Assembly (NCBI GenBank): GCA_963770895.1
Contig: CAVYRF010000001.1
Location: 1,696,001 to 1,760,000, forward strand
Source of the DNA: an uncultured Acidobacteriota bacterium
Lineage (GTDB): Bacteria > Acidobacteriota > Thermoanaerobaculia > Multivoradales > UBA5704
Length of the DNA stretch: 64,000 bases
Direction: 5' to 3'
The notes under the pieces are model-generated. The model was not told the origin of the DNA. It searched no databases and saw only the letters and a list, made by a program, of their open reading frames with translations. Positions 1-64,000 of the stretch are shown here, piece after piece. Each line of letters starts with the position of its first letter. Position 1 is the first letter of the stretch. Position numbers and translations under genes: made by a program.

Positions 1-247
1 CCACCGGGTTTTCTGACCATTGCTTAGATTGCCATGTGACTCGTGGCGGTAGTCTCGACAGTTGAAGATGTTTTTCTCCTGAGTTGCTGCTCGAGGTAAT
101 TGAACAAAGACGGTAGCGAGCAGGGCCGCTCGGCCGGCGGCAGCGGTGCCCGCAGCGGGGCGGCCGCGCGGCGATTGGCGCCGGGCGGCCGCCCCTGGGA
201 GACGGGGCTTGGGGGATGTTGCGAAGGGCTAGTGCCTGCGCGGCAGG

Positions 248-2113
248 TCAGGGACAGGGGAAGGCGTTGGTGTCCTGGACCGCTTGGGCTGCTGTCAGGT
301 CGGGGTTCAAGTAGGTCTTGACGTGGCCGGTGTTGGTGTCGGTGACGTTGATGGTGAGGCCGACGTTGGTGGTGGCGGAAAAGAAGACCCAGAAGGTGGA
401 GCTCACCGGGCAGGCATTGATGATCTTGACCAGCAGCTCGGGGTTGGTGGCGCTGAAGAACCACAGGATGCCGCCTTGGTCGATGCCCAGGCTGGACAGG
501 GGGATGGAGTTGCCGTTGCCGCTCAAGCCGCCGCCCTGCGAGGTCTTGAAGGAGGCGGTGACCTTGAAGCGGTGGTCGCCGGCGTTGTTGTCGATGCAGA
601 GGGTGGTGGCGTTGGCGACGCAGGGGGTGGTCTGGCCCGCCGCGGGGCTGAGCCACGCCTGGAGGAAGGGATAGCTGACGTTGAACGCGCCGTCGAACTC
701 CGAGTTGGCGTAGTCGCAGCCGTTGCTGGGGTCGTGGCCGGTGAAGGCGCAGCCGCCTCCCAGCTGGCCGACGACGTCGCCGTTGGCGAGCAGCAACGGC
801 GAGCCGGAGCTGCCGCCGAACGTGGCGCCCTGGCTGAGGCTGCCGTAGATGAACTGCGGGCGCGGCGCGCCGTCGCTGCACACCGGGATGCTGCTGCCGG
901 TCTGCAACGCAGAACGCGAGAACTGCTCGGTCAACGAAAAGCCGTCCGGCGCCGGAAAGGACAGGCGGTTGAGCTGGGTGCCCTGCGTGAGGTCGCTGGC
1001 GTTGGCGTCCCAGCCGAAGTACCAGCGCCCGGGGACCGCGCCGTTGAGCTGCACGAGGGTGAAGTCGGAGCTGTTGTCCGGTGCCTGCGCCGACTTGGTG
1101 GCGAGCAGGGTCGAGCCGCTGACGATGAGGGGCGTCGTCGGCGGGTTGCCGTTGCAGGTGTCGTCGTAGTAGTCGAAGGTCGCTTCCAGGCTGGAGGCGG
1201 CGTCCTGGTCGGCGAAGCAGTGGTTGGCGGTCAGCAGGTAGGGCGTGTCGTTGTTGGCGGTGTTGTTGAGCAGGCCGCCCGAGCACAGGTAGGCGGTGCC
1301 CTGGTCGACGAATTCCAGGGCGGCGACGCCGTGGCGAAAGTTGGCGACGCCGGGGAACTGGCTGTTGGTGATGCAGGTGGCGTCCACCAGGCAGCTGGTG
1401 TTGACGGCGGCGGGGGCGGTGCCGGTGGCGGTCGCGGGGTTGCCGTGGACCAGCTCCATCACCTCGCGCAGCGCGAAGTTGGCGGTGGTGGCGCCGGCCG
1501 GCACGTGCACTTCGAAGCTGACCGATTCACCGGGGACGGTGGGCGTCCACAGGTTGCCGGCGGGCGACAGCAGCTCGAGGCCGAAGGCGTGGCTGACGCC
1601 GTCGCTGCCGGACACCAGCATCTGGGTGCCGGCCGGCAGGTGGACGTTGGCCAGGTGCAGGCGCAGGCGGTAGGACTCCTGGACGCGGATGTGCACGCCC
1701 CAGGCGAGCTGGCCGCCGCCGGCATTGCCGACGATGCCGCCGGCGTACGGGCGCGGCGTGGCACCGGCGGCGACGGTGCCGGCGCGGGCCAGGTCGATGA
1801 CGCCGCCGTTGGGCAGGGCGCGCGGGAAGCCGATGCGATAGGGGAGCTTGCCGGCGGAGTTCCAGGTGGTCAGGGCTTCGATCTGGTCGACGGCGCCGAC
1901 GCTGGCCGGCACCAGGTCCTGGTGGATGGTCTGGGCGAGCGCGCCGGCCAAGGCGAGCGGCGTGGCGGCGGTGGCGCGGGGCGCGGCGTCCGGCGGCGAC
2001 ATATGACCGGCCAGTCGCTGCGCGAAGCCGGGGGTGATCGCAGCCGCGAGGCCCAACCACAGGATGGCGGCAGCGACGGTATGACGGCGGCAGTGCATGC
2101 AAGCTCCTTTCAT
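248..2113 (-). CDS. Secreted trypsin-like (S1, lysyl endopeptidase-like) serine protease with conserved C-terminal domain
   Basis: Signal peptide; triad motifs LLTANHCF (His), SDFTLV (Asp), GGSSGSPL (Ser); C-terminal ~120 aa domain shared with the 7536 and 38977 proteins. Confidence 0.9.
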   Translation of the reverse strand: MKGACMHCRRHTVAAAILWLGLAAAITPGFAQRLAGHMSPPDAAPRATAATPLALAGALAQTIHQDLVPASVGAVDQIEALTTWNSAGKLPYRIGFPRALPNGGVIDLARAGTVAAGATPRPYAGGIVGNAGGGQLAWGVHIRVQESYRLRLHLANVHLPAGTQMLVSGSDGVSHAFGLELLSPAGNLWTPTVPGESVSFEVHVPAGATTANFALREVMELVHGNPATATGTAPAAVNTSCLVDATCITNSQFPGVANFRHGVAALEFVDQGTAYLCSGGLLNNTANNDTPYLLTANHCFADQDAASSLEATFDYYDDTCNGNPPTTPLIVSGSTLLATKSAQAPDNSSDFTLVQLNGAVPGRWYFGWDANASDLTQGTQLNRLSFPAPDGFSLTEQFSRSALQTGSSIPVCSDGAPRPQFIYGSLSQGATFGGSSGSPLLLANGDVVGQLGGGCAFTGHDPSNGCDYANSEFDGAFNVSYPFLQAWLSPAAGQTTPCVANATTLCIDNNAGDHRFKVTASFKTSQGGGLSGNGNSIPLSSLGIDQGGILWFFSATNPELLVKIINACPVSSTFWVFFSATTNVGLTINVTDTNTGHVKTYLNPDLTAAQAVQDTNAFPCP

Positions 2114-2281
2114 TCGCAGATCGGGATCGGGTGGACGACGCGAGGTGACCTGCGGGTGTTCACTCCCTCGGAAGCGTCTCTGGAATCAAGAGTCCATAGA
2201 CCGACCCAAAGTATACGGCTGTCGCGCCCAGGGCGTTGAGTCCGCGGCTCGTTCGCCGGCCCTGTGCTAGCCTGCGGCGTC

Positions 2282-4576
2282 ATGCGCGACGCGATCACCG
2301 CGCGCGGCCCGGCCGCAGGCTGGCGGCTCGCGGCAGCCGGCTGGCTGCTCGGATGCGTTGCGAGCCTGCCCGCCCTGGCCGCGGCCGCGCCAGCTTCGAC
2401 GGCACCCTCCGCTCCCACTTCCGCCCCCGCCCAGGCCCCCGCCGTCACCACCCCCGCCGCTGCCGCCGCCGGCTTCGATCCGGCGGCGCTCGACCGCGGC
2501 GCGGCCGCCTGCGGCGACTTCTACACCTTTGCCTGCGGCGGCTGGATCGCCGGCCATCCCATCCCGCCGGACCAGGCGGCGACGGACCGCTTCCGCGAGG
2601 CCGAGGAGCGCACCGCCGAGCGCCTGCGCCTCCTCCTGGAGGATGCCGCCGCCGGCAAACCGGCGCCCGCGACCGCCTGGCAGCCGCCGGCCCGGGCGCT
2701 CGCCGGCCAGACGGCGCCGGCCGCTCCGCCGGATACCAGGGAGCCGCTGTGGCTGGCGGTGCGCAAGAACCAGGCGTGGGTGGCGGAGCCGCAGGCGCCG
2801 GCGCCGCCGCCTGCTCCCTACCGGCCGATGCCGCAAAGCGAGCGCCGCAAGCTGGGCGACGACTATGCCAGCTGCATGGACGAAGCGGGCATCGAGGCCA
2901 AGGGGCTCTCGCCGTTGCAGCCTTCACTCCAGGACCTGGCGGCGCTGCGTTCGGCGGCCGATCTGCCGGCGGTGGTGGCGCGGCTGCACCTGGCGGGCGT
3001 CGGCGCGCTGTTCCGCTTTGCGTCCGCCCCCGACCCGCAGCACAGCGACAGCACCGTGGCGGTGCTCGACCAGGGCGGCATGGCGCTGCCGCAGCGCGAC
3101 GTCTACGTCGGCGACGACCCCGCCTCAGCCGCCGCCCGCGGCCTGTATGCCGGCCACGTCGAGCGTATGTTTGCGTTGCTCGGCGACCCGCCGGCGCGCG
3201 CCGCCGCCGAGGCGGCGGACGCCGTGGCGGTCGAGACGGCGCTGGCCCGCGGCGCCCTCGACCCGGTCAGCCGGCGCGATCCCGAGCGCCTCGACCACCT
3301 GCTGTCGCGGCCCGAGCTGGAGGCGCTGACGCCGGCTTTCAATTGGAATTCGTACTTCGGCGCGCTCGGCGCGCCGCCCATGGAGTCGCTGCTGGTGACC
3401 GAGCCGGCCTTCCTGCGGGCGATGGCGGCCGCCGTCGCCGCCAGCGGCATCGACCGGCTGCGGTCCTACCTGCGCTGGCAGGTGGTGCACGCCGCGGCGC
3501 CGCTTTTGCCGCGCGCCTTCGCGGCGGAAGACTTCGCCTACTTTCAGCAGGCGCTCCTGGGCGTGCGCCAACCCGCGCCGCGCTGGCGGCGCTGTGTCGC
3601 GGCGACCGGCGACGACCTGGACCAGGACCTGGGCCGCGCCTACGTCGAGCAGGCGCTGACGCCGGCGGTCAAGCAGCGCGTCCTCACCATGGTCGACAGC
3701 CTGCAGCTGGCATTCACCACCGACATCAGCACCCGCACCTGGCTGACGGACCCGACCAAGCGCCGGGCGCTGGTCAAGCTGCGGGCCATGCGCAGCGAGA
3801 TCGCCGACCCCGGCGCCTGGCACGCCGACCCGGCGCTCTCGATCGTGCGCGGCGACGCGCTGGGCAATCGCCGGCGCGCCGCGGCCGCCGCGCTGGCGCG
3901 CCAGGTGGCGCGCATCGGCAATTCGCCCGACCGCGACGAATGGCAGCTGGCGCCCTGGGCGGCCGACGCCCTGTACGATCCGTCGCGCAACGACGTGACG
4001 TTGCCGGCCGGCCTGCTGCAGCCGCCGTTCTTCGACCCGCAGGGCGACGACGCGGCCAACTACGGTGCCCTCGGCAGCATCATCGGCAGCCAGCTGGCGC
4101 ACGGCTTCGACGACGTGGGGCGCCGTTTCGACGCGGACGGCAGCTTGCGCGACTGGTGGCCGCCCGCCGACCTGGCGGAGTTCGACCGCCGCGCGACCTG
4201 CATCGCCGACCAGTACGCCGCCGCGGCGGCGCCGGGCGACCCGCAGACCGACGCGCACCTCACCCTGGGCGACGACCTGGACGGCGCCGCCGGCCTGCGC
4301 ATCGCCTTCCTGGCGTACCGGTCGCAGTCGCGGGGCCACCCGGCGGCGGCGGTCGCGGGCTTCGATCCCGAGCAGCGCTTTTTCCTGGCCTTCGCCCAGA
4401 CCTACTGCAGCGCGAGCGATCCGCAGCAGGCGCGGTGGCTGGCCGAAACCGGCAGCCACGCGCCGGACCGCGTGCGGGTGCTGGGGGCGCTCGCCGACAG
4501 CCCGGAGTTCGCGCACGCCTTCAGCTGCCCGCTGGGTAAGCCGATCGTGGGGCGGGACCCGTGCCGGCTGTGGTAA
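2282..4576 (+). CDS. M13 (neprilysin/PepO) family metallopeptidase homologue, catalytic motifs degenerate
   Basis: CGDFYTFACGGW, LPAGLLQPPFFD, NYGALGSIIG..AHGFDD, EQRFFLAFAQ; HExxH reads SQLAH and ENIAD reads DDLDG. Confidence 0.88.
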   Translation: MRDAITARGPAAGWRLAAAGWLLGCVASLPALAAAAPASTAPSAPTSAPAQAPAVTTPAAAAAGFDPAALDRGAAACGDFYTFACGGWIAGHPIPPDQAATDRFREAEERTAERLRLLLEDAAAGKPAPATAWQPPARALAGQTAPAAPPDTREPLWLAVRKNQAWVAEPQAPAPPPAPYRPMPQSERRKLGDDYASCMDEAGIEAKGLSPLQPSLQDLAALRSAADLPAVVARLHLAGVGALFRFASAPDPQHSDSTVAVLDQGGMALPQRDVYVGDDPASAAARGLYAGHVERMFALLGDPPARAAAEAADAVAVETALARGALDPVSRRDPERLDHLLSRPELEALTPAFNWNSYFGALGAPPMESLLVTEPAFLRAMAAAVAASGIDRLRSYLRWQVVHAAAPLLPRAFAAEDFAYFQQALLGVRQPAPRWRRCVAATGDDLDQDLGRAYVEQALTPAVKQRVLTMVDSLQLAFTTDISTRTWLTDPTKRRALVKLRAMRSEIADPGAWHADPALSIVRGDALGNRRRAAAAALARQVARIGNSPDRDEWQLAPWAADALYDPSRNDVTLPAGLLQPPFFDPQGDDAANYGALGSIIGSQLAHGFDDVGRRFDADGSLRDWWPPADLAEFDRRATCIADQYAAAAAPGDPQTDAHLTLGDDLDGAAGLRIAFLAYRSQSRGHPAAAVAGFDPEQRFFLAFAQTYCSASDPQQARWLAETGSHAPDRVRVLGALADSPEFAHAFSCPLGKPIVGRDPCRLW

Positions 4577-5084
4577 CGCCGCGATCGGGCAGGACGAAGG
4601 TCCGCCTCGCCAGCTCCGAGTCCAGCGTCTCGTCGCGGTAGTACGCCGCCAGGATCGACGGCCGCCAGCTGAACAGGTCGGGGTTGGCGGCGGCGAACGC
4701 CTCCCAGCCAGCGGCGCCGCTCGGCTCCCCTCCGGCCGCGGCCCCCGACGACCGCTGCCGGCGCTCGTGAATGAGCAGCAGGTACGCCCAGGTGATCGTC
4801 TCGTGGTACAGGCGGGGTTTGCCGTAGGCCGCCGCGAGCCGCCGCAGCGCCGCCGCGAAATGCTCGATCGCGGCCAGCGGCGCATGGCGTTCCAGGTACA
4901 GCCACGCGACCCGCACGTGCTGACGGTGGGTCAGACGGCGTTCCGGCAGCGTGCCGTCCTCGAACTGGTCGAAGAGCACCGCCGCGTCCAGCTCGTCGAC
5001 CGGCGGTGCCGCTGGTCGCGACGATGTCTCCTGCGGGTGCAGGTGCAGGTGCGGGTGCGGATCCGGCGCAGCCTTGGCGCTCAT
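4521..5084 (-). CDS. Hypothetical protein
   Basis: ATGA-coupled to the upstream gene; protein-like motifs THRQHVRVAWLYL and YHETITWAY; 3' end overlaps the M13 gene by 56 bp. Confidence 0.7.
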   Translation of the reverse strand: MSAKAAPDPHPHLHLHPQETSSRPAAPPVDELDAAVLFDQFEDGTLPERRLTHRQHVRVAWLYLERHAPLAAIEHFAAALRRLAAAYGKPRLYHETITWAYLLLIHERRQRSSGAAAGGEPSGAAGWEAFAAANPDLFSWRPSILAAYYRDETLDSELARRTFVLPDRGVTTAGTGPAPRSAYPAGS

Positions 5085-5431
5085 GGCGCCTCCTGCTTTT
5101 CGATCAGCCGGTGACTGCTGCGTGCATCCAGGTCCAGCCCATAGATGCGCTTGAGCTCGGCGATGCGGGCCAGTGACGCCGCTTCGAAGGGCACGCGCCC
5201 GTCAAAGGCGTGCAGCACGATCCCCTCCAGCAGGTCGCCAAGGCTCATGTCGTACAGCTCGGCCAGCGCCTTGAGCACCTTGACCAGGCGCTTTTCCATC
5301 CGCACCCCGGTCTGTACCCGCTCGATCACCAGGTTGCCAGCGGGGCTGGCGGCATCGACGGCGCTGGCGGTGCCGGTGGCTCCGGCGGTCCCGGCGGGCG
5401 GCGCCGCCGGGTCTGATTCGGTTCTGTTCAT
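5081..5431 (-). CDS. Small ribbon-helix-helix-like DNA-binding protein
   Basis: RVQTGVRMEKRLVKVLKALAELYDMSLGDLLEGIV fits a beta-helix-helix pattern; GGAG RBS before ATG 5431. Confidence 0.65.
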   Translation of the reverse strand: MNRTESDPAAPPAGTAGATGTASAVDAASPAGNLVIERVQTGVRMEKRLVKVLKALAELYDMSLGDLLEGIVLHAFDGRVPFEAASLARIAELKRIYGLDLDARSSHRLIEKQEAP

Positions 5432-5444
5432 AAGGTCTCCCCCA

Positions 5445-5470
5445 TTGTTACCATAGTACCACGGTAACAA
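5445..5470. promoter_or_regulatory. Palindromic operator upstream of the RHH-like gene
   Basis: TTGTTACC-N10-GGTAACAA perfect 8-bp inverted repeat, AT-rich in a GC-rich background. Confidence 0.55.
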
Positions 5471-5567
5471 GAGGGGCGATCCCTTTCGAGGCTTCCTGCC
5501 GCGAAGCCGCGGTTGGCACCGCCCCGTCGAGGGCGATGACCCGCGCGCCGCGCGGCCGATGGAGGCG

Positions 5568-6872
5568 CTAGGCGCTGCCGGGGTCGGCCATCGCCGCCGG
5601 CATCCCGGCGGACGGTGGTGGCGGCGCCGGCGGGACGGCGCGCGCCAGGCGGGTGGCGTCCAGCAGGTCGAGGAGATAGGTGGCGGGCACCAGCAGCATG
5701 GCGCTGACCGCCAGACCCGCCAGCACGCCGCTCGGCAGGTCGAGGTCGTTGTCGATCCGCGCCAGGCCGATGAGCAGCACCAGCGCGGCGTCCAGCAGGG
5801 CGGCGGGCCATCGCCATGCGGGCCGGTTGCGCGACAGCAGCAGCGCCGTGGCGCCGTAGCCGGTGGCGGCGACCAGTGCGTTGCCGCTCAGCAAACCGGA
5901 GAACAGGCCGATGGCGCCGGTCCACCAAGCCATCGAGCGGTTGAGATCGACGCTCAGCAGCAGGCTCGCGCAGTAGGTCGCGATCAGCACCAGGGCTTCG
6001 CCGCGCCGCCGCCGCCACAGGCACCAGGCGGTGACGCCCAGGACCACGGCCAGCAGGATTGGCGCCGAGCCCAGGACGGCGAACAGCTGCAGCCCGCTGT
6101 GGATGGCGGGGGAGAGCCAGCTGTCCATCCAGCCGGTGACCTGGCCGTCGAAATGGGTATAGCGCCGCGACACCACCCGGCCGGCCAGGCGGGCCAGGCT
6201 GCCGAGCACGGTCAGCTCGACGATCAGTACCCACAGCTGGCGCTGGCTGAAGCGTCCGGGCAGCGACTCGCGGAACCACAGCAGGACGCGGTCGCGATGG
6301 CGCCCGGCGATGCGCAGCAGGATGAGGCTCGCGGCCAGGACCAGCACCGACAGGCCGACGCGGCCGATGAAGTGCTCGGCCCGCCCCCAGCTTTCGCCGA
6401 AGGCATAGCCCAGCAGGCCGATGCTGGTTGCCCACAGCAGGCAGGCGGTGGCGTTGAAGGCGGCGAAGCGCGGCCAGCGCAGACCGCTGATGCCGGCAAA
6501 CAGCGGCGCGAACGCCCGCACCCCCGACAGGAAGCGGGCGACCAGGATGGTCTTGGTGCCGTGGCGGGCGAAGAATCCTTCGACCGCCAGCAGCCGCGGC
6601 GCGGTCAGCCCGACCCAGCGGCCGTGCCGCTCGACAAACCCGCGGCCGCCTCGCCGGCCGATCCAGTAGCCGGTGTTGTCGCCCGCGACGGCGGCCAGGA
6701 ACGCCGTGACCAGCAGCCAACCCAGCGACAGCGATCCCTGGCGGGCGAAGAAACCGCCGGCCAGCAGGACCGTCTCGCCGGGCAGCGGCAGGCCGCAGCC
6801 TTCGAAGTAGATCCCGATCACCACCACGGCATAGCCGTAGCTTGCGAACGCCGCCGCCAGCCAGTGCCCCAT
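5568..6872 (-). CDS. DedA/VTT-domain membrane protein fused to a degenerate PAP2-like domain
   Basis: EGCGLPLPGETVLLAGG, GDNTGYWIGR, ARFLSGVR DedA motifs; C-terminal TM region with SGN and RIDNDLDLPSG at the PAP2 motif positions. Confidence 0.85.
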   Translation of the reverse strand: MGHWLAAAFASYGYAVVVIGIYFEGCGLPLPGETVLLAGGFFARQGSLSLGWLLVTAFLAAVAGDNTGYWIGRRGGRGFVERHGRWVGLTAPRLLAVEGFFARHGTKTILVARFLSGVRAFAPLFAGISGLRWPRFAAFNATACLLWATSIGLLGYAFGESWGRAEHFIGRVGLSVLVLAASLILLRIAGRHRDRVLLWFRESLPGRFSQRQLWVLIVELTVLGSLARLAGRVVSRRYTHFDGQVTGWMDSWLSPAIHSGLQLFAVLGSAPILLAVVLGVTAWCLWRRRRGEALVLIATYCASLLLSVDLNRSMAWWTGAIGLFSGLLSGNALVAATGYGATALLLSRNRPAWRWPAALLDAALVLLIGLARIDNDLDLPSGVLAGLAVSAMLLVPATYLLDLLDATRLARAVPPAPPPPSAGMPAAMADPGSA

Positions 6873-7071
6873 GCCGCCCAGGCTACCACGCGCCGGCCGC
6901 CTCCCGGAGACCCGCCGGGAGGGGAGGGTAGGGTTGCAGATTGGCGCGAGTTGGGCCATAATGTGTTCTGTGCCGGCCCAAAAGGATCTCCCTTTTGCCA
7001 TCGTAGATGGGGCGGATGGTCCGCGACCTGACGACGGCGTTCGGCTGGCCTAGAGAGAGGGCTGAAGCGAC

Positions 7072-7305
7072 ATGATGAAAAGCCTCGCGCAGTGCGATTG
7101 CGGCGGCCAACCGACAGCCAGAAGCCTGTCCTACCTGCGAGGACGGTGGTTTTGGGTGCAGTGCAGCCGTTGCCAGGCGCGCTCCAGCGACCGCACCACG
7201 CTCGACGAGGCGGTGACGGATTGGAATCAGCGCGGTAAGAGCAGCAAGAACACCGAGCGCGAACCGCGGGCGCCCCGCGCCAGCCGCGCCCGCCGCCAGG
7301 GGTAA
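7072..7305 (+). CDS. Small Lar (restriction alleviation)-like zinc-ribbon protein
   Basis: QCDCGG...VQCSRCQA...EAVTDWNQR matches the C..CG / V.C..C.A / A...WN.R pattern. Confidence 0.6.
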   Translation: MMKSLAQCDCGGQPTARSLSYLRGRWFWVQCSRCQARSSDRTTLDEAVTDWNQRGKSSKNTEREPRAPRASRARRQG

Positions 7306-7315
7306 CTCCGGCGGC

Positions 7316-7480
7316 TAGTGTCCCGTCTCAGAAGTTCGCGGCATAAGTCGGCGAGTCATCCGCGCTCCTGGCCAGGCGCGCCGACGCAGGCATAGTCGAA
7401 CCTATGTCGAGGAGGCGCAACGCCGCCAGGGGCGTGGAGGGCCGTCGAATTATGATGGGAACTTCTGAGACGGGACACTA
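7316..7480. mobile_element. 165-bp MITE-like element, copy 1
   Basis: Perfect 22-bp terminal inverted repeat TAGTGTCCCGTCTCAGAAGTTC / GAACTTCTGAGACGGGACACTA with TA ends; core shared with 30138-30302. Confidence 0.8.
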
Positions 7481-7535
7481 AGCGGCAGGCCGGAGCACGC
7501 CGGAGCGCTTGGCCCCGGCGTGCCTGACGTGAAGC

Positions 7536-8624
7536 CTACGGGCAGGGGAATGCCGCGACGTCGGTCACCGCCGGCGCCGGCGGTCCTGGATAGTTGAAGT
7601 AGCGCTTGGTTTCGCCGGACTGCACGTTGGTGACATCCAACTCATAGTAGAGGTTGGTGGTGGCGGCGCTGAACACCCACCACTGGTTGTCCACCGCGCA
7701 GCCGTTGAGGACCTTGACCAGGATCTCCCAGTCGTCCGCGTTAAAGAACCAGAATACGCCGGAGCCGGGGTTGCTGCTGGGAACGATGGTGGCGGCGCTC
7801 TGCGCGGTGCCCTGGGCGCCGACCCGGACCGAGGCGTTGACCGCGAACTTGCCGTTGAGGCAGAAGGTGCCGCCGCCCGAGCTGCCGCAGGTGGATTCGG
7901 CGGGCGGCCCCAGGATGGGCGGGATCTTGCCCTGGAAGGTGCCGTTGTGGCCGCCGACGGCGTCGGTGGCGACGAACATCGGCCAGACCGCCACCAGGCC
8001 GGCTTGCGCGGTGCGCACCGGCACGTTGATCGAAGCCTGGATCTCCGCCTGGGTGCGGGCTACGTTCCACAGCCGCACCTCGTTGATCGAGCCGTTGGGG
8101 CTGTAGGCCCAGCTGGCGTCGCCGCCGATCTCGACCGGCGCGCTGCTCAAGGAAAGCGGGCCGGTTTCGGAGAACGTGCCCACCAGCTCGCCGTTGATGT
8201 AGTGCTTGCGCGTCGAGCCGTCGGAGGTCACGGCGACGTGCGTCCACGCGCCGTCGGCCGGCAGCACGCCGGCGTCATGGTCGGAGCCGGCGCCGGTCGT
8301 ATACGAGCGCAGCAGGTTGCCGCAGACGCCCACCCAGTAAGCTTTCGTATAGTCCTTGCCGATGATGCTGCGGCAGCTCTCGGCGGCGAAGGGCAAGTTG
8401 ATCTGCACCCACGCCTCCAGCGTGATGCCGCTGGTCGGGTTGAGCGCCGCGTCGGCGGGAATCTCCAGGAAGCCGTTGTTGGCGTCGAGGGTGCCGTCGC
8501 CGATGAACTCGGTCCACAGGCCGAAGGGCTGGGCCGCCAGCGCGGCTGGAAAACACGACAGGACGACGAGCGCGGCGAGCCGCGGACGGCGCGTCGCTCG
8601 CCTGAAAAAGGCGCAGAGGTTCAT
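7536..8624 (-). CDS. Secreted LamG/concanavalin-like domain protein with conserved C-terminal domain
   Basis: Signal peptide; ITLEAWV, WTHVAVT, YINGEL, GSINEVRLWNVART LamG motifs; GGAGGAG RBS. Confidence 0.88.
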   Translation of the reverse strand: MNLCAFFRRATRRPRLAALVVLSCFPAALAAQPFGLWTEFIGDGTLDANNGFLEIPADAALNPTSGITLEAWVQINLPFAAESCRSIIGKDYTKAYWVGVCGNLLRSYTTGAGSDHDAGVLPADGAWTHVAVTSDGSTRKHYINGELVGTFSETGPLSLSSAPVEIGGDASWAYSPNGSINEVRLWNVARTQAEIQASINVPVRTAQAGLVAVWPMFVATDAVGGHNGTFQGKIPPILGPPAESTCGSSGGGTFCLNGKFAVNASVRVGAQGTAQSAATIVPSSNPGSGVFWFFNADDWEILVKVLNGCAVDNQWWVFSAATTNLYYELDVTNVQSGETKRYFNYPGPPAPAVTDVAAFPCP

Positions 8625-8814
8625 GATCCATCTCCTCCAAGGTTTTTGGACGTTGGGGCGAAATATCGCTGTCTCACGATATCTCACCCGGTCCGATTTG
8701 TACCAATGGATCAGGCGCGCGACCCGCCCCGCGCGTTACGCCGTACACCTGTGCACCGTGAAGGAGCGCCGGGCGCCGGGTGCGGCGCCGCCGAGCGACC
8801 TGTGACCCGCGGCC

Positions 8815-9681
8815 TCAGACCGGGCCGGTCAGCTGCTCGGAGATCTCCCACAGGCGCGCCGCCGCGGCGTCGTCCTGCGCCTCGCGCGAGGGCGTGGCTT
8901 CGTGCGTGCCGTGGAAGTAGCGGCCGCTGACCGCGGCCGCCGCCGGCGAAGAGGCGAGATAGACCGGGCCTTCGGCGCCCTTTTCGGGCGTGCCGCCGAA
9001 CAGGTGAAAGAAGGCGCGCACCGGCAGGCTCATCCGGCGGTCGAGCTCGGTATGGACCAGGCCGGGATGGACGCAGTTGGCGACAGTGCCGCTGCCGGCC
9101 AGCCGCCGCGCCAGCTCGCGCGTGAACAGGATGTTGGCCAGCTTGGACTGGCTGTAGGCACGCATCGCGGTGTAGCCGTCTTTGAGCTGCAGGTCGTCCC
9201 AGCTCATGTGCGCGCGCCGGTGTGCCGCCGAGGACAGGGTGACGACGCGCGCCGGGCCGCTGTCGCGCATGCTGGGGAGCAGCAGGCGGGTGAGCAGGAA
9301 CGGCCCCAGGTGGTTGACGGCGAAGGTCGCCTCGTTGCCCTCGACCGTCGTCTGGCGCTCGGGGTTGACCACGCCGGCGTTGTTGATCAGCACGTGGACG
9401 TTCGGGTGGTTCTTGAGCAGCTGGCTGACGCCGCTGCGGATCGAGGCCATCACCGCCAGGTCCATGAACACCACGTCCGGCATCCTGCCGCCCGCCGCGC
9501 CGCCGACTTCGACCAGCGCGTAGCGCACGCGGTCGACGCTATGGGACAGAATGACGAGGTTGGCGCCGCGGCGCGCCAGCTCCATCGCCGTCGCCATGCC
9601 GATGCCGCTGGTGGCGCCTGAGATGACCACGGTACGCCCCGCCATGTCGCCCGTCGCCGCCGGTCGCTCCGCTTCGGTCAT
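8815..9681 (-). CDS. Short-chain dehydrogenase/reductase (retinol dehydrogenase-like)
   Basis: SGATSGIG, LINNAG, VNHLGPF, YSQSK, VHPG. Confidence 0.95.
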   Translation of the reverse strand: MTEAERPAATGDMAGRTVVISGATSGIGMATAMELARRGANLVILSHSVDRVRYALVEVGGAAGGRMPDVVFMDLAVMASIRSGVSQLLKNHPNVHVLINNAGVVNPERQTTVEGNEATFAVNHLGPFLLTRLLLPSMRDSGPARVVTLSSAAHRRAHMSWDDLQLKDGYTAMRAYSQSKLANILFTRELARRLAGSGTVANCVHPGLVHTELDRRMSLPVRAFFHLFGGTPEKGAEGPVYLASSPAAAAVSGRYFHGTHEATPSREAQDDAAAARLWEISEQLTGPV

Positions 9682-9964
9682 GTCAGCGTTCTCCTGTCTC
9701 CCGGATCGCTTGGGCGCGATCGAGCGGCGGCAAGTCTAGCGGAAGAGACGCGCTACGAGGGCGGCATTCCTTGAGGTCCGGGCGGGACGCGCCGCGAGCA
9801 GCGGGCCGCCCGGCGGCACCGCCGGCACGCCCGCTGCGCACCCGTCCACCGCAGGTTGCGGCAGCGTCATCCAGCTGGGCCGTAAGCCGCGCCGCAGCCA
9901 GCCCGGTTGGCGGCCGAGGAACGCAACTGGTTGAATGGAAATGACTTGGCTAGGTACCGCGATC

Positions 9965-9980
9965 CGGCACGCGGGTTGCA
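9965..9980 (+). promoter_or_regulatory. Putative sigma-54 (-24/-12) promoter
   Basis: CGGCAC-GCGGG-TTGCA fits YGGCAC-N5-TTGC, 60 bp before ATG 10040. Confidence 0.6.
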
Positions 9981-10039
9981 AAATGGCATGGGAGAGGGAG
10001 CGACGACGGCTCCCACGGCGACCGAAGGAGGTTTCCATC

Positions 10040-10621
10040 ATGAGAGCACCCAGCAAACCCATACTCGGCTTAACCCTGGTCCTGACCCTGGCGCTGAGCG
10101 GCGGCGGCATGGCTGTCGCGGCGTCGAGCACCACGGAAGCCCGCCCCGACGAGTTCCAGGGCAACCTGGTCAACACCCTGCGCGGCGTGCGCCACGACCA
10201 GACGTTCACCCTGTCGGTCGACCGCTACGCGACTCCCGACGAGCTGAATCGCCTGGCCGACACGGTTTCCAGCAAGGGCGCGTTCACCGCCCGCGACCAG
10301 CTGTGGAAGGACACCTCGGGCTACCTGAGCATCGGCGGCGGGCTGGGCTATCCCGTCTCCGCCGTCACCTCGCAGGAGACGCCGACCGGGCGCATGATTC
10401 GCGTCATCGTCAACCGCCCGATGTCGCTGTTCGAGACGCAGTACTACACCCACACCTCCAAGTATCCCTTCACCGTCGTCGAGCTGAACCTGGACCGCAA
10501 CGGCCACGGTGACGGGCGCCTGATCGCCGCCGCCAAGCTGCAGGTCCACAACGGCGAGCTGGCCTTCGAAAGCTTCGGCGTGCAGCCCCTGGTGCTGATG
10601 GACGTGCAGGAGCACCGCTAG
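10040..10621 (+). CDS. Secreted hypothetical protein
   Basis: AAGGAGG RBS, signal peptide, host-like codon usage. Confidence 0.8.
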   Translation: MRAPSKPILGLTLVLTLALSGGGMAVAASSTTEARPDEFQGNLVNTLRGVRHDQTFTLSVDRYATPDELNRLADTVSSKGAFTARDQLWKDTSGYLSIGGGLGYPVSAVTSQETPTGRMIRVIVNRPMSLFETQYYTHTSKYPFTVVELNLDRNGHGDGRLIAAAKLQVHNGELAFESFGVQPLVLMDVQEHR

Positions 10622-10637
10622 TGCCTCGTGGCACTAG
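10618..10637. repeat. Short perfect hairpin CTAGTGCC-TCGT-GGCACTAG
   Basis: 8-bp arms overlapping the TAG stop; CTAGTG/CACTAG ends match the MITE ends. Confidence 0.5.
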
Positions 10638-10743
10638 GCCGTAACCCCGGCCCCCCCGGACCGCGGATATGATGGCCCGCCGGAGGCGCCCTGCCGGCGC
10701 CGCCGGCCGGCCGGCTCGCTCGCGAGCCAGGGGGAGCCCTCAG

Positions 10744-12417
10744 ATGGAAGCAGCAGGCAGCGCACCGCCGCATTCGGAAGCACTGGCGCCGCTCACCGAG
10801 CGGGCCGCCTGGAAGGATCTGCAGCAGCACGCGGCGGCGATGCGCGACGTCAACCTGCGCCAGCTCTTCGCCGCCGACGCGCAGCGCGGCGAGCGCCTGG
10901 CGCTCGAGGCCGCCGACATCTACCTCGACTATTCCAAGAACCGCATCACCGACCAGACCCTGCAGCTGCTGCTGCGGCTGGCCGACCAGTCGGGCCTGCG
11001 CCGGCGCATCGACGCCATGTTCGCCGGCGAGAAGATCAACGTCACCGAGCGGCGGGCGGTGCTGCACGTCGCCCTGCGCGCCCCGCGCGACGCCGACATC
11101 CGCGTGGACGGCGAAAACGTGGTGCCGGGCGTGCACCAGGTGCTCGACCGGATGGGCGACTTCGCCGCGCGGGTGCGCGACGGCCGCTTCACCGGCCACA
11201 CCGGCAAGCGCCTGCGCGCCGTGGTCAACATCGGCATCGGCGGCTCCGACCTGGGGCCGGTGATGGCGTACGAAGCGCTCAAGCATTACAGCCAGCGCGA
11301 CATGACGTTCCGTTTCGTGTCCAACGTCGACGGCACCGATTTCGTCGAAGCCACCCGCGACCTCGATCCCGAAGAGACGCTGTTCATCATCTCGTCGAAG
11401 ACCTTCACCACCCTGGAAACGATGACCAACGCGCAGACCGCCCGCGAGTGGGCGCTGGCGCGGCTGGGCGACGAAAAGGCGGTGGCGCGGCATTTCGTCG
11501 CGGTTTCGACCAACGCCTCCGGAGTGGCCAAGTTCGGCATCGACACCGACAACATGTTTGGATTCTGGGACTGGGTGGGCGGCCGTTATTCGATGGATTC
11601 GGCGATCGGCCTGTCCACCATGATCGCCGTCGGGCCGCAGGGCTTCCGCGCCATGCTCGACGGCTTCCACCAGATGGACGAGCACTTTCGCACCGCGCCG
11701 TTCGAGCGCAACATGCCCGTCCTGATGGGGTTGCTCAGCGTCTGGTACGGCAGCCTGTGCGGCGCGCAGACGGTGGCGGTGCTGCCCTACGATCAGTACT
11801 TGAAGCGCTTTCCGGCCTACCTGCAACAGCTCACCATGGAGAGCAACGGCAAGCGCGTCACCTGGGACGGCGCCGCGGTCTCCTACGAGACCGGCGCCAT
11901 CTTCTGGGGCGAACCGGGCACCAACGGCCAGCACTCGTTCTACCAGCTGATCCACCAGGGCACCAAGGTGATCCCCTGCGACTTCATCGCCTTCGGCCGT
12001 TCGCTCAACCCGGTCGGCCGCCATCACGACCTGCTGCTGGCCAACGTCCTGGCGCAGACCGAGGCCCTGGCCTTCGGCAAGACGGCGACCGAGGTGGCCG
12101 CCGAGGGGACGCCGGACTGGCTGGTGCCGCACCGGACGTTCCCCGGCAACCGGCCGTCGAACACGCTGCTGCTCCCGGAGCTGACGCCCGCGGCGCTGGG
12201 CAAGCTGGTCGCCCTGTACGAGCACAGCGTGTTCACCCAGGGCACCATCTGGGGGGTCGACTCCTTCGATCAGTTCGGGGTCGAGCTGGGCAAGGTGCTG
12301 GCCGGCAGGATCATTCCCGAGATCGCGGCGCCCCCGGACGCGGCGCCGGCGCACGACAGCTCCACCAACGCCCTGCTCCAGCGGGTGCGGCGCCTGCGCG
12401 CCGGCGGCGGGCTGTAA
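10744..12417 (+). CDS. pgi: Glucose-6-phosphate isomerase
   Basis: [58 protein letters not shown]. Confidence 0.98.
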
Positions 12418-12511
12418 CCGATCGCGCGGCCATGGCGTCTTGCCTACACGGTGGCGCGGTCGCGGCCGTGCCGCCGTTTGGACTCATCCGCTTCGCCCTC
12501 ACGGAGGCAGC

Positions 12512-14304
12512 GTGTCAAGAGTGAAGACAGTCGTCGCGGCGATCCTGGTGATCGCGGCGGCCGTGGGCGGTTTTCTGTGGTGGCGGTCGCGCAGCCACCG
12601 GGCGCAATACGTGACCGCGGCGGTGACGCGCGGCACCATCCAGCGCAACATCGCCATGACCGGCGCCCTCAACCCGGTGGTGACGGTGCAGGTCGGCTCC
12701 TACGTGTCCGGCACCGTCAAGTCGCTGGGCTGCGACTTCAACACCGAGGTGGTGGTGGGCACGGTGTGCGCCACGATCGATCCGGTACCGTTCCAGCTGA
12801 TCGTCGACCAGGACAAGGCCGAAGTGGACACCGGCGTGGCGCAGGTCAGGAAGGACCGCGCCGCGCTGCTCTATGCCAAGACCGAATTCGAGCGCGATTC
12901 CAAGCTGCTGACCGAGGGCACGGTGTCGCAGGACACAGTGGACAACGACAAGAGCGTTCTCGACCAGGCGGTGGCGCAGGTCGGGCTTGACGAGGCGTCG
13001 ATCGCGGACAAGCAGGCGACGCTCAAGGCCGCCCAGGTGAACCTGGCCTACACCAACATCGTGTCGCCGGTCATCGGCACGGTGATCACGCGTTCGATCG
13101 ACGTCGGCCAGACGGTGGCGGCCAGCCTGCAGACGCCGACGCTCTTCCTCATCGGCAAGGATCTGACCAAGATGCAGGTGGACACCAACGTCGCCGAAGC
13201 GGACGTCGGCGACGTGCGCGTGGGGCAGGTCGGATATTTCAGCGTCCAGGCGTATCCGGGCAAGGTCTTCAGGGGCGCCGTGACGCAGATCCGGCGCGGG
13301 CCGATCACCGTCCAGAACGTCGTCACCTACGACGTCGTGATCGCCGTCGCCAACCCGCAGCGCCTGCTGTTTCCCGGCATGACGGCCGACACCCACATCG
13401 TCATCGACGAGCACGACAACGTGCTGCGGGTGCCGCTGCCGGCGGTGCGCTTCAATCCCGAAGGGATCGGCCACCGCCGCGGCGATCACGCGGGCGGCGC
13501 CCAGGATGCCGCCGGCGCGAGCGGTGCACCCGGCGCGGCGGCCGGCGGCGACGCCACGGCGTCCGCCGGTCCCGGCGGCGCCGGCGGCCCAGGCGAAGCG
13601 TCGGGCGGCGGCGAAGCCATGGGCACGGCGGGACCGCTGCCCGGAGCGCCGGGCGCGGGGTCCGGCCCCACCCGGACCGGCCAGGGGCGGCCGGGGGGAT
13701 GGGGACAGCATCGCCACCAGCGTGACGCCCAGGGCGGCGGCAGCGGCGGCGATGGTGGCAATGGCGCCACTGGCGCCGGTGGTGGCGGCAGCGGCGAAGC
13801 CGGCGCCGGCGGCCAGGGCAGCGGCGAGCAGCGCCCGCATCACCACCACCGTCCCGATGGCGCGGGTGGCGCCGGCGGTCCGGGCGGAACCGGTCCGGGC
13901 GGCGCCGGCGGTAACGGTGCCACCGGTGGCACCGGCGCTCAGCCGCAGACGGCGGTGGGCGGCGGCGGCGCAACGGCGGGACAGGGGACGGGCGCCGGCC
14001 AGGGCGGCGGCCCACGCCAGGGAGCCGGCCACGGCATGGGGCGGCAGGGCGGCCAGCGGCGCAGCCGGGTGTGGGTGCTGCAGGCGGACGGCACGCTGCG
14101 GCCGATCGACGTGGTGACCGGCCTCGACGACGGCCAGCTGATCGAGGTGTACTCCAAGGACCTGCACCCCGGCGACAAGGTGGTGATCAACGAGGCCAGC
14201 CAGGACGAACACCGGCGCGCTCCGGGCCAGGGCCAAGGTCAGGGCCAGGGACAGGGCGGTCAGAACCAGATGTTCCGCCAGGGAGCGGGCGGGCCGCCGC
14301 GGTT

Positions 14305-14308
<4 letters not shown>
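12512..14308 (+). CDS. macA: MacA-like periplasmic adaptor (MFP) with long Gly-rich insertion
   Basis: N-terminal TM, VQVGSYVSG, IVSPVIGTVI, GQTVAASLQTPTLF, NVVTY; start could be GTG 12512 or 12521. Confidence 0.9.
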
Positions 14309-16474
<2,166 letters not shown>

Positions 16475-16482
<8 letters not shown>

Positions 16483-18067
16483 GACAAACGCTGCCGCGCG
16501 CTTTGCGCTGGGCGCCCTGGCAGTCGGCCTGCCGCTCGCCCTGACCACCGGGTGCCTGGTGGGGCCCAATTTCACGCGGCCGGCCGAGCCCGGCGTGCAG
16601 AGCTACCTGCCGGCGGAATCGGCGGCGCCGCCGGGGACGCCGGTCGCCGGCCCGCAGACGCCCGAAAGCGCCGCCGTCGCGGCGCAGCACATCGCCCTGG
16701 GCGAGCAGATCCCGGCGCAGTGGTGGGGGCTCTTCCACAGCACGCGGCTGGACGCCACCTTGCGCCAGGCGATCGCCGCCAACTACACCCTGGTGTCGGC
16801 CAAGGCGACCCTGGCGGTGGCCGAAGAGGCGATCGTCGCGGCGCGCGGGGCGCTGCTGCCGCAGGCCAGCCTGGCGGCGGCCGGCCGGCGCGGCACCGGC
16901 ACCTTCAACACGGTGTCCAACCTCTTTTCGGTCGGTCCCAGCGCCAGCTATTCCATCGACGCCTTCGGCGGCACGCGGCGCCACGTCGAACAGGAGGCGG
17001 CGCTGGCCGACAACCAGCGCTACCAGCTGGCGGCGGCGTGGCTCACCCTCACCGGCAACACCGTCACCGAAGCGATCGCCGTGGCCTCGGCGCGCCTGCA
17101 GATCGCCACGGTGGAAGACCTGATCAAGAACGATCAAAAGAACCTCGACCTGACGCAGCGCGAATTCGACGCCGGCAAGGTGGCCAGGAGCGACGTGCTG
17201 ACCGCCGCCGCGCAGCTGGAAAACGACCGTACCCAGCTGCCGCCCCTGCACCAGCAGCTGAGCGTCGCCCGCCACGCCATGGCGGTGCTGGTCGGCAGGC
17301 CCGCGGGCGAATGGGCGCCGCCGGACTTCGACCTGGACGAGCTGACGCTGCCCGACAGCCTGCCGATCTCGCTGCCGTCCGAGCTGGTGCGCCAGCGCCC
17401 GGACATCCTGGCGGCGGAGGCCAACCTGCACGCCGACAGCGCGGCGATCGGCGTCGCCACGGCGCAGCTCTATCCGTCGATCACCCTTTCTGCCTCGCTG
17501 GTACAGCAGGCGCTGTCGCTCGCCACCCTGTTCAACGCGGCCAGCCGCACCTGGTCGGTGGGGGGCGCCGTCGACGCACCGCTCTACACCGGCGGCACCC
17601 TGCAGGCGCAGAAGCGCGCCGCGATCGACGTCTTCAACGCCCAGCTCGCCACCTACGAGCAGACCGTGCTGACCGCTTTCGACCAGGTGGCCGACGCCCT
17701 GTCGGCGCTCCAGCACGACGCCGAGCTGGTGGCCGTGTCGCGGCGCGCCGTCGACATCGCCAGCGCCTCGCTGCAGCTCCAGCGGTCCAGCTACGCCGCC
17801 GGCAAGACCAGCGCCCTGCAGCTCATCGCCGCTGAAGACACCTATTCGCAAGCCCGTCTGGGCTACGTGCGCGCCCTGGGCCAGCGCATGACCGACTCCG
17901 CCCAGCTGCTGATCGCCGCCGGCGGCGGCTGGTGGAACGACGCCGACCTGGCAGCCCAGGGCCGCTTCGCCGCCACCGCCAACCCGCCCGCCGCCGGAGC
18001 CGCCGCGGCGCCGGCTGGCTCCGCGGCACCGGCGCAGCCAGGCGCTCCCGCGCCGCCACCGACCTAG
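16475..18067 (+). CDS. Outer-membrane efflux lipoprotein (NodT/OprM/TolC family)
   Basis: Lipobox TTGC followed by LVGPNF, WWGLF, PSELVRQRPDI, terminal AGGGW. Confidence 0.93.
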
Positions 18068-19464
18068 CGATTTCCGGTCAACGCCTCCGTCAGGACGCGG
18101 CCTTCGACCTGGGGTCCCAGGTCGAGCCCCAGGATGCTGGCGATCGTCGGCGCCACGTCGAGCAGGCGCACCGCCGGGATGCGGGCGCCGGCGCGGATGC
18201 CCGGCCCGCGCAGTACCAGGCAGGCGAACAGCTCCGGCCGGTCCGGCGCGTGGCCGTGGGTGCCGCGCAGGGTGGTGGGGGAGACCACGGCACCCGTAAG
18301 GCCATCCGCAAAGGCAAACCCCGGCTGAGCGTCGAGCACCGCGTAGGCGCCGGGATAGCCGTGCAGGCGCTCCAGGTCGGCCCCGCGGTAGATGCGATGC
18401 ACGCCGTACTCGGGCAGGGCGCGCAGCAGGTCCAGCGCCCGGTCCACCGTGGCGGCGGTCGCCGGCGGCGCCGCCGGATTGAGATAGATCGCCGCCGCGC
18501 CGCCCTCGCTCCAGGGGTAGGCCGCCCAGGCGCTCAGCCGGCCCTGATCGCCGACGCTGAGCAGGCCGAAGGCGGCGAACAGCACCCCCAGGCGCACCTG
18601 CCGCTCGACCGGCAGAAAGCCGTGATCGGAAGTCAGGACGACGGTCGTTGTGCCGGCCAGTCCCGCGTCCTGGATCGCGGCCAGCAGCGTGCCCACGTGG
18701 CGGTCGTCCATCTCCAGCGCCGCCAGCGCTTCGCGGCTGTACGGCCCATACCGGTGCGACGAGGTGTCCAGGGCGATCAGGTGCACCGCCAGCAGCTGCG
18801 GCCGGTGTTGCAGGAACGCGACGCCCAGCCGGGTGCGCAGCGCGTCCAGCTCGGTATCGTCGCCGGCCCCCAGGATCGCCTCGGGCGTGCCGATCAGCGT
18901 CCGCGCCTCGGGCGAGGAGAAGCGCAGCATCAGCCGTGCGTCCTTGATCGTCCCGGCATCAAAATCCGGAAAGTTGAAATCGATCGGCCCGCCGGCGCTC
19001 ACCGGCCACCACACCGCCCCGCTGGTGCCGCCCTTGGCGCGCACCGCGTCGAACAGCGTCGGCACCTGGATGTCGTCGTAAAACATGTGCGACCCCTGGC
19101 CGCGCATCTGCCCCGGATCGAGCGGGTCCACGATGCCGTTGCCGGTGATGCCGTGCCGGGTGGGATACACCCCGGTGATCATCGTGGTATGCGCCGGATA
19201 AGTGACCGAAGGCATCACCGAAACCGCCGCCTCGGCCGTGGTCCCCTCGCGCTGCAACCGCCGCAGGTTGGGAATCGCCAGCCCCAGCTCGTCCGCCCGC
19301 GCCAGGTACCGCGCCGCCATCGCATCGATCGAGATCAGCACCACCCGCTGCCGGCCGTGCCAAGCCGCCGGCGCGCCGCGGGGAGCCGCATCCTGCGCCC
19401 CGGCCAGTACGGCGCCCAACAGGCAGCAGAGCACTACCAAGGACCACCGAGCAGTTCGGTTCAT
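18064..19464 (-). CDS. Nucleotide pyrophosphatase/phosphodiesterase (alkaline phosphatase superfamily), secreted
   Basis: LISIDA, PSVTYPAHTT, DTSSH, TSDHGF, GTHG, DVAPT. Confidence 0.92.
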   Translation of the reverse strand: MNRTARWSLVVLCCLLGAVLAGAQDAAPRGAPAAWHGRQRVVLISIDAMAARYLARADELGLAIPNLRRLQREGTTAEAAVSVMPSVTYPAHTTMITGVYPTRHGITGNGIVDPLDPGQMRGQGSHMFYDDIQVPTLFDAVRAKGGTSGAVWWPVSAGGPIDFNFPDFDAGTIKDARLMLRFSSPEARTLIGTPEAILGAGDDTELDALRTRLGVAFLQHRPQLLAVHLIALDTSSHRYGPYSREALAALEMDDRHVGTLLAAIQDAGLAGTTTVVLTSDHGFLPVERQVRLGVLFAAFGLLSVGDQGRLSAWAAYPWSEGGAAAIYLNPAAPPATAATVDRALDLLRALPEYGVHRIYRGADLERLHGYPGAYAVLDAQPGFAFADGLTGAVVSPTTLRGTHGHAPDRPELFACLVLRGPGIRAGARIPAVRLLDVAPTIASILGLDLGPQVEGRVLTEALTGNR

Positions 19465-19638
19465 GCCGCGATGATCTCACGCCAAAGCATCCCACTGCGG
19501 GCCACAGCACCGCTCACGACAAGCCGATCACCCGCCCGCTCCCCGACCCCGGATTCCCGCCTGTCCTAGCCGATCGCTCCGCCTGATGGGGCGGGTTGAC
19601 AATCTGTATCAAATTGGTTCAGTATAGGTTTCGGAAGT

Positions 19639-19675
19639 TGAGACTAAGTCTCATTAAGTGGAAATCGATTGCAAC
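19639..19675. promoter_or_regulatory. Fur-like 7-1-7 box plus a second palindrome upstream of the TonB-dependent receptor
   Basis: TGAGACT-A-AGTCTCA (19639-19653) perfect; GTGGAAATCGATTGCAAC (19658-19675) 14/18 palindromic; TTGACA at 19596. Confidence 0.55.
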
Positions 19676-19811
19676 TGCGCCTTCCAGGGGGGAGGCGTCG
19701 TATCGCGCGAGGCGGCGGTCCGGCCGAGACTTGGGGAAGGCTCCACGGATCTGCCGCCTGAGTGTGGACCCGCCGCGGCTTGTGCCCGGCACTTACTACG
19801 GGGCGGTTTGC

Positions 19812-22154
19812 ATGACCTACAGGCAGCTGCTGGTGCGCATTGGCCTGATCCTTTCCATGGTAACGACCGCCGTCCCGGCGCTGGCCCAATCGGCCGCGCT
19901 CAAGGGCGCCATCACCGACGCTGCCGGGCAGGTGGTGGCCGGCGCGGAGATCGAGCTTCGCACCGCCAAGGGCGACCTGGCGGCCCACACCACGACCGAC
20001 CGCCGCGGCGCGTTCGCGATCGATCACGCGGCGCCGGGGACCTACACCCTGACGGTGTTCAAGAACGGCTTTCGCCCGGTAACGCAGACGATCGTCCTGT
20101 CGCACGCCGGCGCCAACCCGCTCGCCATCGTGCTGTCGCCGGGCTACGCGGAAACTCTGACCGTGCAGGCGCCGCCGTTCGCCGGGCCGGGGGTGGCGCC
20201 GAGCGGCTCCAACGACTTCACCGTCGGCGCGCCCGAAATCGCCAGCCTGCCCGCCGGCGCCAACACGGCGCTGAGCGACGTCATCGCCCGCATGCCCGGA
20301 GTGGCGATCGACCAGAACCAGCAGATCCACATCCGCAACACCGAGGGGCCGCAGTTCCAATACCAGCTCAACGGCGTCCTGGTGCCGCTGGACATCAACA
20401 CCAACCCGCCGTTCCTGACCATGATCAATCCGATGTTCATCGAGCGCGTCGACCTGCTCGACGGCATCCTGCCGTCGCGCTACAGCTACGCCACCGGCGG
20501 CGTCGTGGACATCACGACCAAGGATGGTTGCAGCCAGCCCGGCGGCAGCCTGACGATCCTGGGCGGCCAGCGCGACACCATCACGCCGAGCATTCAGTAC
20601 GGCGGTTGCAGCGGCAAGCTGAGCTATTACGTCAGCTCGCTCTACAGCCAGGGCAACACCGCCTTCAGCTCGGCAACCCCCGGACCGACGCCCATCCACG
20701 ACTCAACCAACCAGGGACAGGGCTTCGGCTATTTCTCCTATCAGCTGAGCCCGGACACCAGGGTGAGCGTCGTCGCTTCCGCCGCCGCCAGCGACAACCA
20801 GCTGCCCAACGTCCCCAACCTGCCGCAAGCCTTCACCCTCGCGGGGGCGTCCAACCTGCAGTCGGCGAACATCAATTCGTATCTCAATTTTCGCGACTAC
20901 CTGCTGTCGATCGCCCTGCGCGGCGCGCTCAGCCCCGACCTCACCTATCAGCTGGCGTATTCGATCCATTCGATCACCCAGAGCTTCAAGCCCGACGCCG
21001 CCGGCGAGCTGGTGTTCCAGGGCGTCGCCTCGACCGCCACGCACAACGATAACGACAACACCCTGCAGGGCGATCTGACCTATCACCTGGGCGCCCACAG
21101 CCTGAGCACCGGCTTCTACCTGGGCGCCTACCGGGTCGCCGCCGACGACTCCTCGCTGGTCTTTCCGGTCGATTCCGATGGCAATCAGACCAGCGACGTG
21201 CCGGTGCACCTGACCGATCAGGCGCACGCCACAAACGTCGTGTCGGGCATCTATATCAACGACCTGTGGCAGATCACCGACCGGTTGCGCGTCAACGCCG
21301 GCCTGCGCTGGGACGACCTGACCGGCTTCACCGATCACAATCAGTTCGATCCGACGGTGAACCTGTCGTACCTGCTGACTCCCGCCACCACCCTGCACAC
21401 CGGCTTTGCCCGCACCATGCAGGTGCCGAGCTTTCTGGGCATCCCGCCCAATGCCTCGACGGTCTTCGCCGGTACCACCGCCGGCGGGCCGCCGGGAGTC
21501 TCCAGTCCCCTCACCGAGGACGACTACGAGTGGGACGCCGGCATCGTCCACCGCCTGACGCCGCAGATCACCATCTCGGAAGACAACTTCTATCAGAACA
21601 CCCACCATTACCTGGACACCGGCCAGTTCGGCGTCGTCCCCATCTTCGCCCCGTTCAACTACGACCACGGCTACATCTGGGGCAGCGAGATCGCCTTCGG
21701 CTACAAGCAAGAGCACTTTTCGCTCTACACCAACGTCACCATCGGCAGGAACCGGCAGATCGGCGTCGACACCGGCCAGTTCAACTTCGACCCCGACGAG
21801 CTGGAATACATCGAAACCCATCACATCCCCCTGGATCACCAGCCCCTGGTCGGCATCGCCTCGGGAGCCACCTACGACTGGCGCCAGTACAGCTTCGGCG
21901 TCGACACCATCTACAGCAGCGGCCTGGTCGGCGGCTTTGCCGACCAGGAGCAGCTACCCCCGGTCTTTCAGGTCAACGTCAACGCCCAGCGCTCCTTCCA
22001 GGTCCCCGGCCTGGGCCGCATCACCGATCGCTTCATCCTCCTCAACATCTTCGACCGCATCAACCTCATCCGCCCCGCCGAAGGCATCGGCATCTTCCAA
22101 TCCGCCTACGGCCCCCGCTTCACCATCCTCAACATGATCACCATCCCGCTCTAA
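19812..22154 (+). CDS. TonB-dependent receptor with N-terminal carboxypeptidase-regulatory-like domain
   Basis: Signal peptide, GAITDAAG..VAGAEI..PGTYTLTV, plug motifs MPGV / IERVDLL / GGVVDITTK, barrel NAGLRWD. Confidence 0.88.
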   Translation: MTYRQLLVRIGLILSMVTTAVPALAQSAALKGAITDAAGQVVAGAEIELRTAKGDLAAHTTTDRRGAFAIDHAAPGTYTLTVFKNGFRPVTQTIVLSHAGANPLAIVLSPGYAETLTVQAPPFAGPGVAPSGSNDFTVGAPEIASLPAGANTALSDVIARMPGVAIDQNQQIHIRNTEGPQFQYQLNGVLVPLDINTNPPFLTMINPMFIERVDLLDGILPSRYSYATGGVVDITTKDGCSQPGGSLTILGGQRDTITPSIQYGGCSGKLSYYVSSLYSQGNTAFSSATPGPTPIHDSTNQGQGFGYFSYQLSPDTRVSVVASAAASDNQLPNVPNLPQAFTLAGASNLQSANINSYLNFRDYLLSIALRGALSPDLTYQLAYSIHSITQSFKPDAAGELVFQGVASTATHNDNDNTLQGDLTYHLGAHSLSTGFYLGAYRVAADDSSLVFPVDSDGNQTSDVPVHLTDQAHATNVVSGIYINDLWQITDRLRVNAGLRWDDLTGFTDHNQFDPTVNLSYLLTPATTLHTGFARTMQVPSFLGIPPNASTVFAGTTAGGPPGVSSPLTEDDYEWDAGIVHRLTPQITISEDNFYQNTHHYLDTGQFGVVPIFAPFNYDHGYIWGSEIAFGYKQEHFSLYTNVTIGRNRQIGVDTGQFNFDPDELEYIETHHIPLDHQPLVGIASGATYDWRQYSFGVDTIYSSGLVGGFADQEQLPPVFQVNVNAQRSFQVPGLGRITDRFILLNIFDRINLIRPAEGIGIFQSAYGPRFTILNMITIPL

Positions 22155-22269
22155 GCCCTCCGCCACACGCCAAGCCCCCGCGCCCCCCGCCCGACCTGAT
22201 CCGGGCGGCGGCGGCCAGGGCGGGCCGAATCGGTCGCGCGCCTGAGCGTCAGGTGGGGGCGGATGGGAT

Positions 22270-22926
22270 TTAGAAGCGGGTGAGGTCGGCGGCTTCGAGG
22301 ATGGGTTTGGGGGCGCCTTGGCGGGCGACGGTGAGCATGGCGCGGCCGAGCTGTTCGGTGGTGGTGACGTGGCGCGGGGCGGCGGCTTGCAGCAGGCCGA
22401 GGATTGGGTACAGCAGGGTGTAGAAGATGCGGTAGGCCGGGGTCCTGGAGCGGGCGCCGTGAAGGGGGCGGATGAAGCCGGGGCGGAACATGCAGGCCTT
22501 GAGGGGCAGGCGCTGCAGGTCGTTTTCGGTCTTGCCCTTGACGCGCGCCCACATGACCCTGCCGTGTTCGGTGCTGTCGGTGCCGGCACCCGACACGTAG
22601 ATGAAGGTCATGCCGGGGTTGAGCCTGGCAAGGACGCGCGCGGCGGCCAGGGTGATGTCGTAGGTGACCTTGCGATACGCCTCTTCCGACAGGCCGGCTG
22701 CCGAGACGCCGAGGCAGAAAAAGCAGGCGTCCTGGTGTGCCAGGTCGGCTTCGACCTGCGAGTAGTCGGTCAGATCGGCAAGCTGGCGCTGGCGCAGCTT
22801 CGGGTGCTGCTGGTCGCTGGCGGTGCGGCCCACGGTGAGCACGCTCCGCACCTGGGAATCGAGCAGGCATTCGCGCAGGACCCCCTGTCCCACCATGCCG
22901 CTGGCGCCGAAGAGGACGACCCTCAT
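22270..22926 (-). CDS. NAD(P)-binding epimerase-like protein
   Basis: MRVVLFGASGMVG, FFCLG, WARVKGKTE, FRPG; only the 3' part of the 956-aa track ORF is real. Confidence 0.9.
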   Translation of the reverse strand: MRVVLFGASGMVGQGVLRECLLDSQVRSVLTVGRTASDQQHPKLRQRQLADLTDYSQVEADLAHQDACFFCLGVSAAGLSEEAYRKVTYDITLAAARVLARLNPGMTFIYVSGAGTDSTEHGRVMWARVKGKTENDLQRLPLKACMFRPGFIRPLHGARSRTPAYRIFYTLLYPILGLLQAAAPRHVTTTEQLGRAMLTVARQGAPKPILEAADLTRF

Positions 22927-23022
22927 GGGATCCTCCGCCGCCGGTACGGATAAGATGTGGCCGCGGAAAGCGGTCTGCGGCGCTGCGGGGTACGGCGCCT
23001 GCTGCAGAGGGGGGAATGCGTC

Positions 23023-23397
23023 ATGTCCATGATCTCCGGTGCCCACTTCATTGTACCGAGTCGCGACGTCGAAGCGGACAGAGCGTTTTTTCGCGACGTT
23101 TTGGGCTTTGTGAGCGTCGACGCCGGACACGGCTGGCTGATCTTCGCGCTGCCGCCCGCCGAAGCCGCCTTCCATCCCGCGGCGGCCGACGGCCGCGACC
23201 TCGACCGCGCCTGCCTGTATCTGATGTGCGACGACCTCGCGGCGGTGATCGCCAAGCTGCAAGAGTATGGCGTTGCCTGCGAAGCGGTGACCCAGGAGCG
23301 CTGGGGGAGCGTCACCAACATCGTTCTGCCCAGCGGCGCCAGGCTCGGTCTCTACCAGCCGCGGCATCCCACCGCCCTCGACCTGAACCGGCCCTGA
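23023..23397 (+). CDS. VOC/glyoxalase family protein
   Basis: GAHF..SRDVEADRAFFRDVLG, WLIFALPPAE, LYLMCDD, LYQPRH. Confidence 0.88.
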   Translation: MSMISGAHFIVPSRDVEADRAFFRDVLGFVSVDAGHGWLIFALPPAEAAFHPAAADGRDLDRACLYLMCDDLAAVIAKLQEYGVACEAVTQERWGSVTNIVLPSGARLGLYQPRHPTALDLNRP

Positions 23398-23406
23398 GCG
23401 ATCCGC

Positions 23407-23604
23407 ACGCTGCCATGCATCCTGACGCTGCCATGTATCCTGATGGCCTGTCCTGGAGAATTCGAAAAACGCCTGGCTTGCCCTCGCGGGCGGGGGCTGC
23501 GTTGCGCCCTGCCGGGAGTGCCGGGCCAGGCGACAGCCCCGGCCGCCCTGCCGGGAGTGCCGGGCCAGGCGACAGCCCCGGCCGCCTTGGCGGGAGTGCC
23601 GGGC
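23407..23604. repeat. Repeat patch: 2x18-bp tandem, truncated MITE end, ~2.5x39-bp tandem
   Basis: ACGCTGCCATGYATCCTG x2 (23407-23442); TGGCCTGTCCTGGAGAATTCGAAA at 23444 equals the TIR of the 30138 element; GCCCTGCCGGGAGTGCCGGGCCAGGCGACAGCCCCGGCC from 23506. Confidence 0.75.
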
Positions 23605-23670
23605 GGCACGTAGCCGGGTACGGCGCTGTTGGCCGCCGGCCGGCCCGCGGCGAGCGGGGAAGAGGCGCCC

Positions 23671-24453
23671 TTGGAGATTCGTGAGTTCGCGCTGGGAGTG
23701 CTGCTGGCGGAGGACCTTGAGGTCAAGCTGGCGAGCCGTGCCGGCGAGCTGACGGACGCGGCGCCGGGGCCGGCCTGGCGGGCGGCCGGGCCGGGGCGGC
23801 CGGCGGAGCTGCGGATGGTTGCGGGGCGGCGCGCCAAGGCGCCGGGCATCCAGGGGATGGCGGACGCGGCGCAGCGGCCCCGCATCCTGCATGCGCTGGC
23901 CAGCCACGAACTGCAGGCGGCCGAGCTGTTCGCGTGGGCGCTGCTGGCGTTCCCGCAGGCGCCGGGCGAGTTCCGGCGCGGACTGCTGGCGATCCTCGAC
24001 GACGAGCAGCGCCATACGCGGATGTACCTGGCGCGGCTCGCGGCGCAGGGCGCTCGCTTCGGCGACTTTCCGGTCAACGGCTATTTCTGGAAGAAGGTGC
24101 CGGCGATCACCTCGCCGCTGCGTTTCCTGTGCGCCATGTCGCTGACGTTCGAAAACGCCAACCTGGATCACACGGTCGAGTACGCCGCGGCGGCGCGCCG
24201 CGCGGGCGACGAAAAGACCGCGGCGGTGATCGATCGCGTGCACCGCGACGAGATCGAGCACGTGCGTTTCGGCTGGACCTGGCTGCTGCGCTTCAAGGCC
24301 GATCGGCAGTCGCCGTGGGACGCCTTCGCCGCCAACCTCGACTTTCCGCTGCGCCCGGCGCGCGCCCGCGGCAAAGTCTTCCACCGCCGCGGCCGGGAAG
24401 CCGCCGGTCTGGATCGCGACTTCATCGAGCGCCTGGAAGCCAGCCGCCCATGA
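23671..24453 (+). CDS. DUF455-type ferritin-like di-iron protein
   Basis: LHALASHELQA, DEQRH, FENANLD, DEIEHV (paired ExxH); TTG start inferred. Confidence 0.8.
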   Translation: MEIREFALGVLLAEDLEVKLASRAGELTDAAPGPAWRAAGPGRPAELRMVAGRRAKAPGIQGMADAAQRPRILHALASHELQAAELFAWALLAFPQAPGEFRRGLLAILDDEQRHTRMYLARLAAQGARFGDFPVNGYFWKKVPAITSPLRFLCAMSLTFENANLDHTVEYAAAARRAGDEKTAAVIDRVHRDEIEHVRFGWTWLLRFKADRQSPWDAFAANLDFPLRPARARGKVFHRRGREAAGLDRDFIERLEASRP

Positions 24454-26147
24454 CGCCCGGCGGGGAGCCGCCGCGCCTCCTGCTCGGCAACCTGGACTGC
24501 GAAGACGACCTGGCGCAGCAGCATGCCGCCACGCCCGGCGCCCGCCCGCCGCGCCGCCATCCCTGGACCCGCCGCGCCCTCGCCAGGGCCGCCGGCGCCG
24601 CCACCCTCCTGCGCGTCTTCGCCGCGCCCGGCGACCGCTTGTGGCTCCTCGCCCCGATCGAGCCGGACTGCCTTGCCGACGTGCCGGGCCTGGCGCGCCC
24701 GCAGCTCCTGTGCGGCCCCTTGCCGGCGCAGGAACCCGCCGCCTGCGTTCTCGCCTGGTGCGAAACGCGGCCCGTCGCCGCGCTGCGCGCCGGCGGCGAT
24801 CTGCCGGTCGCCATCGATCGATCGGACTCCGCTTCCGCGCCGGACGATGAGAATGGAGTGGGAGCTGGCAGCGCCGCCGGGTGCGAAACACGGACCACGG
24901 CCGCGCTGCGCGCCGGCGGCGAGCTGCTGGTCGCCGTCGATTCGCCGGCGTGTCATGCCGCGGCGGCGAAGGCGGTCGGGGAGGCTGGGCTGCCGATGTG
25001 CTTGGATGCAGGGGTGAGCGCTGCCCGCGCGGCCGGTGCCGCGGCGCGCGGGCTGGTGACGCCGGATTCAGCTTTGCTGGTGCGGCCGTCAGCGACGGCA
25101 GCCCAGCCGGCCGGGCGGGCACGTGATGCGTCGCGCACACTTGCAGCAGACCCGCCGGCCGGCTTGCCGCTTTGCGAGATCGTGTGGCGGCTGCCGGCGG
25201 CGCCCGCGGCGGTGGTGGCTGCCGTCAACCATCGATCCTTTTGCCTTGCGGTGCAGCGGCAGGTCGGCTGCGCGCTATCGGGCGCCTGCATGGTGGGCTC
25301 GATGGCGGAGCTGGAGGCGCATCTTGGCGCTGGTAGCCAGGGGGGCTGGGCGGTTGGAGGTTACGGCGGCGGGGACGAGGGCGATCGCGGCGGCTGGGGG
25401 GACGGTGATTGTAGCGATTGGGTGGTGAAAGCGCCGCTGTCCGCGGCGGGCCGCGCGCGTGTGATCGTGCGCCGGGCGCAGGAGCCCGGCGGCCTGCGGC
25501 GGCCGGAGGTGCGGCGCAGCGTCGAACGTCTCTTTGCGCGGCACGGCGCGCTGCTGTTCGAGCCGTGGCTGGCGCGCTGCGCCGACTTTGGCGCCGCCGG
25601 CCTGCTGATGGCGACGGGGGTGCGCTGGGTGGGCTTCCACCGCCAGCAGGTCGACGCGCGCGGCCGATTTGCCGGCATCGACGTCCGCGTCGCCGGCGAC
25701 CGGGACGTTGCCGGCCGCGATCCGGCCGACGCCCTGCCCGGCTCTGATGCCGACCTTTCGAGCGGCGACATGGCACGCTGGCGCATGGTCCTGGACGCCG
25801 CCGCCGGCGCCCTGCATCGCGCCGGCTACCGCGGGCCGTTCGGCATCGATGCCTGGCAGTACCAGGATGCCGCGGGCGCCCGCCATCTCCACCCCCTGGG
25901 TGAGATCAACGCCCGCGCCACGTTCGGCCTGGTCGCCCACGCCCTGGTCGAGCGCCTGCGCCAGCCCCTGCGCCTGGCCGACGGAGATCGCCTCCGCCTC
26001 ATCCTGGGTGACGCCCCGCCAGGCGCCACCCCCACCGCCGCCGCCGCTGGCTCCGGCGCCGGCGCCGTCCAGGTCGTGCCTCTGCTGCACGCCGCCGGCC
26101 CGTCCGGACCGGCCGCCTGGCTGGAGATCGCGCGCTGCCATCAGTGA
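24450..26147 (+). CDS. Hypothetical protein with ATP-grasp-like C-terminal domain
   Basis: ATGA-coupled to the DUF455 gene; WVVKAPLSAAGR, LLFEPWL, GPFGIDA, EINAR. Confidence 0.7.
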   Translation: MTPGGEPPRLLLGNLDCEDDLAQQHAATPGARPPRRHPWTRRALARAAGAATLLRVFAAPGDRLWLLAPIEPDCLADVPGLARPQLLCGPLPAQEPAACVLAWCETRPVAALRAGGDLPVAIDRSDSASAPDDENGVGAGSAAGCETRTTAALRAGGELLVAVDSPACHAAAAKAVGEAGLPMCLDAGVSAARAAGAAARGLVTPDSALLVRPSATAAQPAGRARDASRTLAADPPAGLPLCEIVWRLPAAPAAVVAAVNHRSFCLAVQRQVGCALSGACMVGSMAELEAHLGAGSQGGWAVGGYGGGDEGDRGGWGDGDCSDWVVKAPLSAAGRARVIVRRAQEPGGLRRPEVRRSVERLFARHGALLFEPWLARCADFGAAGLLMATGVRWVGFHRQQVDARGRFAGIDVRVAGDRDVAGRDPADALPGSDADLSSGDMARWRMVLDAAAGALHRAGYRGPFGIDAWQYQDAAGARHLHPLGEINARATFGLVAHALVERLRQPLRLADGDRLRLILGDAPPGATPTAAAAGSGAGAVQVVPLLHAAGPSGPAAWLEIARCHQ

Positions 26148-26224
26148 GCCGGCGCCGGCATCAGTAAGCCTGCGCCGCCGGCCGTAAGCCTGCGCCGCCG
26201 GCGGTGCGCCTGCCGCGGCGGCGT

Positions 26225-26737
26225 TCAGGCCTGGGCGTCCGCCGAGGGTCCGTAGATGGCGGGGACGGGGGCGTCGTTGAGGCGCAGGTAGACGGTGAGC
26301 TGGCCGCGGTGGTGGGCAAGGTGGCCGAAGAGGCCGTCGGCGATGGCGACGTGGCGGATCTGTTCGCTGACCACGTGGCCGCCGTAGAGCATGCGCCAGG
26401 GCTGCATCAGGCGCTCGTCGGTGGTGTTTTGCAGCGCGCGGCGGGCCAGGGCCGCGGAGTCGTCGAGCAGGCGGACCAGGGCTTCGCTGGAGGGCTGGGC
26501 GGTGGGGGTAAACGGCGATTGGCCGCCGCCCGGCGGCTTGATGTCGTGCTGGTCGTGCTCGACCATCATGGAGACCCAGGCAGGCATGATGGCGACCAGG
26601 GCGGCCAGGTAGCCGAGCTGCATGGACCTGGGGTGCGGGCGCCAGTCGTTGCGGCCTGCGGGTACCTGGATCAGCGCGCGGCGAGTCGGGGGGACCTCCC
26701 GCTCCAGCTGGGCGAGAAAGAATTCGGTCATCTTCAT
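26225..26737 (-). CDS. DinB/YfiT family protein
   Basis: E...TRR.L..VP...WRPHPRSMQLG; HLAHHRGQLTVYLRL..VPAIYGPSAD. Confidence 0.92.
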   Translation of the reverse strand: MKMTEFFLAQLEREVPPTRRALIQVPAGRNDWRPHPRSMQLGYLAALVAIMPAWVSMMVEHDQHDIKPPGGGQSPFTPTAQPSSEALVRLLDDSAALARRALQNTTDERLMQPWRMLYGGHVVSEQIRHVAIADGLFGHLAHHRGQLTVYLRLNDAPVPAIYGPSADAQA

Positions 26738-26804
26738 GGCGTCTCCTTGCGTCGGCCTGGGCGTGGGGCTCGCTTGCCCCAGCGGGAGGAGAATAGCCGC
26801 CTAT

Positions 26805-26825
26805 ATATGACATCTTGTGGCATGA
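26805..26825. promoter_or_regulatory. Putative WYL (YafY/DriD-type) operator
   Basis: ATATGAC-N7-GGCATGA imperfect palindrome between the divergent DinB and WYL genes. Confidence 0.5.
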
Positions 26826-26846
26826 TTCGCATGCGAGATTGGCGAC

Positions 26847-27833
26847 ATGCGGGCCGACCGGCTGCTTTCGGCGTTGTTGCTGCTGCAGGCCCATGGGCGC
26901 CTGAGCGGGCGCCAGCTCGCGGCGCGCCTGGAGGTGTCGCAGCGCACGGTGCACCGCGACATGGAAGCCCTGGGCGCCGCCGGCGTGCCGGTCTATGCCC
27001 TGCGCGGGGCGCGCGGCGGTTGGCAGCTGGAGGAGGGTTGGCGGACGCGGGTGCCAGGGCTCGACGAAGCCGAGCTGCGCGGGCTGTTGATGGCGCAGCC
27101 GCGCCTGGCGGGCGACCCGCGGCTGATTGCCGCCGCCGAAAGCGCGCTCGGCAAGTTGATGGCGGCGCTGCCGGCGACGATGCGCGACAAGGCGGCGTCG
27201 ATCCGCCAGCGGCTGCACGTGGACCCCACCGGCTGGCAGGGCATGACCGAGGACCTGTCGATGCTTCCGATCGTCCAGGACGCGGTGGCGCGGGACCGCA
27301 AGCTGGCGTTCCGCTACCCGCGCTCCGGCGGCGGCCGCGGCGAACGCACGGTCGATCCTCTCGGCCTGGTGGCAAAGGGTTTCGCGTGGTACCTGGTGGC
27401 GCACACGGCCGCCGGCATGCGCACGTTCCGGGTGTCTCGCATGGCGCAGGTGCGCCTCCTGGATGCGGCCGCCGATCGCCCCGCCGGCTTCGACCTGGCT
27501 TCCCATTGGCAGTCATCGGTGGCGCAGCTGGAGCAGGGACAGCCCCACTATTGCGCCACGTTCCGGCTGGCGCCGGACGCCGCCAGGACGATCGGCGGGT
27601 GGCGCACCGCCACCCGCGTGGCAGCCACGGATCACGACGGATGGGCCACCTTCGAAGTGTCGTTTGCCAACGCCGACGAAGCCTGCTTCGTCGCCCTCGG
27701 CCTGGGCACGCGGGTCGACATCGTGGCGCCCGCGGCGTTGCGCGCGCAGGTGATCGCCGAAGGCACTGCGGCCCTGGCGCGGCACCAGCGTCCGGCGGTG
27801 GCCGGCCCCGCCGCGGCACGGCGCCAGGTTTAG
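26847..27833 (+). CDS. YafY-like HTH-WYL transcriptional regulator
   Basis: MRADRLLS, LEVSQRTVHRD, DPLGLV, WYLVA, RTFRVSR. Confidence 0.95.
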   Translation: MRADRLLSALLLLQAHGRLSGRQLAARLEVSQRTVHRDMEALGAAGVPVYALRGARGGWQLEEGWRTRVPGLDEAELRGLLMAQPRLAGDPRLIAAAESALGKLMAALPATMRDKAASIRQRLHVDPTGWQGMTEDLSMLPIVQDAVARDRKLAFRYPRSGGGRGERTVDPLGLVAKGFAWYLVAHTAAGMRTFRVSRMAQVRLLDAAADRPAGFDLASHWQSSVAQLEQGQPHYCATFRLAPDAARTIGGWRTATRVAATDHDGWATFEVSFANADEACFVALGLGTRVDIVAPAALRAQVIAEGTAALARHQRPAVAGPAAARRQV

Positions 27834-27941
27834 CGGCGAAAGAAAAACGAACACGGGGCGACGGTGCGCCCAGGACCATCCCGGCGCCCGCACGCTACAT
27901 TGCGCCAGATCCTGCAACGGACGACCAGGGAGAACGACACC

Positions 27942-28517
27942 ATGACGACCACGCCACTACGCAGAGGAACCTCAAGGGTGGGGGCGGCCGTCGCCGCCGC
28001 CTGTGCCGTGCTGGGCTGGCTTACCGTGGACGCGACCGCGGCGCTTGCCCAGGCTGCATCGTGCCAGCCGGTGTTCGCAGCGGCAGCCAGGCAGGTCGCC
28101 CTGCCGCTGCACATGTACATGACGCAGACCGGCGGCGCCACGCCCGGCAAGACGATCCGCTCCGAGACCATCCATGCCGGCGGTGCGATCTACGTTCAGG
28201 TCAACGGCACCTGGAGCCGCAGCCACATGACCGTCCAGGAGTTGCAGCAGCAGGAAGCGGAGAACCAGCGCAACGCCAAGGGGACGACCTGCCGGTACCT
28301 GCGCGACGAGGCGGTGAACGGCCAGGCGGCCGCGGTGTATAGCGAGCGCACCGCGGATGCCGATTCCAAGACCGACGCCACCGTCTGGATCTCGAAGAGC
28401 CAGGGCGTGCCGCTGCGCGTTGACATGGACATGGACGTCGGCGGGCCGGGCGGCAAGAGCCATTACACGACGCGCTACGAGTATGGCGCCGTACAGCCGC
28501 CGCCCGGCGTCCGCTGA
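27942..28517 (+). CDS. Secreted hypothetical protein (possibly LolA/LppX-like fold)
   Basis: GGAG RBS, signal peptide, VWISKSQGVPLR. Confidence 0.7.
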   Translation: MTTTPLRRGTSRVGAAVAAACAVLGWLTVDATAALAQAASCQPVFAAAARQVALPLHMYMTQTGGATPGKTIRSETIHAGGAIYVQVNGTWSRSHMTVQELQQQEAENQRNAKGTTCRYLRDEAVNGQAAAVYSERTADADSKTDATVWISKSQGVPLRVDMDMDVGGPGGKSHYTTRYEYGAVQPPPGVR

Positions 28518-28559
28518 TCCTCGACGCCACGGCGACCGCGGACAGCGCGGCGGGGCCGG

Positions 28560-30137
28560 CTACCGCAGGTAGCCGAGCGACCGCAGCTCTTCGATGACCT
28601 TGGCGTCGGCGCCGGACTTGCGCGCCGCGCCGGGGTGCGCGGGGCCCCAGGTGCGGATGGTGCGCAGGGGGTGGCGCTGGCGGAACTCGGGCCGGTAGAG
28701 CTGGGTCCAGGCGCGGCCGACAAAGTTTTCTGCCACCGGCAGGCCGAGCCCGTACAGGACGGTCGGCGTGATGTCGTGGACGCTGATGCCCTTGACGTCG
28801 GCGCCCGGCGCCAGGTTGGGCCCGGCGGCGATCAGGATGCCGTCGTTGCTCGAATCGTGGGTGCCGGACAGCTCGCTGACGTCGGTCACGACGTCGGCGA
28901 CCTGCTTGCCGTCGACCAGCACGCGGGTGGTGGTGCCGACCGACGACAGCAGCGCCACGAAGTCGCCGCCGGCCTGCTGCTCGCGGCCGCGCACGTCGCG
29001 CACGATGAAGACCGGCTCGCCGCCGGCGAAGGTCACCCGCCGCAGGTCGGCTTCGAAGCGGGTGCGGGCGGCGTCGCACTGCTCCTGCGTCAGGGTGCCG
29101 CCCGGCTCGCGGCCGGCGAGCGCGCAGCGCACCAGCTTCTTGCGCTGATAGGTCGGGCTGGCGTAGGTGTACAGCTGGGTGCGGCGCATGGCGACGCCCG
29201 CGGCGTTGCGCTTCTGGTAGCCCAACCGCACCAGCAGCGCATCCAGGTCGGAGTCGGTGTGCAGCTCGGTGGTGCGGGCGGCGCGAAAGCCGTGGTCGGA
29301 GATGACCAGCACGTCGAGCGGCGTGCGCGCCGCGCTCAGCACCTCGCCGATCGCCGCGTCGATGGCGCGATAGATGCGCTGCACCGGGCTGTCGCCGTGC
29401 GGCGAGGGGCCGGGTTCGACCGCTTCGAATTCCTTCCAATGGTGATGGCTCACGATGTCGGCGCTGCGGAAGTAGAGCAGCACCAGGTCGGGGTCCTGGG
29501 CGACCAGGCGCCGCGCCGCGGCGGCCATCACCGCGTCGCGCAGCTCGGGTTCCTCGCTGGCCGCAAAGTAGGGCCGTGTGCGCGCCCAGCGCAGGTCCTC
29601 GGCCAGCTTGGGAAGGTAGGCTGCCGGGGAAACGCGGGAGTCGATGTCGAACAGGACGCGATCGGTGACCACGACGCCGTTGATGTCCTCGGCGGGCCAC
29701 GATCCCCACCAGCCCAGCACCGAGACGTGCCGGTGGGCGCTGGTGAGCATCGTCCAGAGCGCCGGCACGCGCCGGATCGTCGAGGAGATCGGCACGTTGC
29801 CGTGCTCGCTGGGCACGACGAAATCGGTGATGCCGTGCTCGGCGGGAGTGACGCCGGTGGCGATCGTCGTCCAGATCACCGGCGACGCGTTGTAGGCAGT
29901 GTGCAGCGTGGCGCTGGTGCCGCGCCCGGCAAGCCGCCGCAGGTTGGGCAGCTCGCCGTCCTGCCACATGGTCCGCACCACCCGCCACTCCGCGCCGTCG
30001 ATGCCGACGACGAGGATCGGCGCAACCTGGGCCGGGTTGTCGCGTCGCAACCACCAGGTGGTGATGCCTGCCGCGAGGACCCCGCAGACCAAAAGCACCA
30101 GCCAGAGCCGTCGCGCCGCGCGAGATGAGATGCGCAC
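28560..30137 (-). CDS. Membrane-anchored alkaline phosphatase superfamily phosphodiesterase
   Basis: VVGIDGA, SPVIWTTIATG, DIVSH, ISDHGF, DITPT, ELRSLGYL. Confidence 0.9.
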   Translation of the reverse strand: MRISSRAARRLWLVLLVCGVLAAGITTWWLRRDNPAQVAPILVVGIDGAEWRVVRTMWQDGELPNLRRLAGRGTSATLHTAYNASPVIWTTIATGVTPAEHGITDFVVPSEHGNVPISSTIRRVPALWTMLTSAHRHVSVLGWWGSWPAEDINGVVVTDRVLFDIDSRVSPAAYLPKLAEDLRWARTRPYFAASEEPELRDAVMAAAARRLVAQDPDLVLLYFRSADIVSHHHWKEFEAVEPGPSPHGDSPVQRIYRAIDAAIGEVLSAARTPLDVLVISDHGFRAARTTELHTDSDLDALLVRLGYQKRNAAGVAMRRTQLYTYASPTYQRKKLVRCALAGREPGGTLTQEQCDAARTRFEADLRRVTFAGGEPVFIVRDVRGREQQAGGDFVALLSSVGTTTRVLVDGKQVADVVTDVSELSGTHDSSNDGILIAAGPNLAPGADVKGISVHDITPTVLYGLGLPVAENFVGRAWTQLYRPEFRQRHPLRTIRTWGPAHPGAARKSGADAKVIEELRSLGYLR

Positions 30138-30302
30138 TAGTGGCCTGTCCTGTTCGAATCGAAAGCGCCTGGCTGGCCTGCAACGGCAGGTGCGGCGTTG
30201 CGCGTCCTCGACATAGTTCCGACTATGCCTGCGGACGCGCGCCTGGCCCCTGCCGTCGCAGTCTGCGCCATCCGCTTTCGAATTCTCCAGGACAGGCCAC
30301 TA
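30138..30302. mobile_element. 165-bp MITE-like element, copy 2 (opposite orientation, different TIR)
   Basis: CTAGTGGCCTGTCCTG (30137) / CAGGACAGGCCACTAG (ends 30303); reverse-complement core matches 7370-7426. Confidence 0.8.
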
Positions 30303-30549
30303 GCGGCCAAGTTTATCCCAGGCTGCAACCGAACGCGCCACGCCTCCCAAGCACCAGCCCGGGCGGGCTGCAGCAGCCCTGATCGATCGTCCAGCGTGCG
30401 CAATTTGGTGAAAAGTCCACCTTTTGTGGATACGGTATTCAGCGATAGCGGTAGCAAGGCGCAAGATGTGTGCCGCGGGGTGCCGGGAGACAGCCGGAAG
30501 CCGGTGGCTCGTGGGTGCCCGGAGACGGGCGCTTGGTAGAATCGTGAAA

Positions 30550-31191
30550 ATGCTGTCCGCTCTCGGCTATTGGATTGAAGACCTGTGGGACGAAAAGCTC
30601 CCGGCGCCGCAAGAGCTGGTTGCCCCGAAACCGCACGCAGACTCGGCCGCGCTGGTGAGCTATCTCGATGCCGGCGTGCCTTGCGAGCAGTATCGTGGAA
30701 AGTCCTGGTGTCGATTCGGATGTTACGGAGCGGACCTGGATATGGGCAGCCGCGACCTCATCGACGGGGTTTGGGTCTGGCCGCAAGGGCTCTCTCACTA
30801 CGTGTCGGTGCACGGCGTGATGCTCCCCGACCCATTCATCGCGCGAGCGCTCTCCGCAGCCCGCATCCAGGCTCCCCAGGTGAAACAAGAGCAAGACTTT
30901 GGGTTTTGGCATACCTGGTCCTCGGAGCACAGGTCGCCCCTTCTCCTGAAGCGCCTGCGGGAGGCGCGACAGGTTGCGGAGGTGCGTGTCGAAGAGGATT
31001 TGCGCCGACGCGCCCAGGCGATGGAGCAGGAAAAGGGCCTGGCGAAGGACCGTTGCCGCTGGCAAGGCTGCGTCCAACTCGCGATCGCCGGCGCCAACCT
31101 TTGCGCCTGGCACGCCCTCAAGCAGTGGCACAATCCTCGACTCGGCCCGGTGGGCCCGCTCTTCCTCGAAGCCCTCAGGGGCGCATTGTAG
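30550..31191 (+). CDS. Hypothetical protein with atypical codon usage
   Basis: LGYW, YLDAG..YRGKSWCRFGC, WVWPQGLSHYV..HGV.LP; more A/T-ending codons than its neighbours. Confidence 0.65.
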   Translation: MLSALGYWIEDLWDEKLPAPQELVAPKPHADSAALVSYLDAGVPCEQYRGKSWCRFGCYGADLDMGSRDLIDGVWVWPQGLSHYVSVHGVMLPDPFIARALSAARIQAPQVKQEQDFGFWHTWSSEHRSPLLLKRLREARQVAEVRVEEDLRRRAQAMEQEKGLAKDRCRWQGCVQLAIAGANLCAWHALKQWHNPRLGPVGPLFLEALRGAL

Positions 31192-31246
31192 GAGCGTCCC
31201 GCCGGCGTCCACCCGGACGCCGTACCAGGCCGGGCATCGGTTCAGC

Positions 31247-31735
31247 TCAGCGGCGCGGGGGTGCGTCAGCTGGGGTGTGGTCGGGGGCTGGGTTGGTGGG
31301 GGACGGGGAGGGGGCGGGTGCGACCAGGAAGTTGCCGATGGTGCCGTCTTCGCCGAAGGTCCATTCGAGCAGGACCGGGCTGCTGGTTTTGCTGAAGCTG
31401 GCGCGGCGGCGATAGATCGCGTAGCCAGGCCCGGCGGTGGAGGTTTCGGCGAGCACCGACTGTTCGGTTCCCAGCCTGTCCGTGAGGTCGTTGCGGAAGT
31501 GGGTCAGCAGGGCGGGGGAGGGGTAGCGGTTGCGCATCGCCGGACCGAAGCGAGCCCAAAGGCGGTGGAAGTCGCCGTCGTAGAACCACTGGGTGTAGAC
31601 GCGTCCGCGCTGGATCGGCGGCGGCACCCGCTGGGATGGCGCCGGCTGGCGCGCCACACCGGCGGACGCCAGACACGCTGCGAGGGCTGCGCCGGCGAAG
31701 ATCCGACGGACGATGGGGCGGCGCACGGTCTTCAC
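31247..31735 (-). CDS. Secreted DUF3887-like small protein
   Basis: Signal peptide; WFYDGDFHRLWARFGPAMR, EDGTIGNF. Confidence 0.6.
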   Translation of the reverse strand: MKTVRRPIVRRIFAGAALAACLASAGVARQPAPSQRVPPPIQRGRVYTQWFYDGDFHRLWARFGPAMRNRYPSPALLTHFRNDLTDRLGTEQSVLAETSTAGPGYAIYRRRASFSKTSSPVLLEWTFGEDGTIGNFLVAPAPSPSPTNPAPDHTPADAPPRR

Positions 31736-31941
31736 AGGCACGGAACCTCCATCGCCATGGTGACCGGCGGCATCAGGGTCGCGCACCGGAATCGGGGAGC
31801 GAAGCCGACGACCGTCATTTGCTTGATTGTACGCCAGGAGCTTTGCGAAAGGCCCGCGGCCGGCATCCTCCCCCTCCAACGGTCTTTCGACCGCAAGGAT
31901 GCCGGCCGCTTGCCGTCCAGCCCAAAAGGACGCTGCGCGGC

Positions 31942-32496
31942 TTACTTGCCAGCCTGCGGCGGCGCCTCTTCCTTCAGCATGCCGGTGATCAGCTTGCGCA
32001 GGTAGGCCTCATCCTCCAGGTTGGCCTCGCCCTTGGGGAGGCTCTGCGCGCGGATGACGCCGGCGCGATCGATCACCACCAGCTGCGGCACCTGCATGCG
32101 ATCGGCGGCGCCGCGGCCCAAAAAGGCGTCCACCTTGTCGGCGGAGGTGAAGCCGACGGGAAACGTGATCCGTGAGCGGGTCACGAAGTCGGCCACCAGC
32201 GGTCCGTTGACGTCGTTGTCGAACGCCACGGCGACCGGCGTGAAGCCGTTCGGGTCCAGCTCTTTGCGCAGCTTGTCGAGCGTCTGGGCCAGGCGCCAGC
32301 AGTGTGGGCAGTGGGTGAGCAGGAACTCGACGACGACCACCTTTCCCTTGAGCGCCGGCAGCGAGATCGCCGGCTTGGCGGGCGGCGCCGACAGCGGCAG
32401 GTCGCCGGCCGGCCGCGGCACCGGCGCGGCGGCGCCCATCCAAAGCGCGGCGACCATCAAGATCAAGACTGCCGTGGCGCGGTTGCGTGCAATCAT
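31942..32496 (-). CDS. Exported TlpA-like thioredoxin-fold protein
   Basis: LKGKVVVVEFLLTHCPHC, VPQLVVIDRAG. Confidence 0.88.
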   Translation of the reverse strand: MIARNRATAVLILMVAALWMGAAAPVPRPAGDLPLSAPPAKPAISLPALKGKVVVVEFLLTHCPHCWRLAQTLDKLRKELDPNGFTPVAVAFDNDVNGPLVADFVTRSRITFPVGFTSADKVDAFLGRGAADRMQVPQLVVIDRAGVIRAQSLPKGEANLEDEAYLRKLITGMLKEEAPPQAGK

Positions 32497-32527
32497 AGGA
32501 TCGACCCCCTCATGAAAGAGATGTGCG

Positions 32528-33892
32528 TCAAGCTTGCTGCCAGGTGTCAGCGATCCGTTTCACCTCTTCCTCCGCCGTGTGCGCCGCCTCGTCGGGATTC
32601 TGTTCGCCCTTGAGAACACGTAGGAACATCCGCGGCACGACGAAGGTGTTGAACGCTTCCATCGCCACCGGGTTGGCGAATCCGGGATAGCCGAGGTTGG
32701 TGGTCCAGTGCAGCGCGTCCTTGAGCTCCTTGTACTTGTAAGGCGGCTCGCCGCGCGCATCGTTTTCCAACCGGACGATGAGGTTCGGCACCGTTTTTTG
32801 AAAGATCGGAAAGTTACAGCCCAGCGTCTGCTCGTAGATGACCCTGGAGCTGTCGATCATGTCGACCAGGAACTGCCGCGCCGCCGCGCCGTTGTCGGCA
32901 AAATTCCACACTGTCGAGCAGTTGGTGGCGTGGGGAAACGCCATGATGCCGGTGACGCCGAGCAGCGGCGGGCTCAGGCGCATCTGCCTGGCCGCTTCGG
33001 GGTTCTCCTTTTCGGCCATGCGCAGCACGGCGATCGAGCCGACGGTGCAGGAGGTCTGGCGCGCCACCATGGCGCGCAGGTTGGCCGCCGACCCCCAGGC
33101 CAGCTGTTCGGCGGCGCCGGCTTCGTCGACCAGCTTTTTGACGTACTTGAGCGCCGCCTGGGTGCGGGAGCCGCGATTGATCAGGATATTGCCGGCGGCG
33201 TCCAGCACGCTGCCGCCAAAGGAGCAGAGCAGGCCGTTCAGGGTGATGTTGCCTTCCAGGGTCGGCGTCAGCGCCAGGCCGCAGGGCGCGCCCAGCTGGG
33301 AGCGGATTCTGCCGCCGCCGCTGGCCAGCCCGTTGTAGTGCGTCGGCCCCAGCGGCATCTTGACCGCGCCCCACGAGTCCGCAAAGTAGTGGATCGGCGT
33401 CGGCAGCCACGAATCGGCGAAGGCATAGTACCGTTTGCTCTTGGGATCGAACGTGGAGCGGTGCCCCAGCCGGTCGATCGAGCCGTGCTTGAAGCTGACG
33501 TCCTGGTAGACCACCGCGTGATCGATCGCATGGCGCGCGAACTCGGCCGGCGGCCAGGGAAACATGAACAGGTCGTGTCCCTTGCCGGCAGCCGTTTCGG
33601 CGGCGGCGCGCGCATGGACTTCCTCCACCGGGATGAGATCGACGATCACCTTGGTGTCGTTGCGCTCGCCCCACTGCTTGGCCAGCACCTGCTCGAACCA
33701 CACGTCGTACTCGGGAATGAAATGCGCCCACTTGGCGATCTTCAAGGTGCCCGGCGCGAGCGAGGCGCCGGCGCGGCCTGCGGTCAGCAGCGCCGGTCCC
33801 GCCGCGGTGGCGGCCGCCGCCGTGCCCGCCGCCAGCCGCAGGAAGTCCCGCCGCGACACGCCTCGCTGCTGCGGCGGCGTCGTGCTTGCCAT
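32528..33892 (-). CDS. Tat-exported extracellular solute-binding protein
   Basis: SRRDFL twin-arginine motif, family-1 SBP-like sequence, GGAGG RBS. Confidence 0.8.
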   Translation of the reverse strand: MASTTPPQQRGVSRRDFLRLAAGTAAAATAAGPALLTAGRAGASLAPGTLKIAKWAHFIPEYDVWFEQVLAKQWGERNDTKVIVDLIPVEEVHARAAAETAAGKGHDLFMFPWPPAEFARHAIDHAVVYQDVSFKHGSIDRLGHRSTFDPKSKRYYAFADSWLPTPIHYFADSWGAVKMPLGPTHYNGLASGGGRIRSQLGAPCGLALTPTLEGNITLNGLLCSFGGSVLDAAGNILINRGSRTQAALKYVKKLVDEAGAAEQLAWGSAANLRAMVARQTSCTVGSIAVLRMAEKENPEAARQMRLSPPLLGVTGIMAFPHATNCSTVWNFADNGAAARQFLVDMIDSSRVIYEQTLGCNFPIFQKTVPNLIVRLENDARGEPPYKYKELKDALHWTTNLGYPGFANPVAMEAFNTFVVPRMFLRVLKGEQNPDEAAHTAEEEVKRIADTWQQA

Positions 33893-33988
33893 CTGCTTGC
33901 TCCTCCCGTTACCGCGCCTGTTCCAAAGCCGGCCATGGAGCCGCACCGGCGATCGCGCGCGACCGCCGGCTTTGCGTCTACGGAGCGT

Positions 33989-35188
33989 CTACCGCATGCT
34001 GCTCGCGGGGGCCGGCAGGATGCCCTGCGCCACCGCCGCGTTTTGCTGCGTCGGCGTCAATTCCGCGCAGTATGCCCCAAAGAACTGCAGGCAGAGGAAG
34101 TCGGCCAGGATGTGCACGTCGACCGGGAGGCCGTTCGGCTGGCTGACGTGATCGAGGAACGCGTCCAGCGTGATCGCCCCGTTGCGCGGATCGGGCAGCG
34201 CCGGGCAGATGAGCCACACCGAGCCGCCGTCGGCGCCGCCCGGATCCTCGTTGCCTTCCATGGCGCAACCCGGACTGGGCGGATTGGTACCCAGGAAGCC
34301 TGGAATCGGATTGGAGCCGACCACCTGGCCCTCCAGGAAGTTCAGCTCGTCCGGCGTCTTGATGATCGGGGTGCCGTCCAGGGTGAGGCCGTTTTTCTGC
34401 TGCAACGACGCCAGCATCGCGTGGCACTGCGCGGTCTGGTGCGGGCCGAAGCCGGTGTCCATGTACCAGAAGTAGGTGATGATCCACATGCCGAGCAGGT
34501 CGTCGCAGAAGTAGCCGAAGGGGGCGCTGCCGTCCACGGCGTTGCGGTTGGTGGCGAAGCGCCAGTCCTGCCGCAGGGTTGGCGTGGCGACGCTGGTCAC
34601 CGGGAAGCACGGCTTGGTGCCGTCGCCCATGGTGCCGCAGGGGGTGCCGGCGAAGACGCCGTTGACGAACTGTTTGGGCGCGGCGTAGGCCTCGAAGTTG
34701 CCGACGATGTCGACCATCTGCAGGCCGCGCGCGTTGGCGACGCCGGTGAAGAAGTTCTGATTCAGGACAAAGGCGATGATCGAGATGAACTGCGTCGGTG
34801 CCGTCGGGTCGTCGCTGTAGCCGCCGGTGGTCGCCAGGATGCGGATGTTCTTGCGATCGGGGTCGTCGACGGAGTTGTCCACCACCCAGTTCACCTGGCC
34901 GTGGCCGGCCGGTGGACCGGTCTGGCGGAAGAAGCCGAAGCGTGCCGCCGCCGCCGTGTCGAGCTCGGTCAGGTTGATGCCGTTGGCGGTATAGAACGCA
35001 TCGTTGAAGTCGAACGGGGGGGCGTTGAACACCGGGAAATTGAGGAAGCCGGGCGGCTCCGCGGGCGCCGCGCCCGCGGCTTGCGCCGCAAGCCGGGTCG
35101 CCGGGGCCAGCCAAAGCAGCAGCAGTGCCACCACTGTCAAAGCCGCGACGCGGGCAGCGAGCGGCCTGTTGTCGATCGTCCTGTTCAC
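33989..35188 (-). CDS. Secreted hypothetical protein in the MCO operon
   Basis: GGAGGAGG RBS, GTG start, signal peptide, several Cys. Confidence 0.8.
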   Translation of the reverse strand: MNRTIDNRPLAARVAALTVVALLLLWLAPATRLAAQAAGAAPAEPPGFLNFPVFNAPPFDFNDAFYTANGINLTELDTAAAARFGFFRQTGPPAGHGQVNWVVDNSVDDPDRKNIRILATTGGYSDDPTAPTQFISIIAFVLNQNFFTGVANARGLQMVDIVGNFEAYAAPKQFVNGVFAGTPCGTMGDGTKPCFPVTSVATPTLRQDWRFATNRNAVDGSAPFGYFCDDLLGMWIITYFWYMDTGFGPHQTAQCHAMLASLQQKNGLTLDGTPIIKTPDELNFLEGQVVGSNPIPGFLGTNPPSPGCAMEGNEDPGGADGGSVWLICPALPDPRNGAITLDAFLDHVSQPNGLPVDVHILADFLCLQFFGAYCAELTPTQQNAAVAQGILPAPASSMR

Positions 35189-35336
35189 AAATCTATCCTC
35201 CTCCGAGCGGCCCGGCCGGCGCCTGTCGCCAGGCGATGCGGGCCCCCGGAATCACGAGTTTTGACAAACTGAACGCCAGGGTCGATGGTCTCCATCGCGG
35301 AAGCCTGCGCTCGCGGCAGCGCCGTGAGCCGTCGCT

Positions 35337-35975
35337 TCACGCGCCCGTCCTCGCCGCATCCGGATGGATCATCCAGCCGACCGATTCGGCGATCCATTCG
35401 GCACGCGCCTGTCCGGGGCAGGCCCCCCACAGCATCAGCGGCTCGTTGCCGTAGCGGATGTTGCCGATGTGCTGGTTGACGTCCTGATCCAGCTTGACGT
35501 CCGGATTGGTGAAGCCCAGGCTGCGGCGCAGCCGTTCGACGTCGCCGCGGTCGCCGGTCAGGAACGTCCAGCCCGGACCCGCGCCGTGCATCTTGGCGAA
35601 GGCCTTCAACACGTCGGGCCGGTCCTGATCGGGCTTGAGCGTGATCGAGGTCATGAACACCTCGCGACCGACCTTGTCGCCCAGCAGGTGCTGCACCTTG
35701 GCGAGGTTGGCCATGACCAGCGGACAGATCTCCTTGCATTCGGCAAAGAAGAAGTTGATCGTCACCACCTTGTCCTTCACCAGGTCGTCATACAGGCGCA
35801 CCGGCTGATCGTCCTGGTTGCGCAGCACGACGTCGGGGAAGTAGCGCTGACGGATGCGATCGCGCGGCGCCGAGGGGGTGAACTGCGTTGCTTCCGCAGC
35901 TCTTCCCAGGACGGTTCCCGCCAGGGGAGCCAGCGCCGCCAGACCGAGAAGCTTGCGTCTTGAAGGCTGTTGCAT
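35337..35975 (-). CDS. SCO/SenC family copper chaperone (Tat-like signal)
   Basis: SRRKLL, INFFFAECKEICP (CxxxC), GWTFLTG, conserved His in NQHIG. Confidence 0.92.
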   Translation of the reverse strand: MQQPSRRKLLGLAALAPLAGTVLGRAAEATQFTPSAPRDRIRQRYFPDVVLRNQDDQPVRLYDDLVKDKVVTINFFFAECKEICPLVMANLAKVQHLLGDKVGREVFMTSITLKPDQDRPDVLKAFAKMHGAGPGWTFLTGDRGDVERLRRSLGFTNPDVKLDQDVNQHIGNIRYGNEPLMLWGACPGQARAEWIAESVGWMIHPDAARTGA

Positions 35976-36000
35976 AACCTTTGCTCCCTCCTTGGCCCGG

Positions 36001-37890
36001 CTACGGCACCAGGACGTTGTCCCCTTCGGGTTGGACGTGCCACAGGGCCATCATGGCGTGGTCTTCGTGCACGACGTTGTGGCAGTGGATCGGATACTTG
36101 CCCAGCCAATCGCGGAAGCGGAAGAACAGCAGCACGCGCTCGTTGGGATGGAGCTGCGTCACGTCCTTGCGCGAACGTTCGACGGCGAGCGGCGGCGGCA
36201 CCCGGTTGCGGGAGAGGATCTGGTGCTCTTCCAGGTGGATGTGGACCGGGTGGGTCCAATCGCCGGTGAGGTTCAACAAGATGAAGTTTTCGACGCTGTT
36301 CTGCTGCACCGTGAAGCGGAACGTGCCGCAGTCCATGAACTGGCCGTTGACCGACCACTGGCCGTTCAAGCGGTCGAACTTGAAGGTGCGGGTGATGCGC
36401 GGCGCGGCGTTGGTGCTCGGCAGTTGATAGAACGTCTGGGTCGCCGGGTTGGCGCTGCCGTCGTGCACCGCCGTGCCGCTCACCCTGAACTGCAGCAGCA
36501 GGTTACCCTGGCCCGCCGGGAGCACCGTGGGTACCGGGTTGCCGTTGGCGTCGGTGCATTCGCCGGCGTTGACCGGGCCCATGCCGTTGAGTTGATTCAG
36601 GCGGTTTTCCAGGTACATCGTCTTGCCGGCGTACTGGCTGAAGTCGATGATCACGTCCATGCGCTCGGCCGGGCCGATGCGGGCGCTGGTCACCTGCACC
36701 GGAGCGGGCAGCAGGTTGCCGTCGTTGGCGATCACCCAATACGGGTTGGTGGCGCCCAGATTGTTCAGGTTGGTCAGGTAGTACTCGTAGAAGCGCGACG
36801 GCCCGGTGTCGAGCAGGCGGAAGCGGTAGCGCCGCGGCTCGACGTTCAGATAGGGCTGGATCTGGCCGTTGACCAGGAACTTGTCGCCCAGGATGCCGTC
36901 CAGGCTGAACAGATCGAAGGCCAACTCGCCGCTCGAAGGGTCGTAGACCTTGTCGGCGAACACCAGCGGGATGTCGAACTGCGGGAAGCTGGGCAGCCGG
37001 AAGCCGGTGCTTTCGTTGCCGGTGTCGTACTGATTGAACAGCAGGTAGTACCCGACCAGTCCCTTGTAGGTGTTCTGCGACGTGAAGTCGACGCGGTGGT
37101 CGTGGTACCACAGGGTGCTGAGCGCCTCGTTGACGTCGCCGTTCGGCTTGTGATCGGAGTTGAAGCCGGCCAGGACGTTGGGGTAGTACTGGTCGCAGAA
37201 GTTGCCGATGCCGTAGAAGTCGCAGGGGTTGCCGTCGCTTTCCGACGGGTTGTGCGCGTTGTGCAGGTGGGTGGTCACCGATGGCATGCCGAAGCCGCCG
37301 TTTTGACTCACCGGCGGCAGCGCGTTGGTGTTGCGCGTCAGCTGCGGTACGCCGTAGTTGGCGACGTAGGTCGGACCGGGGCTGGAGATGTGCACGCCGT
37401 CGCTGAAGGCCCAGATGGTCTGCGGCGGCAGGTCCGGCGACTGCGACACCTGCGTCATCTTCTGGGTGAAGTGATACAGCCTGGGCGGCGGGAAGGGGAA
37501 GCCCAGGGCCGGCGCCTGGTGGGGCGCCGAGCGCACCTCGCCGGCGGCGGTGTTGGGTGCGATGGTCGGCGCCGGGCTGAGCGAGCTCACCGTCTGGGCG
37601 ATCGGCATGATCGTCAGCGGTTCGATGAACAACCGCGTTGGCGGGCTGGCCGGCAGGCCGGCCCCGGCGCACAGATTGGGGATCCCCTGCTGAAAGGTCT
37701 GCGCGAACGCGCGGCTGCTCAAGCCGTTCTTGAGAATCAGCATGCCGCTGGCGCTGAGCAGACCCATCTTGAACAGGTCCCGCCGGCTGGTCAGGCCCGC
37801 GGCGATCAGCTCGCGCCGATTGTTGGCGGCGTTGAGCATCTCGCGGTACCGCCTCCTCGACACCTTCTCGCCTAAAGAGTTGTAATACAT
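36001..37890 (-). CDS. Multicopper oxidase (bilirubin oxidase/CotA-like)
   Basis: All four Cu motifs present: THLHN, WYHDH, HPVHIH, HCHNVVHEDHAMM; SRRDLF Tat-like motif. Confidence 0.95.
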   Translation of the reverse strand: MYYNSLGEKVSRRRYREMLNAANNRRELIAAGLTSRRDLFKMGLLSASGMLILKNGLSSRAFAQTFQQGIPNLCAGAGLPASPPTRLFIEPLTIMPIAQTVSSLSPAPTIAPNTAAGEVRSAPHQAPALGFPFPPPRLYHFTQKMTQVSQSPDLPPQTIWAFSDGVHISSPGPTYVANYGVPQLTRNTNALPPVSQNGGFGMPSVTTHLHNAHNPSESDGNPCDFYGIGNFCDQYYPNVLAGFNSDHKPNGDVNEALSTLWYHDHRVDFTSQNTYKGLVGYYLLFNQYDTGNESTGFRLPSFPQFDIPLVFADKVYDPSSGELAFDLFSLDGILGDKFLVNGQIQPYLNVEPRRYRFRLLDTGPSRFYEYYLTNLNNLGATNPYWVIANDGNLLPAPVQVTSARIGPAERMDVIIDFSQYAGKTMYLENRLNQLNGMGPVNAGECTDANGNPVPTVLPAGQGNLLLQFRVSGTAVHDGSANPATQTFYQLPSTNAAPRITRTFKFDRLNGQWSVNGQFMDCGTFRFTVQQNSVENFILLNLTGDWTHPVHIHLEEHQILSRNRVPPPLAVERSRKDVTQLHPNERVLLFFRFRDWLGKYPIHCHNVVHEDHAMMALWHVQPEGDNVLVP

Positions 37891-38186
37891 GCCTTGCCCC
37901 CCTTTACTGCCACTCCATGATTGCCAACGTGCCGGCCGGCACGATGCCGTCAACGTCTCGCCGGCATGCCTGCGCTCACCGCCGGCCCAGGCCCCACGGA
38001 CGTGGGACCTGCGGTGGCGTCGTGTTATCGCTCAACCCAGCTTGCGATGGGCTTGAAAGCAGATTGGACGGCTATTTGGCAAAATGTGAGCTCCCCCAGA
38101 GCTCAGCGATACTCCCCGCCGGAAATCCCAGCTGAAAGGAGGTTCGCCAGTGTCGCGTTGCGCGATCGACTTTGAAAGCGACTGCG

Positions 38187-38215
38187 AAACTACAGGCTGC
38201 TAAGAATATTGTCAA
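38187..38215 (-). promoter_or_regulatory. Putative sigma-70 promoter for the MCO operon
   Basis: Minus strand TTGACA-17 bp-TAGTTT in an AT-rich stretch. Confidence 0.55.
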
Positions 38216-38677
38216 CACCCAATGTGAAATTTTTATAAGACGGTTCGCAGAACTTATTTCACCAGTAACTCAGTCTCTCAAAGAAAGGCTCCCGCCCTAT
38301 GTGCTGCAGCAATAATTAAGGTCGCGTTGCGATAGAAAGATGGGCGCGGATGTATGTTCCCACGCTCAATTTGCTGCGCCACAAGGACGGCATCCATGCG
38401 TGCAGGCACGACGGCCGCGGTGTGTGATCGAAGAGGCCCGGCTCGGTGCGGATCTGCGCCCAGAGACAGTGCCGCGGACGACCCCTCTCCTTGTACCAAC
38501 AAACATCGTTGCACGATCTACATGCGATGAAAGTGCGGATTTACATCGGGCGGGGCCGGGCAAGCGGTGGCGCGAAACCAAGCAGCCCTGACACCACAGG
38601 TTCGGCCTGGCCTCGCCGCGCAGGCCGCAGTGGCCGGGTGCGGGCCGCAGTGGCCGGGCGCGGGCCGTTCGCCGCGC

Positions 38678-38882
38678 GCAGGCCGGCCGCTTGGCGCAGG
38701 CCGGTCGCTTGGCAGGCCGGTCGCTTGGCGCAGGCCGGTCGCCTGGCGCAGGCCGCGGTTACCAAGGCGCTGGCCCCGGTCGCCTGGCGCAGGCCGCGGT
38801 TACCAAGGCGCTGGCCGCGGTCGCCTGGCGCGGGGCGCGGTTACCAGGGCGCAGGGCCGCGGTCGCCAGGGCGCAGGCCGCG
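38678..38882. repeat. GC-rich intergenic tandem repeat array
   Basis: ~18-bp GGCCGGTCGCTTGGCGCA units followed by 41-bp units at 38736, 38777 and 38818 (last one degenerate). Confidence 0.75.
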
Positions 38883-38976
38883 CCGTCGCCGTGCACAGGC
38901 CGCGGGGTCGCTGGTAACATCGCGGGGCGTAGAGACGCCAGAAGACGATGGGTGCTTACGACCAAAGGAGCCGTTC

Positions 38977-39915
38977 ATGCGAGTACGTCTGTTTGCTCAA
39001 CAAGCCGCGGTCCTGGCGGCCCTGGCGGCGTCGCTGCTCGTCCCAGGGTCCGCCGCCGGGGCGGTCACCTATGACGTGGCGGCGAGCTGTGCGTTTTCCG
39101 CCGACCCCGGCGACGACGTGAGCCGCGGGTTTTACGTCACCAATTACGGCGCGACCAACCTGGGAGAGGTCGAGCTGCTGTACAGCGCCAGCGTCGACGG
39201 CTTTTACCGGGTCGTGCTGGAGGCGCACCGCGGCTCCTTCGACGGGCCGCTCATCGGCTCGCCGCAGATCGCGACCCCCTTCGTGGTTTCGACCAGCCAG
39301 ACCTTTACGCTGTTCGACTTCAACGGCGCCCCCGTCACGCCGGGCGACACCATCGCCTTCACCCAGACCTATCAGCAGATCTCGGGGGGAACCACCGGCA
39401 GCTTGACCTACAACATCGGCAGCCCGGGCCAGAACTGCCCCGACGTCTTCGAAACCAACGGCACCAGCCCGCCCCTGGACTCCTTCCGGCGGCATGCCTT
39501 GGGCCTGCTGATCCGGTCGCAGGTCGCCAGCACCTCCTGCGTCGCCTCCGACACCGTGATGTGCATCGACGGTGTGCCCGGCGACCAGCGATTCCAGGTC
39601 TCGGTCACCTACAAGACTTCGCAAGGCGGCGGCTCGTCGGGGAGCGGCCAGGAGATTCCGCTGACGCCGCTCGGCGTGAGCCACGGCGGCCTGATGTGGT
39701 TCTTCGACTCCACCAATCCCGAGATGGTGCTCAAGATCCTCAACGGCTGCCTGGTCAACGGCAAGTACTGGGTCTTCATCTCGGCGGGAACCAACGTCGG
39801 GTTCGAGGTGACGATCACCGACACGCTCTTCCACAAGACCGTGACCTACAGCAACCCCGACCTCACGCCGGCAGTGCCGGTCGAGGATGTCGGCGCCCTG
39901 CCGGGTTGCGTGTAA
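38977..39915 (+). CDS. Secreted protein with conserved C-terminal domain
   Basis: AAGGAG RBS, signal peptide, C-terminal CVASDTVMC..RFQV..WFFDSTNPEMVLKILNGC..YWVF..TNV. Confidence 0.85.
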   Translation: MRVRLFAQQAAVLAALAASLLVPGSAAGAVTYDVAASCAFSADPGDDVSRGFYVTNYGATNLGEVELLYSASVDGFYRVVLEAHRGSFDGPLIGSPQIATPFVVSTSQTFTLFDFNGAPVTPGDTIAFTQTYQQISGGTTGSLTYNIGSPGQNCPDVFETNGTSPPLDSFRRHALGLLIRSQVASTSCVASDTVMCIDGVPGDQRFQVSVTYKTSQGGGSSGSGQEIPLTPLGVSHGGLMWFFDSTNPEMVLKILNGCLVNGKYWVFISAGTNVGFEVTITDTLFHKTVTYSNPDLTPAVPVEDVGALPGCV

Positions 39916-40061
39916 GCGGCCGCCGGGCCTGCTCACCTGTCAGCCGCGCGCGGCGTCGAAAGCCGGCGCCGCGCGGAGTCGATCGCGGAGTCGTTGCCCA
40001 GGAAGCGTGCGGCCTGGGCCTGGCCCATCCCAGTGCCTGCCGGCGACCTGCCGCCGGGAGC

Positions 40062-40604
40062 TTACGGCTGCGGCTGGCTGGGGGCCGCGCCGCTGCCGGC
40101 GCTGCCGTTGGTGGCGGCGTCGCTGTCGCTGCCACTGCCGCTGTTGGGATCGACGATGGCGAAGCGCTCGGTGTCGACCTTCTGGCCGCCCACCGAGAGG
40201 TCGGCGTGGTAGTCGCCCTTGGCCCAGCCGCTGGTCTGCTTGACGAAGTCCATGGTGTGCTGGCCCTTGCTCACGGTCTTGTCGTCGCCGCCCAGCGAAT
40301 CGCCGTTGGGGCCGACCCAATCGACGTGCACCGGCGTGCCGACCGGCGCCTTGCCGATGGTCAGGGCGACCATGACCGGCTGGCCGATGGTGAAGTTGTT
40401 GCCCTTCTGGTCGCCGGCGATCGAGCCGTCGGCGCCCACCTGGTGCCCCACCGACACGTCGGCCAGAGAAGCCTGCGCCTGGCGCGAGGTCATCTCGCCC
40501 GGCGGCATCTGGTTGGCCGATGCATCGTCGTGACAGGCCGCTACCGTCAGCGGCAGCGCCGCCACCATGAGGGATGCCATCCAAAGGCTTTTTTTCGTCT
40601 TCAT
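40062..40604 (-). CDS. Lipoprotein with a beta-sandwich-like domain
   Basis: Lipobox VAAC; GWAKGDYHADL. Confidence 0.8.
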   Translation of the reverse strand: MKTKKSLWMASLMVAALPLTVAACHDDASANQMPPGEMTSRQAQASLADVSVGHQVGADGSIAGDQKGNNFTIGQPVMVALTIGKAPVGTPVHVDWVGPNGDSLGGDDKTVSKGQHTMDFVKQTSGWAKGDYHADLSVGGQKVDTERFAIVDPNSGSGSDSDAATNGSAGSGAAPSQPQP

Positions 40605-40745
40605 CTCCAGCCTCCTGACTTGGAAGAATCACGTTGAAGGTACCGGCCGGCTCGACTGTTGCGTGCCCGATGCGCCGACGGTACCGGCTAGAGCTGCAAC
40701 CTGGCGGCGCCGCTGCTGCTGCCGGCGCCCACGCCATGATGGAGA

Positions 40746-40761
40746 GGCAATCAGCGTGCCA
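40746..40761 (-). promoter_or_regulatory. Putative sigma-54 promoter
   Basis: TGGCAC-GCTGA-TTGCC on the minus strand upstream of the lipoprotein gene. Confidence 0.7.
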
Positions 40762-40836
40762 GGTACCGGGTAATGTCCGCCGGCGCGAGCTCGCCACCGC
40801 CGCCTCCGGCCGCATCTTGATCTACAATCGCCAGGC

Positions 40837-41316
40837 ATGAGCGACGACCTCGCGTCCACCCCCGGCCCGACCGATTGGCGGCACCATGGGGTCAAGGTGA
40901 TCCCCGGCAACGCGCTGGACTCCAACACCCCGCAGACCCCCGGCATGAGCCGCGCGGCGGCGATCAGCTTCGCCCGCTGCGGGGCGCAGAAGCTGTGGGC
41001 CGGCACGGTGCAGATCCATCCCAACGCCAAGACCGGCGCCCACCACCACGGCGCCCTCGAAAGCGTGATCTACGTGCTCAAGGGGCGCGCCCGCATGCGC
41101 TGGGGAGACCAGCTGGAATTCGTCGCCGAAGCGGGGCCCGGCGACTTCATCTTCGTGCCGCCCTACGTGCCGCACCAGGAGATCAACGCCTCCACCGAAG
41201 AGCCGCTGGAATGCGTGCTGGTGCGCAGCGACAACGAAGCCGTGGTGGTCAACCTGGACATCGAACCGGCGGAGAAGCCCGAACAGGTGCGCTGGGTCGA
41301 CCCGATCCATCGCTGA
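40837..41316 (+). CDS. Cupin domain protein
   Basis: HHHGALESVIYVLKG, GDFIFVPPYVPHQEIN. Confidence 0.93.
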   Translation: MSDDLASTPGPTDWRHHGVKVIPGNALDSNTPQTPGMSRAAAISFARCGAQKLWAGTVQIHPNAKTGAHHHGALESVIYVLKGRARMRWGDQLEFVAEAGPGDFIFVPPYVPHQEINASTEEPLECVLVRSDNEAVVVNLDIEPAEKPEQVRWVDPIHR

Positions 41317-41343
41317 CCTGGCCGGATCAAGGGAGCTTGCAAC

Positions 41344-41544
41344 ATGTGGGGATTCATCGCCTGGCTGATCCTGCTCGTGGTCTACTGGCCGCTCGCGCTG
41401 CTGGCGCTGGTGCTCTATCCGATCGTCTGGCTGCTGCTGCTGCCGTTCCGCCTGGTCGGCATCACCTTCGAAGCGGTCTTCGTGCTGCTGAAGTCGATCC
41501 TCTTTCTGCCCGCCCGCCTGCTCGGCGAGCACCGCAACCGCTGA
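41344..41544 (+). CDS. Small hydrophobic membrane protein
   Basis: GGAG RBS; WPLALLALVLYPIVWLLLLPFRLVG. Confidence 0.75.
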   Translation: MWGFIAWLILLVVYWPLALLALVLYPIVWLLLLPFRLVGITFEAVFVLLKSILFLPARLLGEHRNR

Positions 41545-41549
41545 GGCCA

Positions 41550-42299
41550 GTGGCCGCCGGCCCCACCTACCGCGAGCTGCCGCCGCCGCCCCACCTGGCA
41601 GCGGAAGTGGAATGCCTGTGGACGGTCGACACCGGCGGCGGCCACCCCGCCTACCTGGTGCTGCCGGACGGCTGCACCGACGTGCTGGTGCAGCCGGCGG
41701 CGGACGGCATGCCGCACGTGAGGATGGTCGGCACCATGACCCGCAGCCAGCACGTGGCGCTGCCGGCGGGGCAGCGGCTGTTCGGCGTCCGCTTTCGGCC
41801 CGGCATGGCCTTCCGCCACCTGCCGGTGGCGGCGGTCCATCTCACCGACCGCATGGTGCCGCTCGACGCCGTGTGGGGCGGAGCCGCCGCCGCCCTGGAG
41901 CGCCACCTGGCCGACGTCCCCACGGTGGAGCAGGCGCTGGATCTGCTGACCGCCCGCCTGGCGGCGCCGCGCGCTCCGGCGGGCGTCGTGCAGCGGCTGT
42001 GCGGATGGCTCGCGGCGCGCCGCGGCCAGGTCCGCGTCGACGACCTGGCGCGCCACTCCGGTCTGTCCTCCCGCCAGCTGCGGCGCCTCTTCCTGGAGCA
42101 GGCCGGCGTCGGTCCCAAGCACCTGGCCCGCATCCTGCGCTTTCGCCATGCGGCGGCGCTGGCCGTGGCCGGTCCGCGGCCCGACTGGGCGGGACTGGCG
42201 CTCGACGCGGGCTATGCCGACCAGGCCCACCTGATCCACGAGTTCGGCGCCTTCGCCGGCTGCACGCCGCGCCAGCTCGCCGCCGGCACCGGCCGCTGA
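41550..42299 (+). CDS. AraC family regulator (DUF6597 + HTH)
   Basis: YRELPPP, VLPDGCTD, GVRFRPG, SSRQLRRLF, GYADQAHLIHEF; GTG start inferred. Confidence 0.9.
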   Translation: MAAGPTYRELPPPPHLAAEVECLWTVDTGGGHPAYLVLPDGCTDVLVQPAADGMPHVRMVGTMTRSQHVALPAGQRLFGVRFRPGMAFRHLPVAAVHLTDRMVPLDAVWGGAAAALERHLADVPTVEQALDLLTARLAAPRAPAGVVQRLCGWLAARRGQVRVDDLARHSGLSSRQLRRLFLEQAGVGPKHLARILRFRHAAALAVAGPRPDWAGLALDAGYADQAHLIHEFGAFAGCTPRQLAAGTGR

Positions 42300-42551
42300 G
42301 CGCCGCCGGCGGTCGCCCCGGCGGGGGAGCGCCGTAGATCGATCCGCCGCTTCGCCCACCGCGGCCGCATCGGCATCCCTTGGCGGGTCCGCAGCCGCCG
42401 CCCCGGCGGCCGATTCTTACAATCCCGCGGCCCACCGGCTGGCATACGGTTGCTGCTGCGCACACGGCGCCGCCACCGGCGCCCGACGACATCGTTCCCG
42501 TCGGCGCCACCCGCGCCGGCGCCGGCGCCCACAACCGCAAGGAGAGATCGC

Positions 42552-42923
42552 ATGAAGATCACCCCCGTTCTGTACATGGACCGCATCGAGCCGTCGCTGG
42601 AGTTCTGGCTGGGGCGCCTGGGCTTCGAAAAGACCGTCGAGGTGCCGCATGAGGACGCCCTGGGCTTCGTCATCCTGCAGCGCGGCGCGGCGGAGCTGAT
42701 GCTGCAGACCCGCGCCAGCCTGGCCGCCGACCTGCCGGCGCTGGCCGACTACGCACACCCCGTCTGCGGCCTGTTCATCGAGGTCGAAGATTTTGCCGAC
42801 CTGCTGCGCCGCGTCCAGGGCGTGCCCATCGTCGTGCCCGTGCGCACCACCTTCTACGGCATGCAGGAGATCGTCGTGCGCGAGCCGGGCGGCAATCTGG
42901 CCTGCTTCGCCGCGCGCGCCTGA
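42552..42923 (+). CDS. VOC/glyoxalase family protein
   Basis: AAGGAG RBS; MKITPVL, FWLGRLGF, TTFYGMQEI..REPGGN. Confidence 0.9.
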   Translation: MKITPVLYMDRIEPSLEFWLGRLGFEKTVEVPHEDALGFVILQRGAAELMLQTRASLAADLPALADYAHPVCGLFIEVEDFADLLRRVQGVPIVVPVRTTFYGMQEIVVREPGGNLACFAARA

Positions 42924-43135
42924 CCCGCCTGGCCGGCCGAGCGCGGCGCGCACGCCGGCGCCACGGTGGGCGGGTAGTGGGTCAGTGAGCCACTCCTGGT
43001 GGGTGGTTCATCTTGCCCCGCCCTGGCAGGGATGTTAGGGTCCCTCATCATGTTCAGTGTTTGCGGATACACTGGCATCACGGCCCTGCGCACGTAGCGC
43101 CGGACGGCGGCTGGAAATCCAGCAAGGAGAGCACC

Positions 43136-44857
43136 TTGGTCTTCGACGGCGGCAAGAAACCCAACCTGGTACTTTTGATCACCGATCAGCAGAGCGGACA
43201 CCCGCATTGGCCGCCCGGCTGGGCGGAGGAGAACCTGCCGACGATGCGCCGCCTGCAGGAGTGCGGGCTGACGTTCGAAAACGGCTACACCAATTCGTGC
43301 ACCTGCTCGCCCAGCCGCACGACGCTCTTCACCGGGCTCTATCCGGCGCAGCATGGCGTCACCGAGGTGCTTGAATTTGGCAACTCGGGCCGCCCCGATC
43401 CGCAACCGGACGGCGCCAGCAGCGGCGCGCAAATGGCGGCCTCGGCGCAGCTGGTCAAGGAGCGCCGCCAGGTCGGTCTCTCCTCGCAGCTGCAAAACCT
43501 GGCGAAGATCCTGCGCACCGCCGGATATCACGTGGTGTACAAGGGCAAGTGGCACCTGACCAAACCGGTGCAGTACAGCCTGTCGCTCGATCAGAAGTAT
43601 TGGACCGAAGCGGACGCCGTGCACCTGGCCGACCTGTACGGCTTCGACGGCTGGAACATGCCCGACGCCGGCGACAACCTGGCGCTGGCCAACATGGCCG
43701 GCGGCCGGATCGACAACGACGGCCGCTTTGTCGACGGTCACGGCCAGGCCGCCCAATACGGCTACAGCATCCCGCTGGATCGCCGCGAGCGGCAGAGCGC
43801 CGTGCGCTTTCTGCAAACCTACGACGGCGCGGCGCCCTTCTGCCTGATCGTCTCGCTGGTCAACCCGCACGACGTGCTCGCCTTTCCCGGCACCGCCGGC
43901 AGCTACGTGACCCTCGCCAACGGCACCCAGGTGCCGCTCTACCTGGCGGCGGGCTATCGCGACAGTGAGTTCACCTCGCTGCCGATCGAGCCGCCGGCAA
44001 CGGTCGACGAGAGCCTCGATACCAAGCCGCACGCGCAGCGCCAGTTCCGCGTCCTGTCCAACCTGGGCAACGGCCCCATCGGCCCGAAGGACGTCGAAGA
44101 CCAGCGGCGCTACTGTCAGTTTTATGCCTACCTGAACCAGCTGGCCGACACCCACCTGGGCAAGGTGCTGGACGCCCTGTACGCCCGGCCCGGCGGCCGC
44201 GAAGAGACCGTGGTCTTCCGGCTGAGCGATCACGGCGACATGGCGATGTCGCACGGCCGGCAGCGGCAGAAGATGTACAACGTCTACCAGGAAACGGTGA
44301 ACGTGCCGTTCATCGTTTCCAATCCGCGCCTGTTTCCCAAGCCCGCAACCACCTCGGCGCTGGCCAGCCTGATCGACGTGTTGCCGACGGTGGCGACGCT
44401 CGCCGGCGTGCCGGAACGCGGCCGCTGGCTGTTCAAGGGGCGCGACCTGGCCCCCGTGCTCGCCGACCCGCGCGCCGACGTGCAGGACTACGTGCACTTC
44501 ACCTACGACGACCTCTACTTTTACGTGCCGGCCGCCAACCACATCCGCTGCCTGATCGAAAAGCAGTGGAAGTACGCGGTGTACTACGACATCTACACCG
44601 GCCGCGAACCCGAATACGAGATGTACGACCGCGCCACCGATCCGCTGGAGGTCCACAACCTGGCCCACCCCGGCGCCACCGTCTCCGCCGCCGTCCAGGC
44701 GCAGCGCCAGCGCCTGCACCAGCGCCTGACCCAGGCCATGGCGCACCTCGGCACCACCCCCGACACCATCGTCTGGCCCAAGGTCTCAGGCGGCGACGCC
44801 TTCGTCACCACCGACCTGCCGGACCGCAAGCTGAACCCGGAGGACTTCACCGAGTAG
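43136..44857 (+). CDS. Cys-type sulfatase
   Basis: KPNLVLLITDQ, CSPSR (CxPxR), KGKWHL, NPHD, SDHGD, DVLPT; TTG start after AAGGAG. Confidence 0.92.
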   Translation: MVFDGGKKPNLVLLITDQQSGHPHWPPGWAEENLPTMRRLQECGLTFENGYTNSCTCSPSRTTLFTGLYPAQHGVTEVLEFGNSGRPDPQPDGASSGAQMAASAQLVKERRQVGLSSQLQNLAKILRTAGYHVVYKGKWHLTKPVQYSLSLDQKYWTEADAVHLADLYGFDGWNMPDAGDNLALANMAGGRIDNDGRFVDGHGQAAQYGYSIPLDRRERQSAVRFLQTYDGAAPFCLIVSLVNPHDVLAFPGTAGSYVTLANGTQVPLYLAAGYRDSEFTSLPIEPPATVDESLDTKPHAQRQFRVLSNLGNGPIGPKDVEDQRRYCQFYAYLNQLADTHLGKVLDALYARPGGREETVVFRLSDHGDMAMSHGRQRQKMYNVYQETVNVPFIVSNPRLFPKPATTSALASLIDVLPTVATLAGVPERGRWLFKGRDLAPVLADPRADVQDYVHFTYDDLYFYVPAANHIRCLIEKQWKYAVYYDIYTGREPEYEMYDRATDPLEVHNLAHPGATVSAAVQAQRQRLHQRLTQAMAHLGTTPDTIVWPKVSGGDAFVTTDLPDRKLNPEDFTE

Positions 44858-44913
44858 CGGCCGAGGCGGCCGGTCGACGCACCTGACTGGCCGCCAGTGG
44901 CGCTTGGCCTCCG

Positions 44914-45906
44914 TCATGCGGGGAATGCGGATTGATCGCGGAGAGAAATTAGTTCCTGTGCCAGGATCTCTTCCAGGTGGCGAATTGATTTGTACACGAG
45001 CACCCGCTGGCCCTTTACGTTGAACTTCAGCTCTGCTTCATCGCGCACGGTGAGGATGGTCTGCCGGCTGCACCCCCAGGCGTAGCCAACCTCCAGATAG
45101 ACGTTCGGATTTGCCGTCGAAAGATCCGCAATGACCAGTGTTGCGCGCGAGATCCTCTGCTTGACCCATTCCACCACGTCGCCGCTAAATGCGGAGAGAT
45201 CGGCCCGCTCGCAAAGCAGTCCAGCTCGATGCACCGCTCCCTCGATACCATAATGAAACAGGTCCGTCATGGCGCCATCGAAGGGCATCGCCACAAACAC
45301 GTACGGTTTGGCAGCCGAGTCATAGCCTACGGTTCGCAGTAGCTCTCTCTGTCCATCGGCAAGCGCGGCAAGCGGATTTACCGTGTCGGTGGCAAGCCCA
45401 TCCGTGGGCACCAGCAGGGAGAGCGCGGTCTTCAGACGGTATGCGCGATTGGGGTCGCGCTCGACGAAGGACACTCTTGCAAGCGCGGCCGGGTAGCGGT
45501 TCCAACTGATCGCTTCGATGAGACCCGCAAGTTCAGCCCGAAATGCTTCCACTTCGTCCAGCCCATAGCCAGGCCCATGGATCGTCAAGGCGACATGCCT
45601 GGCCGCAGGCGCCTCAACGGCAAGGCATGCCAGCACCTTCCGCCCGAATTCTCTGATCTGGTGGTAATCAAGGTTGTGCAGTGGCACTACGCCGAGAAAC
45701 AAGACGGCATGCGCCCCAAGGCGGCTATCGGTAATTTCCAGCGTCCAGTCGTCGATCTCTGGCAGGCGAGGCGGACGTCTGCCAGAATCCGACAAATGCT
45801 TGTAGACCGCGAAGTCCACGCCGTACAGGCTCTGCGCGAACTTTAGGGCTAGCACGTCACATGGAAAATGGAGTGCGTCACCTTCGACGATCTCGATCTT
45901 GACCAT
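44914..45906 (-). CDS. Macro-like N-terminus fused to a nucleoside-deoxyribosyltransferase/TIR-like domain, lower GC
   Basis: IEIVEGDA..CDVL; FVAMPF, CERAD, VIADLSTANPNVYLEVGYAWG. Confidence 0.7.
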   Translation of the reverse strand: MVKIEIVEGDALHFPCDVLALKFAQSLYGVDFAVYKHLSDSGRRPPRLPEIDDWTLEITDSRLGAHAVLFLGVVPLHNLDYHQIREFGRKVLACLAVEAPAARHVALTIHGPGYGLDEVEAFRAELAGLIEAISWNRYPAALARVSFVERDPNRAYRLKTALSLLVPTDGLATDTVNPLAALADGQRELLRTVGYDSAAKPYVFVAMPFDGAMTDLFHYGIEGAVHRAGLLCERADLSAFSGDVVEWVKQRISRATLVIADLSTANPNVYLEVGYAWGCSRQTILTVRDEAELKFNVKGQRVLVYKSIRHLEEILAQELISLRDQSAFPA

Positions 45907-45946
45907 GGCGCCAGTTCTCAGTTGTCCGCTGCCGGCGGGGCAGGCG

Positions 45947-46558
45947 TCAGGGGCAGGTCTTGATGACGACTTCGACGCGGCGGTTTTTCTGCCGGCCGGC
46001 GGGGTCGTCGCTGCCGTCGGGTTTGGTGTTGGGCGCGACGGGGCGCTTCTTGCCGTAGCCCTTGATCGGCGTCGCCGCTGGCACGAAGCCGTGCGACGCC
46101 AGCCAGTCGCGCACCGTCGTGGCGCGCTGCTCGCTGAGCGTCTGATTGTGGGCGTCCGAGCCGATCGCGTCGGTGTGGCCTTCGAACACCAGCGGATGCT
46201 TGCCGCGCTGCGCGATCTGCGGCCCCAGCACCGCCAGGGTCTGCTCGGCGTCGGGGTTGAGGGTGGCCTTGTTGAAGTCGAACAGGGCGTCCGCCACGGT
46301 GGTCAGGCGCTCCTCGCACGCCGACTTTTCGGCGTGGATCGCCTGGATCCCCTTGGGCACCTGGATGTCGCCGGGGGTCTGCCAGTTCCCTTTCGGCTGC
46401 TGGATCGCGCCCGGCTTCTGCCACGTCCCCGACGGTGCCTGCTGCGCACCCGACGCCGGCCAGGAGCCGCCCAGAGCCATCACCACCAGCACTGCGGCCG
46501 CGCTCGATGCCACGCTCCGCGCGGCACGGCCGCGCTCCGCCTTCCCCCCGTCGCCCAT
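45947..46558 (-). CDS. OmpA-like peptidoglycan-binding protein
   Basis: LFDFNKATL, EGHTDAIGS, NQTLSEQRA, NRRVEV. Confidence 0.92.
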   Translation of the reverse strand: MGDGGKAERGRAARSVASSAAAVLVVMALGGSWPASGAQQAPSGTWQKPGAIQQPKGNWQTPGDIQVPKGIQAIHAEKSACEERLTTVADALFDFNKATLNPDAEQTLAVLGPQIAQRGKHPLVFEGHTDAIGSDAHNQTLSEQRATTVRDWLASHGFVPAATPIKGYGKKRPVAPNTKPDGSDDPAGRQKNRRVEVVIKTCP

Positions 46559-46652
46559 CCCGTATCCTCCCGTTGTTTGGTGACAGCTTAGGGAAGAAGG
46601 GGACGGCTGTCAAAGCCCGCTCGGACCAGGCGTAGCGCCCTGGGACGCCGCT

Positions 46653-47741
46653 TCAGCCGAGGTACTCGGGGTGCTGGGCGGTGGTGTCGAAGTGCTGCGA
46701 GATCTTGTACAGCTCGTACTTGCCGTCCTGGGCGGCGGCGGCGGTTCTGGCCAGGAGCGCTTTGGACTGGTCGGCGGTGAGCGGCTGGAAGGTGCGGGCG
46801 GCGTCCAGGGCTTGGTGGAGGATGGGGAGGGAGTCGCAGCCGGTGATGACGACGCTCACCGGCAGGCTCATGGCGTAGTGCAGGCACTCGACGGGAGTGA
46901 CGACCTTGCTGTCGAGGATGAAGTGGCTGCCCATCGGCTTCATCGCCAGGACGCCCATGCCGCGGCCCAGGGCGGCCGGCAGCACGCGCTGGCCGAAGCT
47001 GTTGAAGTGGGCGTCCATGACGTTGAGCGGCATCTGCACGGTGTCGAACACGAAGCCGTGGGCGGCGGCCACCTCCAGCATGTGGAGGTGGATGTCGGGG
47101 CTCTTGTGGCCGGTGAAGCCGATGTAGCGGATCTTGCCCGCCTGGCGCGCCTGGAGCGCGGCTTCCATGCCGCCGCCCGGCGCGAAGATGCGGTCGGCGT
47201 CGGTCATGCGGATATTTTCGTGGAACTGCCACAGGTCGACGCGATCCGTCTGCAGGCGGCGCAGCGAATCGTCCAGCTGCTTGGCGGCGGACAGCCGGGT
47301 GCGGCCGTCCACCTTGGTCATCAGGAACACCTTCTGGCGATAGCCGTCGCGCAGCGCCTTGCCCATCCGCTCTTCGCTCTTGCCGCCGTTGTAATCCCAG
47401 CAGTTGTCCAGGAAGGTGACGCCGTTGTCGATCGCGGTGCGGACGATGCGAATGCTCTCCTGTTCGTCCTTCTGGGTGCCGATGTGCGAGCCGCCGATGC
47501 CGATCAGCGACACCTTCTCACCGGTGCGTCCGAGCGTCCGGTAGGGCATGGCGCCGCTCGCCGGGGCGGGGGCCGCGCCCGCCCAGCGCGCGCCGCCGGC
47601 GGCGACCGCGGTGGCAAGCGACAGCTCCAGGAAGCTCCGCCGGCTGACGGCGCCGTGCTCTGATCCCTGCGATGCCTGCGATCGCAGCGATTCCGCGGTT
47701 GCCGCGGTCCGCGGCGAGGGCTCTTTCCCGCTGTCGTGCAT
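46653..47741 (-). CDS. Aldo/keto reductase with Tat signal
   Basis: SRRSFL; MPYRTLGRTG, DNCWDY, LMTK, GKIRYIGFTGH. Confidence 0.92.
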   Translation of the reverse strand: MHDSGKEPSPRTAATAESLRSQASQGSEHGAVSRRSFLELSLATAVAAGGARWAGAAPAPASGAMPYRTLGRTGEKVSLIGIGGSHIGTQKDEQESIRIVRTAIDNGVTFLDNCWDYNGGKSEERMGKALRDGYRQKVFLMTKVDGRTRLSAAKQLDDSLRRLQTDRVDLWQFHENIRMTDADRIFAPGGGMEAALQARQAGKIRYIGFTGHKSPDIHLHMLEVAAAHGFVFDTVQMPLNVMDAHFNSFGQRVLPAALGRGMGVLAMKPMGSHFILDSKVVTPVECLHYAMSLPVSVVITGCDSLPILHQALDAARTFQPLTADQSKALLARTAAAAQDGKYELYKISQHFDTTAQHPEYLG

Positions 47742-47835
47742 CGGCCTGCCTCCTTCCATCGTCCGCCGCAGGCATCCGCAAAAACCATGCCGGTGCGGCA
47801 CCGCTCGGCCGCCGGCGGTGCCGCGCCGGCGCGGG

Positions 47836-48355
47836 TCACCGGCAGCTCAGGGAGGCGAACAGGTCGTGCCACTGCGCCGCGATGCGATCCCAGCGATAGC
47901 GCAGGGCGGTGGCGGTACGAAAGGCGCTGCGGCCACGCTCGGCGCGGTAGCACGGGTCGTCGTACAGGCGGGCGAGGCTCGCGGCGAGCGCGTCGGCGCT
48001 GACGTCCTGGCCTTCGCACAGGGCGCAGGGAGCGCGGCACGTGGCGACCGGCTCCAGGAAGACGCCGGCGTCCTGCCACAGCTCGGCGCAGGCGCTGTGC
48101 CGCGGCACGATCTGCGGCGCCCCCGCCGCCGCGGCATGCTCGAACGCCACCAGCCCCCAGCCTTCGCCGGAGGAGGTGTTGACCCCCACGTCGCAGGCGT
48201 TGTAGAGCCGGTTGAGCTCGCCGGGCGTCAGCTCGCGATGGCGATTTGGCGTCCACCTGGTTGAGCAGATCGCGCTCCGCGTCGCCGCCGCCCTTGACGC
48301 GGATGGCGACGGTCTTGCTGGCGCGATAGCTTTTCCATTCCTGCTCGCTCGACAT
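47836..48355 (-). pseudogene. Chimeric remnant: 5' end of an unknown gene joined out of frame to the 3' part of a GT4 glycosyltransferase
   Basis: ATG 48355 with RBS encodes MSSEQEWKSYRASKTVAIRVK...; from ~48250 another frame gives LNRLYNACDVGVNTSSGEGWGLVAFEHAA and RYRWDRIA, with no GT N-terminal domain. Confidence 0.65.
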
Positions 48356-48385
48356 CTCCGCCTCGATCGGTGGTGCTCAGCCATG

Positions 48386-48415
48386 CTCTGCCGCGTCGGC
48401 GCGATTCATCTCACC
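48386..48415 (-). promoter_or_regulatory. Putative ECF sigma promoter, copy C
   Basis: Minus strand GGTGAGATGAATCGCGCCGACGCGGCAG, ending ~30 bp before ATG 48355. Confidence 0.7.
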
Positions 48416-48459
48416 TGGCTTGCCGCCTCGCATCCAGGATGGAAAGATTGGCCGCGAAT

Positions 48460-51400
48460 ATGGGAAGATCGCTGCACTTGGCCCACATATTCCCTCTGGT
48501 TCTGGGTTTGGTTTTGGCGCCGGCGCCGCCGCTGCTGCCAGGGCAGACGCTCACCGCGACCCTCGCTCCCGGCGCGACGTTCGCGGCCGTGCTCACCAAG
48601 GGCGCCGACGGTGCGCCGGCGGGCGGCGCCGCGCTCCTGGTCGCCGCCGACCAGCTGGGCGTCGACGTCGTGCTCGACGTGGTGGCTCCGGGCGGCGCGC
48701 ATCTCGGGCCGGTGGACAGCCCGACCGATCGCGAAGGCGCCGAATCGCTGCTCATCCCCGCCGCCGCCGCGCCCGGCGTCTATCGCGTCGAGGTGCGGGC
48801 GGCGGCCGGCGCCCTGCCGCCGGGCAGGGTCGAGCTGCGCGCCGAAGCGCTGCCGGCGGCCAGCGCCAGCGACCGCCGGCGCCTGGCGGCGGAGGGCGCG
48901 ATGAGCGAAGCCGGCCGCCTGTTCGCGGCCGGCGGCGCGGTGGCGCGGCGCGCCGCGGCGGCGCGGCTGGCGACGGCGCTCGACCTGTGGCGCGCGGCGG
49001 GGGAGCGCGGCCAGCAGGCGCGCACCCTCTACTGGCTGGCGCAGATCCAAGGCGCCCTGGGCGAGTCGCGCCAGGCGCTCGATCTCTACGGCTAGGCGCT
49101 GCCGCTGTGGCAGGCGGCCGGCGATGCCGGGCGCGAAGCCGACACCCTGACCGGCATGGGGCTGGCCAGCTGGCGGCTGGGCGACAACCCGTCGGCGCTG
49201 GCGGCGTTCCAGCGGGCGATGGCGCTCGAGCGGCAGCTGGGCGACCGCCACCGTGAGGCGGTGACGCGCAACAACCTCTGCCTGGTCGAGCACGCGCGCG
49301 GCGAGCTGCGCCAGGCGCTCACCTGTTACCAGGACGCCCTGGCGTCGCTCGCCGGCCAGGGCGAGGAGCGGCAGCAAGCCGTGCTGCTGCTCAATGCCGG
49401 CGCGGCGTCGGAAAGCCTGGGCGAGCCGCGCCTGGCGATCGCGCGCTTCCAGCAGGCGCTCGTCCTGCTGCGCGCCGCCGGCGACCGCAAGCAGCAGGCG
49501 CAGGCGCTCAACAACCTCGCGGTGGTGTGGAGCGAGCTGGGCGACAAGGACCGGGCGCTGACCACCTATGGGCAGGCGCTCGACCTCTTCCGCCAGGCCG
49601 GCGACCGCCTGGGCGAGGCGCGGGCGCTGCACAATCTCGGCGTCACCTACTTTGCGCTCGGCGAACCGCGGCGCGCGGAGGCGCACTACGAGCAGGCGCT
49701 GGCGCTGCGGCGCGAGCTGGGCGACCGCCGCGGCGAAGCCAGCACGCTGGAAAAGCTGGCCGCCGCCTACGGCGCGGAGGGCGACGCCGCCAAGGCGCTG
49801 GCCGCGGCCAGCCAGGCGCTGGCCCTGGCGCGCGCCGCCACCGATGGCGCCGACCGCGGCGCCCTGGCCGACGCGCTCGCCCTGCTGGGCAGGGAGCAGG
49901 CGGCCGGCGGCGACCTGGCCGCGGCGACGGCCAGCCTCGGCGACGCCGCCGCGGCGCGGCGGGCGACCGGCGATCGTGGCGGGACCGCCCAAGCCTTGGA
50001 GCAGCTGGGGGAGGTGCAGGCGCAGGCGGCGGCCGCCGCCGCGGGCCTGGCGCCGGCGGCCGCCGCGGTCGCAGAGGCGCTGGCCATCCGCCGCGAGATC
50101 GCCGATCCCGGCGCCCAGGTCGAGTCGCTCGACGCCCTGGCGCGGATCGAGCGGCGGCGCGGCCGCGCGGCGGCGGCGCGCGCCGACGCCGAGGAGGCGA
50201 TGCGCCTGGTGGAGTCGCTGCGCACGGCCATTGCCGGCCCGGCGCTGCGCGCCTCCTTCCTGGGCGCCCGCCACAGCGCCTACGAAACCGAGATCGACCT
50301 GCTGATGGATCTCGACGCCGCCGATCCCGGCCAGGGCCACGCCCGTCAGGCGTTCGAGGTCAGCGAGAGGGCGCGGGCGCGCGCCCTGCTCGACCTGCTC
50401 GGGGAGGCCCGCGCCGGCGCCCCCGCCGGCGGCCTGCCGCCCGACGCGGCGGAATTCGCGCGCCGCCGCCAGGCGCTCGACGAGCGCCTGCGGGCCAAGC
50501 AGCGCCGCCGCCTGGAGGCGAGCGCCGGGACCGGCGCCGCCGCCCCCGGCCAGGACCCGCCGCCAGCGGCCGAGCGGGCGGCAGCCGAGCGGCGGGCGGT
50601 GGCAGCGCAGGTCGCCGGGCGCGAGGTCGCAGCGGTGCTGCGCGAGCTCGACCAGCTGGACATCGAAATGCGTGCCGAGCGGCCGCGCTACCTGCAGCTG
50701 GCCGACCCGCGGCCGCTCACCGCGGCGCAGATCCAGGCGCTGCTCGATCCCGCGACGCTGCTGCTGGAGTTCGCGTTGGGGGAGGAGCACAGCTTCCTGT
50801 GGGTGGTGGGCAGCGACCGCCTCGACAGCTACCAGCTGCCCGGCCGCGCGGCGGTCGAAGAGCAGGCGCGCCGGGTGTACGGCCAGCTCGCCGCGCCCAG
50901 CCTGGACGCGCACGAGGCGGGCGCGGCGCGGCGCGACGCGGCGGCGCTCTCCCGGCTGCTGCTCGGCCCGGCCGCCGGCCGCCTGGGGGATCGCCGGCTG
51001 GTGGTGGTGGCCGACGGCGCGCTGGTCTACCTGCCTTTCGCGGCGCTGCCGCAGCCCGGCGACCCCGACCAGCCGCTGCTGGCGCGCCACCAGTTGGTGT
51101 CGCTGCCGGCGGCGTCGCTGCTGCCGCTGCTGCGGCAGGGCGCCGCCGCGCTGCCGCCGGCCGCTGCCGGCGCGGCGCCGCCGGCGATGACAGCGCCGGC
51201 GGCGGGGGTGGCGCGGACCCTGGTGGTGCTGGCCGACCCGGTGTTCTCCGCCGACGACCCGCGGGTGGCGGCCGGCGGTGGCGCCGTTGCGCGGGGCGCC
51301 GCGGGCGCCGCACCCGTCCTCGATCGCCTGCCGGCGACGCGGCGCGAAGCCGAGACGATCGCCGCCTTGTTGCCGGCGGACCAGGAGCGCCTGGCCCTGG

Positions 51401-51897
51401 ATTTCGCTGCCAGCCGCGACCTGGTGCTGGCCGGGGGCCTGGCGCCCTATCGCTACGTGCACTTTGCGACGCACGGGCGGATCGACGCCCAGGACCCGGC
51501 GCTCTCCGGCCTGGAGCTTGCCGGCGTCGCTCCCGACGGCACGCCGCGCGACGGCTTTCTGAGCGTCGGCGACATCTACGGCCTGCGCCTGGCCGCCGAC
51601 CTGGTGGTGCTGTCGGGCTGCGAGACCGCCCTGGGCAAGGCCATCCGCGGCGAGGGGCTGGTCGGCCTGGTGCAGGGATTCCTGGTCGCCGGCGCCGACC
51701 GGGTGGTGGCCAGCCTGTGGCGGGTGCCGGACCGCGCCACCGCCCAGCTGATGGGGAGCTTCTATCGCGCGCTGCTGGTCGACCGGCTGCCGCCCGCGGC
51801 GGCGTTGCGGCAGGCGCAGCTGGCGCTGGCCGGGGAGCGGCGCTGGCGAGCGCCGTACTATTGGGCGTCGTTCGTGCTGCTGGGCGACTGGCGGTGA
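48460..51897 (+). pseudogene. Secreted TPR-CHAT (caspase-like) protease interrupted by an in-frame TAG at 49093-49095
   Basis: Signal peptide, small beta domain, many TPRs, CHAT dyad VHFATHG and LVVLSGCET, APYYWASF; the two track ORFs share one frame across a single stop. Confidence 0.85.
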
Positions 51898-52493
51898 TCG
51901 ACGCCGACGTCCACGCGGTCGTCGACCAGGCGGCGATCGAGCTGGCGCGGCGCATCGGCAGCGGCGACGCCGCGGCGGAAGGCGAGCTGGTCGAGCGCTA
52001 TAGCAAGGGCGTGCTCTTCCTGCTGCGCCGCATGACGCGCGATCGGGCGCTGGCCGACGATCTGCATCAGGAAACCTTTCGCGTCGTGCTCGAACGCCTG
52101 CGCGGCGCCAGCCTGGAAGAGCCCGGCAAGCTCCCGGCCTTCGTCTTGCGCACGGCGCGCAATCTCTTCCTGGCCGGCTACCGCAAGCGCGTGCGGCGCG
52201 GCGAGCACCACGACCTGGCGCCGCCCGAAAGCGTGCCCGATCCGGCGCCCGGCCAGCTGGAGGAGGTGCTGCGCGCCGAGCGGCGGGCGCAGGTGCGGCA
52301 GGTGATCGAAGAGCTGCCCACCGAACGCGACCGCCTCATCCTGCTGCGCTACTACGCCGCCGACCAGGACAAGGAGCGGATCTGCGCCGATCTCAACCTG
52401 TCGGCGCAGCACTTTCATCGCGTACTGTTCCGCGCGCGGCAACGTCTGCGGGAGCTGCTGGTGCGGTCGCCGCGCGATCGGGGGGTGAGATGA
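51894..52493 (+). CDS. ECF sigma-70 factor
   Basis: GTGA overlap with the CHAT gene; GDAAAEGELVERY, ADDLHQETF, TARN, LILLRYY, RVLFRARQRLR. Confidence 0.92.
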   Translation: MIDADVHAVVDQAAIELARRIGSGDAAAEGELVERYSKGVLFLLRRMTRDRALADDLHQETFRVVLERLRGASLEEPGKLPAFVLRTARNLFLAGYRKRVRRGEHHDLAPPESVPDPAPGQLEEVLRAERRAQVRQVIEELPTERDRLILLRYYAADQDKERICADLNLSAQHFHRVLFRARQRLRELLVRSPRDRGVR

Positions 52494-52513
52494 ACCGCAC
52501 GCTGGCGGCAGCT
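52484..52513 (+). promoter_or_regulatory. Putative ECF sigma promoter, copy A
   Basis: GGTGAGATGAACCGCACGCTGGCGGCAGCT over the sigma stop codon, upstream of the anti-sigma. Confidence 0.7.
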
Positions 52514-52542
52514 CTAAAGCGGTGGGAGCGTTGGTGACAGTG

Positions 52543-53484
52543 ATGGAACACCGAAAGATCGAAGACGAAGACTGGATCGCGCGCTATGCCGCCGGTACCC
52601 TGCCGGACGAGCAGGCGGAGCTCTTCGCCCAGCACCTGCTGCTATGCGGCGAATGCCGCGAGCAGCTGGAGCTTGAGGAGACGCTGCGCGACGGGGTGCG
52701 CGCCTGGAGCGTCGAGCAGGCGGCGCGCCAGCAGGTGGTGGTGCGCGCAAGCCTCGCCGCCTGGCTGGCCCGGCACGGCCGGTCGCGCACGCTGGCGATC
52801 GCCTGGACGCTGCTGCTGGTGGTCGCCTTGACTCCCGGCGGATGGCTGCTGCGTCAGGCGGTGGAGCAGCGCGGCCAGCTGGCGCGCGAGCGTGCCGCCG
52901 CCACCGCCGCGGCCGCGGCCGCGGGAGCGGTCGCCCCCGCCGCCGCCACCGCCGCCGCCGCGGCGCGCCGCATCGAGCAGCTGCAGGCCCAGCTGGCGGC
53001 GCAGCAGCTGGCCGCCGACCGCGCCGGCGCCGCCGAGCGCCGTGAGCGCGAGGGCCGCCAGGCCCTGGCGCGCCAGCTGGACCTGGAGCGCCAGCCGCGC
53101 GTCGACACGCCGATCGCCGTCCTGAGCGCGCTGCGCTCGGCGGCGGCGGGTGGGGGAGCGGCGCCGCCGGTGCGCATCGCCCTTCCCGTTGCCGCCGCCG
53201 CGCCGGCCCCGGCCGGTGCCGCGCCGCCCACCGCCTGGATCGCGCTGGCGCTGGAGCTGGACGGCCCGCGTCTTGCCTCGTACGCGGTGACCCTGGCCAC
53301 GGCGCGGGGCAAGACCGTCTGGCGCTGCCAGGGGCTGCACCTGGACGCGGCGGACCAGCTCACCTTGAGCCTGCCCGCATCGCTCCTGGCGCCGGGCGAC
53401 TACGAGCTGCGGGTCCAAAGCCTGGCGGCGGGCGCGCCGCCGGTCCCCGTCGCCCGCTTTGCGTTCCGCGCCGTGGCCAGGTGA
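52543..53484 (+). CDS. Membrane-spanning zinc-binding anti-sigma factor (zf-HC2)
   Basis: HLLLCGEC (HxxxCxxC), one TM helix, coiled coil, C-terminal beta domain with PGDYELRV. Confidence 0.88.
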   Translation: MEHRKIEDEDWIARYAAGTLPDEQAELFAQHLLLCGECREQLELEETLRDGVRAWSVEQAARQQVVVRASLAAWLARHGRSRTLAIAWTLLLVVALTPGGWLLRQAVEQRGQLARERAAATAAAAAAGAVAPAAATAAAAARRIEQLQAQLAAQQLAADRAGAAERREREGRQALARQLDLERQPRVDTPIAVLSALRSAAAGGGAAPPVRIALPVAAAAPAPAGAAPPTAWIALALELDGPRLASYAVTLATARGKTVWRCQGLHLDAADQLTLSLPASLLAPGDYELRVQSLAAGAPPVPVARFAFRAVAR

Positions 53485-53509
53485 GATCATCCGCGCTCTC
53501 GCGGCAGCT
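53480..53509 (+). promoter_or_regulatory. Putative ECF sigma promoter, copy B
   Basis: GGTGAGATCATCCGCGCTCTCGCGGCAGCT, 25/30 identical to copy A. Confidence 0.7.
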
Positions 53510-53570
53510 ACTTGCTGACCACCCAAGCACCGCCGGCCGGCTGCCGGCTCGACCCTCGAAAGGAGCGCCC

Positions 53571-53912
53571 ATGGATCGCCAGTCTTCGCTTCCCGCTTCC
53601 TGGAGCATCACCGAGTCGGACAACCCCACGATCTACCCGGTCGGCGCCCAGGTGGCGATGACCCCCGCGGACGACGGGCTCTACCAGCTGGGCTGGGGCG
53701 GATACCTGCTCGCCAACCTGGTGCATTTCGGCGGTGAAACCTTTCATTCGCTGCACGGCCACCCGGCCTTCGACGGCGCGCAGACTCCCTATCAGGTCGA
53801 AGTCCGGTTCGCCGCCGACGCCGGCCACATCCACGTCACCGTGCGCGCCGGCAACAGCGGCAGCGATCCGGGAGACCTGTCCGGCACCTGGGGCGCCGAC
53901 GCCAAGAACTGA
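53571..53912 (+). CDS. Small hypothetical protein (113 aa), putative ECF target
   Basis: AAGGAG RBS, host-like codon usage, ends GDLSGTWGADAKN. Confidence 0.8.
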   Translation: MDRQSSLPASWSITESDNPTIYPVGAQVAMTPADDGLYQLGWGGYLLANLVHFGGETFHSLHGHPAFDGAQTPYQVEVRFAADAGHIHVTVRAGNSGSDPGDLSGTWGADAKN

Positions 53913-53920
53913 TGAGGCCA

Positions 53921-53952
53921 GCCGGGGCGGGGCGCCGCCGCCCCGCCCCGGC
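53921..53952 (+). terminator. 14-bp GC stem-loop closing the ECF cassette
   Basis: GCCGGGGCGGGGCG-CCGC-CGCCCCGCCCCGGC; no U tract. Confidence 0.5.
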
Positions 53953-53980
53953 CATAGCCCACCGTGCTAGCATTTGCGGG

Positions 53981-54442
53981 ATGGGTGAGGAAGACGAATT
54001 CAAGGCGCGCATCGGCCGCCTGTTCGATCGCCACGGCGAGGGTAAGCAGGTTGCCGCCAACGTGTCCAAGGCCATGCGCGAACGGGGCGAGCGGTCCCTG
54101 ATGCACTTCCGCGACAAGCTCCACCAGGTCATCCTGCCGATCCTGCGCCAGGCGCATGAAAGCAGCGCGGAAGCGCAAAAGCTCCTGACCGTCAAGCACG
54201 ACGACGGCTCGGCCGCGCGTCCGGCCATGGCGCTGATCGGCACCCAGGACAGCTGGCTCGAGTTTCGCGCCGATATCAACCTGGGCAGGGTGGACATCTA
54301 TCGCGAGATCAACCGCCCCTCGTTTGCCTCGGTCAAGCCGGCCGCCCTGGCCTTCCTGCCGATCGCCAAGATCGAAAAGCCGGTCGTGCAGGAATACGTG
54401 GAGCGCTTCATCCTCCTGCTGTTCAAAGCCAAGAAGCTGTAA
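53981..54442 (+). CDS. Hypothetical protein
   Basis: Balanced amino-acid composition, GC3-rich codons. Confidence 0.7.
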   Translation: MGEEDEFKARIGRLFDRHGEGKQVAANVSKAMRERGERSLMHFRDKLHQVILPILRQAHESSAEAQKLLTVKHDDGSAARPAMALIGTQDSWLEFRADINLGRVDIYREINRPSFASVKPAALAFLPIAKIEKPVVQEYVERFILLLFKAKKL

Positions 54443-54703
54443 CAGAGCGCAAGCTCAGGCGCCGCGAGCCGCGCTGCGGCGGCGGCTCGTCCGGATGCCG
54501 AACCATCCTCCGCGGAGCGCAGTGCGCATTGCACACTGCGCAGGTGGCGCCCCGGGGCTCCGGCTTGCTCAGGTCGTGCTTGACAGCTGCACGGCTTCAA
54601 GAGATACACTTAAGCATCATTCGCGCAGCTTGAAAGCCATTGCACCCGCCGGTCGCGAGCCCATCTGGTGCCGATCGGTTGCCAGGCGGTGAGGAGTCAT
54701 CGA

Positions 54704-55948
54704 ATGTCTCCGATGCAGCTTTCCCATCCGGCTCGCAGGCGCTACGAACCGATCCGGGACCTGGCGGCGTTGCAGTTGCACCTGCAATGGGCGACGTCGC
54801 TCGAACTGTCGACCATCGCGCCGTATCTGTGCGCGCTCTACTCGGTGCAGGACCAGACCAGCGCCGCCGCGACGCTGGTGCGCGGCGTCGCCATCGAGGA
54901 GATGCTGCACATGATGCTGGCCAGCAACCTGATGAACTCGGTCGGCGCCAGCCCGAAGCTGTCGGGGGAGTTCGTCGCCAAGTACCCGACCTTCCTGCCG
55001 CACCACGCGGCCGGCGGCCCGTACGTGCAGCTGCAGGCGCTGTCGCCGGCGCTCGCGTCGACGACGTTCATGCCCATCGAGCAGCCCGAGGCGTCGCCGC
55101 AGGCGCCGCCACAGGGCGACTACTTTCAAACCATCGGCCAGTTCTACAAGGCGATCGAGCTGGGTTTCCGCCACCTGGCGGCGGAGCACGGCGAAAAATG
55201 GCTGTTCGGGCACGACACCGGGTGCCAGCACGGCGATACCTACTTCGGCGGCGGCGGCGGTCACCTGGTGGTGGTCGAAGACCTCCAGTCGGCACTGCTG
55301 GCGCTCCAGGAGATCACCGAGCAGGGCGAGGGCGCCGCCTGGCCCCACCCGCCGCTGCCCGGCGAAGACCCCTTCGGCAGCTACGAGCAGTACGGCATCC
55401 GCCTTGACGGCACCTACGGCCCCATCCTGGGAACGCCCTGGGAGATGTCGCACTACTACAAGTTCAAGCAGCTGGCCGACGGCACGGTGGCCGCTCCCGC
55501 GGTCTATCCGATGCAGGCAAACCCGGACAGCGATTCGCTCAGCGGTGCCGTTCGCAAGCTTTCGGAGCTGTGCGACGCCAGCTACGGCCTGCTGCTGCGC
55601 GCCCTCGAAAAGGCGCTCGGCACGCGGCGCGAGCAGGCCGACTTCTTTGGCATCGCCTTCCCGGTGATGCAGTTCGTGCTGCCGCGGCTCTCGGCTCTGC
55701 TGATGCAGACCGCCCTGCTGCCCGAGGCCGACCCCACGCTGGGTCCGAACGCCGGCCCCAGCTTCATGCCGCGCAACGTGCCGGCCGCGGAGGTCGCTCG
55801 CCAGGCCGAAGAGCTGCTCGCCGCGCCGCCGGCCGACCGCGGCGACAGCTACGCGACGTTGTGGGTTACGACCCTGGGCGCGGTGACCCCCGTCCTGCGC
55901 CACGCGGCAGCGCTGGCCCGCGGCCACGCCGCGCTGGACGCTCCCTAG
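54704..55948 (+). CDS. Ferritin-like protein (VioB/StaD C-terminal-type)
   Basis: LELSTIAPYLCALYS, IEEMLHM..ASNL, FMPIEQP, TIGQFY, ITEQGEG, SHYYKF. Confidence 0.88.
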   Translation: MSPMQLSHPARRRYEPIRDLAALQLHLQWATSLELSTIAPYLCALYSVQDQTSAAATLVRGVAIEEMLHMMLASNLMNSVGASPKLSGEFVAKYPTFLPHHAAGGPYVQLQALSPALASTTFMPIEQPEASPQAPPQGDYFQTIGQFYKAIELGFRHLAAEHGEKWLFGHDTGCQHGDTYFGGGGGHLVVVEDLQSALLALQEITEQGEGAAWPHPPLPGEDPFGSYEQYGIRLDGTYGPILGTPWEMSHYYKFKQLADGTVAAPAVYPMQANPDSDSLSGAVRKLSELCDASYGLLLRALEKALGTRREQADFFGIAFPVMQFVLPRLSALLMQTALLPEADPTLGPNAGPSFMPRNVPAAEVARQAEELLAAPPADRGDSYATLWVTTLGAVTPVLRHAAALARGHAALDAP

Positions 55949-55999
55949 GCCCGCGGACCCGACACCAGGCCCGCGGCGATCGCACTTCGAGGGGACAGC

Positions 56000-58060
56000 A
56001 TGGACCCGCAACCGCACTTCAAGATCCATCCGGCCATCGGCGTCGCCCGCCTGGGCGACAGCGAGGAGTACTACCTGGCGCCCGAAACCGCGGGCGGCCT
56101 GCCGCTGCTGCCGGATGGGCGGCCGTTTGAGGCCGGCGACTTCCGCGATTCCCATCACGGCCTGCGCCGCCAGGGGGCCCGCTTCACGATCTATCGTTAC
56201 GACGGTCCCGACGACGCCGGCGTCGAGGTGAAGGCGGGCGACCACGGCGTCGCCCGCATCGAATGGCAGGTGCATCTCGCCAACAAAAAGGCCATCTGGT
56301 ACCAGTTCGAAGTGCTGCTCGGCGAATTCGGCTATTCCCCCGACCATCCGCTGCGCAACGCCCAGGTGACCGAACCGGCGAAACGCCGGGCGATGATCAT
56401 CGATCCGGGCCCGCGCCGGCTGACCGGTCCCGGCCAGGCGGTGGAGTTTTCGCGCGCCGACAACCCGCACCACTACCCGATGACCTGGCCGCCCAAGGAC
56501 CTGCAGCCGTTCACCATCGATTCGCTGGGCGGCCTGCGCACCGACGCCCAGGGGCGCCTGGTGGTGCTCGGCGGCTACGGCCGTTCGGGATCGTCGATCC
56601 ATCCGCCGCAGATCCAGCAGTACGCCAACAATCCCGGCTGGTGGGACGACACCGCCGACGGGCCGGTGACCGCGGAGATCGTGTTCGAAGACGGCCGCCG
56701 CCAGCCGGTGGAGGTGCCGTCCTGGGTGTTCGTGGCGCCGCCGCGCTACGCGCCGCAGCTGCTCAACCTGGTGACGCTGTACGACACGGTGTTCGACACC
56801 TTTGTGCGCAACGCCGGCCTGCGGCCGGAGGTCTTCGCCGAGGGTCAATGGCAGCGCGACTACCACCCGGACTGGAACGGCGAGATCCTGCCGATCCTGG
56901 AACGCATCCGCCGCTACCACTGGGTGGTGGCAATCCCGCCGCAGGCGCACGACCTGGACCTGCCCAAGCTGGGCGACCGCGCCGCCGAATACAACGCCCT
57001 GCGCCAGTTCTATCTCAGCGTCATCCGGCCGCCGGCAAGGCCCAACTCGCTCACCGGCGCCGCCAACGGGCTGACCCAGATGCCCTACCTGGCGGGCGAC
57101 AACTGCCTGCAACCGGATGCGCTCAACTCCAACTACCTGACGGTCACCAACACGCAATATTTCTTTTTGCAGCAGTGGGCGCTCGGCAGGTTCCGCCACG
57201 GCACCGCGGCGGCGCCCGTCGCGCCGACCCCGCCGGGCATGGCGCTCGACCGCGCGGCGCTCGAAAACTGCGTTGGCGGCGCCTTCTCGCCCGGCATCGA
57301 AATGACCTGGATCAGCCGCGACCTGCGCATCTACGCGCAGCCGTTCCGCATCAAACACAAGCCGCACGTGGTGCCGCCGCTCAGCCTGGGCGAAGACTTC
57401 GCGCAGGGCCTGGAGCCGGGCGACGTCGGCAAATACATGGCCCAGCCCTGGCAAGCCGATTTCAACGAATGTTCGTCGCAGCCGATCGGCGATCGCGTGT
57501 TCTGGTGGTGGCCGGTGCAGCGGCCGCTGTTCGTGCACGTCGAAACGGAAGGCATGCTCAGGCAGGTCCCCTGGCTGGGCACCGACGCCGACCAGAACGC
57601 CGACGACTACCTGCAATTCGGCATGGACATCCAGATGGTGTCGGGTTGGAAAGACCTCGGTTTCGTGATCGATCAGGGCACGCCGGGTCACCCCCGCTTC
57701 GTCGAGGTCCAACGCAACCTGCCGCGGCCTCCCGCGCCTGCCGCCTCCCACGCCGCCACGCAGGCCGGCCACGGCGGCCAGGCCAGCCGCGGCGGCGGGC
57801 ACCAGACCCACCACGTGGCGGAGGCCGGCGCTGCCGGCGCTCCCGGCGGCGGCGGCGTCCACGGCGCCGGCGTCCATGGTGCTGCAGAGCATGGCGAAGC
57901 GAGCCCCGGCGGCGGCTCTCACGGCGGCGTCCCTGACGGTGGCGGCGTGCGCGGTGGCGGCGTCGCCGGCGGTGGCGGTGTGCACGGCGGCGGCAGCGGC
58001 GTGCACGGCAGCGGCAGGGGTGGCGGGGGAGCCCGTGGCGGCGGCGACGGCCAGGTTTGA
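56000..58060 (+). CDS. LodA/GoxA-family CTQ-dependent oxidase with Gly/His-rich tail
   Basis: KIHPAIGVARLGDS, WQVHLANKKA, WWDDTADGPV, CVGGAFSPGIE, PWQADFNEC, WWPVQRP. Confidence 0.93.
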   Translation: MDPQPHFKIHPAIGVARLGDSEEYYLAPETAGGLPLLPDGRPFEAGDFRDSHHGLRRQGARFTIYRYDGPDDAGVEVKAGDHGVARIEWQVHLANKKAIWYQFEVLLGEFGYSPDHPLRNAQVTEPAKRRAMIIDPGPRRLTGPGQAVEFSRADNPHHYPMTWPPKDLQPFTIDSLGGLRTDAQGRLVVLGGYGRSGSSIHPPQIQQYANNPGWWDDTADGPVTAEIVFEDGRRQPVEVPSWVFVAPPRYAPQLLNLVTLYDTVFDTFVRNAGLRPEVFAEGQWQRDYHPDWNGEILPILERIRRYHWVVAIPPQAHDLDLPKLGDRAAEYNALRQFYLSVIRPPARPNSLTGAANGLTQMPYLAGDNCLQPDALNSNYLTVTNTQYFFLQQWALGRFRHGTAAAPVAPTPPGMALDRAALENCVGGAFSPGIEMTWISRDLRIYAQPFRIKHKPHVVPPLSLGEDFAQGLEPGDVGKYMAQPWQADFNECSSQPIGDRVFWWWPVQRPLFVHVETEGMLRQVPWLGTDADQNADDYLQFGMDIQMVSGWKDLGFVIDQGTPGHPRFVEVQRNLPRPPAPAASHAATQAGHGGQASRGGGHQTHHVAEAGAAGAPGGGGVHGAGVHGAAEHGEASPGGGSHGGVPDGGGVRGGGVAGGGGVHGGGSGVHGSGRGGGGARGGGDGQV

Positions 58061-59360
58061 CGTTGCCGTCGCCGGCGGCGGTCCCGCCGGAGCCGCCGCG
58101 GCCATTGCCCTGGCGCGCGCCGGCCTGCGCGTGGCGTTGATCCAACCGGCTCCGCCCGCCGCCGTCGCGCCGGGCGTTGGTCTGGTCTACCCGCACGGCG
58201 CCGTTTTCACCGATGGTGCCACCCTTGCCGCCGGTGCCGCATCGGCGGTGGCGCCTGCTTGCGCCACTGCCGCGTCGGCCGCCGGCGCCGGTTCGGCGGC
58301 AGACTCTGCCGGCGCCGCTGTAACGCCTGACGAGGCTCCCGATCGTGGCGCCGGCGCGCTGCGCCTGGGCGAAAGCGTGCCAGCGGATGTCCGCCCGGAA
58401 CTGGAGGCTCTGGGCGCCTGGAGCTCCTTTGCGGCCGCCTCCCACCTGGCATCGCGCGGCACGGCGTCCAGCTGGGGGAGCGGCCAGCTGCTCCTGCGCG
58501 ACGCCTTCTGTTCCGCGACCGGCGCCGGCTGGCAGCTGGACCGGGCGCGCTTCAACGCCGACCTTGTGGCTCATGCGCACCGCGCCGGCGCGCAGCCGCT
58601 GGCCGGCCATGTCGTCGCCGCCTGGCGCGCGGCAGGCGGCTGGTCCGTGGACCTGGCGCGGACCGGTGGTGGCGGCAGTGGCCCCTTGCGCTTGGCCGCC
58701 GGCTTCCTGGTCGACGCCACCGGCCGCCACGCCGCGGTCGCCCGGCGGTGCGGCGTGTCGCGCCTGCGCCTGGACCGGCTGGTCGGCGCCGGCGCCGTCT
58801 TCGCCTGGCCCGGCGGCGCGGCGCCGCCGCCGCGCCACATGCTGGTCGAGGCCGCCGAACAGGGCTGGTGGTATGCCGCGCGCCTGCCGCGGGACCGCGC
58901 CGTGGTGTGTTGGATGAGCGACGGCGACCTGCTGCGCCAGATGGGCCTGCACCGCGCCGCCCCCTGGGAGGCGCACGCGGCGCAGGCGCCGCACCTGCGC
59001 CAGCTGCTGGCGGGCGCCGGGCGCGTCTCGCCGCTGGCGGTGGTGTCCGCCGCCTCCCACCGGCTGGCTCGCTGCGCCGGTGCCGGCTGGCTCGCCGCGG
59101 GCGATGCCGCGGCGGCGTTCGATCCGCTCTCCTCGGCGGGCATCGTGCTGGCGCTGCGGTCGGGCCGCGAGGCGGCGGCGGCCGCCGCCGCATGGCTGGG
59201 CGGCGACGCCTGCGCCCTGGAGGCCTACGAGCAGCGGGTGGCCGGCCGGTATCGCCACTACCTGCTGGGGCGGCGCCAGATGTATGCGCTGGAGACTCGC
59301 TTTCCAACCGCCGAATTCTGGCGCCGGCGGCACGCTGCCGCCGCGGCGCTCGCCGCTTGA
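58035..59360 (+). CDS. LodB/GoxB-like FAD-dependent maturation flavoprotein
   Basis: DVAVAGGGPAG, LGES, LDRARF, VDATGR, GWWY, AAGDAAAAFDPLSSAGI, FWRRR; directly after the LodA-like gene. Confidence 0.88.
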   Translation: MAAATARFDVAVAGGGPAGAAAAIALARAGLRVALIQPAPPAAVAPGVGLVYPHGAVFTDGATLAAGAASAVAPACATAASAAGAGSAADSAGAAVTPDEAPDRGAGALRLGESVPADVRPELEALGAWSSFAAASHLASRGTASSWGSGQLLLRDAFCSATGAGWQLDRARFNADLVAHAHRAGAQPLAGHVVAAWRAAGGWSVDLARTGGGGSGPLRLAAGFLVDATGRHAAVARRCGVSRLRLDRLVGAGAVFAWPGGAAPPPRHMLVEAAEQGWWYAARLPRDRAVVCWMSDGDLLRQMGLHRAAPWEAHAAQAPHLRQLLAGAGRVSPLAVVSAASHRLARCAGAGWLAAGDAAAAFDPLSSAGIVLALRSGREAAAAAAAWLGGDACALEAYEQRVAGRYRHYLLGRRQMYALETRFPTAEFWRRRHAAAAALAA

Positions 59361-59505
59361 TATCTTGATTGCTGTATAGCTTCATGATGGACCGAGGGCA
59401 ACAGGAGTGGTTCCCGATCCGGGGCGCGTCCCCGCGACCTGCGTCCACGAGGGGCGCCGGCGCCGAGGAAACGCGTGCCGGGTCGGGTCAGCAAGGAGGT
59501 CATTG

Positions 59506-61431
59506 ATGCGCACTGCATCGCAACGCCGGTCGCTTGGCCCGGCTGCCCTGGCCGTGGTGGCGGCGCTCGCCGCTTCCGGTCCGGGTCTGCGGGGACCGCT
59601 GTGGAGCCAGAGCCCGGTGATCACGCCCCAGGTGAGCATCGACCAGGACCAGCTGCAAGCCGGCAAGTACCCGCTGGCGAAGGTGCTCGAATCGGGCGGC
59701 CAGTTCTTCAGCACGCCGTTCCTGCCCTACGACGCGGCCACCAACAGCGGCGACGGCTACGGCGAGGGCAAGTACGGACCGCGCACCCTACAACGAAAAG
59801 CTTTCTATCCTCCCGCCTGGCCCGACTATCACTTCCTGCGCCTCAACGGCCTGGATTCCCAGAGCTGCTTCGAATGCCATAACTCGATCGGCAGCTACGT
59901 GCCGCCCGGCAGCAGCGCCTTAATCCGCAAGCCCGGCACCGTCGCCGGCTCGGCGGGTTCCAACAGCAACGCCTTCATCAACTCGAAGTTTCCGAATCCG
60001 CTCACGTTTCTCATCCGCCAGCCGCCGCACGTCTTCGGCAGCGGCTACACGCAGACCCTGGCGAGCGAAATGACCGGCGACCTTGCCGCCGAGGTGGAAG
60101 CGGCCCGCGCCACCATCCAGGGGCATCCCGGCAAGTCGGTCAAGGTCAATCTCCAGTCCAAGGGCATGGCGTTCGGCACCTTCGTCACCACCTATACCGG
60201 CGGCGCCGCGCGCGTCGTCGGCTGCACCGAGGCGTGCCCCAACACCCAGCCCACTTACGGCGCCAAGGGTTTCACCGACAACGTCAAGGGTGTCACCGGC
60301 GTGGCCTGCGACCTGGTGGTGCGGCCCTTCCAATGGAAAGGCATTTCGTCCAGCATCCGCCACTTCGCGCGCGACGCCCTGGACTTCCACTTCAGCATGC
60401 AGGCGGTGGAGAAGTACGGCCACCTCGATTGCGACAAGGACGGCAAGATCGACGAGATGACCCTGGGCAACGTCTCGGCGCTGGTGTCCTTCGTCACCAT
60501 GACGCGCCCGCCCGACCAGGTCATCCCGGCGGACCAGAAGCACCAGGTGGAGCTGGGCCGCGACATCTTCATCGGCAAGAGCGCCGACACCGCGCTGCAA
60601 GCCAAGCTTTCGGGCCAGATGTGCGCCACCTGCCACATGCCGACCCTGACCGTCGACAAGGCGCAGCTCTTCATCGACAATCCGGGCATCGCCAACGTCA
60701 CCCAGAAGGACTGCAAGACGCTCGATGCCGGACTGGTGACGCCGCTCGCGTCGCACCAGCAGCTGGAAGCCTACCGTCTGATCCAGAAACCGCTGCGCGA
60801 CGCCCGCCAGGCGGCCGTCGCCAATGCCGACAGCCCGGCCCATGCCATGCTGGCGGCGCACGCGGAGGCCTCCTCGCCGGAGCTGATCAAGGCACTGAAG
60901 CAGGCCGCCGCCGCCCAGCCGGCGCCTCCCGGCTACACCATCGACCTGTCCCACCCCGGGCCGGGGCCGGTGCCCACCTTCTCCCTGCCGCGCCTGCCGG
61001 CGGAGGACGACGGCAAGGTGGCCGTGCCGCTGTTCAGCGACCTGCGCACGCACAACATGGGCATCCGCCTGCAGGACCGCGGCGCCCAGGGCGCGGACGT
61101 GGCCGACATCTGCATCCCGGCGCCGATCTTCCTCACCCGGCCGCTGTGGGGTGTCGCCGACACCGGTCCCTGGCTCCACGACGGCCGCGCCCTCACCCTG
61201 CGCGACGCCATCCTGATGCACGAAGGCAAAGGCAGCGAAGCCAACCCGGTGGTGGCGGCGTTCAAGCTGCTGACCCCCGCCGAGCAGCAGTCCGTGGTGG
61301 ATTTCCTGCTCACCCTCCATCTGCCGATCGAATCCGACCTGGTCCCCGGCAGGACCGCCGCCATGACCCCGGTCCCCGCCGCCCCGGCCGGCGCGGCCGG
61401 CGCGACCCTTGCCGCCCACGCCGCACCCTGA
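59506..61431 (+). CDS. Secreted di-heme c-type oxidoreductase (DHOR/thiol oxidoreductase-like)
   Basis: AAGGAGG RBS, signal peptide, CFECH and CATCH, FSDLRTHNMG, TRPLWG, WLHDGRA. Confidence 0.88.
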   Translation: MRTASQRRSLGPAALAVVAALAASGPGLRGPLWSQSPVITPQVSIDQDQLQAGKYPLAKVLESGGQFFSTPFLPYDAATNSGDGYGEGKYGPRTLQRKAFYPPAWPDYHFLRLNGLDSQSCFECHNSIGSYVPPGSSALIRKPGTVAGSAGSNSNAFINSKFPNPLTFLIRQPPHVFGSGYTQTLASEMTGDLAAEVEAARATIQGHPGKSVKVNLQSKGMAFGTFVTTYTGGAARVVGCTEACPNTQPTYGAKGFTDNVKGVTGVACDLVVRPFQWKGISSSIRHFARDALDFHFSMQAVEKYGHLDCDKDGKIDEMTLGNVSALVSFVTMTRPPDQVIPADQKHQVELGRDIFIGKSADTALQAKLSGQMCATCHMPTLTVDKAQLFIDNPGIANVTQKDCKTLDAGLVTPLASHQQLEAYRLIQKPLRDARQAAVANADSPAHAMLAAHAEASSPELIKALKQAAAAQPAPPGYTIDLSHPGPGPVPTFSLPRLPAEDDGKVAVPLFSDLRTHNMGIRLQDRGAQGADVADICIPAPIFLTRPLWGVADTGPWLHDGRALTLRDAILMHEGKGSEANPVVAAFKLLTPAEQQSVVDFLLTLHLPIESDLVPGRTAAMTPVPAAPAGAAGATLAAHAAP

Positions 61432-61501
61432 CCCTCGCTGGTGACCCACCCACCCGTCGCCGGGCAGCGATCGCTGCCCGGCGGCGGGTCCGCCGGAGGC
61501 G

Positions 61502-62884
61502 TCACAGGTAGCTCAGCCAGCGGGCGTCGCCGCGCCGTTTCACCCCCGCGTACCAGCGGCAGAGCGGGTAGAGGGAAAGCACGACGGCGATCCAGATCAG
61601 GTAGACGATCGGCAGATCGAAGCCCCAGCCGGGCGGCGTAGTGAACGGGAAGCGGTCGCGGCTCGGCGACTGGAACATCCAGTGCGCATCGCCGTACCGG
61701 ATCAGGCAGACGGCGGCGGCGGCCAGGTGGATCAAGGGCATGTGCACCAGGTAGTAGAACAGCGGCACGCGGCCGAACACCAACGCCGGCTGCAGCGGGC
61801 GCCCGTCTCGCGGGGGTCGCCCGGCTTGCGCGGCTGATCTGGCGTGCGCGGCTGACCCGGCGTGCCCGGCCGGCCCGGCTCCCGCGGCTGCCCCGGCTCG
61901 CGCCGCTGCCTCGGCTCCCGCGGCCGGCCCGGCTCCCGCGGTTGGCCCGGCTCCCACGGTTGGCGAGGGCGCCGCCGGCCGGCGCTCCAGCGCCGCCAGC
62001 AGCAGCAGGATCGGCCCCAGGGTCATCAGCAGGAACAGCAGCGACGGCGGGTACTTGACGGTGCTCAGAAACGACATCGCCGTGCGCAGCGCCGAAGCCT
62101 GGCGCGACCAGCGCAAGGGGTCGCCGTACAGGTTGAGCGCCCGCAGCGCCACGAAGCCGGCGCAGCACCCGGTGCCGAGCCGTGCCAGCAACGCCCGGCG
62201 CCGTCCCTCCGGCCAGGCGTACGTCCGGCCCAGCACCCAGCCCGCGGCCGTGACCGCGATCCAGGGGACCAGCGGATAGCCCACCAGCACCGTCACCCGC
62301 GGCGTCGCCAGCAGCACGCCGGGCACGTGCAGGATCGACCACAGCGGCGCCAGGGCGCCGAACGCCGCCGGCGCCACCCCATCGAACGCGTTGTGCGCCG
62401 CGATCGTCACCACCGCGAACGCCAGGATGGCCCCGTCCGGCAGGTGGATCAAGCCGGCCAGCACGATCATCGCCCAGCCCAGCGCCCAAAGCACGATCAG
62501 CATCGTCACGCGATAGTCGACGTTGAACTGCAGCCCGAAGCAGCGCACCACGAACACGTCCAGCACCAGCAGCCACACCCCGCGCGCCGCCAGAAACCGC
62601 GACAGCTGCGCCTTTGACTTCTGCCGCAGACCCAGGCGGGCGCCCACCCCCGTCAACAGAAAGAACCCGGGCGCGCAAACGTGCGTCACCCAGCGCGTCA
62701 GGAACAGCCCGGCGCCGGCATGCGCCACGTCCAGCGGATTGGCTCCGGGCTGGCCGAAAAAGTCGCGCACGTGGTCCAAGGCCATCAAGATCATGATTAC
62801 GCCGCGCACCGCGTCGATCGAATCCAGGCGGGGAAGGGGAGCGCGCGGCACGTCCAGCGCCCCCGCGGTCGGCAAGCTCGTCAA
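61502..62884 (-). CDS. DUF1624/HGSNAT-like membrane acyltransferase with internal repeat insertion
   Basis: RLDSIDAVRG..MALDH, TRWVTHVCAP, YPLVPW, KYPPSL, FGRVPLFYY; 18-bp repeats at ~61810-61970. Confidence 0.9.
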   Translation of the reverse strand: MTSLPTAGALDVPRAPLPRLDSIDAVRGVIMILMALDHVRDFFGQPGANPLDVAHAGAGLFLTRWVTHVCAPGFFLLTGVGARLGLRQKSKAQLSRFLAARGVWLLVLDVFVVRCFGLQFNVDYRVTMLIVLWALGWAMIVLAGLIHLPDGAILAFAVVTIAAHNAFDGVAPAAFGALAPLWSILHVPGVLLATPRVTVLVGYPLVPWIAVTAAGWVLGRTYAWPEGRRRALLARLGTGCCAGFVALRALNLYGDPLRWSRQASALRTAMSFLSTVKYPPSLLFLLMTLGPILLLLAALERRPAAPSPTVGAGPTAGAGPAAGAEAAARAGAAAGAGPAGHAGSAAHARSAAQAGRPPRDGRPLQPALVFGRVPLFYYLVHMPLIHLAAAAVCLIRYGDAHWMFQSPSRDRFPFTTPPGWGFDLPIVYLIWIAVVLSLYPLCRWYAGVKRRGDARWLSYL

Positions 62885-63249
62885 GGCATCTCTCCTCTCC
62901 CGTTGGCATCCGGCTTCAGCCACCATCCTCGCTCCGCGTCCCCACCCCAGGCTATCCCGCCACCTTCCACCGCCGGGCCGCCGATCCGAAGGCCGCCGGA
63001 GGCACCCTTGCGCGCGGCGGCAGGAAGCCCGTCCGGCGAACGGCCGCCCGCGCCGCGGTAAGATCGCGGCGGCGGCGTTCGCAGCTTGCTGCTGACGCCC
63101 GCAATCCCTGACCGCGGCGGCTTTGCACAAAGGGCACCGGCTCGGGAGCGTGCCGGGCGCGCGGCAACAGCGACAAGCTCGGCCCGGTCAGGCGGGCAAC
63201 GCTGTCGCCGGCGCGCGACATGAAACGCGACACGAAAGGGGACGCGACG

Positions 63250-64000
63250 ATGGAATTTCGACAGCTGGGCGGCTCGGGTCTGAAGGTGCCCGCGCTGACC
63301 TTGGGTACCGGTACGTTTGGCGGCGGCGGCAAGCTGTTCGGCGCCTGGGGGGCGAGCGACGCGGCGGAGGCGACGCACCTGCTCGACGTCTGCCTGGACG
63401 CCGGCCTGAACATGTTCGATTCGGCGGACGTGTACTCCAACGGCATGGCCGAAGAGATCCTGGGCCAGGCGATCCGCGGCCGCCGCGACAAGGTGCTGAT
63501 TTCCACCAAGGGGACGTTCCGCACCGGCGAGGGGCCCAACGACGCCGGCTCCTCACGCCAACACCTGCCGCGGGCGGTGGACGCCAGCCTGCGGCGCCTC
63601 GGCACCGACTACATCGACCTGTACCAGCTGCACGGCTTCGACGCCCTGACCCCGGTCGAAGAGGTCCTCGCCACCTTGGGCGACCTGGTGCGCGCCGGCA
63701 AGATCCGCTACGTCGGCTGCTCCAACTTCTCCGGCTGGCACCTCATGAAGTCGCTGTCAGCGGCAGACCGCGGCGGACTGCCGCGCTACGTCGCCCACCA
63801 GGCCTATTACTCCCTGGTCGGGCGCGACTTCGAGTGGGAGCTGATGCCCCTGGCCCTGGACCAGAAGGTCGGCACGGTCGTCTGGAGCCCGCTCGGCTGG
63901 GGCCGGTTGACCGGCAAGGTGCGCCGCGGCCAGCCGCTTCCCGCCACCAGCCGCCTGCACAGCCAGGTTTCCAACGAAATCGGCCCGCCGGTGCCCGACG
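63250..64000 (+). CDS. Aldo/keto reductase (partial, runs off the window; absent from the ORF track)
   Basis: MEFRQLGGSGLKV, FDSADVYSNG, LISTK, SLRRLGTDYIDLYQLH, GKIRYVGCSN, WSPLG. Confidence 0.93.
   Translation, partial: MEFRQLGGSGLKVPALTLGTGTFGGGGKLFGAWGASDAAEATHLLDVCLDAGLNMFDSADVYSNGMAEEILGQAIRGRRDKVLISTKGTFRTGEGPNDAGSSRQHLPRAVDASLRRLGTDYIDLYQLHGFDALTPVEEVLATLGDLVRAGKIRYVGCSNFSGWHLMKSLSAADRGGLPRYVAHQAYYSLVGRDFEWELMPLALDQKVGTVVWSPLGWGRLTGKVRRGQPLPATSRLHSQVSNEIGPPVPD

Follow-up and report, generated by a model that had tools for sequence, protein, structure and literature searches.

Genes and motif copies at the locus

The window, a stretch of 64,000 nucleotides from an uncultured Acidobacteriota bacterium, encoded a TPR-CHAT protease, an ECF sigma factor and an anti-sigma factor in one cluster, around which lay three copies (A, B and C) of a bipartite motif. 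The features were:

47836..48355, minus strand: family-4 glycosyltransferase remnant, downstream of copy C (translations, Pfam)
48388..48415, minus strand: copy C, exact motif match, PWM score 26.1, diverging from the CHAT gene toward ATG 48355
48439..51897, plus strand: TPR-CHAT protease gene, 1152 codons (Pfam CHAT 7.4e-63, TPR families)
51894..52493, plus strand: ECF sigma factor gene, 199 codons (Sigma70_r2 2e-09; TIGR02937)
52484..52511, plus strand: copy A, exact motif match, PWM score 31.8, 31 nt before the anti-sigma ATG 52543
52543..53484, plus strand: anti-sigma factor gene (zf-HC2 24.3 bits, cutoff 22.2)
53480..53507, plus strand: copy B, exact motif match, PWM score 31.5, 63 nt before ATG 53571 of the 113-aa gene
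53571..53912, plus strand: gene for the 113-aa protein P0005, putative target of copy B (translation; clusters with proteins of loci L074, L075 and L097)
53922..53951, plus strand: GC-rich hairpin with a 13-bp stem and a 4-nt loop, without a T run, just 3' of the 113-aa gene (sequence)

The translated CHAT protein had an N-terminal hydrophobic, signal-like segment and both residues, His and Cys, of a caspase-like dyad. Its gene contained an in-frame TAG at codon 219 (49093-49095), and the alignment to proteins of L073, L071 and other loci continued through it (50% identity, residues 14-1151). The GTG start codon of the sigma gene (51894) overlapped the CHAT stop codon (GTGA). The sigma factor scored 76 bits against the NCBIfam model TIGR02937 sigma70-ECF (cutoff 42.9) and reached none of the NCBIfam subfamily cutoffs; its Sigma70_r2 score was 37.6 (cutoff 24) and its Sigma70_r4_2 score, 17.6, was under the cutoff of 25.7. 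In the anti-sigma factor, an N-terminal zf-HC2 domain was followed by a single hydrophobic helix, a linker rich in Ala and, at the C-terminus, an extracytoplasmic domain; GTG 52522 and GTG 52534 were alternative starts.

P0005 belonged to a small divergent family, whose members at sister loci were also encoded directly downstream of a motif copy; a homologue in G032 shared its contig with the sigma factor. An AF2 model predicted an 8-stranded beta protein (pLDDT 74, pTM 0.70), for which the only matches were weak and calycin-like. P0005-like genes followed a motif copy, 3' of CHAT, in L074, L075 and L097 despite a different gene order: the predicted promoter-gene link survives rearrangement. 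The hairpin at 53922..53951 likely marks where the copy B unit ends; Rfam hairpin matches at 53903-53973 were sub-threshold, and a consensus terminator scan did not call it a terminator.

On the other side of the cluster, only the C-terminal half of the glycosyltransferase was left, spread over two frames (the first from ATG 48355, the second that of P0004). Its Pfam matches (GT4-conflict, Glyco_trans_1_4, Glycos_transf_1) covered only profile positions 273-383 of 385 and similar, and a 472-nt contig from another data set spanned 47881-48352 gap-free. The original prediction had proposed two flanking effector units, but the one behind copy C is only a truncated, frameshifted remnant. With a decayed gene downstream of copy C and a TAG in the CHAT gene, part of the circuit may be inactive in the window.

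The motif, GGTGAGAT-N13-GCGGCAG, is 28 bases long. It occurred exactly three times in the window, each time beside the CHAT/sigma/anti-sigma cluster, and in none of 100 dinucleotide shuffles of the window. The other best sites in the window had three mismatches and were at chance level (7 in total, 4.65 expected). Throughout the assembly (8,164,432 bases), the three window copies were the only exact matches. Two further sites with one mismatch were located on contig 2, and the reversed-pattern control yielded none. A PWM of the motif family found five sites of at least 20 bits genome-wide, all at two of the four sigma cassettes of this genome, and its reversed version found none.

Other details of the original prediction were reproduced. 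Extended to 30 nt, copies A and B were identical at 25 of 30 positions; copy A contained the stop codon of the sigma gene (TGA, 52491-52493) and copy B that of the anti-sigma gene (TGA, 53482-53484). The 30-nt copies ended 29 nt (A, ATG 52543), 61 nt (B, ATG 53571) and 30 nt (C, ATG 48355 on the minus strand) before a start codon, each facing its downstream gene, where 29–61 bp had been claimed. No copy pointed toward the CHAT or sigma gene, as also claimed: the best plus-strand PWM scores upstream of them were −4.6 and −11.9, respectively, versus 26–32 for the copies.

The motif among relatives of the sigma factor

Species-representative genomes contained 372 relatives, with record titles naming Thermoanaerobaculia and Acidobacteriota. 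The comparison set consisted of 80 loci (856 kb) fetched by sigma homology, mostly from Thermoanaerobaculia MAGs; orthologues of the anti-sigma factor adjoined the sigma factor in most of them. With up to two mismatches, the motif matched 70 times (57 on the sigma strand) versus 2 in the reversed control, and 50 of the 80 loci had at least one match. A relaxed pattern gave 140 matches, two of them sites counted twice because two windows of the own genome overlap, versus 9 in the control. Of the 70 matches, nine lay at the end of the sigma gene, 11 at that of the anti-sigma gene, 16 just past the CHAT stop codon and 16 within 1.2 kb upstream of the sigma gene, with 10 belonging to both of the last two classes. 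Homologous positions were likewise occupied in loci from a separate genome search, and divergent copies upstream of CHAT recurred (e.g. L083, L089, L090, L103, L104 and L106). The strict pattern with at most one mismatch was also present in relatives that lack a sigma orthologue (G002, G004 and G017, for example). Many of the matches listed across relatives read GGTGAGATC..., and these may be coding background. The arrangement of the window was found again in many related uncultured bacteria of soil and sediment, so that the small regulon of the sigma factor can be read from DNA alone. For an uncultured class, in which no genetics exists, this regulon is derived from sequence and can be tested.

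The geometry of the sites was that of a promoter with rigid spacing. A spacing of N17 accounted for 130 matches, and other spacings from N13 to N21 for 2–11. A Shine-Dalgarno sequence, start codon and open reading frame followed 52 of 69 sites at a distance of 12–130 nt (median 55.5 nt); the same combination followed 685 of 2917 random positions (23.5%). Sequence logos displayed TGAGAT and then GCG(G/A)CAG or gGCACtT, the CAC variant having additional preferences for T at +2 (91%) and G at −1 (80%). The block (G)GTGAGAT would be the −35 element and the −10 element would lie within GCG(G/A)CAG, at the fixed spacing TGAGAY-N17-CA(G/C). A G stood 10 nt past the motif at 54 of 70 sites, and also at all three window copies. 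Transcription probably starts at this conserved G, which places the predicted start sites of copies A, B and C at approximately G 52521, G 53517 and G 48378, respectively.

Within the 84 cassettes, the −10 element ended in CAG at all copies of 42 loci and in CAC at all copies of 27; five loci were mixed and 10 had no match even under the relaxed pattern. In the sigma tree, a clade of 32 rows contained 25 CAC and no CAG loci, and a clade of 52 rows contained 42 CAG and one CAC locus. Only two changes were needed to place the variants on the tree (68 pure rows counted), and none of 500 shuffles was equally clustered. The last −10 base follows the sigma clade; the co-variation comes down to essentially one deep split and so amounts to little more than one evolutionary event. 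The residues diagnostic for the clades were distributed over the sigma factor (12 in residues 40-103, 8 in 124-188) and not concentrated in sigma-2. Both sigma types coexisted in 13 of 67 assemblies, and in 11 of these every cassette had retained its own variant. The residue marker used in this comparison was picked from the motif states, of which the tree and the same-genome pairs alone are independent. One such pair is the window cassette (CAG) and its paralogue P1 (CAC), whose two copies differed from those of the window mainly at the −10 end. Two further paralogous cassettes of the genome, P2 and P3, had no motif copy, relaxed pattern included. The suggestion that each paralogous cassette has a private motif did not hold, since P1 carries CAC copies and the −35 block and spacing are common to the whole sigma family.

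The position of the copies also differed among clades, according to counts that we read from the locus table and the sigma tree. A copy was present within 30 nt past the sigma end in 11 of 13 rows of the window's clade and in four of five of the neighbouring clade; the sigma-to-anti-sigma copy is conserved in the window's sub-clade. Upstream of the sigma gene, a copy was present in one of 18 loci of this sub-clade versus 20 of 23 loci belonging to the other CAG clade. With no copy before CHAT-sigma, the window's sub-clade would have negative feedback without positive autoregulation. These comparative results support the proposal that the sigma factor drives its own anti-sigma factor and the flanking units.

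Candidate explanations of the motif

We consider the three copies to be promoters targeted by the ECF sigma factor of gene 51894-52493, with a probability of about 0.8. The motif statistics, the positional conservation and the co-variation with the sigma clade were computed directly; from these we infer recognition by the sigma factor of the window. The link to sigma orthologues, the homologous positions, the rigid spacing, the 5'-UTR distances and the co-variation of the −10 end all support the ECF-type promoter originally suggested.

A conserved cis element beside regulated genes could equally be the operator of a different DNA-binding repressor or activator, the more so as the usual ECF AAC/CGT is missing; yet the cassette contains no other conserved regulator gene, the element is asymmetric, strictly oriented to the downstream gene and bipartite with one promoter-size spacing, and its variant tracks the neighbouring sigma paralogue inside single genomes, which makes an operator improbable. 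Copies A and B overlap stop codons, and many copies in relatives begin a few bases from the CHAT or anti-sigma stop, as would be expected of an RNA-level element (processing site, 3'-end signal or leader). RNAalifold, however, found no structure in 70 instances (energy 0; single-fold mean z −0.24), Rfam had no family at the motif, and divergent copies, C among them, are found upstream of genes with no preceding gene on the same strand; we regard this reading as very improbable. Slimmer still is the chance that a mobile cassette inserted into the glycosyltransferase gene, with copies C and B as its terminal inverted repeats. The two are mutually inverted, bracket the CHAT, sigma and anti-sigma genes and adjoin a truncated gene, but no transposase or recombinase was found in the cassette, copy A is internal and direct, distal copies occur without the cassette, and the copies of relatives are direct, at gene junctions, 1–4 in number and without a bracketing pair.

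Full cross-talk among paralogues deserves more weight, although we consider it unlikely. If any sigma factor of the family read the promoter, the motif would be uninformative on the regulon of the window's sigma factor. The −35 block and spacing are identical across both sigma clades, the clades differ in few bases near the −10 end, and eight of 138 sites carry the "wrong" variant; the retention of the own variant in two-type assemblies and the additional T and G preferences of the CAC variant argue against it.

Sigma-54 promoters have GG and GC doublets 10 nt apart (TGGCAC-N5-TTGC). Some divergent CAC copies read GGCAC...TTGCA, but with 12 nt between GG and GC (hand count), and TTGC was not present downstream of any of the three window copies; a sigma-54 promoter was rejected.

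With the copies read as sigma-dependent promoters, the zinc-finger anti-sigma factor would retain the sigma factor at the membrane until the exported TPR-CHAT protease, to which we assign this role by analogy with DdvA, probably makes a signal-dependent cut. The released sigma factor would then activate three units: the anti-sigma gene from the internal promoter A, the 113-aa beta protein from B and a divergent unit from C, which in this genome would be the glycosyltransferase remnant only.

Comparison with known ECF systems

Many ECF promoters share AAc in the −35 and cGT in the −10 element (PMC6061681), bases which were absent from the motif logos. The locus resembles canonical autoregulated ECF operons in its two-domain sigma factor, adjacent anti-sigma factor and bipartite, rigid promoter, and differs from those described in the missing hallmark bases and in the promoter of the window's sub-clade, located between sigma and anti-sigma. 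ECF group 4 features were present, namely an adjoining zf-HC2 anti-sigma factor and a bipartite, rigidly spaced promoter near the locus. The canonical triplets were not, although this is no strict criterion, as ECF54 deviates too. We take the system for a new ECF group whose promoter departs from the canonical type.

ECF54 is described as 100% actinobacterial and without an anti-sigma factor, with a subtilase and a carboxypeptidase-regulatory-like protein as neighbours, CHAT/TPR in its context and a non-canonical predicted motif, GTATCAG / CTCC (Casas-Pastor et al. 2021, PMC7826278). The CHAT/TPR context and a non-canonical predicted promoter are shared with that description; membership was rejected on the basis of the host (Thermoanaerobaculia/Acidobacteriota), the anti-sigma factor and the different motif. 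A TPR-CHAT protease also acts upstream of an ECF sigma response in the CRISPR-linked TPR-CHAT system, whereas the present locus lacks a CRISPR component, its protease appears to be exported and its anti-sigma factor is a classical zf-HC2 membrane protein.

The closest parallel is DdvS/DdvA of Myxococcus xanthus, in which the zinc-finger transmembrane anti-sigma factor of an ECF sigma factor is fused to a periplasmic TPR-CHAT. As reported, several DdvS promoters (GTAA-N16-CGT), found by sequence pattern, are clustered in the locus; the proposed order is CHAT-mediated cleavage, RseP and sigma release; DdvS autoregulates ddvS-ddvA and targets CBASS and CRISPR-Cas genes; and the fused system is narrowly distributed (PMC6061681, PMC11506125). 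Both systems link an ECF sigma factor and a zinc-finger membrane anti-sigma factor to TPR-CHAT and have clustered sigma-dependent promoters, which are predicted here. Unlike in DdvA, the CHAT (48439-51897) and anti-sigma (52543-53484) genes are separate with the sigma gene between them, also at orthologous loci, and the TPR-CHAT protein has its own signal-like N-terminus. The motif, TGAGAY-N17-CA(G/C), is different from that reported for DdvS, no copy precedes the sigma gene in the window, and the predicted targets are small proteins without assigned function instead of CBASS and CRISPR-Cas genes. A DdvA-type anti-sigma factor was rejected, as TPR-CHAT and anti-sigma are not one polypeptide and the motif is not of the GTAA-N16-CGT type.

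Taken together, and only tentatively as a whole, the locus may represent an undescribed ECF group widespread in Thermoanaerobaculia (Acidobacteriota), in which a free, exported TPR-CHAT would act on a separate anti-sigma factor as a split DdvA. Its promoter would be TGAGAT-N17-CA(G/C), without both ECF hallmark triplets, and coexisting paralogues would be insulated mainly by the last −10 base or bases (CAG vs CACtT). In the window's sub-clade, the promoter would have been relocated from before sigma to the sigma/anti-sigma junction, turning positive autoregulation into pure negative feedback. Such a sub-clade, with a predicted sigma-dependent promoter only before the anti-sigma gene, would be a natural example of rewired feedback. 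The two sigma types form a closely related natural sigma/promoter pair, apparently discriminating by one or two −10 bases, which would be useful for studies of ECF −10 recognition and as orthogonal parts. The accounts cited characterise protease-gated (TPR-CHAT) ECF signalling only for Myxococcus, in the form of the fused DdvA; the 372 relatives in species-representative genomes point to a split form that is common in another phylum.

The cassette and its motif copies

Features of the TPR-CHAT/ECF sigma/anti-sigma cassette and its flanks (positions in the window)
47836–48355, −, family-4 glycosyltransferase remnant facing copy C; C-terminal half only, split over two reading frames
48388–48415, −, motif copy C; exact match to GGTGAGAT-N13-GCGGCAG
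48439–51897, +, TPR-CHAT gene, first in gene order; 1152 codons, signal-like N-terminus
51894–52493, +, ECF sigma gene; its start GTG overlaps the CHAT stop
52484–52511, +, motif copy A; exact match to GGTGAGAT-N13-GCGGCAG
52543–53484, +, zf-HC2 anti-sigma gene, third in gene order; one hydrophobic helix
53480–53507, +, motif copy B; exact match to GGTGAGAT-N13-GCGGCAG
53571–53912, +, gene of the 113-aa protein P0005, followed by a 13-bp GC hairpin

The geometry of the original prediction was confirmed on the sequence. Copies A and B are identical at 25 of 30 positions and overlap the stop codons of the sigma and anti-sigma genes, respectively, and every copy lies 29–61 nt from the next start codon and is oriented toward it. 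The pattern had no matches across 100 dinucleotide-preserving shuffles of the window. Allowing up to 3 mismatches added just four sites in the window, each with 3 mismatches, about as many as expected by chance. Beyond copies A, B and C, no exact match was present anywhere in the assembly (8.16 Mb in 3 contigs, 71% G+C); the pattern scan found two one-mismatch sites, both on contig 2, and the reversed control pattern gave no matches.

In the CHAT gene, codon 219 of 1152 is an in-frame TAG (49093–49095). The orthologue alignment continues uninterrupted across it, with R at that position in one orthologous locus (L073). The gene could be a pseudogene, translation could restart at ATG 49156 with loss of the signal-like N-terminus, or the TAG could be an assembly error. 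The glycosyltransferase remnant is covered gap-free by a 472-nt contig of another DNA data set, whose contigs are short fragments that do not reach the TAG at 49093–49095; an aldo/keto reductase gene (46653–47801) directly follows the remnant. The TAG, together with the decay of the glycosyltransferase that copy C faces, may mean a partly defunct circuit here, or both may be assembly errors. A consensus scan of 47800–54600 detected neither a sigma-70-like promoter nor a terminator. Further along the plus strand (54668–58060), a ferritin-like protein (PF12902) is encoded ahead of a LodA-type L-lysine epsilon-oxidase homologue (LodA_N, LodA_C), with no motif copy in front of the pair.

A promoter-like motif shared by the sigma family

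A pattern search of 60 relatives gave many matches reading GGTGAGATAGCC...GCG(G/A)CAG. In their sequence context, these were intergenic and 40–70 nt upstream of an SD sequence and ATG, two of them directly after a CHAT stop. Sigma orthologues (E 1e-25 or better) were present in 36 of 61 genomes, many of them on the same contig as a motif match and less than 1 kb away. With a profile of 21 sigma orthologues, 80 loci (856 kb; 80 of 372 relatives) were fetched from species-representative genomes. Their record titles named Thermoanaerobaculia, Holophagales and Acidobacteriota MAGs, with a few Blastocatellia and Bryobacteraceae. One locus bearing both cassette and motif (L124) came from a record titled Gammaproteobacteria bacterium MAG, a label that could reflect transfer or a binning error.

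At up to 2 mismatches, the 80 loci contained 70 matches (57 on the sigma strand) versus 2 for the reversed control, and 50 loci had at least one. Nine matches were at the sigma end, 11 at the anti-sigma end and 16 right after the CHAT stop; another class, up to 1.2 kb upstream of the sigma gene, comprised 16, of which 10 were also in the after-CHAT-stop class. The remaining 28 included a recurrent divergent copy upstream of CHAT, so that each of the three positions occupied in the window recurs at other loci. Some relatives also had good copies far from any cassette, and the regulon therefore need not be local. In one related genome (G025), five identical one-mismatch matches (GGTGAGACGATCTCGGCTACAGCGGCAG) were found at C2:6558, C6:690028, C6:696105, C10:215246 and C20:373182; these matches probably belong to a repeated element and are not promoters.

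The family logo read gGTGAGATa-N12-GCG(G/A)CAG. Spacing between the blocks was rigid, with 130 matches to TGAGAY-N17-RCA(G/C) versus 2–11 at the other spacings from N13 to N21. A G was conserved 10 nt past the motif at 54 of 70 sites and at all three window copies. Counted from this G as a presumed start site, TGAGAT would occupy −35 to −30 and CA −12/−11, which is the ECF layout. An SD sequence, start codon and ORF followed within 12–130 nt (median 55.5) at 52 of 69 sites; among random positions in the same loci, 23.5% had all three at that distance. The motif would be recognised by the window's sigma, with start sites predicted about 10 nt past its copies, at 52521 (A), 53517 (B) and, on the minus strand, 48378 (C). 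It lacks the AAc and cGT bases that PMC6061681 gives as typical of ECF promoters.

Other identities of the motif were weighed and rejected. Chance was dismissed as an explanation, and so was an RNA element, since neither a conserved RNA structure nor an Rfam family was found at the motif. Terminal inverted repeats were rejected as the origin of the copies and a sigma-54 promoter as the identity of the motif. A probable ECF-type promoter is the preferred reading.

The original prediction had also raised the question whether paralogous cassettes each carry a private motif. Inspection by eye of the equivalent junctions at the paralogous cassettes of the same genome revealed none, and the family PWM subsequently detected two at cassette P1. 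Across the whole genome, five sites scored at least 20 bits with this PWM, and its reversed form gave none. The five are copies A, B and C, C1:863595–863625 (−) and C1:867062–867092 (+). The latter two, both at P1, are of the CAC type, named after the last bases of the −10 block; one is 0.5 kb upstream of the P1 sigma gene and the other is divergent from the P1 CHAT gene. The motif is therefore common to the family rather than private, and its −10 end is clade-specific. No copy was found with the family PWM at the paralogous cassettes P2 and P3. P1 and P2, both sigma/anti-sigma cassettes, are no more than 8 kb apart (C1:861656–869733), with motif copies detectable at P1 only. Sites of 16–19 bits elsewhere in the genome were not counted, as most lay within high-GC3 frames or lacked an SD sequence and start codon.

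Sigma clades, −10 variants and feedback layout

Scored per locus with a relaxed pattern, the last −10 base was all CAG in 42 loci, all CAC in 27 and mixed in 5, and 10 had no match. A maximum-likelihood tree of the 84 sigmas divided most deeply (SH-aLRT 94 on either side) into a clade of 32 rows with 25 CAC loci and no CAG and one of 52 rows with 42 CAG loci and one CAC. For the 68 pure rows counted, two changes were enough, and equal clustering occurred in 0 of 500 shuffles; being little more than one event, this is no statistical proof of co-evolution. Both sigma types occurred in 13 of 67 assemblies, and in 11 of these 13 each cassette retained its own variant. The variant tracks the cassette, not the genome. 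The residue marker for sigma type was chosen from the motif states, but the two clades of the tree divide these loci in the same way. Clade-diagnostic sigma residues were not enriched in sigma-2. In the CAC variant, the preceding base tended to be G (80%) and the second base past CAC to be T (91%). Besides the after-CHAT-stop copy, the CAC clade had a third kind, ccTGAGATtttcc...GCGGCACtt, about 90 nt upstream of the sigma gene (L094, L099, L100, L109, L112 and L113, at about 5902–5914).

Copy positions per sub-clade are our own reading of motif positions against the sigma tree. In 11 of 13 loci of the window's clade and in 4 of 5 loci of the neighbouring clade, a copy lay no more than 30 nt past the end of the sigma gene. 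Negative feedback with no copy directed at the CHAT and sigma genes, as originally predicted, held up: neither gene has a plus-strand copy ahead of it in the window, and a copy on the sigma strand in the 1.2 kb before the sigma gene was present in only 1 of the 18 loci of the two clades. The negative-feedback layout is thus a conserved trait of the sub-clade. The 300 nt upstream of the sigma gene, aligned in 12 loci of these clades, shared no common promoter. By contrast, 20 of the 23 loci in the other CAG clade had a copy there, as a rule immediately past the CHAT stop and ahead of a small gene preceding the sigma gene.

Target genes and comparison with known systems

Genes downstream of motif copies were of three kinds: anti-sigma genes, small proteins without Pfam matches and some secreted proteins. 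A 5.8-billion-protein search at near lengths returned no homologue of P0005 except itself. P0005 clustered with the products of genes located behind the post-CHAT motif copy in three orthologous loci (L074, L075 and L097), so the promoter–gene pair was kept despite the changed gene order; it also grouped with a protein encoded on the sigma's contig in the related genome G032. The relative at L074:7943–8842 (300 aa) is a tandem domain duplication with the motifs W.IT..S and L.G.WGAEA twice. Structure prediction gave P0005 a beta fold of eight strands (pLDDT 74). For this model, the best Foldseek matches were retinoic-acid-binding and lipocalin chains (E 7e-3, TM about 0.46–0.5), weak matches that make a calycin-like identity only a lead. 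A profile–profile comparison revealed no relation (probability 0.1) of the P0005 family to the small-protein family encoded between CHAT and sigma, which had no significant Pfam matches.

No NCBIfam subfamily model reached its cutoff for the window's sigma, and solved ECF structures were only distant relatives (E 1e-8). In the portion of the ECF re-classification supplement drawn on here (PMC7826278), CHAT is mentioned under ECF54 only, a group described there as actinobacterial, without an anti-sigma and with a motif different from that of the window. The literature covered held nothing further beyond ECF54 and DdvS/DdvA, and the remaining parts of that supplement could hold the window's group. 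We file the sigma as a putative new ECF group with its own promoter. CHAT may act by cleaving the anti-sigma. Among characterised systems, DdvS/DdvA of Myxococcus xanthus comes closest, combining the same three functions as the window's cassette and having defence genes as its targets; unlike in the window, the TPR-CHAT of DdvA is fused to the anti-sigma and the DdvS promoters read GTAA-N16-CGT.

Follow-up and report, generated by a model that had tools for sequence, protein, structure and literature searches.

The window, a 64,000-nucleotide stretch of DNA from a soil acidobacterium, contains at 48460-53484 three genes that encode a TPR-CHAT protein, an ECF sigma factor and a ZAS anti-sigma factor. 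The reading that we favour, to which we give a probability of about 0.45, is that this locus is a copy of a recurrent Acidobacteriota module in which a periplasmic TPR-CHAT protease cuts the anti-sigma factor, after which an RseP-type protease acts. To our knowledge, CHAT proteases are abundant in bacteria, and a substrate is known for few of them.

Organization of the locus

The genes lie on the forward strand (Table 1), and the GTG start of the sigma gene overlaps the CHAT stop codon as GTGA, which agrees with the coupling of the two genes that was proposed in a preliminary description of this DNA. In the case of the anti-sigma factor, comparison with homologues suggests that the true start is probably the ATG at 52543 and not the first codon of the frame at 52522. 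It is uncertain whether the orphan ORF that follows belongs to the module: no family match and no homologue was found for it, it is absent at E < 0.005 from the 30 other genomes searched, and its similarity to the fourth gene of related modules is confined to its last 11 residues, which recall the C-terminal motif of that gene (probability 2%). The ten flanking ORFs encode sulfatase, OmpA, aldo-keto reductase, ferritin-like, LodA-like, di-haem peroxidase and cupin domains, and a comparison of the loci revealed no other flanking gene that they have in common.

Table 1. Features of the TPR-CHAT, sigma and anti-sigma locus (positions in the window)
Feature	Position	Strand	Description and basis
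TPR-CHAT gene, 5' part	48460..49092	+	211 codons; signal-peptide-like start, beta-rich domain (about residues 30-135), first TPR; translation
In-frame TAG within the TPR-CHAT gene	49093..49095	+	Translation and alignment with 7 homologues
TPR-CHAT gene, remainder	49096..51897	+	TPR array, linker, CHAT domain (post-TAG residues 613-931); Pfam, alignment of 25 homologues
Catalytic His codon (His793 of the post-TAG frame)	51472..51474	+	Alignments
Catalytic Cys codon (Cys842 of the post-TAG frame)	51619..51621	+	Alignments; motif LSGCxT
ECF sigma factor	51894..52493	+	GTG start; domain matches
ZAS single-pass anti-sigma factor	52522..53484	+	Zinc-binding helical N-domain, membrane helix, long helices predicted to be periplasmic, C-terminal Ig-like beta-sandwich
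Orphan 113-codon ORF 3' of the anti-sigma gene	53571..53912	+	AAGGAG-like ribosome site

The TPR-CHAT protein

The CHAT domain (Pfam PF12770, E 7.7e-63) scores 213 bits against a curated cut-off of 24 and is accompanied by a TPR_12 match (E 4.1e-31). Both the domain score and the His/Cys dyad place the protein among the Pfam CHAT members of the clan CD cysteine proteases. The two catalytic codons had been described as intact, and the residues that they encode indeed do not vary in any of the 25 aligned TPR-CHAT proteins or of the 20 CHAT-domain sequences.

The part of the gene upstream of the TAG shows a weak TPR_12 match (E 0.0056) and can be aligned to the N-termini of seven homologues. Its first residues, MGRSLHLAHIFPLVLGLVLAPAPP, combine a charged start with a hydrophobic core, as expected from the signal peptide first ascribed to this protein. 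A simple script detected a hydrophobic N-terminal segment in 21 of the 25 TPR-CHAT homologues, and a signal-peptide-like segment is visible by eye in L001A and L001B, two of the four proteins that the script missed. Judged by these N-termini, the TPR-CHAT protein is predicted to be exported.

The sigma factor and its anti-sigma factor

The sigma factor matches Sigma70_r2 (E 2e-9), weakly Sigma70_r4_2 (0.0031), and the sigma70-ECF model TIGR02937 with 76 bits against a cut-off of 42.9; the presence of only regions sigma-2 and sigma-4, together with the match to the superfamily model, assigns it to the ECF (group IV) sigma-70 factors. Three paralogues are found in the source genome (E 2.8e-55 to 4.7e-42). 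The main text of the ECF group classification by Casas-Pastor et al. (PMC7826278) mentions neither 'CHAT' nor 'TPR'.

The product of the next gene, which lies directly downstream of the sigma gene, matches zf-HC2 (E 3.5e-5). Across 101 sequences, His10, His38, Cys42, Cys45 and Arg205 are invariant; these comprise the H-x3-C-x2-C motif with its upstream His, and Arg205, where the Ig-like domain begins, is the sole invariant residue outside the zinc site. An AlphaFold2 model of the 320-residue protein (mean pLDDT 88.9) has an N-terminal helical ZAS region, a helix at 87-133, a long helix at 140-190 and a beta-sandwich at 198-319, and a hydrophobic membrane stretch can be seen by eye at about residues 88-110, inside the first of these helices. 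Together with the zf-HC2 match, the model upholds the earlier description of a ZAS anti-sigma factor with one membrane helix and an outer beta domain, and the predicted topology is N-in with a folded outer domain. Foldseek returned only generic Ig- and cupredoxin-like matches for the protein, while a comparison with PDB sequences retrieved RslA (3hug_B, 4.3e-6) and the N-domain of DdvA (8rlz_A, 1.3e-3). The family is large and reaches 577 clusters at a threshold of E 1e-30. As the protease has a signal-peptide-like start and the anti-sigma factor an outer domain, both could meet outside the cytoplasmic membrane.

Linkage of the genes across genomes

The linkage of CHAT, sigma and anti-sigma genes is not due to chance. 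The source genome harbours 23 CHAT ORFs, and CHAT genes number dozens in soil Acidobacteria genomes; eight of the 23 have one of 40 Sigma70_r2 matches at a distance of 2.2 kb or less, where about 4% would be expected by chance according to our own estimate, and two of these eight pair with other ZAS anti-sigma families. Conservation of the triad across genomes, which had been put forward as a check, was found at three levels. Four triads occur in the source genome, all ordered CHAT, sigma, anti-sigma, and the same order recurs at nine of nine related loci that were retrieved by the anti-sigma factor alone. Furthermore, at E 1e-10 or better the anti-sigma family is present in 43 of 401 Acidobacteriota genomes, and a TPR-CHAT gene lies nearby, within the stretches fetched, at 18 of the 24 loci with a full-length anti-sigma factor outside the source genome (8 upstream, 7 downstream and 3 convergent). 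The remaining six loci include two that are cut by contig ends and four that lack CHAT, i.e., 4/22 assessable loci.

These arrangements bear on the direction of the signal. ECF sigma factors often adjoin their own target genes, and the TPR-CHAT protein could accordingly be the output of the sigma factor, an envelope protease that is switched on together with a lipocalin-like partner, and release of the anti-sigma factor would be due to a different protease or to a redox attack that hits its zinc site. The order sigma, anti-sigma, CHAT at 7 of the 24 phylum loci would fit one autoregulated operon, and the ZAS zinc site could itself sense oxidants. However, CHAT still adjoins the pair where it is convergent (L047, L048 and L063), and co-transcription with the pair is impossible there. 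The conserved, folded periplasmic domain of the anti-sigma factor also speaks against this explanation, since it implies an input from outside. In the related loci, conserved motifs of the housekeeping extended -10 type were recognized by eye in front of the CHAT gene and also of the sigma gene. They give no hint of who regulates whom; the motif upstream of CHAT at the nine loci does not look like a typical ECF promoter, which speaks against the output explanation. We consider the output explanation unlikely.

Most copies of the module have a fourth gene, the product of which is a small lipocalin-like protein that lacks a signal peptide. A profile of this gene has two matches in the source genome and none at the window locus, and the fourth gene is likewise missing from L001B. 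A tentative and rather doubtful extension of our favoured reading is that the four-gene cassette is widespread in Acidobacteriota and self-contained as a signalling unit, that the free periplasmic TPR-CHAT protein serves as a dedicated, trans-acting site-1 protease for the Ig-domain ZAS anti-sigma factor, and that the lipocalin-like protein provides a second, internal input.

Alternatively, CHAT might act upstream and not cut the anti-sigma factor at all, either by processing another exported protein or peptide, the product of which, or its complex with CHAT, binds the Ig-like domain, or as a non-catalytic, docked co-sensor. Both TPR arrays and Ig-like domains serve as modules for binding, and the invariant Arg205 could be a docking residue. 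Nevertheless, no small exported gene was found to be conserved in the loci, the small protein that is conserved having no signal peptide, and the invariant His/Cys dyad argues against a purely non-catalytic role. We regard this alternative as quite improbable.

Divergence of the module parts

The pairwise divergences of all module parts are correlated (r 0.69-0.94). When the divergence of the sigma factor is controlled for, no residual correlation links any part of the CHAT protein to the outer domain of the anti-sigma factor (partial r 0.08, -0.13 and -0.36), so the correlated divergence is explained by co-inheritance. Partner co-evolution, a second check suggested at the outset, therefore yielded no partner-specific signal, and this absence counts in favour of CHAT being an output of the sigma factor. 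In trees of 18 triads, the sigma, anti-sigma and CHAT proteins fall into two clades that are the same for all three, with supports of 69/93/100 and 99/100/100. The parts of the window copy are split between these (supports 80-93): its CHAT protein groups with clade 1 and its sigma factor with clade 2, and its anti-sigma factor pairs with that of L001B, in the part of the tree where clade 2 lies.

Relationship to known signalling systems

The closest known system is DdvA/DdvS. In the part of PMC11506125 devoted to it, DdvA of Myxococcus xanthus is a periplasmic TPR-CHAT fused to a ZAS anti-sigma factor and is proposed to act as a site-1 protease ahead of RseP; the TPR-CHAT is the anti-sigma factor's own periplasmic domain, and it would cut in trans within a dimer. 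The search for DdvA-like anti-sigma factors described there was confined to fused forms, which it found in Myxococcota and one Comamonas. Here, too, an ECF sigma factor is paired with a single-pass anti-sigma factor that has an N-terminal ZAS domain, and a TPR-CHAT with a His-Cys dyad is located, by prediction in our case, outside the cytoplasmic membrane. The zinc-binding N-domain is encoded next to an ECF sigma gene, and it is this domain that the match to DdvA noted above concerns. In contrast, the window protease is a separate, predicted-exported protein, the window anti-sigma factor has its own Ig-like outer domain, and most Acidobacteriota members of the family have the extra lipocalin-like gene. 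None of the 23 CHAT ORFs of the genome contains H-x3-C-x2-C, so a TPR-CHAT fused to such an anti-sigma factor was not seen, and no periplasmic chain of DdvA matched the CHAT domain at E up to 1. As for the control of an antiphage island, the 10 flanking ORFs revealed neither CBASS nor CRISPR genes, a result that describes the neighbourhood and not the regulon; similarly, PADLOC returned only generic TPR matches for eight proteins. As the fused form of the idea has already been published for DdvA/DdvS, the Acidobacteriota module is a split variant and not a new kind of system.

The preliminary description had instead pictured a CRISPR-independent analogue of the Csx29 protease. The type III-E craspase consists of Cas7-11, Csx29 (TPR-CHAT), Csx30 and CASP-sigma, and cleavage of Csx30 is proposed to relieve the inhibition of sigma, as outlined in part of PMC10028731. 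A TPR-CHAT linked to an ECF-like sigma factor and a sigma inhibitor is common to both. However, the craspase is cytoplasmic, RNA-guided and Cas7-11-bound, and Csx30 is soluble (PMC10028731, same part), whereas the window protease has a signal-peptide-like start and the window inhibitor is a membrane ZAS protein. No Cas-type domain occurs among the 10 flanking ORFs scanned, and DdvA/DdvS takes the place of the craspase as the nearest known counterpart.

The module also resembles the DegS/RseP-RseA-RpoE pathway, as covered in parts of PMC10028731 and PMC11506125, in having a single-pass anti-sigma factor with a periplasmic domain, a separate (here candidate) site-1 protease and an RseP homologue. 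The latter is an RseP-like Peptidase_M50 (site-2 protease) gene at C2:1501419-1502624 (E 2.5e-64). Unlike DegS, the candidate site-1 protease of the window is not a PDZ serine protease but a caspase-like CHAT of clan CD that carries TPR sensors, and its gene adjoins the sigma/anti-sigma pair.

A proposed mechanism

By analogy, the module looks like, in effect, DdvA/DdvS with the protease and the anti-sigma factor on two polypeptides. In the favoured reading, the zinc-binding N-domain of the anti-sigma factor would hold the sigma factor at the membrane, and the periplasmic part of the anti-sigma factor would form a helical stalk that ends in the Ig-like domain. The periplasmic TPR-CHAT protein would be both sensor and first protease: once its TPR or beta domains had read a signal, it would cut the periplasmic part of the anti-sigma factor, and an RseP-type protease would then cut within the membrane, whereby the sigma factor would be released.

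The domains and the invariant dyad, the signal-peptide-like N-termini, the model with its membrane helix and outer domain, the linkage, the RseP-like gene, the two clades that the three trees have in common and the DdvA precedent speak for this mechanism. Against it stand the lack of partner-specific covariation, the mixed clade placement of the window parts and the 4/22 loci without CHAT, as well as the unaccounted-for fourth gene product without a signal peptide, the interruption of the window CHAT gene and the distance of its CHAT domain from that of DdvA.

State of the window copy

The frame at 48460-51897 is open throughout except for the TAG 211 codons in. The TAG is genuinely in the assembly, and no public contig spans 49093; the residues of seven homologues at this column are Q (4), R (2) and A (1), and the frame is conserved on either side. 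Such a stop would split the export signal from the protease and, if it is real, the protease arm of the window copy is probably dead or defective. The copy is thus atypical in three respects, namely the stop after codon 211, the missing lipocalin-like gene and a CHAT gene that runs straight into the sigma gene.

Whatever the family does, it is quite possible, if short of probable, that the window copy is a decaying remnant that has acquired a nonsense mutation in its CHAT gene and lost its fourth gene, and the whole unit may be silent through polarity onto the sigma gene, which is translationally coupled. The stop stands where homologues mostly have Gln, and the profile that finds two other lipocalin-like genes in the genome finds none at this locus. 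In addition, a search of nine same-genus genomes found no close counterpart (the identity of the best DNA matches was about 70%, over parts of the query), and three uninterrupted paralogous modules exist elsewhere in the genome. On the other hand, the lesion is single, frameshifts are absent and the flanks of the stop are still well conserved, hence the TAG could have arisen very recently, could reflect an error of assembly or could be tolerated. Moreover, the sigma and anti-sigma genes are intact, and L001B is uninterrupted even though it too lacks the fourth gene.

Significance

The window copy itself, which is atypical and probably broken, matters less than the family to which it belongs. 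Since the split form places the protease and its candidate substrate on separate polypeptides, the cleavage hypothesis is directly testable both in vitro and genetically. If the extended, four-gene reading is true, the module would provide a two-protein system of natural origin in which to test the cleavage step, a step that in DdvA could not be validated, and it would be the first stand-alone CHAT protease that gates an ECF sigma factor across a membrane. The tight linkage of this anti-sigma family to TPR-CHAT genes, which takes three gene orders, points to a common envelope-signalling mode among soil Acidobacteria, of which we found no description.

Conserved linkage of CHAT, sigma and anti-sigma genes

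The conserved cassette of a TPR-CHAT gene, an ECF sigma factor gene and a ZAS anti-sigma gene is real, and the linkage of its members is more than chance. The 8.2 Mb source genome holds 34 CHAT matches and 40 Sigma70_r2 matches, and a sigma gene lies within 2.2 kb of 8 of the 23 strongest CHAT genes (chance estimate about 4%). Four of these eight, that of the window among them, belong to triads in the order CHAT, sigma, anti-sigma whose sigma genes all come from a single family, as do their anti-sigma genes; an uninterrupted paralogous module lies, for example, at G000 C1:861638-867100. At least two further CHAT paralogues (L074 and L076) stand beside an ECF sigma gene paired with other zf-HC2 (ZAS) anti-sigma families.

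When the genome collection was scanned using just the anti-sigma as query, nine loci (L003-L011) came back, in MAGs of Thermoanaerobaculia, Holophagales and other Acidobacteriota. In all nine, a TPR-CHAT gene some 1100 codons long precedes the sigma gene, and the anti-sigma gene comes last. In an even sample of the phylum, the anti-sigma family was present at E 1e-10 or better in 43 of 401 genomes. Among the 24 loci outside the source genome that match both ends of the profile, partial matches being left out, 18 have a TPR-CHAT gene within the fetched stretch, counting L053, where a weak CHAT match is cut by the stretch end, and L055, where the TPR part and the CHAT part are encoded by separate ORFs that overlap. 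The CHAT gene is upstream on the same strand in eight of these, downstream on the same strand in seven and convergent in three; two of the remaining loci are cut by contig ends and four have no TPR-CHAT gene. Since the linkage is kept in three gene orders, a functional tie is favoured over mere operon inheritance, and the triad of the preliminary description proves to be conserved in the source genome, the related loci and the phylum sample alike. No flanking gene common to the loci was found other than the module's own. At one phylum locus (L047), a 375-residue ORF next to the anti-sigma gene matches the Pfam family ETX_MTX2, an aerolysin-type pore-former (E 9.6e-10).

Architecture of the encoded proteins

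Read through its in-frame TAG, the TPR-CHAT protein has 1145 residues. Its N-terminus resembles a signal peptide and is followed by a beta-rich domain, a long array of TPRs (Pfam TPR_12, 4.1e-31) and, at the C-terminus, a CHAT domain (Pfam, 7.7e-63). The codons at 51472 and 51619 specify the histidine of a FATHG motif and the cysteine of an LSGCET motif, neither of which varies in any of the 25 homologues aligned. Many long TPR-CHAT paralogues of the source genome also start with signal-peptide or lipoprotein-like N-termini. A homology between the N-terminal beta domain of the CHAT protein and the Ig-like domain of the anti-sigma was considered and is unsupported (hhalign, 19% over 16 columns).

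The anti-sigma more likely starts at the ATG at 52543. Its AlphaFold2 model, for which 101 sequences were used (mean pLDDT 88.9), consists of a helical N-domain and a long helix (87-133) that holds the hydrophobic membrane stretch, followed by a second long helix (140-190) and a beta-sandwich (198-319). The variable Ala-rich linker C-terminal to the membrane helix has the lowest confidence in the mature part (block 131-140, pLDDT 57), and Arg205 is the sole residue besides the zinc ligands that is invariant in the 101 sequences. Foldseek relates the sandwich only to generic Ig- or cupredoxin-like folds (best E 2.2e-5), which give no functional clue. With E 1e-30 as the cut-off the family comprises 577 representative clusters, and with 1e-10 it comprises 6291, although the latter figure may take in matches to the zinc-finger end alone. 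What the preliminary description had seen in the window, namely a signal-peptide TPR-CHAT gene with intact catalytic codons, its GTGA coupling to the sigma gene, and a ZAS anti-sigma with one membrane segment and an outer beta domain, is confirmed in every particular. In one paralogous triad (L002), the sigma ORF has an apparent C-terminal extension of ~100 residues with a hydrophobic stretch, which may reflect an error in the called stop or frame, or else a sigma factor that is truly tethered to the membrane.

Coordinates of the cassette genes and associated features (window positions unless a locus is given)
Feature	Position	Strand	Remarks
TPR-CHAT reading frame	48460-51897	+	one in-frame TAG at 49093-49095
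ECF sigma factor, 199 residues	51894-52493	+	GTG start overlaps CHAT stop as GTGA
ZAS anti-sigma, 320 residues	52522-53484	+	zf-HC2 motif
Orphan ORF, 113 codons	53571-53912		right after anti-sigma; good ribosome-binding site
Ferritin-like and LodA-like genes	54668-58060		directly downstream of triad
LodA-like paralogue	G000 C1:875273-878785		adjoins sister triad L001B
Fourth gene, 129-154 codons (examples)	L005:5907-6338		between CHAT and sigma
	L001:6165-6560	-	
	L002:6788-7261	-	
	L043:4136-4597	-	
Sigma ORF with extension	L002:5783-6721	-	
ETX_MTX2 ORF	L047:1367-2491	-	
Inverted repeat (example)	L011:5708-5781		between CHAT stop and small gene

Evolution of the cassette and a fourth gene

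Trees built for the sigma, anti-sigma and CHAT sequences of 18 triads agree on two clades, with SH-aLRT supports of 69, 93 and 100, respectively, for clade 1 and of 99, 100 and 100 for clade 2. Pairwise divergences are correlated across all parts (r 0.69-0.94, Mantel p 0.001), but once the sigma factor is accounted for, the outer domain of the anti-sigma shows partial correlations of only 0.08, -0.13 and -0.36 with the three regions of the CHAT protein. Co-evolution of the partners thus holds to the extent that the cassette changes as one unit, but a partner-specific signal is absent. In the window, the CHAT protein groups with clade 1, the sigma factor with clade 2, and the anti-sigma with that of the sister triad L001B, on the side of clade 2 (supports 80-93), which points to some shuffling or to weak resolution.

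A fourth gene is found in all nine loci of the anti-sigma scan, in two of the four triads of the source genome and in the phylum-sample locus L043, and is absent from the window triad and its sister. Its product, named only 'hypothetical protein' in public sources, has no Pfam or NCBIfam family and no signal peptide that could be seen by eye. It is modelled as a beta-barrel (pLDDT 86.8, pTM 0.81), for which the Foldseek matches shown are nearly all lipocalins, though weak ones (best E 5.4e-3, TM about 0.45-0.49). Two subtypes, with a strongly conserved GDPDQVGVWGA or a GNTGTFxAQ motif at the C-terminus, correspond to the two clades of the triad trees.

The orphan ORF behind the window's anti-sigma gene could not be placed in a family, and a search of 30 other genomes brought up no homologue. 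At its C-terminal end, the residues DLSGTWGAD are similar to the motif that closes the lipocalin-like protein. It is not accepted as a demonstrated fourth gene and stands as an oddity: the fourth-gene profile, run genome-wide, does not match it, and hhalign aligns just 11 C-terminal residues with a probability of 2%. Further downstream lie a ferritin-like gene (PF12902) and a gene of the L-lysine epsilon-oxidase (LodA-like) family, and a 52%-identical LodA-like paralogue adjoins the sister triad; this recurrence may hint at a regulon or be coincidental.

In the nine scan loci, conserved extended -10-like TGnTAnnAT motifs (GTGTATCAT, GTGCTACCAT, TGCTAGAAT, TGTATCAT) were noted by eye upstream of both the CHAT and the sigma genes, and their sequence suggests two housekeeping-type promoters. 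In five of these loci (L007-L011), the stretch separating the CHAT stop from the small gene also contains a conserved CACTTCAG box followed by a short, GC-rich inverted repeat (e.g. GGCGGCAATGCCGCC). The arms of the repeat vary among loci yet remain complementary, and it may be an attenuator or a processing hairpin.

Relation to known systems and proposed mechanism

The preliminary description likened the triad to the type III-E craspase, in which Csx29 cleaves Csx30, an inhibitor of the ECF-like CASP-sigma (PMC10028731). A closer precedent is DdvA of Myxococcus xanthus, a transmembrane anti-sigma of the ZAS type. Its periplasmic domain of 900 residues is itself TPR-CHAT, and the proposal is that it severs the linker of its partner protomer ahead of RseP action. 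The survey in that study was for anti-sigmas combining ZAS with periplasmic TPR-CHAT, hence for fused forms only, and it found them in Myxococcota and one Comamonas (PMC11506125). The two systems would work alike on paper, but the window module is not a DdvA member: its protease is a separate protein, predicted to be exported, and not fused into the anti-sigma, which has its own Ig-like domain in place of TPR-CHAT. Furthermore, the two CHAT domains are not detectably close in sequence, and the window neighbourhood, unlike that of DdvA, is not a defence island. No description of a split exported CHAT and ECF pair was found in the literature searched on CHAT, ECF and anti-sigma proteins, and CHAT is unmentioned in the main text of the paper that reclassified the ECF sigma factors (PMC7826278). 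The cassette is therefore a new split form of an already known CHAT-anti-sigma arrangement.

From the predicted topology, the protease and the outer domain of the anti-sigma would share one compartment, and the genome encodes an RseP homologue. A plausible mechanism is that CHAT would sense something via its TPR or beta domains and then cut the anti-sigma; release of the sigma factor would next fall to RseP and cytoplasmic proteases. To CHAT as sensor and anti-sigma-cutting protease ahead of RseP we tentatively assign a probability of roughly 45%. Speculative candidates for the cleavage region are the Ala-rich linker that follows the membrane helix, and Arg205. Complex predictions for post-TAG residues 148-933 of the CHAT protein with anti-sigma residues 112-320, and hence for the C-terminal two thirds of CHAT, scored 0.08, 0.40 and 0.01 against a mark of 0.32, which speaks neither for nor against a contact. 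That CHAT instead has a different substrate, or serves as a co-sensor without catalysis, seems improbable to us. It is unlikely, though less so, that CHAT is the output of the sigma factor; by eye, no ECF-type promoter was found upstream of the CHAT or sigma genes, only housekeeping-like extended -10 motifs.

The in-frame stop of the window copy

At the position of the TAG, the residue is Q in four of seven homologues, R in two and A in one, and the flanks are well conserved on both sides in this comparison, so that the codon looks like one CAG-to-TAG substitution without additional decay. Public contigs from four runs carry parts of the region, and none of them spans 49093. Among nine genomes from this genus, no close counterpart of the gene turned up, their DNA matches being at paralogue level (~70% identity). 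Judged independently of how the cassette works, it is quite possible, if somewhat short of even odds, that the window copy is a decaying remnant. If the TAG is real, the export signal and the first 211 residues are cut off from the protease, and the translationally coupled sigma gene may be subject to polarity. The window copy is an atypical and probably impaired representative of the cassette.
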